A stretch of 32,000 bases of DNA from Phycisphaera mikurensis NBRC 102666 (lineage in GTDB: Bacteria > Planctomycetota > Phycisphaerae > Phycisphaerales > Phycisphaeraceae), in assembly GCF_000284115.1 (NCBI RefSeq), contig NC_017080.1:1560001-1592000 (forward strand), written 5' to 3'. The notes under the pieces were generated by a model. It was not told the origin of the DNA, ran no database searches, and saw nothing but the letters and a program-made list of their open reading frames with translations. Within the stretch, counting starts at the first letter, position 1. Each line of letters begins with the position of its first letter. A program made the translations under genes and the position numbers. This document shows, one piece after another, positions 1-32,000 of the stretch.

Positions 1-5
1 CCACG

Positions 6-1025
6 ATGCTCACCCGCCGCCGCCTGACCGCCACCCTTGCCCGCCTCGCCGCCGCCGCGACGATCGCCGGCTCCCTCGTCCTGCCCGTTGCCTCGGCTTC
101 CGCCCAGAACGAGCCGCTGAAGATCGGCTACAGCGACTGGCCCGGCTGGGTTGCCTGGGAGATCGGCATCCAGAAGGGCTGGTTCGAGGAGGCCGACGTC
201 GACGTCGACTTCCTTTGGTTCGACTACGTCGCCTCCATGGACGCCTACGTGGCCGGTCGGGTCGACGCCGTGGCCATGACCAACGGCGACGCGCTGGTCA
301 CCGGCGGCACGGGCAAGCCGTCGGTCACGATCCTCATCAACGACTACTCCAACGGCAACGACATGCTCGTCGTGAAGCCCGAGGTGAAGACGGTCGCCGG
401 CCTGAAGGGCAAGAAGATCGGCGCCGAGCTGGGCTTCGTCGGGCACCTGCTCGCGATCACCGGGCTGGAGATGGCCGGCCTCAGCGCCGACGACGTCGAG
501 TTCGTCGACACGCCCACCGACCAGACCGCCTCCGTGCTCGCCAACGGCGACGTTTCCGCCATCGCCGCCTGGCAGCCGAACTCCGGCGAAGCGTTGAAGG
601 CCGTCGAGGGCGCCCGCGCGCTGTTCACCTCGGCCGATGCGCCCGGCATCATCTACGACGTCCTCGCCGTGTCGCCCGAGAGCCTGGAGTCCCGCCGCGA
701 CGACTGGATGAAGGTCATCGGCGTGTGGTACCGCATCGTCGAGTACCTCAAGGACGAGGACAACATGGACGACGCGCTCGCCATTCTCGCCGCCCGCGTA
801 AACGTGACGCCCCGCGAGTACGAGCCCTTCTTCGAGGGCACGTACATCCTGACGCTGGACGAGGCGATGGAGCGCTGGGAAGAGGGCGACGGCCTCGGCT
901 CGATCTACGGGTCCACCGCGTACGTCAACGCCTTCAACGTGGAGCAGGGCGTGTACGACAAGCCGCTGGACGTGTCGGCGTACCTGGATCCGTCGCTGAT
1001 GGAGGCGTTCGCGGAGATGGATTGA
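6..1025 (+). CDS. ABC transporter periplasmic substrate-binding protein, NitT/TauT (SsuA/NMT1-like) family; candidate guanidine-binding component
   Basis: 339-aa ORF. It has an N-terminal signal peptide ([23 protein letters not shown]) followed by an SsuA/NMT1-type binding-protein pattern ([11 protein letters not shown]..., [12 protein letters not shown]). It is the first gene of a co-directional ABC set. The ATG is at position 6, so any leader or riboswitch lies outside the window. Confidence 0.85.
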
Positions 1026-1060
1026 GCTTCCGATGCCGCTCGCGGACCGAAGACGGGTTC

Positions 1061-1091
1061 AGCCACCTTTTCCGAGGCGGAAAAGGTGGCT
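1061..1091 (+). terminator. Intercistronic stem-loop between the binding-protein and permease genes (possible attenuator or mRNA-stabilising hairpin)
   Basis: Perfect 12-bp inverted repeat: AGCCACCTTTTC (1061-1072), 7-nt loop CGAGGCG, GAAAAGGTGGCT (1080-1091). It starts 36 nt after the stop at 1025. No U-tract follows, so it is not a classical intrinsic terminator. Confidence 0.35.
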
Positions 1092-1104
1092 GGCCCCATG
1101 AGGA

Positions 1105-2535
1105 TTGACGGACGATGGGTTTCTCGACATGGCCGCACCCCCTTCTCGATCTCCGTGGTTCGCGATCCGGCGGGAGGTGCCGACGCATCGCAGCGGGCTG
1201 CTGATGGCGGCTTCGTTCGCGGTGCCGGTGCTCATCTGGTGCGTGCTCGCGTACGTGCCCCTCTTCCACGCCGACTACCGGCTGACGGTGGTGGCCGAGC
1301 GACAGGCGGCGAACACGGCGACGCTGACCGTGGGCGACCGCGTGGAGAAGGGCTACTTCCAGGACTACCTCGACGAGGTGGCGGCGATGAACGAGCAGAT
1401 CCGGGCCCGCGTGGCCGCGGGCGATCTTGACGCCTCGACGCGGTCCAACACGAGGATCCTCCGGGCGCTGCGGCCGGTGGCGGAGTCCAACGGCCTGCTC
1501 GCGGGTGTCGACACGGGCGACAGCGGCGTGGTCGACGCGAAGCTCTACGAGCTCTGGCTCGCGGCCGCGGATGGCGAGCGACCCGAGCTGATGGCGGCGC
1601 TGTCGGAGGAGAACCAGGCGGTGGTCCGCGGCAACGCCGAGGTCCTGCGGCGGTTCCCGCCGGAGGATCGCCAGAGCAAGCCGAAGGTGCGGGAGCCGCT
1701 GCTGAACCTGCTGCCGCAGGGTGTCTCCGCCTCGCCGGTGTACCTGCCGTCGCCCGGCGAGTGCATCCGAGCCTTCGTCGACGACTTCACCACCGAGCCG
1801 CCCAACGGCCAGCCGTGGATGCACGAGCGGCTGCTGTCGTCGCTGAAGGTCGTGTTCGGCGGCTTCGGGATGGCCGTGCTGATCGGGCTGCCGCTGGGGA
1901 TTCTGTGCGGCTGCTACGGCGTCTTCGCGCGGCTGTTCGAGCCCTTCACCGACTTCTTCCGCTACATGCCGGCCCCGACCTTCAGCCTGCTGCTGGTCGC
2001 CGCCTTCGGCGTGGAGGGGGCGCCGAAGCTGGCGCTGGTCTTCATCGGCACCTTCCCGCACCTGCTGCTGATGACCGGCAACACCACGCGGACGCTCGAC
2101 GCGAACCTGCTCGAAGCGGCGCAGACCCTCGGCTGCAAGCGCACCGGCCTGCTGACCCGCGTGGTGATCCCCGGGACGATGCCGCACCTCTACAACGACC
2201 TCCGCGTCCTGCTCGGCTGGGCCTGGACGTGGCTGGTCATCGCGGAGCTGATCGGCACCAAGTCCGGCCTCACCGGCTTCATCGACGTGCAAGGCGCCCG
2301 CCGCAACTTCGACCGGGTGTTCCCGGTGATCATCATGATCGGCCTCATCGGCTTCACCACGGACCAGCTGCTGCAGTTCGCGGCCCGTCGCCTCTTCCCC
2401 TGGGCGAACCCCGGCCGCGGGCGTTCGGGGTGGTGGAAGCGGCTGCGGGGCTTGTCCGCCCGCCGCCGCGACGCCGGCGTACCGACCAGCGACGAGCCGA
2501 CGCTCGATCCGGGCAAAGCGGCGGTGCTCGCGTGA
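1105..2535 (+). CDS. ABC transporter permease, NitT/TauT family, with a large N-proximal insertion
   Basis: 476-aa ORF starting at TTG 1105 (alternative ATG 1129). The C-terminal ~250 aa is a typical TauC/SsuC-type membrane domain: LPSPGECIRAF, GFGMAVLIGLPLGIL and the EAA-loop EAAQTLGCKRTGLLTRVVIPGTMPHL. One TM helix (LLMAASFAVPVLIWCVLAYVPLF) lies far upstream of this domain. Confidence 0.85.
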   Translation: MTDDGFLDMAAPPSRSPWFAIRREVPTHRSGLLMAASFAVPVLIWCVLAYVPLFHADYRLTVVAERQAANTATLTVGDRVEKGYFQDYLDEVAAMNEQIRARVAAGDLDASTRSNTRILRALRPVAESNGLLAGVDTGDSGVVDAKLYELWLAAADGERPELMAALSEENQAVVRGNAEVLRRFPPEDRQSKPKVREPLLNLLPQGVSASPVYLPSPGECIRAFVDDFTTEPPNGQPWMHERLLSSLKVVFGGFGMAVLIGLPLGILCGCYGVFARLFEPFTDFFRYMPAPTFSLLLVAAFGVEGAPKLALVFIGTFPHLLLMTGNTTRTLDANLLEAAQTLGCKRTGLLTRVVIPGTMPHLYNDLRVLLGWAWTWLVIAELIGTKSGLTGFIDVQGARRNFDRVFPVIIMIGLIGFTTDQLLQFAARRLFPWANPGRGRSGWWKRLRGLSARRRDAGVPTSDEPTLDPGKAAVLA

Positions 2536-3416
2536 GCGTCGCCCATCCGCCCGAGGTCGCCGCCCGCTTCGGCCGCATCCGGCAGCGGCCGGTCGTTCTG
2601 GAGGTCGAACAGCTCGGCAAGAGCTTCGTCTCGCCCGGGGGCGAGACGGTCCGCGTGTTCGACGGGGTCGACCTGTCCATCCGTCGGCGCGAGTTCATCA
2701 CGGTGGTGGGACCGTCCGGCTGCGGGAAGAGCACCTTCATCCGCATGGTCGCGGGGCTGGAGACCGCGACCTCCGGCCGCATCCTGCTCGACGGCGAGGC
2801 GGTCGTCGGCCCCGGCGCGGACCGCGGGATGGTCTTCCAGGCGTACACGCTCTTCCCCTGGCTGAGCGTGAAGAGAAACGTCATGTTCGGCTTGCTCCAG
2901 GCCGGTCGCAGCGAGGCCTCCGCGTCGAGCGAGGCGTGCGTCTGGCTGGAGATGGTCGGGCTGAAAGGCTTCGAAAATCACCACCCGGCCCAGCTGTCCG
3001 GCGGCATGAAGCAGCGCGTCGCCATCGCCCGGGCGCTGGCCAACAAGCCGCGGATCCTGCTGATGGACGAGCCCTTCGGTGCGCTGGACGCTCAGACGCG
3101 GGCGGAGATGCAGGACTACCTGCTGCAGATCTACCGCAACGTCGACGCGACGATCCTCTTCATCACCCACGACCTCGACGAGGCGGTTTACCTCGCCGAC
3201 CGCGTCGTCGTCATGGGGCGCAAGCCCGGCCGCGTCATCGAGACGGTGGACGTGCCCCTGCTCCGCCCCCGCGACCCGCAGATGGCCTTCACCGACGACT
3301 TCCTGGCCACCAAGCGCCACATCGAGCACCTCATCCACCCGCCCGAGCCGGCGGGTACGGAGAAGAGAAAGGCGCCGATCACGCGGATGACGGTGGTCGG
3401 CGACGAGGTGTATTGA
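2532..3416 (+). CDS. ABC transporter ATP-binding protein, NitT/TauT family
   Basis: Walker [10 protein letters not shown], signature [15 protein letters not shown], Walker [13 protein letters not shown] and H-loop FITHD are present. The GTG at 2532 overlaps the permease stop (GTGA), which implies translational coupling. Confidence 0.9.
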
Positions 3417-3459
3417 TGCGCCCTCCGGTGCCGCCGGTGGCTGTGCCTGTTGACGAAAG

Positions 3460-4206
3460 TTGCCCGCGTCCGCAAGGTTCTCCGAAAGCGTCCCCCATGA
3501 CACGTGCAGCCCCTCGCGCCGGCGGGCTCTGCCCGCCGAAGCCGTAGCCCGTCCGCACCTCAACTCGCGAAGCGAAATCCCCCGAGCCACCGCCACCGAA
3601 GCCGCCCGGACCCGCGAGGAGGTCATGTCGACCGCGCTGGCCATCTTCGCGCGTCGGGGCTACGCCGCGACGCGGCTCGCCGACGTCGCCGACGCGATGG
3701 GGGTGACGCGCGGGGCGATCTACGGGCACTTCGCCAGCAAGCAGGAGCTGTTCCTGGCGGTGGTGCGGAAGAGCCAGGACCCGATCTACGCGCTGCTCGC
3801 CGAGGTGGAGCGAGAGGCCGCCGCGGGCGTATCTCCGCGGGCTTCCCTCCGCGGGATGATGCTGGGCTGGTGCCGGCTCCTGCGGGAGGACCCGCAGCAC
3901 CGGGCCGGATTCGAGCTGGTCATGACCAAGACGACGTTCGTCGACGAGCTCGAGGAGCTCTACGAGCGGGAGAAGCAGCTGACCCGCGACGTCATCCGCA
4001 CGGTGACCCGGACCGTGGAGCGGGGGCAAGCGGTCGGCGAGTTCCCCGCCGGGCTCAACCCGCGGGACGCGGGGCTCACGGTCTACCTGCACCTGATGGG
4101 GCTGACGCAGGCGTGGCTCTTCAACCCCGCGCTCTTCTCGCTCGCCCGCCGGGCGGAGACCCTCGCCGACGCCACGCTGGGCGGCCTGGGCGTCCAGACC
4201 GCGTGA
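3460..4206 (+). CDS. TetR/AcrR-family transcriptional regulator
   Basis: N-terminal TetR HTH: TREEVMSTALAIFARRGYAATRLADVADAMGVTRGAIYGHFASKQELF. The start is uncertain. TTG 3460 is the only canonical in-frame start upstream of the conserved RTREE segment. Third-position GC is lower in 3460-3600 than in the gene body. Confidence 0.8.
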   Translation: MPASARFSESVPHDTCSPSRRRALPAEAVARPHLNSRSEIPRATATEAARTREEVMSTALAIFARRGYAATRLADVADAMGVTRGAIYGHFASKQELFLAVVRKSQDPIYALLAEVEREAAAGVSPRASLRGMMLGWCRLLREDPQHRAGFELVMTKTTFVDELEELYEREKQLTRDVIRTVTRTVERGQAVGEFPAGLNPRDAGLTVYLHLMGLTQAWLFNPALFSLARRAETLADATLGGLGVQTA

Positions 4207-4244
4207 CCCGCTAAGATTCACCAGCGCATCCAAACCGGACGACC

Positions 4245-5423
4245 ATGAACGACTCTCACCACACGCCGCCCGCTTCCGAGCCCCTCGATCCCAAGCAGAT
4301 GAAGGGCTACCTCGCGGCACTCAAGGAGGAGTCGATTCCCAACAAGACGTACCTGGAGGAGATGAAGCGGCAGGTCGAGATCGGCCTGCCCGGGGCGGAT
4401 TCCATCGGCGACAAGACGATCAGCACCTTCTCGCGGGGCGAGCTGCCGCACTACGCCGGCATCAACACGCTGCTGAAGCTGAAGTACCTCGAAGACGTCC
4501 GCGAGGTCGGGAACTACGACGTCGCCTTCCTGGGCATCCCCTTCGACATCGGCACCACCTACCGCTCGGGCACGCGCTTCGGGCCGCAGGCGATGCGCCG
4601 GATCTCCGCTCTCTACACCAGCTACTTCTACGAGCTCGGCGTGGACCTGGTGGAGAACGTGAGAATGTGCGACCTGGGCGACGTCTTCACGATCGGCAAC
4701 ATCGAGAAGAGCTTCGACCAGGTCTCCCGCGCGGTCAGCCACGTCTACAGCTCCGGCTGCTTCCCCTTTCTCATGGGCGGCGACCACTCGCTGGGCTATC
4801 CGAACGTGCGCGGCATCGCGCCGCACGTCGACGGCGACATCGGGATCATCCACATCGACCGTCACATCGACATCCAGGAGAAGGACATGGACGAGCGGAT
4901 GCACACGTGCCCGTGGTTCCACGCGACCAACATCCCCAACGCCCCGGCGAAGAACCTGGTGCAGGTGGGCATCGGCGGCTGGCAGGTGCCGCGGCCGGGC
5001 GTGAAGATCGCCCGCGAGCGCGGCACGAACATCATCTCCATGGACGACGTGGACGACCACGGCATCGACAAGGTCGCCGAGATGGCGCTGGAGATGGCGT
5101 GGAAGGGCAACGTGAAGGCGGTCTACCTCTCCTTCGACATCGACAGCGTCGACTGCGGCTTCGTGCCGGGCACCGGCTGGCCCGAGCCCGGCGGCTTCCT
5201 GCCGCGCGAGGTGCTCAAGCTGCTCAAGCTCGTGGCGAGGGAGGGCATCTGCGCGATGGAGGTCGTCGAGGTCTCACCCGCGTACGACACCTCCGACATC
5301 ACCGCGCTCCTGGGCGTCCGGGCGATGCTCGACGTGCTGGCGACGATGGTGGACGAGGGGATCCTGCCCCGGAAGGAGAAGGCCGTCTCGGACGCGGGCA
5401 TCGACGGGTGGAAGGGGACGTGA
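4245..5423 (+). CDS. gdmH: Arginase/agmatinase-family ureohydrolase; context predicts a Ni-dependent guanidine hydrolase (GdmH-like) rather than agmatinase
   Basis: 392-aa ORF with ureohydrolase metal-site motifs: FLGIPFD...GTRFGPQAMR, MGGDHSLGYP, IIHIDRHIDIQ and LSFDIDSVDCGFVPGTGWPEPGG. hypA and hypB homologues lie immediately downstream and an NitT/TauT importer lies upstream. Confidence 0.75.
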   Translation: MNDSHHTPPASEPLDPKQMKGYLAALKEESIPNKTYLEEMKRQVEIGLPGADSIGDKTISTFSRGELPHYAGINTLLKLKYLEDVREVGNYDVAFLGIPFDIGTTYRSGTRFGPQAMRRISALYTSYFYELGVDLVENVRMCDLGDVFTIGNIEKSFDQVSRAVSHVYSSGCFPFLMGGDHSLGYPNVRGIAPHVDGDIGIIHIDRHIDIQEKDMDERMHTCPWFHATNIPNAPAKNLVQVGIGGWQVPRPGVKIARERGTNIISMDDVDDHGIDKVAEMALEMAWKGNVKAVYLSFDIDSVDCGFVPGTGWPEPGGFLPREVLKLLKLVAREGICAMEVVEVSPAYDTSDITALLGVRAMLDVLATMVDEGILPRKEKAVSDAGIDGWKGT

Positions 5424-5498
5424 TGTTCGCAAGCCGTCCGAGCACCGCTTCGCGGGCCACGACGGGCACGCAGGCACGAAGACACGAAGGGGGATCGG

Positions 5499-5897
5499 GT
5501 GCATGAGCTCTCGGTCGCGATCTCCATCGTCGACAGCCTGAAGGACGTGCTGGAGGAAGAGGACGGAGGAAAGGTCTCGTCCGTCTCCGTGGCGGTGGGC
5601 GCGCACGCCGGCGTGGTGATCGAGGCGTTGCGTTACGCGTGGGGGCCCGCCACCTGCGGCACGCCCCTGGAGGGCTCGGTGCTGGACGTCGAAGCGGTGC
5701 CGGCCACCGTCTGGTGCGGCAGGTGTGCGTCGGAGTCCGTCCTCCCCGGGGTCCGCCTCTCCTGTCCCGCGTGCGGTGCCGCCACGCCCGTGCTCCTTTC
5801 CGGCAAAGAGCTCGACCTCCTTTCGTTCGAGCTCGAGCGGGATCTTCCCCCCGCCGAGCCCCCCCTCCGTGCCTTCGTGCCTTCGCGTCCTTCGTGA
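5499..5897 (+). CDS. hypA: HypA-family Ni metallochaperone (GhaA-like accessory protein)
   Basis: The GTG start gives the N-terminal MHE Ni-binding motif (MHELSVAISIVDSL). The zinc site has two CxxC pairs (WCGRCASE ... SCPACGA). A purine-rich RBS (GAAGGGGGA) lies upstream. No hydrogenase genes are in the window. Confidence 0.85.
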   Translation: MHELSVAISIVDSLKDVLEEEDGGKVSSVSVAVGAHAGVVIEALRYAWGPATCGTPLEGSVLDVEAVPATVWCGRCASESVLPGVRLSCPACGAATPVLLSGKELDLLSFELERDLPPAEPPLRAFVPSRPS

Positions 5898-5926
5898 ACG
5901 AGCGGAGCGCTGCCCCCGACCCGCCC

Positions 5927-6595
5927 ATGGCCGCAAACACCACCCGCCTCGTCGAAGTCCGAACGAAGATCCTCAAGAAGAACGACGAGCACGCGCGGGC
6001 GCTGCGGGCGCGTTTCCAGGAGGCCGGGGTCCGCGTGGTCTCGTGGGTGTCGTCGCCGGGCTCCGGGAAAACCGAGCTGCTCAAGCGGCTGCTGCTGCAC
6101 CTCAAGCAGACGCGGCCGGGGCTGAAGGTCGCCACGCTGGTCGGCGACCTCGCCACCGACAACGACGCCGACCGCCTCGCCGCCGCCGGGTACCCCGTCG
6201 CCCAGATCCTCACCGGCACCATGTGCCACCTCGAGGCCGACATGACCGCGGGGGCCATCGAGAAGGCCGGCTGGGACCTCGAGGAGATCGACCTCCTGCT
6301 TGTCGAGAACGTCGGCAACCTGGTCTGCCCCGCCACCTACGACCTCGGCGAGGCGCTGCGGGTCGTGGCGCTCTCCACGACCGAGGGCGAGGACAAGCCG
6401 CTGAAGTACCCGACCATCTTCAACACCGCCGACCTGGCGGTCGTCACCAAGATGGACCTGGCGGAGGTACTCGGCTTCGACGAAGCCGCCTGCCGCGCGA
6501 ACATCGACGCCGTGCGACCGGGGATGCCGGTTCTCGGCGTCTCGGCGAGGAGCGGCGAAGGCCTCGCTGAGCTGGCCGCGGCGGTCTTGGGCTGA
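5927..6595 (+). CDS. hypB: HypB-family Ni-binding GTPase (GhaB-like accessory protein)
   Basis: ATG 5927. P-loop SSPGSGKTELL, the metal-binding CH motif (GTMCHLEADM), ENVGNLVCP and a TKMDL NKxD-like motif are present. There is no His-rich N-terminus. Confidence 0.85.
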   Translation: MAANTTRLVEVRTKILKKNDEHARALRARFQEAGVRVVSWVSSPGSGKTELLKRLLLHLKQTRPGLKVATLVGDLATDNDADRLAAAGYPVAQILTGTMCHLEADMTAGAIEKAGWDLEEIDLLLVENVGNLVCPATYDLGEALRVVALSTTEGEDKPLKYPTIFNTADLAVVTKMDLAEVLGFDEAACRANIDAVRPGMPVLGVSARSGEGLAELAAAVLG

Positions 6596-6647
6596 ATCCG
6601 CGGACCGCGGTCCTCCGGGGCCGGATCCCGCGACGATCCGCGGATTC
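6594..6647. terminator. Candidate bidirectional terminator hairpin between convergent hypB and the rhodanese gene
   Basis: Perfect 11-bp inverted repeat GAATCCGCGGA (6594-6604) / TCCGCGGATTC (6637-6647). It spans from one stop codon to the other. The loop contains the 12-bp perfect palindrome GGACCGCGGTCC (6602-6613). Confidence 0.35.
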
Positions 6648-7578
6648 AGTCGCTCGGGCCGTGCACGGGCAGGCCGGCCTCGGCCCAGCCCGCGTAGCCG
6701 CCGGTGAGGACGCGGACCGGCGAGAAGCCCAGCGACTCCAGCACCGCCTGCGCCAGCGCGGCGTGCGTGCCGATCGCGTCGTACACGATCAGCGGCCCGC
6801 CGGCGGCCGGGTCGAGGCCGGCCTCCCGCGCCATCCGCTCCCGATCGGGGCCCGGCTTGAGCCGCGGGTCGGAGACGCTCAAGAGGAAGTCCTGCCAGGG
6901 GAGGTTGCGGGCGCCGGGGATGTGGCCGCCGCGCTGGGTGCCGTGCCCCGAGCGTTCGCCCCGGAAGAGGCGTCCGCTGCGGGAATCGACGAGGCGTCCG
7001 AGGGCGGCCGCCTCGGCGGCTTCCTCCCGTGTCGCCTCGACGGGGCGGACGACGCCGACCGGCCAGCTCGTCGGCGTCCGCACCGGCGGCGGATCGGTGG
7101 ACAGCGGGTGGCCGGCCGCCACCCAGCCGCGGGTGTGGCCGTCGAGCAGCCGCGCCCGCACGCCGGCGCGGCGGAGGGCCAGCCGCAGGGGCGCCGGGAA
7201 GACGCCGCCGGCGTCGCCGACGAGCACGACGTCGTCCCCGGGCCGCAGCCCGAGGCGGCCGAACAGCTCGGCGGCTGCCTCGGACCCGACCAGCCCGTTG
7301 GTGCGGCCGGGCCGGTCCACCATCGCCTCGTCGTGCTCGACGAAGAACGCCCCGGGCACGTGCCCGCGCTCGTAGCCGCGGCGGCCGTGCCCGACGTGCA
7401 GCAGCACGAGCGCGGGATCGTCCGCGGCGAGCCGCTCCGCCACCTCCGCGATGGACGCGAAAGCCCCGCCGGAGGCCTCCGCGGCGCGGAGGCCCGGCGG
7501 GGCGGCCGGCGTCGCCTCCGCCCGGGCGATGCCGAGAGCCGGGAGCAGCGCGAGGACGAGAAAGAGCGGTCGGATCAT
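6646..7578 (-). CDS. Secreted tandem rhodanese-homology-domain protein (sulfurtransferase-like, lacks any cysteine)
   Basis: The internal ATG at 7578 gives 310 aa with a signal peptide (MIRPLFLVLALLPALGIARA). GGAG lies ~12 nt upstream. There are two rhodanese-like halves (ERGHVPGAFF; GGHIPGARNLPW). The active-site loop position reads IVYDAIGTHAAL, with Asp where Cys is expected. Confidence 0.75.
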   Translation of the reverse strand: MIRPLFLVLALLPALGIARAEATPAAPPGLRAAEASGGAFASIAEVAERLAADDPALVLLHVGHGRRGYERGHVPGAFFVEHDEAMVDRPGRTNGLVGSEAAAELFGRLGLRPGDDVVLVGDAGGVFPAPLRLALRRAGVRARLLDGHTRGWVAAGHPLSTDPPPVRTPTSWPVGVVRPVEATREEAAEAAALGRLVDSRSGRLFRGERSGHGTQRGGHIPGARNLPWQDFLLSVSDPRLKPGPDRERMAREAGLDPAAGGPLIVYDAIGTHAALAQAVLESLGFSPVRVLTGGYAGWAEAGLPVHGPSD

Positions 7579-7609
7579 CGGTCGATCGGCTCCGCGGCGG
7601 TTCCGCGGC

Positions 7610-8950
7610 TCAGGCGCGGCGGCGGCGGCCCAGCAGGAGCGCCCCGGCGCCCGCGAGGACCACGGCCGAGGCGGGCTCGGGCACGGTGACCGAGAAGATG
7701 CCCGAGCCGCCGGCGTTGGTGGTGCCGGCGAAGTAGACGTCGAAGACGCCACCCACCGAAGAGGTGATGCCCAGCACGTCCGTGAAGTTCTCGAAGCTGG
7801 CGAGGCTGGCGATGCCGTTGCTCGTGTCGACCGCGTCGCCGATGGAGAAGACGGCCTCGCCGTCGACCACGAGCGTGTCGGGGTTGTTGATGCCGTCGTC
7901 GTCGGTGTCGACGAGCGTGGCGTAGTTCCCGGTCGCGGAGAGTTCCGCGGCGTCGAAGCCGTCGAAGATCGTGCGGCCACCAACGGTGTCGCCGGACTGC
8001 AGCACGATCTCGCCGTCGAGGGCGAGGAACTCGACGGTCTCGGTGGAACCCGGGTCGCTGTTGTCGTCGTAGTCGCCGGTGAAGAGGTAGGCGCCGGCGT
8101 CATTCACCCCGAAGCGGAAGAAGTTGTCCCAGACCGCGTCGGCGACGCCGGGAACGGCCATGCCCTCCTGGATCGCCGAGCCGTCGCTTCCGGTCGCGGT
8201 GGTGACGGTCCCCGTCGTCAGGTCGGCGATGACAACGAAGTCGTCCGTGGCCGAGGGCTCGCTGCCGACGCTGACCCGCGTGGCTGCGAAGAGTCCCCCG
8301 CTGGACACCTCGTAGTCCGAATCGATCTGATCGATGAGTGCGGTGGTCCCCGGGCCCGTCGAGATGGACGTCGTCGCGCCGGCGTTGCCGAAGACGAACT
8401 GCAGCGCCGTGGCGCTCCCGCCGTCGGTGAAGAGGGCGGTGGCGGAGTTGCTGGTCGGCGGGTTCGTGCTGGAGAAGAAGACCAGCTCGCCGGCCGCGGT
8501 CAGCTGCGGGCGGGCCGGGATGCGGTAGACGCCAAGCGCCGAATCGGCGGCGACGCTGTCGCCCTGCGTGAGGACGCGGCTGCCGTCCCGGAAGATCGCC
8601 GAGTCGTTGGAGCCCGGGCCGCCGATCCGGTAGACCACCGAGCCCGCGGCGTCGATGCCGGGGGCGCCCGCGAAGTCGTTGATGTCCGCGCCTTCCTCGT
8701 CCACGAGGGCCAGCCCGCCGGGGCCGGCGGTGAAGACGAACTCGTTCGCCGAGGAGCCGGTCCCGTCGCCGGTGAGCGCCGCGACCTGACCCGCGGCGTT
8801 CACGTTGAAGCCCTGGATCTCGCCGATCGTCTGGCCGCCGACGGTGGTGCCCGACTCGACGACCGCCGTGGCGGTTTGAGCGAAGGCGGAGGGGGCCGCG
8901 GGGACGGCGGCGGCGAGCGCGAGCGTTGCGAGGCGGGAGCGGGTGGTCAT
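7610..8950 (-). CDS. PEP-CTERM-anchored secreted repeat protein
   Basis: ATG 8950 with GGAGA 6 nt upstream. Signal peptide [24 protein letters not shown]. The C-terminal PEP-CTERM sorting signal is [24 protein letters not shown]. The body is Gly/Thr/Asp-rich with a recurring GxTVGGxTI...F motif. Confidence 0.8.
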
Positions 8951-9051
8951 GGGGTTTCTCCGGTCGGGGCGAAAATTTGCTGCGCCGGTGCGCACGCCGG
9001 ATTATGCTGCAAGACCCGCACAGACGCAACCCGTCTTCTAGGACCATCACC

Positions 9052-9861
9052 ATGAAACCTGCTGGTGCCCGACGAGCACGCTTTCAACCCGCCGCGTTCA
9101 CCCTGATCGAGCTGCTGGTGGTGATCTCGATCATCGCGCTGCTGGTGGGGATCCTGCTGCCGGCGCTCGGGAAGGCCCGAGAATCAGCACGCGCCTCGGT
9201 GTGCCAGTCGAACCTGAAGCAGCTGGGCATCGCGGGCCACGCCTACGCGACCGACTTCGACGGCTTCCCGCCGGGCGACGAAGCCCTGGGCGGTGCTTCG
9301 ATCCGCATGGGAGCGGGCGTCGACGGCGGCAACCACCCCAAAGCTTCGCTTCGCAACCCGGGCGTGGAGGAGACCTTCGGCCTCTCCTCCGTCTACGCCC
9401 GCCAGGGCTACATGGACCCTGGCGCAGGGTGGATCTGCCCGTCGCAGTACGCGGTGGTCGGCGGCAGCGGGTACGACTTCGCGATGGCCGAGTGGGGGAA
9501 CACGTACCTCGTGCAGACCGTCGACAAGCGGATCGAGCAGATGATGCTGGAGACCGACGCCAGCAAGACGCCGGTGCCCTGGGCGAAAGACAATTGGCTC
9601 CGGTACCCCGGCCAAGCGGGCAACTACGTCCCGGGGCGGAACAGCGATGCCGACAAGGGTGGCAGCCTCCCGTGGAGCGTCCGCGGTGCGGCCATCCCCC
9701 ACCGCGGAGCCGGGGGCATCAAGACCGAGGGGCTGAGCACGTTCACCGCGTGGCAGGACGCTTTCGCGCCGGTGATGGGCACGTTGAACGTCGACAAGAT
9801 CGCCGGCCAGAACAAGCTTTTCTACGACGGACACGTCGAGGCGGTGTATCAGGATGGCTGA
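9052..9861 (+). CDS. Prepilin-type N-terminal cleavage/methylation-domain protein, DUF1559 family
   Basis: ATG 9052. The leader is followed by [29 protein letters not shown] and then [17 protein letters not shown]. The C-terminal motif is [10 protein letters not shown]. This architecture is typical of planctomycetal DUF1559 pseudopilin-like proteins. Confidence 0.85.
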
Positions 9862-11044
9862 TCGGCGGGCGGTGGCGCTGCCCGCGGTCGCCGCGGGCTT
9901 GGTGGCGGGCCTGGGCCTGCTCGCCGGAGCGACCGCGCCCGCGGACGATCCCTCCGCGGCCGACCTCCGCGCGATCTACAGCCAGCCGCCGGCGGCGTGG
10001 CCGGCGGCCACCGTGGACGAGGGGGTGGAGCCGCGGGAGCTGGGCCTGCTGCCGGAACTGCCCGAAGCGGACGAGAAGCTCGTCGGGCTCGGCGAGATGC
10101 TCTTCTTCGATCCGCGGCTCTCGACGACCGGGCAGATGGCCTGCGCCAGCTGCCACGACCCGGACCTGGGTTGGGCCGACGGGCGGACGACCAGCTTCGG
10201 CTTCCGGCGGACGCAGCTCCCGCGGAACGCCCCGACGATCCAGAACAGCGGGCACCTGCACCCGCTGTTCTGGGACGGGCGGGCCGGGAGCCTCGAGGAG
10301 CTGACGCTCGAGGTCATCGAGCACCCCGACGAGATGCGTGGCACCGGCACGGCGGTGGTCGAGCGGCTGTCGGCGGTGCCGGCGTACGCCGAGGCCTTCG
10401 CCGAGATCCCGGGCGAGCCCGGCGTCACGATCGAGAAGGTGACCTCCGCCGTCGCCGCGTTCTGCCGCAGCGTCAACGGCGGGAAGAGCCGCTTCGACGC
10501 CTTCCTGCGCGGGCGGGAGACGGCGCTGACCGACGCGGAGCTGCGGGGCTTGCACCTCTACCGCACCGAGGCGAGGTGCATGAACTGCCACGACGGCCCG
10601 GAGATGAGCGACGGCAAGCTGCACGTCACCGGGCTGTCGCTGTCGGGCACGCCGCGGGAGGACCTCGGCGCCTACGCCGTGACCGGGAGGCCCGAGGACA
10701 GCGGCGCCTTCCGCACGCCGACGCTGCGGAACATCGCCAAGACCGGCCCGTACATGCACCACGGCCTCTTCGAGAGCCTGCCCGTCACGCTCCGCGCGTA
10801 CAACGGCGGGATGCCCACCCAGCGGGACCGCATCAACGACCCCGCCGACCCCGTGCCGGTGAAGAGCCCGCTGCTGCACGAGCTGGGGCTGGACGACGCG
10901 CAGCTCGGAGACCTCGAGGCCTTCCTCCGCTCGACCACCGAGCCGCACCGCCTGGTGCTGCCCCCGGACCTCCCGCCGCACGCCGACGACGCTCCGCCGC
11001 CGGCGATTCCTCCTGACGCCGAGGCCGGCCACGCGAGGCCGTAG
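9854..11044 (+). CDS. Di-haem cytochrome c peroxidase (CCP/MauG family)
   Basis: Two CxxCH haem motifs (CASCHDP, CMNCHDG). Family motifs [20 protein letters not shown] and [19 protein letters not shown] are present. The ATG at 9854 overlaps the upstream gene by 8 nt (ATGGCTGA). Confidence 0.9.
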
Positions 11045-11158
11045 GCGGGTGGGCGCAGGGCCCGGCCCGGCCCGGCCCGCCGGCGCCGGGGCTGCTGGGG
11101 CCGCGCGCGACCGCGGGGCGGGTGAGCCTTCCGCTCGGAGCGCCCTTTTGGGGCTGCA

Positions 11159-13558
11159 TCAGCCGGTCAGCCGGACGTCGAAGTTCCTGCCGAGCCCGCC
11201 GCCGTCCGCGTGGTGCAGGGTGAAGCGGAGCGTGCCGCCGGCGGGCAGGTCGGCGGGTCGGAGTTCGGCGGCGTGAACGAGGGGGAGCGGGGCGGTGAGC
11301 GGGGTGTCGGTGGAGGTGTCCCACCCGTCGACGGTCCAGCGGAGGGTGCCGGGGCGGTCGGAGACGATACGCAGCGGCTTGGCGGCGTCGGCCTCGGCGA
11401 TGGGGTGGGCGGGGCACCAGAAGGTGGCGTCGAAGCCGCGCCGGCCGTCCCGGGCGTACCGGTCGTGGCAGGGGCCGATGCGGTCGAAGGGTTCGCCGTC
11501 GCAGAGGCTCCGGGCGAGGTTCAGGTAGGTCGCGTGCGACCAGCACAGCGGCATCGCCGACCCGGCGGGGCCGCCGAACTCCAGATCGTGGTCGGGGTCG
11601 TCGGGGAAGCGCCAGAGCTGCTCGGGCAGCATCCCGCCGGGGTTGGCGAACGCGGCGAGCGCGTCGAGGTAGGGCCCGGCGGGCTCGCCGGCGGCGAGGG
11701 CGTAGAGGCCGCGCTCGCCGGTGAGCAGCGGCCAGCAGCCGCCCACGCCCTCGGTGTCGAAGGCGGAGCCGTCCCGCTTCTGCCCGTAGCCGTCGTGGTT
11801 GTAGCGGAGGTAGCCGGGGCCGCCGGGCAGGTCGTGCTTGAGCACGGCGTCGGCCACGCGCACGCTGGCGGCGACGGTGGCGTCGTCGGCGGGGCGGACG
11901 CCGTAGCGGACGAGCTGGAGGAAGCCCAGATCGACGACGTCGCGCGCCGGGTGGGTCCCCCCGCCGTTCTTCAGCCGCACCTCGGCGGTATCCACGGATC
12001 CGGGCACGGGCGTGTCGCCCGCCTCGGCGGGGTTGATGCGGACGAAGTGCCGCGGCTCGCCATCGACGAGCGTGCCGCGGGTGGTGACGGTCCAGGCCTC
12101 GACGTGCGCGGCGAGCCAATCGGCGTAATCGTGCACGAAGGCCGCGGCTGCGGCCTCGCCGGCCTCCGCGAAGCCCTCGGCCGCGACGCAGAGGGCGGCG
12201 ACGCAGGTCGCCAGCGTGGAGGGCGAGTAGCCGCTGTTCTCCTCCCAGCGTTCCTGCGGCGTCACCGGGCCGCTGTGGATGAGCTTCGCCGCGGCCCGCC
12301 GGACGACCGCGGGCGTGGCCAGGCCCTCGCAGGCGCCGGCGCGGCGGAGACGCCAAGCCAGCAGCGCGGGCGCGGCGACCTCGTCGAGCTGCAGGCCCGG
12401 CCAGAAGGGCTCGCCGTCGAGCCAGGCGTTCTGCGGGATGCCGCCGTCGGCTTGCTGCAGGCAGGCGAGGTAGGTCATCGCCCGCCGCGGCGTCGCGGTC
12501 TCGCCGGCGGCGAGCAGGGCGGTGGCGGCGTGCAGGAGGTCGCGCGGCCAGACGAGGTGGTAGCCGCCGGGGTCGGCGTCGCTCTGGTGCGCGCCCCAGG
12601 GGATCGACAGCGAGGCGGTCATCGCGCCCTGGTAGGTCTTGTCCTCGTGAGCGAGCAGCACGCAGCGGGACAGGCGGGCGAGGCCGCCGCCGTCGCCGCA
12701 CTGCGCCTCCAGCCGGTTCAGCGTGCCGTCGCAGCCGTCGTCGAGGCGCTTCCACTGGCGCAGGAAGCTCTCCCGCTTCTCGTCGAAGCGGTCGCCGAGG
12801 GCCTGGAGCAGCGCGCAGGCGGAGCTGGTGGCGGAGTCGCCGAAGCCCAGCCCGAGCACGGCGGTGCGGCCGGGCGCCGAGAGGTCCAGCTCGCCGGTGA
12901 GGGCGACGGTGCCGTCGCGGGCCTCCGTGAAGCTCCACGCGAGGTCGAAGCCGTCCTGGAGGTCCTGGTAGCCGTCGCTGGAGCCGCTGTACCCCACCGA
13001 GCGGCGGAGGAAGCCGGGGCGGGCTCCCATCGCCAGGTGCGTGCCGTCGCGCCAGGCACGCAGCAGCGGCTCGCCGGCGAGGTCGCAGGCGGCGGCGTGG
13101 TTGCCGCGGCCCGAGCCCCCGGCGTGGGGGGCGAGCAGGGCGAAGACGCGCAGCTTCTCCGCATAGGTGGAATCGAGGACCTCCAGCCGGATCCGCTGGA
13201 GCAGCACCGGCTGGTGCGGGTCGCTCAGCACGTCCTTCACCACGCGGTAGCGGCCGCCGGGATCGGTGTTGGTGAGGCGGTAGGCGAGGGTGTCTTCGTC
13301 GGGCCGCTCGACGGCGTGCGTCAGGTCGCGGCGCTCCTCGTGGAGGAACGTCTCGCCGTCGGTGATGAGCAGCTGGAGGTCGCGGGTGTTCGGCTGATCG
13401 GCGGTCGGGTGGTAGACCTCGTTGACGACGCCGTGGCTGAGCGTGAACCAGAGGCGTGAGGCGGTGTGGTAGGCGGTGCCCACGCCGACCTTCGCGCTCG
13501 ACGTCCACCGGGGTTCGATGCCCGGGGCGCCGAAGGCTTCGCTCGGAGGGTCGGGCAT
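11159..13558 (-). CDS. Glycoside hydrolase family 15 glucoamylase (glucan 1,4-alpha-glucosidase/glucodextranase-like)
   Basis: 799-aa ORF. The N-terminal beta-sandwich domain has a bacterial-glucoamylase pattern (GAPGIEPRWTSSAKVGVGTAY...LWFTLSHGVVNEVYHP). The catalytic (alpha/alpha)6 region shows GGYHLVWPRDLLHAATALLAAGE and GMLPEQLW. Confidence 0.85.
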   Translation of the reverse strand: MPDPPSEAFGAPGIEPRWTSSAKVGVGTAYHTASRLWFTLSHGVVNEVYHPTADQPNTRDLQLLITDGETFLHEERRDLTHAVERPDEDTLAYRLTNTDPGGRYRVVKDVLSDPHQPVLLQRIRLEVLDSTYAEKLRVFALLAPHAGGSGRGNHAAACDLAGEPLLRAWRDGTHLAMGARPGFLRRSVGYSGSSDGYQDLQDGFDLAWSFTEARDGTVALTGELDLSAPGRTAVLGLGFGDSATSSACALLQALGDRFDEKRESFLRQWKRLDDGCDGTLNRLEAQCGDGGGLARLSRCVLLAHEDKTYQGAMTASLSIPWGAHQSDADPGGYHLVWPRDLLHAATALLAAGETATPRRAMTYLACLQQADGGIPQNAWLDGEPFWPGLQLDEVAAPALLAWRLRRAGACEGLATPAVVRRAAAKLIHSGPVTPQERWEENSGYSPSTLATCVAALCVAAEGFAEAGEAAAAAFVHDYADWLAAHVEAWTVTTRGTLVDGEPRHFVRINPAEAGDTPVPGSVDTAEVRLKNGGGTHPARDVVDLGFLQLVRYGVRPADDATVAASVRVADAVLKHDLPGGPGYLRYNHDGYGQKRDGSAFDTEGVGGCWPLLTGERGLYALAAGEPAGPYLDALAAFANPGGMLPEQLWRFPDDPDHDLEFGGPAGSAMPLCWSHATYLNLARSLCDGEPFDRIGPCHDRYARDGRRGFDATFWCPAHPIAEADAAKPLRIVSDRPGTLRWTVDGWDTSTDTPLTAPLPLVHAAELRPADLPAGGTLRFTLHHADGGGLGRNFDVRLTG

Positions 13559-13634
13559 GGCGCGACGCTAGCGCCATGCTGTGCGTCGCGGCGCCGGGTG
13601 CAATGATCCGCTGCGTGCCGCGTTGGAGGTCCAG

Positions 13635-14306
13635 ATGCCCATCCCACCCCGCTCCCGGACGCTCCCTCGGCGGGGCTTCACGCTCCTCGAGCTGCTCGTG
13701 GTGATCTCGGTCGTCGCGCTCCTGATCGGGATCCTGCTGCCGGTGCTGGCGGCGGCGCGGACCACGGCCCGCCGGGTCACCTGCAGCGGCAACCTGCGGC
13801 AGATGGGCGTCGCGATGGAGAGCTACACCCAGCTGTTCGACGGGTACTACCCGCTGGCGCGCCCCGTGGCGAAGCCCTTCGCGCCTTACGCGTACCACCC
13901 GGCGGACGCCGGGCCCGCCTTCGCCGGCCGGGAGCTGCCGGAGCTGGCCGCGACGATGGCGTCGGTGGGGCTGGAGCCTCCCCGGGCGGACGACCCCGAC
14001 AGCGTCTACCACTGCCCCGACGACGAGACCGTCTTCCCCGTGTCGGCCAACAGCTACGCCTACTCGGGCTTCCTCCGCGGCGAGACGCTGGAGGCGATGC
14101 TGGCGCGCGGCTTCGTGTCGCGGCGGAACATGGACGCCAGCGACGTCTTCGTGATGATGGACTTCGACGGCGAGGAGGGCGGCAGCGACTTCGTCCTGCT
14201 GCCCGCGCCCGACGGCCCGGGCGGCTCGATGGTGGTGCCCAAGCGCCACTTCAAGCGGAACATCCTCTTCGCCGACGGGCACGTGGGCTTCGACCTCGAC
14301 TCCTAG
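13635..14306 (+). CDS. Prepilin-type N-terminal cleavage/methylation-domain protein, DUF1559 family (short)
   Basis: ATG 13635 with GGAGG 5-6 nt upstream. GFTLLELLVVISVVALLIGILLPVLAAAR is followed by TCSGNLRQMGVAMESY. The C-terminal motif is ILFADGHVGF. Confidence 0.8.
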   Translation: MPIPPRSRTLPRRGFTLLELLVVISVVALLIGILLPVLAAARTTARRVTCSGNLRQMGVAMESYTQLFDGYYPLARPVAKPFAPYAYHPADAGPAFAGRELPELAATMASVGLEPPRADDPDSVYHCPDDETVFPVSANSYAYSGFLRGETLEAMLARGFVSRRNMDASDVFVMMDFDGEEGGSDFVLLPAPDGPGGSMVVPKRHFKRNILFADGHVGFDLDS

Positions 14307-14363
14307 GCGTGGCCGTCGCCGGCTCCGTGGCCCGGACTCATCCCACCCCAACCCCGCTCGCAG

Positions 14364-14930
14364 GTGAACGAAGCCATGCCCGACGCCCAACCCCCCGGCC
14401 GCCTCAGCGTCTCCGCGCACGACGTCGCCGGCGAACGCCGCACCAAGCGGCTCAAGAGCCTCGCGATCGTCGCCGCCGGCTCGATCGTCCTGGCGGCGGG
14501 CGCGGCGGGCGCCCGGTGGCTGATGCCGCCGCCGATGCCGGCCACCCTGGCCGACGCCGAGGCGCTGGTGGCCTCGGGCCGGTTCCAGCGCCTCTCCAGC
14601 GAGCAGAAGCGCCCGTACCTCGACGTGATCCGCGAGCAGTTCGGCTCGCTGGATCCCGAGCAGCGGCGGGCTCTCCGCGGCAGCGAGGCCGCCCGGGCCG
14701 CCCGCGGCCGGGAGCGGAGCGAGCGGTTGGCCGCCTTCTCGGTGATGACCCACGCCCAGCGGCAGGCGATGGGGAACCCCTGGGCCGCGCGGCCCGAGCG
14801 GCCCGAGGGCCGCGGCGAGCGGGGCCCCTCCCGCGATCGCCTCTCCGACCGGATGCAGAACGGGAATGCGCAGGACATGGCAACCATCGCGGAGATGGTG
14901 AACCAGATGCGGGAACATCGGGGCTCCTGA
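14364..14930 (+). CDS. Hypothetical membrane-anchored protein
   Basis: 188-aa ORF starting at GTG 14364 (alternative ATG 14376). It has one predicted TM helix (LAIVAAGSIVLAAGAAGA) and a charged Arg/Glu-rich tail. Third-position GC is high. I recognise no family. Confidence 0.45.
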   Translation: MNEAMPDAQPPGRLSVSAHDVAGERRTKRLKSLAIVAAGSIVLAAGAAGARWLMPPPMPATLADAEALVASGRFQRLSSEQKRPYLDVIREQFGSLDPEQRRALRGSEAARAARGRERSERLAAFSVMTHAQRQAMGNPWAARPERPEGRGERGPSRDRLSDRMQNGNAQDMATIAEMVNQMREHRGS

Positions 14931-15132
14931 ACCCGCGGATTGCGGGCCGGAACGCGGTTCGAACGCGACGGTCCGCGGCGCGGAAGATTCTCGTGCCTCC
15001 GAAGGCGCCGCTTCGGGAGAACCCGGATAGCGTCGAGCGGCGGCGGCCCCCCGGGGGACCCGGTGACCCCGCCCTCCGCCACGCCCGGGGCAGCGTGTGG
15101 CGGAGCCGACGCCCTCCTTCCCGAGCACGACC

Positions 15133-15528
15133 ATGATCGCCTCGCCCGTCCAGACCGGCTTCCGGACGCTCCGCCACGCCCCCGCGCCGCGGGAGCGGGT
15201 CTCCTCTTTCCCGGACCGCGCGATCCTCCGGGTCCCGCGGCGGGAGGCGGTCTGGTCCTTCGGCGCCCGCGTCCGCGACGCGGACGCGGTCTTCCTGGTC
15301 CTCTCCGAAGAGGGCCGGCCCAGCCGCTGGACGGAGATGGAGGCGGAGCCGTCGGGCGAGTGGACCGCACGGCTCCCGATCGCCGGCGGCGTGCTGCGGG
15401 CGACGCTCTACGTGCAGCGGGGCACGACGATGATCAACGCGGGCGGCCGGGAGCTCCGGATCCGCCCGCCCGCCGGGGAACTGGGCGGTGCCCGGGTCGA
15501 GCCGGCGCGTGAGGCGTGGTCCGCCTGA
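15133..15528 (+). CDS. Hypothetical protein (possible small beta-sandwich domain)
   Basis: The ATG at 15133 gives 131 aa with high third-position GC. It shows only a weak by-eye resemblance to E-set/CBM48-type domains (AVFLVLSEEGRPSRWTEMEAEPSGEWTARLPIAGGVLRATLYV). Both the start and the function are uncertain. Confidence 0.35.
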   Translation: MIASPVQTGFRTLRHAPAPRERVSSFPDRAILRVPRREAVWSFGARVRDADAVFLVLSEEGRPSRWTEMEAEPSGEWTARLPIAGGVLRATLYVQRGTTMINAGGRELRIRPPAGELGGARVEPAREAWSA

Positions 15529-15613
15529 CCCGGGCCGCCGGCTGGCCGCCGCCCGCGGGTGGCGTAGCCTGGCCACGACCCGCTCGCCCGCCGCTCGCCG
15601 AACGCCGCCCGCC

Positions 15614-16810
15614 ATGATCCTTTACGTCCTGAGGGGTGCGTTTCTGATCCTGGTGGCGGCGGTGATCACGCTGTACGCCAACAGCGAGTTCCAGCAGCTC
15701 GCCGGCCTGACCTTCATCGGGGTCTCCTCCATCATCGCGGGGGTCGTCGCCGTCGCCGCGGGGGTGATCGCGCTGGACGTGTGGATCCGCGAGAAGCGGC
15801 TGTCCGCGATCTCCGGCGTCTTCCTCGGGCTGCTCGCGGGCCTCCTCGCGGCGTACGCGCTGTCGTTCGTGGTCGACCTCATCGGCGTCTACGGCGCGCC
15901 GGAATCCGGCCCGCGCCGCGAAGCCTTCTTCGACCTTCTGCAAGGGCTGAAGGTGGTGATCGGCCTGGTCACCTGCTACATCGCGATGTCGCTGGTGCTG
16001 CAGACCAAGGACGACTTCCGCTTCGTGATCCCGTACGTGGAGTTCGCGAAGGAGATCCGCGGGAGCCGCCCGACGCTGCTCGACACGTCGGTCATCGTCG
16101 ACGGCCGCGTGCTCGACATCGCCGACACGAAGGTGATGCAGGGGGCGATCGTGGTGCCGCGGTTCGTGCTCGATGAGCTGCAGAAGATCTCCGACGCCTC
16201 GGACAAGCTCAAGCGGGCCCGCGGACGCCGCGGGCTCGACCGGCTCCAGAAGCTGCGCGACCACCCCGACCTCGAGGTCCGCATCGACGACACGCCCGAC
16301 CGCGAGGCCGCGGACGCCGGGGTCGACGCGCGGCTGATCGCGGCGGCCCGGCGGATGCGCGGCCGGCTGATGACCAACGACTTCAACCTGGCGAAGGTGG
16401 CGAAGCTGCGGGGCGTCGACGTCATCAACCTCAACGACCTCGCTCGGGCCCTCCGCCCGGTGCTTCTGCCCGGGGAGCAGGTCCAGGTGCGGCCGGTGAA
16501 GCTCGGCGAGGGGGCCGGCCAGGGCGTGGGCTACCTCGAGGACGGCACGATGGTGGTGGTCGACGGGGGCCGGGACCGCCTCCACGAGCTCGTCGAGGCG
16601 ACGGTGACCTCGGCGCTGCAGACCTCCGCCGGCCGCATGATCTTCGCGACGCTCCACGAGGGCCCCGGCGTGGGCGATTCGATGGCGGGGCTGCCGCGGC
16701 CGGGCACCAAGAAGAAGCCGCCGCCGGACCCGGGGGACTCGACGCCGGGGGCGCAGCCGCCCCGCGGGCGGGACGGGTCGCGGCCGAGCCGACGCAACCC
16801 CCGACGCTGA
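15614..16810 (+). CDS. Membrane-associated PIN and TRAM domain protein (YacL-like)
   Basis: ATG 15614. The N-terminus has ~4 hydrophobic helices. The PIN domain reads LLDTSVIVDGRVLDIADT...VVPRFVLDELQ...LMTNDFNLAKVAKLRGVDVINLNDLA. The TRAM-like C-terminal part reads GEQVQVRPVKLGEGAGQGVGYLEDGTMVVVDGG. Confidence 0.8.
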   Translation: MILYVLRGAFLILVAAVITLYANSEFQQLAGLTFIGVSSIIAGVVAVAAGVIALDVWIREKRLSAISGVFLGLLAGLLAAYALSFVVDLIGVYGAPESGPRREAFFDLLQGLKVVIGLVTCYIAMSLVLQTKDDFRFVIPYVEFAKEIRGSRPTLLDTSVIVDGRVLDIADTKVMQGAIVVPRFVLDELQKISDASDKLKRARGRRGLDRLQKLRDHPDLEVRIDDTPDREAADAGVDARLIAAARRMRGRLMTNDFNLAKVAKLRGVDVINLNDLARALRPVLLPGEQVQVRPVKLGEGAGQGVGYLEDGTMVVVDGGRDRLHELVEATVTSALQTSAGRMIFATLHEGPGVGDSMAGLPRPGTKKKPPPDPGDSTPGAQPPRGRDGSRPSRRNPRR

Positions 16811-16848
16811 CGCCCCGGCGGCGGGCGCAGCCCGTGCGCGACCCGCTT

Positions 16849-17757
16849 CCCGGGTGCCACGCCCCCCAGAATCCAACCTTCGATAGGTCCCTGGGGGAGC
16901 GGTTCCCGGGTGCCACGCCCCTTGGGGGGTGGCCGTGTCGCGAGACCCTCCCGCGCTCGCCACCCCGCAAGCGGCGTGGCACCCGGGCATCGGCCGGCGT
17001 TGGGGGATGTGTCGAGGGTGGTGCCCTCCGGACCGGGTGCCACGCCCCTTGGGGGGTGGCCGTGTCGCGAGACCCTCCCCGCGCTCGCCACCCCGCAAGC
17101 GGCGTGGCACCCGGGCATCGGCCGGCGTCGGAAGATGTGTCGAGGGTGGCGCCTTCCGGACCGGGTGCCACGCCCCTTGGGGGGTGGCCGTGTCGCGAGA
17201 CCCTCCCCGCGCTCGCCACCCCGCAAGCGGCGTGGCACCCGGGCATCGGCCGGCCTTGGGAGATGTGTCGAAGGTGGTGCCCTCCGAACCGGGTGCCACG
17301 CCCCTTGGGGGGTGGCCGTGTCGCAAGACCCTCCCGCGCTCGCCACCCCGCAAGCGGCGTGGCACCCGGGCATCGGCCGGCGTCGGAAGATGTGTCGAGG
17401 GTGGCGCCTTCCGGACCGGGTGCCACGCCCCTTGGGGGGTGGCCGTGTCGCGAGACCCTCCCCGCGCTCGCCACCCCGCAAGCGGCGTGGCACCCGGGCC
17501 TCGGCCGGCCTTGGGAGATGTGTTGAAGGTGGTGCCCTCCGGATCCGGGTGTCACGCCCCTTGGGGGGTGGCCGTGTCGCGAGACCCTCCCGCGCTCGCC
17601 ACCCCGCAAGCGGCGTGGCACCCGGGCATCGGCCGGCTTTGGGAGATGTGTCGAGGGTGGTGCCTTCCGGACCGGGTGCCACGCCCCTTGGGGGGTGGCC
17701 GTGTCGCAAGACCCTCCCGCGCTCGCCACCCCGCAAGCGGCGTGGCACCCGGGCACC
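16849..17757. repeat. Tandem array of about 7 copies of a 127-129-bp unit, each containing an ~83-nt imperfect hairpin (REP/BIME-like or structured-RNA array)
   Basis: The GGGTGCCACGCC arm recurs at 16908, 17035, 17163, 17291, 17418, 17547 (variant GGGTGTCACGCC) and 17674, with a partial arm at 16852. Each unit reads CCGGGTGCCACGCC-C-CTTG-G-GGGGTGGC...GCCACCCC-G-CAAG-C-GGCGTGGCACCCGG plus a ~45-nt linker. The period is not a multiple of 3, and no stop codon occurs in any of the six frames. Confidence 0.9.
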
Positions 17758-17804
17758 CAGGCAGGAGCCACCCCCGAGCGTGCGCGGCGTCCGCGTGACG
17801 CGGA

Positions 17805-19136
17805 TCAGAGCAGGCGGACCAGCACCCCGTCCGCCACGAAGCGGCCGGCGTGCGTCAGCCGGAGCCGGCCGGCGGCCGCCTCGAGGAGGCCGAGCCGCCG
17901 GCAGTCCTGGAGGTGGTCGCGGCGCGGGTCGCCGGCGGGGAGTTCGGCTTCAAGGGATGCCGCGTTGACGCCCTCGGCGAGGCGGAGGCCGAGCATCAGG
18001 CGCTCGCCGAGCCGCCGGGCGGCGGGAAGCCGCTCGACGTCCACCCGCGGCGGCGGGCCGCCGCCGAGCAACGCGGCCTCGTAGGCGGGGAGATTGGGGC
18101 GGTTGCGGAAGCGGAGGCCGTCGAGGTGGCTGGCGGCGGCCGGTCCCAGGCCGAGCCAGCTCGCGTTGCGCCAGTAGTGCAGGTTGTGCTTGCACCGCAG
18201 GTCCCGCGCGCCGCGGCGCGCCCAGTTCGACAGCTCGTACTGCTCATAGCCGGCGGCGTCCAGCCGCTCCATCACCCGCGCGTACATCGCCCGCTGCAGG
18301 TCTTCCTCCACCTCGGCAACCTTCCCCACGCGGAGCCGGGCGGCGAGCGGGGTCTGCGGCTCGAAGGTGAGGCCGTAGGCGGAGAGGTGCTCGGGCTCGA
18401 GGCCGAGCAGGCGGTCGAGGTCGGCGTCGAGCATCGCGAGCGTCTGCCCGGGGATGGCCCAGATGAGGTCGAGCGAGACGTTGTCGAAGCCGGCGGCACG
18501 GGCGAGTTCGACGGCCCGGCCGACGCTCTCGGGGGCGTGCCAGCGTTCGAGGGCGGCGAGGCTGCCGCGGTCGAAGCTCTGGGCGCCGATCGACAGGCGG
18601 TCGACGCCGCCTCCCCGCAGCGCGGCGAGGACCGCGGGCGTGACGGTTTCGGGATTGGCCTCGGCGGTGAACTCGACGCACGCATCGAGGACGCCGCGAC
18701 GCCGGAGGTCGCCCAAGAGCGCCCGCCAATGCTCGGCGGCGAGCAGCGTCGGCGTGCCGCCGCCGGCGAAGGCCGTCCGCGGGCGGAGCGGGACACCGGC
18801 ACCGGCCCAGGCTCCCGCGGCGGCGTCGAGCTCGGCCCGGAGGGCGTCGGTGAAACGCCGCTGGGCCGACGCGAGCTCGCTCGGGGGCGCCACGACGCTG
18901 AAGAAGTCGCAGTAGTGGCACTTGTGGAAGCAGAAGGGCAGGTGCAGGTAGAGCCCGTCGACCGGCGTCGGCCGGTCGCCGTTGGGGATGAACGGCGCTT
19001 CGTCGGTCTCTTGCCGCTGCGGGGCCGCAGCGGTAGGCTCCGCCTCCGCGGGGCCGGCCGCCCGTGGCCCCGCCGCCGCTGCGCGGTGGCGGCTCCCGCC
19101 GGCCCCGCCCGGTGTCTCCGCCTGGAGTTCTCGCAT
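17805..19136 (-). CDS. hemW: Radical SAM haem chaperone HemW (oxygen-independent coproporphyrinogen-III oxidase-like)
   Basis: Radical-SAM CxxxCxxC motif (LHLPFCFHKCHYCDF). Family motifs GGGTPT, EANPETV, RLSIGAQSF and the C-terminal HemN_C-like region are present. The only canonical in-frame start is ATG 19136, which gives a 58-aa N-terminal extension, so the start is uncertain. Confidence 0.8.
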   Translation of the reverse strand: MRELQAETPGGAGGSRHRAAAAGPRAAGPAEAEPTAAAPQRQETDEAPFIPNGDRPTPVDGLYLHLPFCFHKCHYCDFFSVVAPPSELASAQRRFTDALRAELDAAAGAWAGAGVPLRPRTAFAGGGTPTLLAAEHWRALLGDLRRRGVLDACVEFTAEANPETVTPAVLAALRGGGVDRLSIGAQSFDRGSLAALERWHAPESVGRAVELARAAGFDNVSLDLIWAIPGQTLAMLDADLDRLLGLEPEHLSAYGLTFEPQTPLAARLRVGKVAEVEEDLQRAMYARVMERLDAAGYEQYELSNWARRGARDLRCKHNLHYWRNASWLGLGPAAASHLDGLRFRNRPNLPAYEAALLGGGPPPRVDVERLPAARRLGERLMLGLRLAEGVNAASLEAELPAGDPRRDHLQDCRRLGLLEAAAGRLRLTHAGRFVADGVLVRLL

Positions 19137-19869
19137 GAAGCCCGTTCTGGTGATGTTCAAGGCCGACGGCAAGCGGCGGGAGTTCCCGCTCAAGCCCGGC
19201 ACCCACGTGATCGGCCGGCAGAAGACCTGCAAGCTGCGGATCCCGCTGCCGAGCGTGTCGCGCCGCCACGCGGAGCTGACCGTGACGCCCGGCGGCGAGG
19301 TCAGCGTACGCGACCTCGGGTCGAGCAACGGCACCTTCCGCAACGGCAGCAGCGTCGAGGAGTCCGTGCTCGAAGCCGGCGACGAGCTCCGCATCGGCCC
19401 GCTGGACCTCATCCTCGCCGACGCGGAGGAGACCGACGCGGTCCAGCCGCCCGCCGCCGGTGGCGGAGCGGCCGGGGCGATGACGCCGGCGCAGGAGGAG
19501 GAGAAGGAGAAGGATCCGGAGGATTCCGACGCCGCCGACGCCTTCCTGCTCGACGACGACTCGGTGGACCTCGGGCCGGTCGACCCCGCCGGCGAGTCCG
19601 TGAGCTCGCCCAGCCCGCTGGACGCGTCGGGCTCGGCCGCGGCGATCGAGCTCGAGGGCGGCGACGACGAGCCGCCCGCACCCAAGGCCGCTCCCCGCCC
19701 CGGGAAGAGCGCGGCACCCGACGACGACGACGACGACGAGGCGGACCTCGACGACCTGCTCGCCGGCTTCGGCAGAGGCGACGACGGCGACGGCGACGAC
19801 GGAGACGACAGCGAGTTCGACTTCCTCGCGGACGTCGAGGTCATCGACGACGACGACCCCAAGGCCTGA
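19135..19869 (+). CDS. FHA-domain protein with a poly-acidic C-terminal tail
   Basis: ATG 19135. FHA signature: HVIGRQKTCKLRIPLPSVSRRHAELTV...VRDLGSSNGTFRNG. The C-terminus is a low-complexity Asp/Glu tract (DDDDDDEADLDDLL...GDDGDGDDGDD). Confidence 0.8.
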   Translation: MKPVLVMFKADGKRREFPLKPGTHVIGRQKTCKLRIPLPSVSRRHAELTVTPGGEVSVRDLGSSNGTFRNGSSVEESVLEAGDELRIGPLDLILADAEETDAVQPPAAGGGAAGAMTPAQEEEKEKDPEDSDAADAFLLDDDSVDLGPVDPAGESVSSPSPLDASGSAAAIELEGGDDEPPAPKAAPRPGKSAAPDDDDDDEADLDDLLAGFGRGDDGDGDDGDDSEFDFLADVEVIDDDDPKA

Positions 19870-19874
19870 GATCT

Positions 19875-19892
19875 GCGGCGGGATCCCGCCGC
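19875..19892. promoter_or_regulatory. 18-bp perfect palindrome between the FHA and Nif3 genes (hairpin or protein-binding site)
   Basis: GCGGCGGGATCCCGCCGC is its own reverse complement. As RNA it gives a 7-bp GC stem with a GAUC loop. It sits 6 nt after the FHA stop and 8 nt before the Nif3 ATG. Confidence 0.3.
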
Positions 19893-19899
19893 TTCGCCC

Positions 19900-21036
19900 A
19901 TGCGCCTCGACGACCTGATCACCGCCCTCGCGGGCATCGCGCCCGAGGCCAACGCCGGCTCGTGGGACCGGGTCGGCCTCCAGGTGGGCGACCCGGCGGC
20001 GGACGTCGCGGCGGGGATGCTCTGCATCGACCTCACGCCGGCGGTTGCCGCGGAGGCGGCGGCCGCTGGCTGCGGGCTGGTGGTCGCGTACCACCCGCCG
20101 GTCTTCGAGCCGCTGCGGAGCCTGCGGGCCGACGCGGGGTGGGCCCAGCGGCGGGTCTGGGACTGCGTCCACGCCCACCTGGCGGTCTACTCGCCGCACA
20201 CCGCGCTCGACGCGGTCCGCGGCGGGGTGTGCGACTGGCTGGCGGAGCGGTGCGGTGCGGGGGTTTCGGTGCCGCTGGAGCCGGCGGCGGCGGCGGGGGG
20301 GGCGGCGGCGGGCGGCTACAAGCTGGTCGTCTTCGTGCCCGCGGAGGCGGAGGCGGCTCTGCGGTCGGCGCTCTGGGCGGCCGGCGCCGGGGCCCAGGGC
20401 CGGTACGACCGCTGCTGGTTCTCCTCGGCCGGCGAGGGCGGGTTCCGCCCGCTGGAGGGGGCGGAACCCGCGATCGGCGCCGTCGGCGAGCAGGCGACGG
20501 TGGCGGAGCGGCGGGTCGAGGTGCTGGTGCCGGGCACGCGGCTTTCCGCCGTCCTGGCGGCGCTGCGGGCGGCGCACCCCTACGAGGAACCGGCCTTCGA
20601 CCTGCTGCGGCGTGAGCCCGAGCCGGCGGACCCGGCGACCCAGCCCGGGGCGGGGCGGCTGCTGACGCTCGCCGAGCCCGCGACGCTGGCGGAGCTCGCC
20701 GGGCGGGTCGGCCGCGCGCTCGGCGTGCCGCTGAAGGTCGGCGGCGACCCGGGCCTGCGGGTCGGCACCGTCGCCGCCTGCCCGGGCTCGGGCGGCAAGC
20801 TCTTCGAGGGCGTGGACGCGGACCTGTACCTCACCGGCGAGATGCAGCACCACCAGGCGCTGGACCTGGTGCAGCGGGGGCGGGGCGTGGTGCTCGGGGG
20901 GCACACGAACACCGAGCGGCCGTACCTGCCGGTCTACCGCGAGAAGATCCGAGCGACGGCGGCGGGCGCCCTCCGCTGGGAGATCAGCGAAGCCGACGCC
21001 GCGCCGCTGCGGTGGGACGCCGCGGGAGCGCGGTGA
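19900..21036 (+). CDS. Nif3-like dinuclear metal-centre protein (YqfO/YbgI family, with PII-like insert)
   Basis: 378-aa ORF. Motifs: WDRVGLQVGD, VVAYHPPVF, SPHTALDAV, the inserted domain (YKLVVFVPAEAEAALRSALWAAGAG...HPYEEPAFDL) and the C-terminal YLTGEMQHH...GGHTNTE. Confidence 0.85.
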   Translation: MRLDDLITALAGIAPEANAGSWDRVGLQVGDPAADVAAGMLCIDLTPAVAAEAAAAGCGLVVAYHPPVFEPLRSLRADAGWAQRRVWDCVHAHLAVYSPHTALDAVRGGVCDWLAERCGAGVSVPLEPAAAAGGAAAGGYKLVVFVPAEAEAALRSALWAAGAGAQGRYDRCWFSSAGEGGFRPLEGAEPAIGAVGEQATVAERRVEVLVPGTRLSAVLAALRAAHPYEEPAFDLLRREPEPADPATQPGAGRLLTLAEPATLAELAGRVGRALGVPLKVGGDPGLRVGTVAACPGSGGKLFEGVDADLYLTGEMQHHQALDLVQRGRGVVLGGHTNTERPYLPVYREKIRATAAGALRWEISEADAAPLRWDAAGAR

Positions 21037-21551
21037 CCGAGCACGCCTGGGTGGCGCTGGGGTCGAACCTGGGCGACCGCGGCGCGCACCTGCTTGCGGC
21101 GTGCCGCCGGCTCGCCGCGGCTCCGGGCGTGGCGAGCCTCGTGCGGGGGCCGTTCCGGGAGACGCCGGCGCTGGTGCTCCCGGGGACGCCGCCGCAGCCG
21201 GCGTACCTCAACGCGGCGGCGCGCCTGGAGACGACGCTGGGCCCCGCGGCGTTGCTGGACCGGCTGCAGGCGGTCGAGGCGGCGCTGGGGCGGCCGGCGG
21301 GTTCCGGCCGCGGGGTGTGGGCGCCGCGGACCGTCGACCTGGACCTGCTGTTCCACGGGCGGTCCGCGGCGTCGGACGCCCGGCTCACGCTGCCGCACCC
21401 GCGATGGGCCCGGCGGGCCTTCGTCCTGCTCCCGATCCTGGACGTGGAGCCGGGCTTCGTCAGCCCCGAGCCGCGGCCGCGGGCGGCGGGCCGCCTGCTG
21501 CGCGGGCTCTGGGGTGCAACGAGCGCCGCGTCGACGCCGCCGCCCGCCTGA
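21033..21551 (+). CDS. folK: 2-amino-4-hydroxy-6-hydroxymethyldihydropteridine pyrophosphokinase (HPPK)
   Basis: Motifs VALGSNLGDR, YLNAAARLET, RTVDLDLLF and LTLPHPRWARRAFVLLPI. The GTG at 21033 overlaps the Nif3 stop (GTGA). GTG 21012 is an alternative start. Confidence 0.85.
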   Translation: MTEHAWVALGSNLGDRGAHLLAACRRLAAAPGVASLVRGPFRETPALVLPGTPPQPAYLNAAARLETTLGPAALLDRLQAVEAALGRPAGSGRGVWAPRTVDLDLLFHGRSAASDARLTLPHPRWARRAFVLLPILDVEPGFVSPEPRPRAAGRLLRGLWGATSAASTPPPA

Positions 21552-21567
21552 GTCGGAGGCACCGACG

Positions 21568-23016
21568 CTACGCCGGGGGCTCCGCGGCACGGGGCTCCGC
21601 GTCGCCCTCCCGTGGCAGCAGCGGGCGGAGCCGCCGCCAGAGCCGCTCGGCGGCGTCGCGACGGTGGGCCCGGCCCGCGGCGTCCTCGCGGGCGAAGACC
21701 CGCAGCAGCCGGTTGCGGAGCACGCGGTGCAGGGGCAGCGGGCCGGCGGGGTCGAAGCGCGCGACCTCGGTGAGCAGCGGGTCGAGGCCGGCGTCGAGCA
21801 GCGCGATCAGCGGGCCCGCGGGCGCACCCGGCGGGAGGTGGCGGCGGGCCACCGAGACGAGCTCGGGCACGGCCGCGGCGACGAGGCGGCGGCGGGCCGC
21901 GGCGGCTCCGGCCACGGCGGCGGCGAAGGCGTCGAGCGCCTTCTGCGGCGGCGGGGCCGACGGGCGGAAGCTCTCGCGGAGGCGGCCCGCCTCCAGGCCG
22001 GCGTCGCGGCAGGCGGCGGCGAGGCGCCGCGCCTCCGCCGGCCCCGGCGGCGCGGCCGCGAGCACCGCCGCGAGCGGACCGGGCAAGCCCGGCGGGAGCG
22101 GGGCGGGGTGGCGCGGCGGGGCGTCCTCCTCCGCCGGCGGCCGACCCGCCGGGGCCGGGGCGAGCCGCAGCGGCAGCCGCAGCGCGACCGCCGCCCGGTG
22201 GGAAGCCAGCGCCCGCCGCACCGCGGCGGGCTTGAGGCCCAGCCGGGCCGCCGCGGCGGTGATCGGCTCGCCGCGGCGGCCGGCGCGGCGGATTTCCCGC
22301 AGCCTCCCGCGATCCAGCGGCCGACGCGTGGCGGGGAAGACCGCCGCCTCGCCCCGGCCCACCCGCTGGGCCTCCTCCCGCAGCAGAAGCTGGCGGACGG
22401 TCTCGTGGGCGCGGCCCAGCCCGGCCGCGATCTGTGCGGCCGCCGCCGAGAGCGACGCCCCGCCCGCGGCCAGCTCGCCGGCCCGCCGCAGCGCCTCCGC
22501 CCGGTCCGCCGCGGGCAGCTGCGAGAAGCCGGCCGCCGCCTCCAGCCGCCCGGGGAAGGACCGGCGGTGGTGCTCGATCGCCTCGTGCGTGAAGCCGATC
22601 TGCCGGCGGGCGGCGCCGCGCGGGGCGAGCCAGCGCCAGCGGAGCCCGTCCTTCCGCCAGCGGGCGAGCGTGCGCGGTGCCACCCCCAGAGCCGCCGCCC
22701 AGTCGTCGGCCACGCGGGAGCGCGGCGGGTCCGGCGGCAGGTCCAGCCCGCGGGACAGCGTGTCGATCAGCTTCCGCAGGTCGGCTCCGACGGCCGCGCC
22801 GGCGAGCAGCGCCGCGTCGCCGCGGTCCCGACGCAGGCCCGAAAGGCGGAAAGCGAGGTAGTCCACCGGGTAGGTGGCGTCGCCCTCGAGGCTGTCGTGC
22901 AGGGCCTCGGCCCGCAGCAGCACCGCCTCGCGTTCCGCCGCGTCGCGGCCGAGCAGGCCCGGGGCGAGGTCGGCCAGCGGGCGGCAGGCCAGCGCCGGCA
23001 CCGCCGGAGGCCTCAC
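21568..23016 (-). CDS. Hypothetical multi-HTH protein with a C-terminal sigma-70 region-2-like segment
   Basis: The GTG at 23016 overlaps the mqnA stop (GTGA) and gives 482 aa with very high third-position GC. There are three HTH-like segments: AAALGVAPRTLARWRKDGL, LSAAAAQIAAGLGRAHETVRQLL and ITAAAARLGLKPAAVRRAL. The C-terminal part reads LVSVARRH...LIALLDAGLDPLLTEVARFDPAGPLPLHRVLRNRLLRVF. Confidence 0.6.
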   Translation of the reverse strand: MRPPAVPALACRPLADLAPGLLGRDAAEREAVLLRAEALHDSLEGDATYPVDYLAFRLSGLRRDRGDAALLAGAAVGADLRKLIDTLSRGLDLPPDPPRSRVADDWAAALGVAPRTLARWRKDGLRWRWLAPRGAARRQIGFTHEAIEHHRRSFPGRLEAAAGFSQLPAADRAEALRRAGELAAGGASLSAAAAQIAAGLGRAHETVRQLLLREEAQRVGRGEAAVFPATRRPLDRGRLREIRRAGRRGEPITAAAARLGLKPAAVRRALASHRAAVALRLPLRLAPAPAGRPPAEEDAPPRHPAPLPPGLPGPLAAVLAAAPPGPAEARRLAAACRDAGLEAGRLRESFRPSAPPPQKALDAFAAAVAGAAAARRRLVAAAVPELVSVARRHLPPGAPAGPLIALLDAGLDPLLTEVARFDPAGPLPLHRVLRNRLLRVFAREDAAGRAHRRDAAERLWRRLRPLLPREGDAEPRAAEPPA

Positions 23017-23849
23017 GGCGTCACCGCCGCGGCGGGCAGGCCGAGCAGGTCGCGCTCGGCGTTCTCGATCAAGCCCAGGCGGCCGAGTTCGGCGCCGAAG
23101 CGGCGCACGGCGGCGAGCTGCTCGGGCCCGGTCTCGTAGCAGAGGATGCGGCCGAGGTACGCCTCGGCCAGGCCCGCCGGCCAGCCGAGGCCGGCGGCGT
23201 GGCGGCGGACGAGTTCGGGCACGCGGGCGAGGTTGCGGGCCCTCACCGCCTCCATCCGGCGCTCCAGCCGCGACGGCAGCGCCGCCCGGGGCGTCAGCCA
23301 CCCGGCGAAGAGGAAGGGCAGCCCGAAGGCGCGGGCCCACGCCCCGCCGAGGTCGAGCTGGTGCGGGTACAGCTCCGCCGGCGGCTCGTGCGTGACCACC
23401 TTGTCGCCGATCAAGAGCGCCGCCTCGTGCCCGCCGGGCACCGCCTCGGCCAGGTCGGCGTCGCGCATCTCCTCGGGCTCGAGCGCGGGGACGCGGCCCA
23501 GCCGCCGGTGCAGCAGCACGCGGAGCAGGCCCACCGAGGTGTGGCTGTCGCGGTCGACGGCGACGCCGCGGAGGTCCTCCAGCGGCACGCGGCTGAACAG
23601 CCGGACGGTGAGCGTGTCGCCGCGGCAGCCGATGCCGCCGACCGGCAGCAGCCGCAGCGGGACCGGGCTGCGGAACAGGTCGATGACCGGGCACAGCGCC
23701 GCGTCGAAGCGGCCGTCCACGAGGCCGGCGAGCAGGCTGGAGGGCACGCCGAGCTCCACCCGGAGGCCGTCGCACGCGAGGCCGTCGATCAGCGGCTTCG
23801 CGTTGAGGTACGAGACGCAGCCGAGCGTGGTGGGGCGGTCGACGGCCAC
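23013..23849 (-). CDS. mqnA: Chorismate dehydratase MqnA (futalosine-pathway menaquinone biosynthesis)
   Basis: 278-aa ORF with a GTG start. MqnA/VitK2_biosynth pattern: LGCVSYLNAKPLIDGL, FDAALCPVIDL, LLIGDKV and GLPFLFAGW. Confidence 0.8.
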   Translation of the reverse strand: MAVDRPTTLGCVSYLNAKPLIDGLACDGLRVELGVPSSLLAGLVDGRFDAALCPVIDLFRSPVPLRLLPVGGIGCRGDTLTVRLFSRVPLEDLRGVAVDRDSHTSVGLLRVLLHRRLGRVPALEPEEMRDADLAEAVPGGHEAALLIGDKVVTHEPPAELYPHQLDLGGAWARAFGLPFLFAGWLTPRAALPSRLERRMEAVRARNLARVPELVRRHAAGLGWPAGLAEAYLGRILCYETGPEQLAAVRRFGAELGRLGLIENAERDLLGLPAAAVTP

Positions 23850-23854
23850 GGCTT

Positions 23855-23956
23855 AGCGTACGGAGGCGGGGGCGTCGGCTGCGCCGCGGACCGTCGGCGA
23901 TCCGGCGCCGAACCGGCCGCGGTCCGCGGATCCGCCGGGCCCGAGCTCCGTACGCT
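23855..23956. promoter_or_regulatory. Nested inverted repeats filling the mqnA / TPR-lipoprotein divergent intergenic region
   Basis: The outer perfect 11-bp IR is AGCGTACGGAG (23855-23865) / CTCCGTACGCT (23946-23956). The inner perfect 10-bp IR is CCGCGGACCG (23884-23893) / CGGTCCGCGG (23920-23929). A central 5-bp stem is CGGCG/CGCCG (23895-23899 / 23906-23910). Confidence 0.5.
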
Positions 23957-23962
23957 TGGCCG

Positions 23963-26900
23963 ATGCAGTTGCGACCGGCTCCTTCCTTCCTGTTCGTGGC
24001 GGCGCTCGTGCTGACGGGTTGCGCCGCTTCGCCCTCGGATGGCGGGGCGTCCGCGTCGGGCGGCTCCGGGGAGCGGGCGCTGCCGCCGACGGCGACGCCG
24101 CCGGCGCGCGGCGAAGCGGGGGGTGTCGGCGCGGCCGGCGCGGCGGCCGAGGCGGAGCCCGACGGCCGGCCGCGCCCGGGGCTGGAGCCGCCGCCGGGGC
24201 TCGACGCGGCGGCGCTGGCGCCGCTCGAAGGCGAAGCCCTCGCCGCCGCGCAGCTGCCGCTGGCGGAGATCCGGGCGGGCCTGCCCGAGCCCGTCGCCGG
24301 CGACGCCGCCGCGGCTTCCTCGGGCGAGCCGCCGCTGCAGGCGCAGCGCCTCTTCGGGCGGGCCCAGCAGGCCCTGCTGGAGAACGACCACGCCGAGGCC
24401 GTGCAGATGCTCGAAGCGGCCGCGCGGCTCGCGCCCGGCCAGCCGCGGATCCTCCGCGAGCTCGCGCGGGGGTGGCTCGCGTTGGGCAACCGGCCCCGGG
24501 CGGTGCAGCACCTCCGCGAGGCGGTCCGCCGCCGGCCGGACGACCACGCGTCGCGGCTGCTGCTCGGCCAGCTGCTCGTCGACGCGGGCGAGCCGCAGGC
24601 GGGCCTCGCCGAGCTGCTGCTCGTGGCCGACGCCGCGGACGCCGCGGACCCGGCGCTCCGGCCGCTCGCCGCCTTCCAAGCCGGCCGGACGCTGGTGACG
24701 ATGGACCGGCTCGCCGCTGCAGTCGGCTTGTTCGGCGTCTACCGCGACGCGTCCCGCGAGGGGATGCGGGCCTCCCGCACCGGGGCCGCGCTGCTGGACG
24801 TTGACCGCGTCGCCGCCGGGCACCTGGCCCGCGAGGGCGATCTGCGGGCGCGCCTCGGCGATCCCCGCGGGGCCGCCGACGCCTACGACGCCGCCGTCGC
24901 GGCGCTGCCGGCCCGGGAGGACGGCAGCGCCGGCGTGCCGCTCGACCCGCAGCTGGTCGGCCGCCTCGTCTGGGCGGACCTGCGTCTCGGCCGCGACGCC
25001 TCGGCCCGGGAGCGGCTGGTCGGCTACACCGAGCGAACGGGCGCGGCGCCGGCGGCGCTGGCGCTGGTGGCGTGGGCGGTGGAGGCCGGGCTGCCGGGCG
25101 GGCCGATGGTGGCGGAGTTGCGGCGGTTGGAGGAGTCGGGCGCGGCGATGGCCGATCCCGCGGCGGTGGCGCTCGCGCTGGCGGTGTCGCTGCCGCGGGA
25201 GGAGGCCGTCGCGCTGCTGCGGGAGCGGCAGCAGGCCGCCGGCTTCGAGCCCCGGGTGTACGACGCGCTGCTCGGGCTGCTGCTCGAGGAGGAGGCCGGC
25301 GCGGCGGGGCGCAGCGCCGCGGTCGAATTGGTGATGGAGACGCTGCGGTCGACCCCGCGGCGCGGCTACCTCGCCGTCGCCAGCTGGTTCCGCCGCGCCG
25401 GCGGGCCCGCGGCGGCGGCGGCGGCGGTCGCCGCCACGCCCGCCGCCGCGGCGGAGGACGACGCCGCGGCCTTGACGCTGCGGGCGGTGGTGGAGCGTCA
25501 GCTCGCCGGCGACGGCCTCGGCGAGGCCCCCGCCGCCGCGGGCGAGGCCGGCGGGGCCGGCGAGGAAGCGTCCGCGCCCGCGGGCCCGGAGCCCGCCGTG
25601 GAGGCCCCGCTCGCGCAGCTCGCCCGGGCGGTCGAGCTGCAGCCCGACCTGGCTCTCGCCCGCGTCGAGCGGGCCCGGCTGCTCGGCGTCGCGGGCCGCC
25701 ACGCCGAGGCCCTCGCCGAGCTCGACGCCGTCGCGGAGGGCGTCGAGGACCCGCGGATCCCGCGTCTCCGCGTGGGCCTGCTGCTCGCCGACGGACGGCG
25801 GGACGAGGCCGCGGCGGCCCTGGACCGCCTCGTCGTGGAGAACCCGCGCGACCTCACGCTCGTGCTGCAGCGGGCCCAGCTCCTCGCCGCCAGCGGCGAC
25901 GCGGCGGGGGCCGAGCGGGCGCTGCTGGACGCGCTCGCGGCCAACCCCAGAGCCGAGCCGCTGTACGCCGCGTTGCTCCGCCTCTACGACGACGCCCGTC
26001 TGGGGCCGACGCTGCCGGACTACCCGCAGAACTACGAGCGGCTCCGCCGCCGGATCTTCCAGGAGATCCCCGAGACCCGCGTCGCCCGCCTCACCGCCGC
26101 CGCGTACCTGGAGGCCAGCGGCGACAACGACCAGGCCCGCCGCGTGCTCACCGAGCTGCTCGAGGCCAACCCCAACGACCGCGAGGCGCAGTTCCTGCTG
26201 CTCGACGTGCTGCGCGACCTGGGCGACGCCGCGGCCGCGGACGCTCTGGTCGAAGACCTGCTCGCCGCCGGCCGCGACGCGCCGGCCCTGGTCGCCGCGC
26301 GCGACCACTACGCCCGCACCGGCAATCGGCCCAAGCTGCTCGACGCGCTCCGCGGCCTGCGGGACCTGCAACCCGAAGGCTTCGCCCGCGACTTCGCCAC
26401 CGCCCGGATCCAGCTGCTCGACGAGGACTTCGCGGGCGCCGCCGAGACGGCGGCCGGCGTGCTCCCGGGGCCCACCGACGCGGAGAGCCTCGCCGCGACC
26501 GAGGTGCTCGTCGCGGCGGCCTCGGAGCTGCCGGCGGCCGAGGCCGTCCCGCTGCTGGTCGCCGCCCGGGACGCCTCCCCGGTGGTCGCCGCCGTGGTCG
26601 CCTACGCCCTCGCCGACGCGTACGACCGAGACGGCCGCCCGGAGGAGGCCGAGGCCACGCTGCTGGAGGCGCTGGAGGCTTCGCCCAACGATGCCCAGCT
26701 CAACAACGCCATCGGCTACCGCTGGGCGTACCGCGGGGTCCGGCTCGAGGAAGCCGAGCGCCTGATCGGCCGGGCCGTCGCGGCCGAGAGCGACAACCCG
26801 GCGTACCTCGATTCGCTGGGCTGGGTGCTGTACCAGCAGGGCCGTTTCGAGGAGGCCATGCACTGGCTCGACGAGAGCCGCGAGAAGCCCGGCGGCCAGA

Positions 26901-27328
26901 ACCCGGTGATCCTGCTGCACGCCGGCGACACGCTGCACCGGCTCGGGCGGACCGACGAGGCGGTGGACGCTTGGTCGGAGGCGCTTGCGAACGCCGCCGG
27001 CCTGGACGAGCGTCTCGACCCCGAGCTGGTCGGCATCGGCGACCGGCTCCAGGCGCGCATCGACGCCGCCGACGGCGCCGAGCCGGGCGTGGCCGTCCCC
27101 GTCGCCCGCACCGGGGCCGAACCCGGCGAGGCCGGCTCCGACGTGCCCGTCCCGGTCGCCCCGCCGGCGGAGCCCGAGGCGCCCGCTTCCCAGGAGGAAC
27201 CGGCGCAGGCGGTGGAGGCCGGGGACGCGGAGCCCGAGGCCGCCACGCCGCAGGAGGGCGTGGAGCCGACCTCCGAGCGGGTGGCCCCGCTGCCGCCCGC
27301 CCCGCCGGCCCCGCCCGCGAGCGACTAG
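23963..27328 (+). CDS. Large TPR-repeat lipoprotein
   Basis: 1121-aa ORF. The lipoprotein signal has a lipobox (FLFVAALVLTGC). Many TPR-like Ala/Leu-rich helical pairs are present, for example AYLDSLGWVLYQQGRFEEAMHWLDES and GDTLHRLGRTDEAVDAWSEAL. The C-terminal tail is Pro/Glu/Ala-rich. Confidence 0.8.
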   Translation: MQLRPAPSFLFVAALVLTGCAASPSDGGASASGGSGERALPPTATPPARGEAGGVGAAGAAAEAEPDGRPRPGLEPPPGLDAAALAPLEGEALAAAQLPLAEIRAGLPEPVAGDAAAASSGEPPLQAQRLFGRAQQALLENDHAEAVQMLEAAARLAPGQPRILRELARGWLALGNRPRAVQHLREAVRRRPDDHASRLLLGQLLVDAGEPQAGLAELLLVADAADAADPALRPLAAFQAGRTLVTMDRLAAAVGLFGVYRDASREGMRASRTGAALLDVDRVAAGHLAREGDLRARLGDPRGAADAYDAAVAALPAREDGSAGVPLDPQLVGRLVWADLRLGRDASARERLVGYTERTGAAPAALALVAWAVEAGLPGGPMVAELRRLEESGAAMADPAAVALALAVSLPREEAVALLRERQQAAGFEPRVYDALLGLLLEEEAGAAGRSAAVELVMETLRSTPRRGYLAVASWFRRAGGPAAAAAAVAATPAAAAEDDAAALTLRAVVERQLAGDGLGEAPAAAGEAGGAGEEASAPAGPEPAVEAPLAQLARAVELQPDLALARVERARLLGVAGRHAEALAELDAVAEGVEDPRIPRLRVGLLLADGRRDEAAAALDRLVVENPRDLTLVLQRAQLLAASGDAAGAERALLDALAANPRAEPLYAALLRLYDDARLGPTLPDYPQNYERLRRRIFQEIPETRVARLTAAAYLEASGDNDQARRVLTELLEANPNDREAQFLLLDVLRDLGDAAAADALVEDLLAAGRDAPALVAARDHYARTGNRPKLLDALRGLRDLQPEGFARDFATARIQLLDEDFAGAAETAAGVLPGPTDAESLAATEVLVAAASELPAAEAVPLLVAARDASPVVAAVVAYALADAYDRDGRPEEAEATLLEALEASPNDAQLNNAIGYRWAYRGVRLEEAERLIGRAVAAESDNPAYLDSLGWVLYQQGRFEEAMHWLDESREKPGGQNPVILLHAGDTLHRLGRTDEAVDAWSEALANAAGLDERLDPELVGIGDRLQARIDAADGAEPGVAVPVARTGAEPGEAGSDVPVPVAPPAEPEAPASQEEPAQAVEAGDAEPEAATPQEGVEPTSERVAPLPPAPPAPPASD

Positions 27329-27483
27329 AGCATCGTGCGCGATTTTCCGATCGGCCTGCGTCCGCGCGTCGTGTTCCTCGTGAGGAGGCGAAGCAGCCCT
27401 GCCCCTGCAGGGCGATGCAGCCGACGAAGCGAGGGGCACGACTCGCCCGCAGAGGCGATCGGAAATTGCGCACGGTGCGCTAA
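27325..27483. repeat. 159-bp long imperfect palindrome (MITE-like element, structured RNA or bidirectional terminator) between convergent genes
   Basis: It is centred on the hairpin CCCTGC-CCCT-GCAGGG (27397-27412). The arm blocks are complementary: GTGCGCGATTTTCCGATCGG (27335-27354) with CGATCGGAAATTGCGCAC (27456-27473), and GTCGTG (27368-27373) with CACGAC (27437-27442). The termini are CTAGAGCATCGTGCGC and GCGCACGGTGCGCTAA. Confidence 0.7.
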
Positions 27484-27622
27484 GCCGCGGGCCGCGGGCG
27501 CCGCCGGTGGGTGTGGTTGCTTGCGGCCCGCAGGCAGGCCGGTCGCGCAGCGACGCGTGCTCGGGTCGCGCCTGCGAGAGCCTGAGGCCGAGCGACGCCC
27601 GATCGGTCTACGGCGCGGCCGT

Positions 27623-29263
27623 TCAGGTGCCGGCTGGGTCCCACTCCGCGGCGGCACGCACGTCCGCGTCGGGGTCGTGCCGCAGGAGCGCACGTGCCTC
27701 CTCGGGCAACGCGGCGTCGTCGGCGGCGCGGATGCGCAGCGCCGGGAGCGGGTCCCGTGCGAAGCGCAGCAGCACCGGCACCGGGAGATCCGCCCGGCGG
27801 GCGAGGGCCCAGCGGACCTCGGGCGAGGCGTCGGCCGCGAGCCGCTCCTGCGCCGCCGCCGGCAGGGCCCGGTGGCGGGCGGCGGCGCGGCGGACGCCGG
27901 CGTCGCCGTCGGCCGCGAGGCGATCGAGCAGGAGCGTGTCGGCGTCGGCATGACCCGCCGCCAGCCGCCGCGCCCACGGTCCCAGCGCGGCGAGCCCCGC
28001 CAGCTCCCCGCCGCCGAGCTCGGCCGGCGGGGCCTCCCGCTCCAACCCCTGCAGGTCGGGCGTGCTGCCGGCGGCGACCAGCAGCGTCAGCAGCGAGGCC
28101 GGCGTCGCGGGATGGGCCGCCGCCGCCGCCCGCAGCGTCGGGTCGGCCTCGGTGGCGATCCGCGCGAGCAGGTCCGCCGGGGTCGCCGGGTGAGCGGCCG
28201 CCAGCCGCAGCGCCCAACCCCCACCGGCCTCGACCAGTGCCCGAAGCGCCGCGGCGGGCAGCGTCGGGTCCGGCGGCGCGAGGCCCTGCAGGTCGGCGGC
28301 CGAGCCGGCTCGGGCGAGCTTCGCCGCGACGGCCCGGGGCAGCGGGCCGGCTCCGAGGAGCGCAGCCCGGACCGCCGAAGCGCCGTCGAGGGCCAGACGC
28401 AGCACGAGCGCCTCCGCGGCGTCGGCGTCCCCGCCGACCCGCGCCGCGACCGCCTCCCGCAGCCGGGCGTCGGGCGAGCGGGCGAGCCGCGCGAGCACCG
28501 CGGCGGGCGTCGCCGGGTGCGCGGCGAGCGCGCGGAGCGTGTCGGGGTCTTCGGCGTCCTGCAGCAAGGCGAGGTGGGCGGCGGTGGCCGAGGGGTTGCA
28601 GGCGAGGCCGCCGCGGGCCGCCGCTTCGGTCGCGAGCGTCGCGAGCAGGTCCGCGGGCGTGTCGGGGTGCCGCGCGGCGAGCACTCGCCCGAAGGGGCCC
28701 GCCTCCGCCAGCGCCCGCAGCGCCGTCGGCGGGCTCGGGCGGGGGCTCGCGAAGCCGCGCAGGTCTCCGGTGGCACCGGCTTGCCGGATCCGTTTGACCT
28801 CCGCCGGGTCGATTGCTGGGTGCGCGGCCGCGGCCGCGCGGGTCGCCGGGTCGGCGGCGAGCAAGAGGCCCGCGAGGGTCGGCGCGCCGGCCGCCGGGTG
28901 CGCGGCGACCGCGGCCCGGCACGCCGCGTCGCCCGCGCGGGCGAGGCGGTGGAGCAGGCCCGCGCCCGCGCCGGGGTGCGAAGCGATCAAACGCTGCGCC
29001 CACGGCCCCAGCGCCGCCGCCGCCTCCAGCTCGCCCGCGGTCATCGGCCGCGTCGCCCCGCTCGCACCCGCCAGCCCCGCGGCCGCGCCCGCCGCTTCGA
29101 GCAGGACCAGCGTCGAAGCCGGTGTCGAAGGGTTCCGCGCCGCCGCCCGGCGGACGTGCAGGTTCGCGTCGCCGCACAGCCGGCTCAGCTGCGCCGCCGG
29201 GGTCGCCGGGTCCTCCGCCCGGCGGCGCCGTTGGGGTGCGGATTCGCGGGGCGGGGGCGGCAA
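27623..29263 (-). CDS. Leucine-rich-repeat-variant (LRV/HEAT-like) repeat protein
   Basis: 546-aa ORF with a TTG start 18 nt after the upstream stop. LRV-type helical repeats recur (AAHPATPADLLARLA, ARNPSTPASTLVLL, RHPDTPADLLATLA). There are four larger modules, each containing AG...DLxGL...L.AL...GPWA.RLAA.HP. Confidence 0.7.
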   Translation of the reverse strand: MPPPPRESAPQRRRRAEDPATPAAQLSRLCGDANLHVRRAAARNPSTPASTLVLLEAAGAAAGLAGASGATRPMTAGELEAAAALGPWAQRLIASHPGAGAGLLHRLARAGDAACRAAVAAHPAAGAPTLAGLLLAADPATRAAAAAHPAIDPAEVKRIRQAGATGDLRGFASPRPSPPTALRALAEAGPFGRVLAARHPDTPADLLATLATEAAARGGLACNPSATAAHLALLQDAEDPDTLRALAAHPATPAAVLARLARSPDARLREAVAARVGGDADAAEALVLRLALDGASAVRAALLGAGPLPRAVAAKLARAGSAADLQGLAPPDPTLPAAALRALVEAGGGWALRLAAAHPATPADLLARIATEADPTLRAAAAAHPATPASLLTLLVAAGSTPDLQGLEREAPPAELGGGELAGLAALGPWARRLAAGHADADTLLLDRLAADGDAGVRRAAARHRALPAAAQERLAADASPEVRWALARRADLPVPVLLRFARDPLPALRIRAADDAALPEEARALLRHDPDADVRAAAEWDPAGT

Positions 29264-29281
29264 GCCGCCGACCGTACGCGC

Positions 29282-30130
29282 TCATCGATCGATCGAATCG
29301 ATCCACGCCTGCAGCGTCCGGCCGCACGCGGCGGGCGCCTCGAACATCGGCAGGTGCCCCACGCCGGGCAGGACCGCCAGGCGGGCGGCGGAACAGGCCG
29401 CCGCCGCGTCTCCGGCGGCGCCGACCGGGAACACCGGGTCGGCTCCGCCATGGAGGAACAGCGTCGGCAAGGCGAGCTCCGGCAGGTTCTCGCGCAGGTC
29501 CAGCCCCGCCAGCGCCCGCAGGGCCCGCCGCATCGGCTCGGTCGGTGCCCGCCACAGCGCCGGCAGGTAGGCCCGGGAGGCGGCCCGGAAGCCCGGGCTC
29601 CGCCGCAGCGCCGCGGCGTCGCCCGCCGCGAGGCCCGCCAGCCAGCGGTGCAGCAAGACCGAGCACGAGCCCAGCCGCACCCCCAACTGGAAGGCCGTCG
29701 GGCTCGCCGCCGCCGCCACCGCAACCCGCTGCAGCGGCGTCGCGTGCTCGCCCCCGCGGAAGAGGCCGCCGGCCGTGCCCGACACGCAGGCCACCGCCGC
29801 CACCCGCCCGGGCCGGCGGCACGCCAGGCACAGCGCCGCCAGCCCGCCGAGCGAGTGGCCGACGACCGCGGCGTCGTCGCCGATCCCCGCTTCCCGGAGC
29901 GTCGCCGCCAAGAGGTCCGCGAGCCCTTCCGCCGTCGCGTCCGCCCAGGCCCCCGGCGGGGAGCCCGCGTGCCCGGGCAGCCCGACCGACAGGCACGGGT
30001 GCTGGTCGATCAGCGACGCCGGCAGCGCCGACCGGCCCATCGCGTGCGTCACGAACGCCCCGTGCACGAAGACGACGGGGCGCCCGGAAGAGGCGGCGCC
30101 GAAGCGGTCGGAGGCGAGCGTGTGCCGCAT
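29282..30130 (-). CDS. Alpha/beta-fold hydrolase
   Basis: The ATG at 30130 gives 282 aa. Motifs: VVFVHGA, the nucleophile elbow GHSLGG, and the distal LFLHGGADPV ... GVGHLPMFE with Asp/His candidates. Confidence 0.8.
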   Translation of the reverse strand: MRHTLASDRFGAASSGRPVVFVHGAFVTHAMGRSALPASLIDQHPCLSVGLPGHAGSPPGAWADATAEGLADLLAATLREAGIGDDAAVVGHSLGGLAALCLACRRPGRVAAVACVSGTAGGLFRGGEHATPLQRVAVAAAASPTAFQLGVRLGSCSVLLHRWLAGLAAGDAAALRRSPGFRAASRAYLPALWRAPTEPMRRALRALAGLDLRENLPELALPTLFLHGGADPVFPVGAAGDAAAACSAARLAVLPGVGHLPMFEAPAACGRTLQAWIDSIDR

Positions 30131-30196
30131 GCCCGCGTTGTAGCCCACTGTGCGCCGGCTCCTGGTCCCTTGGCCTCGCGGGCCGGGCCGAGCGTG

Positions 30197-30212
30197 GCGC
30201 ACGATGCTCTAG
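30197..30212. repeat. Third copy (inverted) of the terminal 16-mer of the 27325-27483 palindrome
   Basis: GCGCACGATGCTCTAG at 30197-30212 is the exact reverse complement of CTAGAGCATCGTGCGC at 27325-27340. It lies in the divergent hydrolase/tilS intergenic region. Confidence 0.6.
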
Positions 30213-30222
30213 CGTCGGCCGC

Positions 30223-31257
30223 GTGGACGGCTCGTCGTCAACGCGAGAGGTGAGGGCGGCGCTCGCGGCGTCGCTGACCGCAACCGGGCTCGCCGGGAGC
30301 GGCACGCTCTTGATCGCGTGCTCGGGCGGCGGCGACTCGGTGGCTCTGCTGCGTGCGCTGCTGGATCTCCGCGGCAAGCGCGGCTTCGCGTACGCCCTCC
30401 GCGTGGCCCACGTCGACCACGGCTTGCGCTCGGAGAGCGGGCGGGACGCCGCGTGGGTCGCCGCTCTCGCCGCGTCTTTGGGCGTGGCCGCGGCCACGCT
30501 GCGGATCGACTGCGACGGCTTGGGGAACCCGGAGGCGCGGGCACGCGTGCGTCGCTACGCGGCGCTCGCCGACGCGGCGGCGGCCGCGGGCGCCGCCGCC
30601 GTGCTGACCGCCCACTCCGCGGACGACCAGCTCGAGACGCTGCTGATGCGGCTGATCCGCGGCGCCGGGACCCGCGGCATGTCGGGGATCCCGGCCGAGC
30701 GCCCGCTCGCTCCCGGCGTCCGCCTCGTCCGCCCGCTGCTGCGCGTCCCCCGCGACACGCTCCGGGCCTTCCTCGCCGAGCGGGAGCAGCCCTTCCTGCA
30801 CGACCCGACCAACGACGATCCCTCCCGCCTCCGCGCCCGCCTCCGGCGCGACGTGCTGCCCGTGCTCGCCGACGTGCGGCCCGGCGTCGCCGGGAACGCC
30901 GTCGCGCTCGCGGAGGACCTGCGCGACGCCGACCACGCCCTCGCCTGGGCCGCACGCGGCGTCGTCTTCCCGCTCTCCCGCGGGGATGCGCGGGCGCTGC
31001 CGGCGGCCGTGCTGCACGCCGCGCTTCGTCGCGAGCTCGACGCCGCCGGCGTGCCCGCCGATCGGCGGAACCGGGACCGACGCCGCGCGATGGTCCGCGC
31101 CTGCCGCGACGGGAGCGGGGCGGTGCGGGTCTTCGAGCTGGCGCCGCTGCAGCTGCGCGTCGAGCGGGACCGCGTGCGTCTGATCCGCGGCGACGGTCGC
31201 GGGGCCCAGGAGCAGCCGCCGCGGCCCCGTCGCCGCTCCCGCCCCCGCTCCGCGTGA
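30223..31257 (+). CDS. tilS: tRNA(Ile)-lysidine synthetase
   Basis: PP-loop motif [15 protein letters not shown]. Family motifs [33 protein letters not shown] and NDDP are present. The start is GTG 30223 (alternative GTG 30250). Confidence 0.85.
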
Positions 31258-31332
31258 TCCTGCCGGATGCCATCGACGGCGCCGACGGCGCCGACGAGGC
31301 CGCTGGCCGCGCCCGCGGACGGGCGGAGGGGA

Positions 31333-32000
31333 TCAACCCCCCGCCAGAGCGGCCTCTTCGACGCCGCCGGACTCCAGCTGCACCCGGATCATGCCCCGGT
31401 ACACCCCGCCGGCCTCCATCAGCTCCGCGTGCGTCCCGCGCTCGAGCACCTCGCCGCGGTCGATCACCACGATCTGGTCCGCCCCGGTGATCGTCGACAG
31501 CCGGTGGGCGATGACGAAGCTGGTCCGGTCCTCCATCAGCCGCGCGAGCGAGCCCTGGATCAGCCGCTCGCTCTCGGTGTCCAGCGCCGAGGTCGCCTCG
31601 TCGAGGATCAGCACCCGCGGGTCCGCGAGCACCGCGCGGGCGATCGCGAGGCGCTGGCGCTGCCCGCCGGAGAGCTTCACGCCGCGCTCGCCGATCTTCG
31701 TGTCGTAGCCGTGCTCGAGGTCGAGGATGAAGCCGTGCGCGTTCGCGTCGCGGGCCGCGGCCTCGATCATCTGCGGCGTCGCGTCGCGGCGGCCGTAGGC
31801 AATGTTGTCGCGGATCGTCCCGTCGAAGAGGAACACGTCCTGCTCGACGATGCCCAGCAACCGCCGGTAGCTGTCGACGTCGACGTCCCGCAGGTCGCGG
31901 CCGTCGAGCGTGATGCTCCCGCTGGTGACGTCGTAGAAGCGGGCGATGAGGTTGCAGAGCGTCGTCTTGCCGGCGCCGGAGGGGCCCACGAAGGCGGTGG
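31333..32000 (-). CDS. ABC exporter (MsbA/ABCB-like) ATP-binding domain, 5' part outside the window
   Basis: Walker [10 protein letters not shown], signature [14 protein letters not shown], Walker [12 protein letters not shown] and H-loop IAHRL are present. The reading frame continues past position 32000 ([10 protein letters not shown]), so the gene is truncated by the window. Confidence 0.85.

Follow-up and report, generated by a model that had tools for sequence, protein, structure and literature searches.

A predicted guanidine-scavenging operon with an embedded TetR-family regulator gene and a sigma54-like promoter in a Planctomycetota genome

Which substrate is served by a gene cluster in which an ABC importer, an arginase-family enzyme and two nickel chaperones surround a gene for a TetR-family regulator, and how is such a cluster controlled? 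In the 32-kb stretch of Planctomycetota DNA analysed here (the window), seven genes very probably form an operon for the import of guanidine and its splitting by a nickel enzyme. All seven co-directional genes reported by the first-pass annotation were found in place; its description of hypA and hypB as fused to the arginase-family enzyme does not hold, the genes being merely adjacent. Pfam and NCBIfam matches assign the gene families as follows:

6..1025, + strand, predicted gimA-like periplasmic guanidine-binding protein (NMT1_2/NMT1, SsuA family, NitT/TauT), first operon gene
1105..2535, + strand, gimB-like ABC permease (BPD_transp_1) with a ~230-aa N-terminal extension
2532..3416, + strand, gimC-like ABC ATPase (ABC_tran, E = 5e-33)
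3460..4206 (frame), + strand, TetR-family regulator (TetR_N and TetR_C_2, AcrR/TtgR-like fold), start ambiguous
4245..5423, + strand, predicted gdmH-like Ni-dependent guanidine hydrolase (guanidinase), 392 aa (PF00491, E = 3e-76)
5499..5897, + strand, ghaA/hypA-like nickel metallochaperone (PF01155, 88 bits)
5927..6595, + strand, ghaB/hypB-like GTPase for nickel insertion (TIGR00073, 239 bits), last operon gene

The gaps between these genes are, in order, 79, -4, 160 (or 43), 38, 75 and 29 nt, and no terminator, sigma70 element, sigma54 element or structured RNA was found inside the operon, suggesting a single transcription unit. The ATPase gene starts with a GTG and shares 4 nt with the end of the permease gene. 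BPD_transp_1 spans only residues 261-430 of the permease, whose N-terminal extension is kept in Planctomycetota relatives and whose public (NCBI) start lies at 1129. The longest open frame of the HypB-like protein begins at 5639, but its true start codon is ATG 5927. The next gene, on the opposite strand, encodes a rhodanese.

By sequence comparison, the ureohydrolase belongs to the GdmH/guanidinase clade and not among the agmatinases. Its scores are 505 bits with Synechocystis Sll1077 (61% identity over 357 aa) and 503 bits with the Nitrospira guanidinase, versus at most 160 bits against every other solved ureohydrolase (160 for guanidinobutyrase, 115-122 for solved agmatinases). The corresponding E values are 1e-150 for 7esr/7oi1 (Sll1077) and 7e-150 for 9fek (N. 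inopinata), the next match being at 7e-46. The enzyme has the metal motifs GGDH178, DRHID205 and SFDIDSVD296, and its T105/W312 correspond to T97/W305, the residues that set guanidine specificity; both characterised members of the clade are guanidine-specific (PMC11410670). These scores and conserved residues bear out the earlier assignment as a guanidine hydrolase, for which an alignment with Sll1077 had been proposed.

The binding protein reaches 149 bits against TIGR03427 ('ABC_peri_uca'), short of the cut-off, and its identity to riboswitch-controlled or marine binding proteins is just 26-35%. It shares with the riboswitch-controlled ones a 12-letter motif and PGIIYD, and its motifs match, at the sequence level, the Trp/Trp/Asp/Asp guanidinium site of GimA, whose Kd for guanidine is 97 nM (PMC12704784). 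The nearest NCBIfam models of the ATPase are NitT/TauT-type ATPases. In most of 80 genomes, drawn from many phyla, the genes for binding protein, permease and ATPase directly precede gdmH, and 61 such loci are under a guanidine-I riboswitch, which supports the guanidine importer claimed previously.

The HypA-like protein starts with GTG-His-Glu (the MHE nickel motif) and contains two CxxC pairs, CGRC (73) and CPAC (89); the HypB-like protein carries SSPGSGKT (P-loop), a CH metal motif at 100, ENVGNLVCP and TKMD, and scores well above the TIGR00073 cut-off of 121 bits; the motifs noted in the first reading are thus directly visible. A hypA-like gene adjoins gdmH in the loci L002, L003, L033, L060 and L082-L086, and HypA/HypB beside a GdmH-type enzyme recurs in three further phyla, in line with the idea that the chaperones, of the GhaA/GhaB type described in PMC12704784, serve the guanidine enzyme. 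As had been stated, hydrogenase and urease structural genes are absent from the window and from its flanks on the same contig (5.7 kb upstream, ~7 kb downstream). The lack of a urease in these about 45 kb to use the urea product counts against the explanation proposed here.

Homology to characterised proteins makes the following roles of enzyme, importer and chaperones highly probable in our view. The binding protein would capture guanidinium, the permease and ATPase would import it, and GdmH, loaded with Ni2+ by the HypA/HypB-like pair, would hydrolyse guanidine to urea and ammonium. The substrate could instead be a small guanidino compound related to guanidine: methylguanidine, guanylurea or, as with metformin hydrolase, a biguanide; importer and TetR would then be tuned to it. 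Metformin hydrolase subunits, Ni-dependent ureohydrolases too (PMC11271267), are among the matches of the window enzyme (124-137 bits), relatives have, in tandem, a paralogue whose active-site motifs are altered, and creatininase-family and Rieske oxygenase genes neighbour the locus. However, the paralogue is absent from the window and orthologous loci are under guanidine-I riboswitches, which are guanidine-specific; together with the identity to Sll1077 and the conserved specificity residues, this leaves such a substrate quite improbable. Still less credible is the generic reading as a polyamine agmatinase, hydrogenase/urease maturation factors and an unrelated sulfonate/nitrate-type importer. 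Homologues are publicly named 'agmatinase family protein' and the HypB-like protein passes the hydrogenase HypB model, but the sequence scores contradict the agmatinase annotation, which the first-pass annotation had rightly called misleading: the enzyme falls under both NCBIfam agmatinase cut-offs and matches Sll1077 far more strongly. The absence of hydrogenase and urease genes from about 45 kb and the riboswitch-validated guanidine context of orthologous loci likewise speak against it, and we give this reading almost no weight.

A GdmH-type enzyme is encoded by at least 586 species-level genomes from many phyla (a lower bound), mostly beside the same importer, so the module is of the known gimABC-gdmH-ghaAB type. 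The pathway is already known; what is new here is its control. The earlier claim of a complete module in a non-cyanobacterial lineage thus stands as to the module, with less novelty than claimed, since GdmH outside cyanobacteria and gimABC have been published. In Synechocystis sp. PCC 6803 (gdmH-ghaA-ghaB, sll1077-1079; gimABC, sll1080-1082), the GdmH-clade enzyme agrees with that of the window in its specificity and metal residues, the genes for HypA/HypB-type chaperones directly follow it, and a NitT/TauT importer with a Trp/Asp-rich binding protein is adjacent (PMC12704784). The window, from a different phylum, has all seven genes in a single unit led by the importer, where Synechocystis has two transcription units, and a sigma54-like promoter and embedded TetR gene in place of an NtcA-type promoter or guanidine-I riboswitch. 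The comammox Nitrospira inopinata shares the enzyme clade in a non-cyanobacterial host but has an APC permease, no nearby nickel chaperones and a guanidine-I riboswitch (PMC11410670).

No guanidine riboswitch of any class was found at the window locus by the scan that had been proposed, which fits protein-based regulation. A guanidine-I riboswitch precedes 61 of 79 TetR-less loci and none of the six TetR loci (the window and five relatives); p is about 1e-4 by a Fisher test that took 60/74 instead of 61/79 as its input, the loci not being phylogenetically independent. In the five related loci (L002, L082, L083, L084/85 and L086) a TetR orthologue of 209-215 aa is found at the same operon position, and the subfamily is tied to guanidine loci elsewhere, all of which favours the earlier idea of regulation by the embedded TetR. 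Its best solved relatives are AcrR/TtgR (84 bits); the TetR-type nitrogen regulator AmtR, also among the solved relatives, scores 46 bits. It shares with them the TetR_N helix-turn-helix, the TetR_C_2 ligand domain, a palindromic operator (a candidate here) and a position beside the targets. Its ligand-domain signature, HR..FE..(N/T)KT(E/T) with Y..LMG.T..WLF.P.LF, is distinct and strongly conserved across phyla including marine homologues, and its predicted targets are guanidine nitrogen-scavenging genes and not efflux pumps.

The true start of the TetR (TTG 3460, ATC 3577 or ATG 3625) is uncertain. Orthologues start with ATG where the window has ATC (3577), and the only in-frame canonical starts are TTG 3460 and ATG 3625, the annotated one, which removes the invariant N-terminal residues A9, T12 and R13 of helix 1. 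Expression and integrity of the protein in this strain are therefore uncertain. It is nevertheless improbable that the loss of the ancestral ATG crippled the TetR and left the operon to its sigma54 promoter, as the frame runs uninterrupted from TTG 3460 to the stop codon, every downstream invariant residue is kept, and GC3 is 0.92.

The candidate control elements lie just outside the window, on the longer stretch L001 of the same contig (L001 coordinate = window coordinate + 5756). A sigma54-like element, CGGCACGCCGCTTGC, at L001 5702-5716 stands 46 nt 5' of the binding-protein ATG. YGGCAY-N5-TTGC occurs twice in L001 (0.14 expected), both times intergenic and correctly oriented, and the same element precedes the binding-protein gene in L002, L003, L082, L084 and L086. 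Palindromes of the AGATGCGC type, also present in TetR-bearing relatives, lie at L001 5620-5670. ATGCGC, the only 6-mer common to all six regions upstream of the binding-protein gene (null mean, 0.05 such 6-mers), falls within them, and it is absent from two TetR-less Planctomycetota loci although the sigma54 element is retained there. The window's own site fits a strict palindrome model at only 12 of 14 positions, which counts against the explanation proposed here. The operator regions proposed earlier, 3417-3460 and 4207-4244, contain no palindrome, promoter or structure; the candidate operator lies upstream of window position 1.

About 80 marine loci have a gene of the same TetR subfamily next to a gene for a guanidine-type binding protein, and in 81 of 84 loci a uca/GimA-type gene lies directly 5' of the TetR gene; 26 of them belong to UAAP-guanidine carboxylase operons with a guanidine-I riboswitch at the front. 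The marine loci carry, once each, a related palindrome, ATACAyGC-TG-GCATGTAT (80 matches in 853 kb, versus 3 in 1.28 Mb of TetR-less loci). The guanidine carboxylase loci (UAAP/CgdAB, urea/guanidine carboxylase, TIGR03427 binding protein) resemble the window in binding-protein family and, in marine Gammaproteobacteria, in TetR subfamily and a GS-III-like partner gene. They differ in an ATP-dependent catabolic route, in keeping guanidine-I riboswitches and in having the TetR operator before the GS-III-like gene.

We judge it slightly more probable than not that the TetR is a local regulator acting at the candidate palindromes; that its ligand is guanidine itself is a tentative proposal, given somewhat less than even chances. 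A less likely alternative is that it regulates these genes in response to another effector, which could be urea, a substituted guanidine, a GS-III-like substrate or product, or a nitrogen-status protein as for AmtR, itself among its solved relatives. In that case it would act chiefly on the GS-like gene. The marine type-A loci suggest that the TetR may sense something else: its gene sits inside a riboswitch-controlled operon, where guanidine is already sensed, and in about 76 marine loci the conserved operator stands before the GS-III-like gene and not before the catabolic operon, so the TetR is not simply a riboswitch substitute. Moreover, the importer palindromes lie 35-85 bp 5' of the -24 elements, and those of L002, L082 and L084 are flanked by divergent sigma54 promoters; since sigma54 activators normally bind at such positions, the palindromes could be activator sites. 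On the other hand, the TetR subfamily accompanies guanidine-type binding-protein genes in three architectures whose only common substrate is guanidine, a half-site core A(C/G)ATGC shared by two phyla tracks the TetR, and TetR-less relatives lack the motif even where they retain the sigma54 promoter.

Overall, we regard a guanidine operon with a sigma54 promoter and TetR control released by guanidine as the probable explanation. Patterns in the DNA and comparative genomics suggest pathway-specific control by the embedded TetR, without a guanidine riboswitch, of a gimA-gimB-gimC-tetR-gdmH-ghaA-ghaB operon that would scavenge guanidine as a nitrogen source. Transcription would start at the sigma54-type -24/-12 promoter, implying activator-dependent input, probably nitrogen limitation. 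The TetR would bind the palindromes, built of A(G/C)ATGC half-sites, that lie 35-80 bp 5' of the -24 element, and a second putative site precedes a neighbouring sigma54 promoter and a divergent creatininase/GS-like operon. Guanidine or a close derivative would release the repressor, so that the operon would autoregulate. According to a 2025 review, no guanidine-binding regulatory protein is known; this TetR is a good candidate for the first guanidine-sensing protein, in place of the usual riboswitch.

The seven genes of the operon all lie on the plus strand and were assigned with Pfam and NCBIfam as listed below.

Genes of the operon (window coordinates, strand, assignment)
6-1025, +, substrate-binding protein (SBP), NMT1/SsuA-type
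1105-2535, +, ABC permease, BPD_transp_1
2532-3416, +, ABC ATPase
3460-4206 (frame), +, regulator with TetR_N and TetR_C_2 domains
4245-5423, +, arginase-family enzyme, 392 aa
5499-5897, +, HypA homologue
5927-6595, +, HypB homologue

The ureohydrolase carries the arginase fold (PF00491, E = 3e-76) with intact binuclear metal-site motifs (GGDH at 178, DRHID at 205 and SFDIDSVD at 296). Against all PDB sequences it scored 505 bits (E = 1e-150) with Sll1077, the GdmH of Synechocystis (7esr/7oi1), and 503 bits with the Nitrospira inopinata guanidinase (9fek); the next match was a guanidinobutyrase (160 bits), true agmatinases reached 115-122 bits and arginases less than 90, and neither of the two NCBIfam agmatinase cut-offs was attained. 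The enzyme is 61% identical to Sll1077 over 357 residues, and T97 and W305 of the latter, which have been reported to determine guanidine specificity (PMC11410670), align with T105 and W312 of the window protein if the numbering of the PDB chain is taken to be shifted by 2 residues. Pairwise scores and motifs thus place the predicted protein in the GdmH/guanidinase clade, and homology predicts that it hydrolyses free guanidine to urea and ammonium in a Ni2+-dependent manner. Three related Planctomycetota loci encode in tandem a second GdmH paralogue, 62-64% identical (L082, 9167-10345; L086, 8178-9335; L003, 10167-11309), with altered active-site motifs (ATTFK for GTTYR, SFDIDSIEGG for SFDIDSVDCG and GWAQPGG for GWPEPGG). 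These pairs recall metformin hydrolase, a Ni enzyme of two subunits; the tandem paralogue is missing from the window.

A GimABC-type gene set (NMT1/SsuA SBP, BPD_transp_1 permease and ABC ATPase) adjoins the gdmH-like gene, and three transporter genes are located directly upstream of the enzyme gene in most of 80 genomes from many phyla. In an alignment with homologous SBPs, from which the L011 and L013 rows were left out, the SBP displays the motifs WPGW, NDxSNGND and PG(I/L)IxD (PGIIYD in the window) common to homologues encoded behind guanidine-I riboswitches; its score with TIGR03427 is under the model cut-off. GimA binds guanidine at 97 nM, and a site formed by W59, W62 and F205 together with D135 and D233 has been proposed (PMC12704784). 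The SBP motifs fit this proposed Trp/Trp/Phe/Asp/Asp site, with presumed residue equivalence. The permease has an N-terminal extension of about 230 residues without Pfam match (window 1105-1800), which is kept in Planctomycetota relatives (465-526 aa) and missing in the permeases of about 250-300 aa from other phyla.

The HypA homologue starts with GTG-His-Glu (MHE) and contains two CxxC pairs, CGRC and CPAC; it scores 88 bits with its Pfam model and falls under the cut-off of the hydrogenase-type model TIGR00100 (64 vs 88). The HypB homologue exceeds the TIGR00073 cut-off (239 bits) and exhibits an SSPGSGKT P-loop, the CH metal motif, ENVGNLVCP and TKMD. A location of hypA and hypB directly 3' of gdmH is rarer than the importer synteny; besides cyanobacteria, we found it in Planctomycetota, in one Capsulimonadaceae and in one Chloroflexaceae genome. 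No hydrogenase or urease gene was found in about 45 kb, a stretch that extends 5.7 kb beyond the 5' end of the window and about 7 kb beyond its 3' end. Urea transport and urease genes had been suspected near the 3' end of the window from an LRV-repeat protein and an ABC ATPase, as in L082 and L084, and this idea found no support: the ABC protein is a fusion of the exporter type, with no urease gene after it.

Because of the enzyme scores, the SBP motifs, the importer synteny and the adjoining HypA/HypB pair, we read the locus as gimABC-gdmH-ghaAB, that is, as the known Ni-dependent guanidine hydrolase pathway, predicted here in a new phylum. The first-pass annotation, which had proposed a guanidine hydrolase rather than an agmatinase and an alignment with Sll1077 as a check, had also described the HypA and HypB metal and nucleotide motifs and the lack of a hydrogenase or urease structural gene nearby; it agrees with our results on all these points. 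The catabolic module is the same as that of Synechocystis gdmH-ghaAB/gimABC, from which the operon differs in gene order, in phylum and, above all, in control. Enzymes 62-87% identical are present in at least 586 genomes in a scan of one genome per species, and more than 5,000 protein clusters were retrieved at E <= 1e-30, almost all labelled 'agmatinase'. Since a guanidinase outside cyanobacteria, in comammox Nitrospira, and the gimABC importer have both been published (PMC11410670; PMC12704784), the module is not new in kind. The pathway assignment is solid but ordinary, and the interest of the locus rests on its regulator. The assignment corrects the labels 'agmatinase' and 'hydrogenase maturation' for a large set of genomes and shows that the predicted GdmH route, with a putatively dedicated Ni-insertion pair, exists in Planctomycetota.

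Intergenic gaps within the operon range from -4 to 160 nt, and a search inside the cluster for terminator-like sites, sigma70-like or sigma54-like promoters and unusually stable RNA structure was negative. The gene located 3' of the HypB gene is on the opposite strand. All seven genes are therefore most simply read as a single transcription unit. The window lies on contig JACHEL010000003.1 of NCBI assembly GCA_014207395.1, and its closest relatives are Planctomycetota/Phycisphaeraceae genomes. Further downstream, the window encodes a secreted repeat protein with a PEP-CTERM-like C-terminal anchor and two N_methyl/SBP_bac_10 (DUF1559) prepilin-like proteins (7610-8995, minus strand; 8926-9861 and 13581-14306, plus strand), which are typical of Planctomycetota and consistent with this taxonomic placement. 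The GC content reaches up to 0.82 between 21 and 30 kb of the window.

No riboswitch matched the whole window at the Rfam gathering score, and no guanidine riboswitch was detected at E <= 10 in the 223-nt leader or the whole cluster (5300-12500 of L001, the contig stretch that carries the window). The leader had been singled out for such a scan in the first-pass annotation. We also built our own guanidine-I covariance model from three Rfam-validated guanidine-I aptamers. With this model, an aptamer was identified immediately 5' of the importer or enzyme gene in 61 of the 80 genome loci, and neither the contig of the window nor any of the five TetR-bearing related loci gave a match. The Rfam search at E <= 10 and our own model together rule out a hidden riboswitch at this operon. 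About a dozen loci with full-length GdmH, from Bryobacteraceae, Abditibacteriaceae, Capsulimonadaceae, Chloroflexaceae and others, have neither the TetR gene nor a guanidine-I riboswitch (L006, L008, L016, L017, L018, L026, L032, L033, L040, L060 and L061).

The regulator has the features of the TetR family, a TetR_N helix-turn-helix and a TetR_C_2 domain, with candidate palindromes 5' of the operon. Its gene lies between the ATPase and enzyme genes in L002, L082, L083, L084/85 and L086 and is absent from the Planctomycetota loci L003 and L004; it is a clade feature of the window operon and these five related loci. A predicted sigma54-dependent promoter precedes the operon: a -24/-12 element, CGGCACGCCGCTTGCA, is located at L001 5702-5717, 46 nt before the first ATG and therefore outside the window. 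A second element, TGGCACGGCGCTTGCA, is present at L001 2751-2766, 5' of the neighbouring Rieske/FGE-domain genes; two elements of the TGGCAC-N5-TTGCW type were found against 0.14 expected. Sigma54-type elements are also located 5' of the importer in L002, L003, L082, L084 and L086, and in L002, L082 and L084 a divergent copy faces the upstream genes.

In an unbiased count of words in the importer-upstream regions of the six TetR-bearing loci, a single 6-mer, ATGCGC, was shared by all of them (null mean 0.05 shared 6-mers), the top 7-mers being GATGCGC and ATGCGCG. These words sit within palindromes, TACATGCGCGCGTGTA in L082, TAGATGCAGACGCGCATCTA in L084, ATGCGCTTGCGCAT in L083 and ATGCGCGTGCGCAT at L001 2637-2650, and occur in the contig of the window within L001 5620-5670. 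The TetR-less relatives L003 and L004 retain the sigma54 element and do not contain the ATGCGC-type motif. As a stand-alone motif, the 12-bp perfect palindrome ACGTGCGCACGT 5' of the operon was rejected, having one occurrence where about 2 are expected by chance with 2 mismatches; it is meaningful only as part of the wider region containing AGATGCGC.

The region between the neighbouring creatininase/GS-like operon and the importer (L001 2778-5538, ending 223 nt before window position 6) encodes an AP_endonuc_2 TIM-barrel protein, a Rieske oxygenase, whose nearest model is the glycine-betaine monooxygenase GbcA, far under its cut-off, and an FGE-sulfatase/EgtB-like protein. A separate sigma54-like promoter (2751) and the ATGCGCGTGCGCAT palindrome (2637-2650) belong to this trio, and a similar region is present at L083 366-3332.

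A metagenome scan with the TetR alignment retrieved 80 loci encoding proteins 33-43% identical. The SBP gene is immediately 5' of the TetR gene in 81 of 84 loci, and the marine SBP passes TIGR03427, a family tied to 'urea' (now guanidine) carboxylase. The marine loci show two gene orders.

Marine loci of the TetR subfamily
Type A, 26 loci: UAAP1-UAAP2-carboxylase-SBP-TetR, with a convergent glutamine-synthetase-III-like (GS-III-like) gene
Type B, about 50 loci: GS-III-like-SBP-TetR

Type-A loci carry two guanidine-I riboswitches, one 5' of UAAP1 and the other 5' of the permease-ATPase genes, which proves their guanidine context. Several marine guanidine-carboxylase loci (L100, L103 and L122, each at about 9650-10050; L111 and L159, both at 1-380) combine three control layers, canonical sigma54 elements (TGGCAC-N5-CTGCA), NtrC-like TGCAC...GGTGCA repeats and the guanidine-I riboswitch; the riboswitch-controlled operon ends with the TetR gene. 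The subfamily is also present in cultured Marinobacter, Stutzerimonas, Halopseudomonas and Alloalcanivorax, always under generic names. In a cultured Stutzerimonas stutzeri (GCA_024448935.1; L167, 1-10618), a GS-like-SBP-TetR unit lies near a HupE/UreJ-type Ni transporter and an RcnR/CsoR-type metal repressor, and the permease-ATPase genes are preceded by genes for an isochorismatase-like hydrolase and a metallo-beta-lactamase-fold protein. Guanylurea and biuret hydrolases belong to the isochorismatase-like family.

Each marine locus holds one copy of a near-perfect inverted repeat, ATACAyGC-TG-GCATGTAT, which is always located immediately 5' of the GS-III-like gene (80 matches in 853 kb; TetR-less loci gave 3 in 1.28 Mb). 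The core of this repeat, A(C)ATGC, is similar to the Planctomycetota half-site A(G)ATGC, and the recognition-helix region of the regulators changes in step with the half-site (GVTRGAIYGHF vs G(C/F/Y)SRGPIYWHF). The ligand-domain signature W..LL, (H/Y/F)R..FE...(N/T)KT(E/T) and Y..LMG.T..WLF.P.LF is kept across both phyla. Such conservation is unusual among TetR proteins and suggests that the members of the subfamily share one effector. Another conserved element, GAAGGA(A/T)TCGTGCCA, is located between the marine operator and the GS-III-like start (L100 8480-8900, minus strand; L087 3900-4010; L094 3180-3300) and could represent a small upstream ORF with a GTG start codon.

The GS-III-like gene is a constant partner of the TetR subfamily (L001 257-2585, that is 3.2-5.5 kb upstream of the window; L082 1228-3408; L087-L165). 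The L001 protein scores 396 bits with TIGR03105, under the cut-off, and shares 43-46% identity with its marine counterparts. The Planctomycetota gene is paired with a creatininase-family gene, and the marine copy is fronted by the conserved candidate operator. The GS-III-like enzyme may simply assimilate ammonium, or it may gamma-glutamylate guanidine or a small amine.

In the mechanism that we propose, guanidine would, as homology indicates, be imported by the ABC system and then hydrolysed by GdmH, into which the HypA/HypB-like pair would load Ni. All seven genes would be transcribed from the sigma54-type promoter, whose activator would provide the nitrogen-status input, a role played by NtcA in cyanobacteria. 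The embedded TetR would bind the upstream palindromes as a pathway-specific autoregulator and respond to guanidine, as this is the sole substrate common to the three architectures. Several observations weaken this proposal. The palindromes occupy a position at which sigma54 activators bind. The conserved marine target is the GS-III-like gene. Finally, the window TetR gene lacks the ancestral ATG start: position 3577 is ATC where the orthologue of the 95%-identical L083 has ATG, canonical start codons in this frame occur only at 3460 (TTG) and 3625 (ATG), and the publicly annotated ATG 3625 would cut away invariant helix 1 residues.

The first-pass annotation had suggested TetR regulation instead of or in addition to a riboswitch, with operators at 3417-3460 and 4207-4244. 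These two regions contain no notable inverted repeat, sigma70 or sigma54 match or terminator; the 160-nt stretch before 3577, in the ATPase-TetR spacer, is not conserved in L083, and the 171-nt spacer folds no better than shuffled sequences (z = -0.09), and these operator sites were rejected. TetR regulation itself is favoured by the lack of a riboswitch and by the conservation of TetR in the five related loci. A simple rule by which TetR replaces the riboswitch is contradicted by the marine type-A loci, which hold both; TetR is therefore not merely a riboswitch substitute.

Guanidine has been recognised only recently as a natural nitrogen source, and to our knowledge the only known cellular guanidine sensors are four riboswitch classes. 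Our literature search found no guanidine-responsive transcription factor. [quoted passage not shown] We put forward, tentatively and as somewhat doubtful, that the embedded TetR founds a family of guanidine-sensing proteins widespread in Planctomycetota and marine Gammaproteobacteria (Marinobacter, Stutzerimonas and Alcanivorax relatives). Guanidinium would occupy a conserved pocket rich in Glu, Trp and Tyr, whereupon these proteins would leave their A(C/G)ATGC palindromes; the availability of guanidine would thereby be linked to the importer, to one or the other of two catabolic routes and to a dedicated GS-III-like enzyme. The locus and its relatives make the question directly testable, as they offer a candidate protein, a putative operator, a promoter of predicted type and cultured hosts (Marinobacter and Stutzerimonas), and such a sensor would offer synthetic biology a second, orthogonal guanidine-inducible switch. 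If the proposal is true, these regulators would be the first guanidine receptors of regulatory function that are not RNA, and the GS-III-like enzyme would have an unrecognised role in the assimilation of guanidine nitrogen.

What the first reader, a model, noticed from the sequence alone, without database searches (positions are those of the whole stretch)
16849..17757. 0.9-kb tandem array of 127-129-bp hairpin units between convergent genes
Seven unit starts lie at 16908, 17035, 17163, 17291, 17418, 17547 and 17674, with a degenerate, lower-GC partial unit at 16849-16907.

Structure of each unit:
- A perfect 14-bp outer stem: CCGGGTGCCACGCC / GGCGTGGCACCCGG.
- A 4-bp helix: CTTG / CAAG.
- An 8-bp helix: GGGGTGGC / GCCACCCC.
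- An apical CGCG / CGCG stem.
- Together these give about 30 paired positions in ~83 nt, followed by a ~45-nt linker.
- The two outer arms alternate in orientation along the array, as REP sequences do in BIMEs.

Why it is not coding and not CRISPR:
- The period is not a multiple of three.
- The linkers are conserved copies rather than unique spacers.
- No stop codon occurs in any of the six frames, which explains the six long spurious ORFs in the track.

The array fills almost the whole gap between the 3' ends of the PIN/TRAM gene and hemW. No transposase or RAYT gene is in the window. Candidate roles, all inferences, are a stacked bidirectional terminator or insulator, an array of small structured RNAs, or a REP/BIME-like recombination or protein-binding platform.
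Basis: partly seen in the sequence, partly recalled or inferred. Interest (0 to 1): 0.7.

Follow-up and report, generated by a model that had tools for sequence, protein, structure and literature searches.

The report
Tandem REPIN-like hairpin repeat array
Between two converging genes of the planctomycete Phycisphaera mikurensis lie seven head-to-tail copies of a 128-bp unit built around an 81-nt hairpin; it is best read as a species-specific REP/REPIN-type palindromic repeat cluster, a known kind of bacterial intergenic repeat and not a new system.

Summary
The array is real: 16906-17755, period 127-129 bp, 6.7 copies, 94% identity. Each unit is an 81-82-nt hairpin plus a 46-47-nt linker. The genome is Phycisphaera mikurensis.

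Each half of the hairpin is itself a 22-nt imperfect palindrome. The unit is therefore an inverted doublet of REP-like palindromes (REPIN architecture), reiterated in tandem together with a linker.

Close relatives (84-87% identical PIN/TRAM protein) carry canonical GTAG/GTGG-footed REP doublets, some in tandem arrays of period 99-142 bp. A more distant relative has only 78 bp at the same gene junction, so the array is a lineage-specific gain.

A diverged copy, with at least two units of about 147 bp, underlies ORF PSMK_12760 about 68 genes away. The family is therefore not confined to one locus.

Two assemblies of the species differ only by one 255-bp two-unit block (7 versus 5 units).

There is no Rfam match, no coding signal, no CRISPR features, no canonical REP foot, and no Y1 transposase in 42 kb.

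Function, probably a stacked RNA/DNA hairpin barrier between the two genes, is inferred only by analogy with REP/BIME elements. Interest is low to moderate.

The parts
15614..16810 (+). PIN/TRAM (YacL-like) gene whose 3' end faces the array
   Evidence: Its 398-aa product is an exact match to BAM03503.1 / WP_014436722.1 of Phycisphaera mikurensis.
16811..16905 (.). Non-repeated left flank with its own modest hairpins
   Evidence: RNA fold -53.2 kcal/mol, z = -3.05. No significant similarity to the linker or the unit.
16850..16865 (+). Solo 16-nt copy of the left arm (CCGGGTGCCACGCCCC), i.e. an extra half-REP
   Evidence: Exact match. It is followed by unrelated sequence.
16906..17755 (.). Whole tandem array: 7 hairpins and 6 linkers
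   Evidence: TRF period 128, 6.7 copies, 94% matches. Alignment A1.
16906..16986 (.). Hairpin 1 (81 nt), an inverted doublet of 22-nt palindromes at 16912-16933 (+) and 16959-16980 (-)
17033..17114 (.). Hairpin 2 (82 nt); palindromes at 17039-17060 and 17087-17108
17161..17242 (.). Hairpin 3 (82 nt); palindromes at 17167-17188 and 17215-17236
17289..17369 (.). Hairpin 4 (81 nt, apical G>A variant); palindromes at 17295-17316 and 17342-17363
17416..17497 (.). Hairpin 5 (82 nt); palindromes at 17422-17443 and 17470-17491
17545..17625 (.). Hairpin 6 (81 nt, left arm C>T at 17552); palindromes at 17551-17572 and 17598-17619
17672..17752 (.). Hairpin 7 (81 nt), the last one; the array ends here without a linker
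16987..17671 (.). Span holding the six 46-47-nt linkers (16987-17032, 17115-17160, 17243-17288, 17370-17415, 17498-17544, 17626-17671)
   Evidence: 11 of 47 linker columns vary, against 3 of 82 hairpin columns (Fisher p = 9e-4). Four of the seven hairpins are directly preceded by CGGA.
17161..17415 (.). 255-bp two-unit block (units 3+4) absent from draft assembly GCA_014207395.1; the register is ambiguous, with the start anywhere in 17078-17245
   Evidence: Unit 2 is 98.4% identical to unit 4, and unit 3 is 96.9% identical to unit 5.
17805..19136 (-). hemW-like radical-SAM gene (Radical_SAM + HemN_C) whose 3' end faces the array
   Evidence: Gene call in L002 at 11937-13268 with Pfam hits, mapped to the window by the offset found.

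Best explanation
The array is a species-specific REP/REPIN-type palindromic repeat cluster in Phycisphaera mikurensis.

Building block (shown):
- Two 22-nt imperfect palindromes, GCCACGCC[C/G]CTTG[G/C]GGGGTGGC, lie in inverted orientation 25-26 nt apart.
- A further inverted pair, CCGGGT/ACCCGG, flanks them on the outside.
- Together they fold into an 81-82-nt hairpin on either strand.

Origin (inferred):
- The doublet arrived at, or arose in, a convergent gene junction that was ancestrally short.
- The doublet plus a 46-nt adjoining segment was then amplified head to tail by unequal recombination or replication slippage between hairpins.
- The most recent step duplicated a two-unit (255-bp) block. 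The same block differs between two assemblies, so the array may still be unstable, or it is hard to assemble.

Function (inferred by analogy with REP/BIME elements, not shown):
- Read-through transcripts from the PIN/TRAM gene and from hemW each run into a stack of very stable hairpins, about -68 kcal/mol each.
- These would block 3'-5' exonucleases and impede transcription from crossing into the opposing gene.
- At the DNA level the palindromes could extrude as cruciforms and serve as substrates for a single-strand HuH (Y1) enzyme, if the genome encodes one.
For: Anatomy:
- 14 exact or near-exact copies of the 22-nt palindrome alternate in orientation.
- The two mismatches of the long hairpin (C.C and G.G) are exactly positions 9 and 14 of the small palindrome. 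These form C-G in the left copy and G-C in the right copy. The small hairpin is thus kept by a double change that costs the long hairpin two pairs (read). Small hairpins alone fold at -18.5 and -15.1 kcal/mol.
- The doublet is conserved about 6-fold better than the linker: 3 of 82 versus 11 of 47 variable columns, p = 9e-4.

Lineage context:
- Relatives with 84-87% identical PIN/TRAM protein carry canonical GTAG/GTGG-footed REP doublets in most large intergenic gaps. L004 has four copies of one family in 21 kb.
- Some of these are reiterated in tandem with the same layout: L007 1136-1561, period 142 x 3.0, unit fold z = -5.75; L005 12551-13124, period 99 x 5.8.
- At the same PIN/TRAM -> <- hemW junction, L013 has a 78-bp unstructured gap. 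L007 has a different palindrome of about 400 nt (z = -13). P. mikurensis has 995 bp.

Dispersal:
- ORF PSMK_12760 (BAM03435.1), 68 protein accessions from the PIN/TRAM gene, is a translated diverged copy covering hairpin + linker + hairpin. It has two repeats 49 aa (147 nt) apart. Scores: E = 3.6e-5 against 1.84 billion proteins, and 80% identity over the 20 aa spanning the right palindrome and linker start.

Literature:
- REP dimers are reiterated in tandem with flanking DNA, and REPs occur in Planctomycetes (PMC3733652).
Against: - No canonical 5' foot (GT[AG]G or CGTC) adjoins the palindromes. The outer flank is CCGGGT.
- Only two loci are known. There is no other copy in 42 kb of P. mikurensis DNA.
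- No other exact-arm doublet was found in the 185,579-species genome collection, nothing in the plasmid collection, and only one unrelated hairpin in JGI metagenomes.
- No Y1/RAYT gene was seen in the sequence available.
- The start of the linker is also conserved at the second locus. That is not expected if the linker were merely locus-specific flanking DNA.
- No transcript, termination or binding data exist. There is no U-tract.
Confidence: 0.6

Rival explanations
1. Immobile minisatellite (VNTR). A native hairpin at the convergent junction plus adjoining DNA was amplified locally by slippage or unequal crossing-over, and one block was later copied to a second locus. There is no transposase and no selected function.
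For: - Two-unit higher-order structure and a 255-bp copy-number difference between assemblies.
- No canonical REP foot.
- No other copy in 42 kb.
- The linker is partly conserved at the second locus, as expected for block duplication.
- A single hairpin also sits at another convergent junction in this genome, cobW/rhodanese, z = -5.04.
Against: - The hairpin is not shared with the orthologous junction of relatives.
- The doublet-of-palindromes architecture and the compensated 9/14 pair point to REP-type elements.
- Relatives are full of genuine REP doublet arrays of the same layout.
- The hairpin is much better conserved than the linker.
Confidence: 0.22
2. An array of small structured RNA genes, or a processed multi-hairpin precursor. 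Each 128-nt unit would yield a hairpin RNA, possibly linked to the adjacent PIN/TRAM ribonuclease-like protein.
For: - Very stable conserved hairpins on both strands.
- Hairpin plus the first 12+ nt of the linker are conserved at a second locus.
- The array lies directly downstream of a PIN/TRAM gene, and three close relatives also have large structured elements there.
Against: - No Rfam family, even at E <= 10.
- No sigma-70-like promoter and no terminator tail.
- The linker, where a promoter would lie, is the most variable part.
- Variants give no strand preference: one keeps G-U pairing only on the + strand, another only on the - strand.
- Relatives carry palindromic elements in nearly every large gap, not only after PIN/TRAM.
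- L013, Algisphaera (L011) and L012 have a short gap or different neighbours after PIN/TRAM.
Confidence: 0.07
3. Assembly artefact: the repeat, or its length, was created by mis-assembly.
For: - 7 units in the window against 5 in the draft assembly.
- Short-read Logan contigs stop inside the first unit.
Against: - The repeat is present with identical unit sequences in two independent assemblies, and at the end of a third short-read contig.
- A diverged copy exists elsewhere in the chromosome.
- Only the copy number is in doubt.
Confidence: 0.02
4. Protein-coding repeat or CRISPR array.
For: Long stop-poor ORFs in all six frames, and regular spacing of palindromic repeats.
Against: - The period of 127-129 bp is not a multiple of 3.
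- No gene was called there and no protein homologue was found, apart from a spurious ORF over the second copy.
- The 'spacers' are copies of one another.
- Repeats of 81 nt are far outside the CRISPR range.
- No cas gene appears among the gene calls.
Confidence: 0.01

Closest known systems
Ordered (tandem) REPIN clusters of Pseudomonas fluorescens SBW25 (Bertels & Rainey 2011, PMC3116915)
   Same: - Inverted doublet of short palindromes forming a long hairpin.
- Tandem reiteration of nearly identical doublets together with adjoining sequence.
- An extra lone REP at one end.
- Extragenic position, and arrays present at more than one locus.
   Different: - No GT[AG]G-type foot.
- Only two loci are known here, against hundreds of copies in SBW25.
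- No RAYT identified.
- 7 doublets, against at most 4 reported there.
- The linker is partly shared between loci.
GTAG/CGTC-tagged REP superfamilies, including tandemly reiterated dimers (Di Nocera et al. 2013, PMC3733652), and E. coli BIMEs
   Same: - Short stem-loop repeats in head-to-head dimers 20-100 bp apart.
- Clusters made of dimers reiterated with flanking DNA.
- Reported in the PVC superphylum.
- Canonical GTAG/GTGG members occur in the closest relatives of this genome.
   Different: The P. mikurensis palindrome has neither a GTAG nor a CGTC unpaired tag. Gyrase, IHF or Pol I binding is unknown.
Atypical hairpins with a 5' CnGA foot flanking class 3 TnpA-Y1 genes, mainly in Planctomycetes (Quentin et al. 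2018, PMC6006769)
   Same: - Same phylum, and a non-GT[AG]G hairpin repeat.
- Four of seven hairpins here are directly preceded by CGGA.
   Different: - No class 3 gene was seen in the 42 kb available.
- The published structures could not be compared (figure and table not held).
- The foot match could be chance (roughly 2% per position in this base composition).
Mycobacterial MIRU-type intergenic minisatellites (from general knowledge)
   Same: Intergenic tandem repeats of about 50-130 bp in a high-GC genome, with variable copy number.
   Different: MIRUs are not built around long palindromes. Several of them sit between co-directional genes and carry small ORFs.
CRISPR arrays
   Same: Regularly spaced palindromic repeats.
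   Different: Repeats of 81 nt instead of 24-48 nt, 'spacers' that are homologous copies, and no cas genes.

Membership tests
REP / REPIN (BIME-type) elements | Short (about 20-60 bp) imperfect palindrome as the basic repeat | tested here: met
   The 22-nt palindrome GCCACGCCSCTTGSGGGGTGGC occurs 14 times, against 0.03 expected by chance. It folds on its own.
REP / REPIN (BIME-type) elements | Two REPs in inverted orientation forming a long hairpin (REPIN) | tested here: met
   Copies alternate +/- with 25-26 nt between them. The 81-82-nt hairpin folds at about -68 kcal/mol.
REP / REPIN (BIME-type) elements | Extragenic location | tested here: met
   It lies between the stop codons of the PIN/TRAM gene (16810) and hemW (17805).
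REP / REPIN (BIME-type) elements | Many dispersed copies in the same genome | tested here: inconclusive
   - A second, diverged tandem copy lies under PSMK_12760, about 68 genes away.
- No further copy in 42 kb.
- The exact-arm scan of the genome collection found none, but it would miss diverged copies.
- The whole chromosome could not be read.
REP / REPIN (BIME-type) elements | Conserved unpaired 5' foot, GT[AG]G (or CGTC) | tested here: not met
   The flank is CCGGGT on the outer side, and CGTGTC / GAGCGC on the inner sides. Canonical feet are present in relatives but not here.
REP / REPIN (BIME-type) elements | Cognate single-copy RAYT (TnpA-REP, PF01797) in the genome, usually flanked by the REPs | not testable with these tools
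   None among the gene calls and ORFs covering the window plus 10 kb.
REP / REPIN (BIME-type) elements | Ordered cluster: tandem reiteration of the doublet with adjoining sequence | tested here: met
   The same layout occurs in relatives L007 and L005.
Class 3 TnpA-Y1-associated hairpins (Planctomycetes) | 5' tetranucleotide foot CnGA at the hairpin base, and a class 3 HuH-Y1 gene nearby | tested here: inconclusive
   CGGA directly precedes 4 of 7 hairpins, with CGAA, GGAT and GTTC at the others. No such gene lies in the available DNA.
CRISPR | Unique spacers between 24-48-bp repeats, with cas genes | tested here: not met
   Linkers are homologous to each other. No cas gene appears among the gene calls.
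Any Rfam RNA family | Covariance-model match at or near the gathering score | tested here: not met
   No hit at gathering threshold. The best sub-threshold hits are generic miRNA-hairpin models at 22-24 bits, against cut-offs of 51-84.
Intrinsic (Rho-independent) terminator | GC-rich hairpin followed by a U-tract | tested here: not met
   No terminator-like site in 16.8-17.8 kb. No T run follows the hairpin on either strand.

The most novel reading that the evidence does not exclude
The conserved unit may not be selfish repeat DNA. It may be a multi-copy structured-RNA module, consisting of the hairpin plus the first dozen linker bases, which are also kept at the second locus. Read-through of the PIN/TRAM gene would transcribe it, and it would be cut into unit-length hairpin RNAs. 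That would make it a Cas-less, spacer-less RNA array tied to a PIN/TRAM ribonuclease-like protein in Phycisphaerae.
Probability: 0.05. Interest if true: 0.7.

Novelty: new member of a known kind. Interest (0 to 1): 0.25.

Why it matters
- It documents a REPIN-style tandem cluster in Phycisphaera mikurensis whose palindrome lacks the canonical GT[AG]G foot, while sister lineages carry canonical GTAG/GTGG REP doublets. This is a useful contrast for asking how REP families and their HuH-Y1 enzymes turn over in Planctomycetota.
- It flags a locus whose copy number differs between two assemblies of the species. That makes it a possible VNTR marker and a warning for assemblers.
- It explains six spurious long ORFs, and at least one spurious annotated protein (PSMK_12760).
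- It does not open a new biological question on present evidence.

Tried and rejected
- **Rfam.** Gathering threshold on the window and on four related loci, and E <= 10 on the array. Only generic miRNA-hairpin noise appeared.
- **tRNA/tmRNA scan.** None found.
- **Genome-collection scan** for both exact arms with a 40-70-nt gap. The only hit was L001, a low-GC MAG with the same 15-nt arms but a different interior. I judged it probably a chance match among the very many palindromes in 596 Gb. This used the only genome scan. In hindsight the 22-nt palindrome would have been the better pattern.
- **Metagenome scan** with the 22-nt palindrome. One unrelated small hairpin, L008.
- **Six-frame concatenated translation** against the 5.8-billion-protein index. 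No hit. The exhaustive phmmer search later found PSMK_12760.
- **Fetching the PSMK_12760 locus.** The gene is not on record in the contig index, so its DNA could not be read.
- **Plasmid collection**, distant mode. No match.
- **Left 'partial unit'.** Alignment to the linker or unit scored no better than shuffles.
- **Linker covariation.** Apparent covariation follows the two-unit duplication history, so it is not evidence of structure.
- **Strand of a putative RNA.** The two informative variants point in opposite directions.
- **Promoter/terminator scan.** Nothing in the array.
- **GC-skew profile.** Nothing notable at the array.
- **Right-edge ORF look-up** to extend the sequence. Not on record.

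Full report
**Observation**

The repeat is real and far beyond chance.
- Tandem Repeats Finder reports 16906-17755, period 128, 6.7 copies, 94% matches. Period-255 and period-383 solutions score equally well, which reveals a higher-order pattern.
- The 14-nt arm CCGGGTGCCACGCC occurs 15 times within 2 mismatches, against 2.76 expected.
- One unit folds to -84.6 kcal/mol on the + strand (z = -4.85) and -82.7 on the - strand (z = -5.33). The whole array folded as ssDNA gives z = -20.

- Unit starts are 16906, 17033, 17161, 17289, 17416, 17545 and 17672, each 2 nt lower than stated.
- Hairpins are 81-82 nt and linkers 46-47 nt.
- The 'degenerate partial unit' is only a solo 16-nt copy of the left arm at 16850-16865, followed by 40 nt unrelated to the linker.
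- There are two stop codons, at 17524 (+) and 17554 (-). Each is caused by a unit-specific C>T change.

**Source and flanks**

- The PIN/TRAM product (15614-16810) is identical to BAM03503.1 / WP_014436722.1 of Phycisphaera mikurensis. It is carried on a 3,803,225-bp contig and on draft contig JACHEL010000003.1.
- hemW (Radical_SAM + HemN_C) lies at 17805-19136 on the - strand.
- The window is 75% G+C and the array 76%.
- Other convergent gene pairs in this region are 17-115 bp apart. The 995-bp gap here is therefore an outlier.

**Assembly question**

- The draft assembly is identical to the window over 11.5 kb on the left and 9.3 kb on the right. It has 5 units and lacks one 255-bp block, equivalent to units 3+4. 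The junction falls inside a 167-nt stretch shared by the units.
- Unit 2 is 98.4% identical to unit 4, and unit 3 is 96.9% identical to unit 5. The array therefore contains a two-unit higher-order repeat, which is what an assembler could collapse or unequal recombination could delete.
- Short-read Logan contigs end 25 nt into unit 1.
- The repeat exists. Only its copy number (7 or 5) is unsettled.

**Anatomy**

Reading the hairpin closely shows that each half is itself a 22-nt imperfect palindrome.
- The left copy is GCCACGCC-C-CTTG-G-GGGGTGGC.
- The right copy, read on the other strand, is GCCACGCC-G-CTTG-C-GGGGTGGC.
- There are 14 copies in strictly alternating orientation.
- The only two mismatches of the long hairpin (C.C and G.G) are positions 9 and 14 of the small palindrome. 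These pair as C-G in one copy and G-C in the other.
- The small hairpin is thus preserved by a double change that costs the long hairpin two pairs. This is a single event shared by all units, so it is suggestive rather than statistical.

The unit is therefore an inverted doublet of REP-like palindromes with a 25-26-nt spacer and an additional outer CCGGGT/ACCCGG pair, followed by a linker. Among the copies, 3 of 82 hairpin columns vary against 11 of 47 linker columns (Fisher p = 9e-4). Either constraint or preferential homogenisation acts on the doublet.

**What it is not**

- Rfam finds nothing at gathering thresholds, and only generic miRNA-hairpin models at 22-24 bits when relaxed.
- There is no sigma-70-like promoter and no hairpin-plus-T-tract terminator in the array.
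- The period is not a multiple of three. No gene is called there, and a six-frame translated query had no hit.
- The linkers are copies of each other, so it is not CRISPR.
- No cas or transposase gene appears in the gene calls and ORF scans covering the window and 10 kb to its left.

**Comparative evidence**

Homologues of the PIN/TRAM protein led to related loci.
- L013 (68% identity) conserves the junction PIN/TRAM -> <- hemW -> FHA. Its gap is only 78 bp with no unusual structure, z = -0.19.
- L007, from the closest relative (87%), has a 483-bp gap at the same junction. It is filled by one unrelated palindrome of about 400 nt, z = -13.4.
- L004 and L005 (84-85%) have different downstream neighbours but again carry large palindromes after the gene.

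These relatives are littered with palindromic elements in most large intergenic gaps, including canonical REPs with a GTAG or GTGG foot arranged as inverted doublets.
- One family, GTAGGGCAGGTCTTCGACCTGCC, occurs at four sites in the 21 kb of L004.
- Some doublets are reiterated in tandem with the same layout as the P. mikurensis array. L007 1136-1561 has period 142 x 3.0 at 93%, and its unit folds as one long hairpin (z = -5.75). L005 12551-13124 has period 99 x 5.8 at 91% and lies between convergent genes.

The P. mikurensis array is thus the local version of a structure common in this lineage. It was gained at a junction that was ancestrally short.

**Is it a dispersed family?**

- There is no other copy within 42 kb of P. 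mikurensis DNA (window plus L009).
- A scan of one genome per species for both exact arms found only an unrelated low-GC MAG hairpin.
- The 22-nt palindrome is absent from JGI metagenomes except for one unrelated small hairpin. The plasmid collection has nothing.
- An exhaustive phmmer search with the + strand translation of the array found one protein, P0121 (E = 3.6e-5). It is the 97-aa 'hypothetical protein PSMK_12760' (BAM03435.1) of P. mikurensis, 68 protein accessions away from the PIN/TRAM gene.
- P0121 is not encoded in the window. It contains the motif HPASGVASGHRPILDEV(A/S)RV twice, 49 aa (147 nt) apart. This motif is the translation of the right palindrome plus the first part of the linker (80% identity over 20 aa).
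- P0121 aligns collinearly with hairpin-linker-hairpin of the array, with indels.

So a second, diverged, tandem copy exists elsewhere on the chromosome. Its arms differ from the exact pattern I scanned for, which explains the negative scan. I could not retrieve its DNA. The family therefore has at least two loci. Its true size is unknown.

**Mechanism**

- Shown: the doublet-of-palindromes architecture, tandem reiteration with a two-unit higher-order repeat, lineage-specific gain at a convergent junction, a second locus, and stronger conservation of the doublet than of the linker.
- Inferred, origin: amplification by unequal recombination or slippage between hairpins. The array begins and ends with a hairpin, giving 7 hairpins and 6 linkers.
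- Inferred, function: by analogy with REP/BIME elements, stacked hairpins at the 3' ends of both convergent transcripts would stabilise the 3' ends and impede read-through. As ssDNA they would be potential substrates for a HuH-Y1 enzyme.
- Unknown: whether such an enzyme exists in this genome.
- A lead, not a test: class 3 TnpA-Y1 genes, found mainly in Planctomycetes, are flanked by atypical hairpins with a 5' CnGA foot (PMC6006769). Four of the seven hairpins here are directly preceded by CGGA.

**Comparison with known elements**

- The closest description in the literature is the 'ordered REPIN cluster' of P. fluorescens SBW25. [quoted passage not shown] - The P. mikurensis element meets the architectural criteria. 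It fails the canonical-foot criterion and is unproven for high copy number and a cognate RAYT.
- I therefore file it as working like a REPIN cluster and as a probable, non-canonical member of that kind, not as a GTAG/CGTC REP.

**Verdict**

This is a real, well-defined, ordinary kind of feature: a new member of a known kind. Interest is 0.25. The most novel reading not excluded is a spacer-less structured-RNA array linked to the PIN/TRAM gene, which I put at about 5%.

Noticed in passing
window 5458-5493 and 5861-5896: A 36-nt inverted repeat (83% complementary) built of CACGAAG-like heptads brackets the whole hypA ORF. The 5' arm covers the likely ribosome-binding site (GAAGGGGG) and the 3' arm lies in the last codons. 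A similar heptad-armed inverted repeat occurs in relative L005 at 164-422. It could pair the 5' UTR with the 3' end of the hypA mRNA.
   Followed up: no
L004 (354-589, 2229-2627, 9118-9804, 11382-11614, 15116-15521, 19462-20266); L005 (164-422, 5313-5535, 11221-11587, 15302-15478): Relatives carry composite long palindromes in nearly every large intergenic gap. Their outer arms are 7-nt tandem repeats (GGGGGTA, GCGTCTA, GGATGnn). These are nested around GCACGACAACGCGG arms and a GTAG-REP doublet core.
   Followed up: partly
L001 2832-2929 (MAG contig CBDVBS010000503.1, upstream of a SecD-like gene): A low-GC genome has a hairpin with the same 15-nt arms (CCGGGTGCCACGCCC) but a different interior: two inner hairpins with TCTT/AAGA loops. 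Neighbouring hairpins share CGTCTTCG loops. It is probably a chance match among many palindromes, but this is not resolved.
   Followed up: partly
window 6590-6652: A single 15-bp-stem hairpin (z = -5.04) sits exactly between the stop codons of the convergent cobW-like and rhodanese genes. Its core AATCCGCGGACCGCGG recurs in relative L005 (8688-8745, 13992-14059). It is a possible lineage-wide terminator-type palindrome without a U-tract.
   Followed up: partly
P. mikurensis chromosome, ORF PSMK_12760 (BAM03435.1), outside the window: This annotated 97-aa hypothetical protein is almost certainly a spurious ORF read across a diverged tandem copy of the same repeat (two units, 147-nt spacing).
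   Followed up: partly
L007 7185-7213 and L006 11217-11245: Three perfect copies of the 10-mer GAAGGGCCGC lie directly after the PIN/TRAM stop codon in the closest relative, just before its 400-nt palindrome.
   Followed up: no
window 9097-9179 and 13677-13759: An 83-nt direct repeat (82% identity) is simply the shared prepilin-type N-terminal (N_methyl / SBP_bac_10) coding motif of two paralogous genes, not a mobile repeat.
   Followed up: partly
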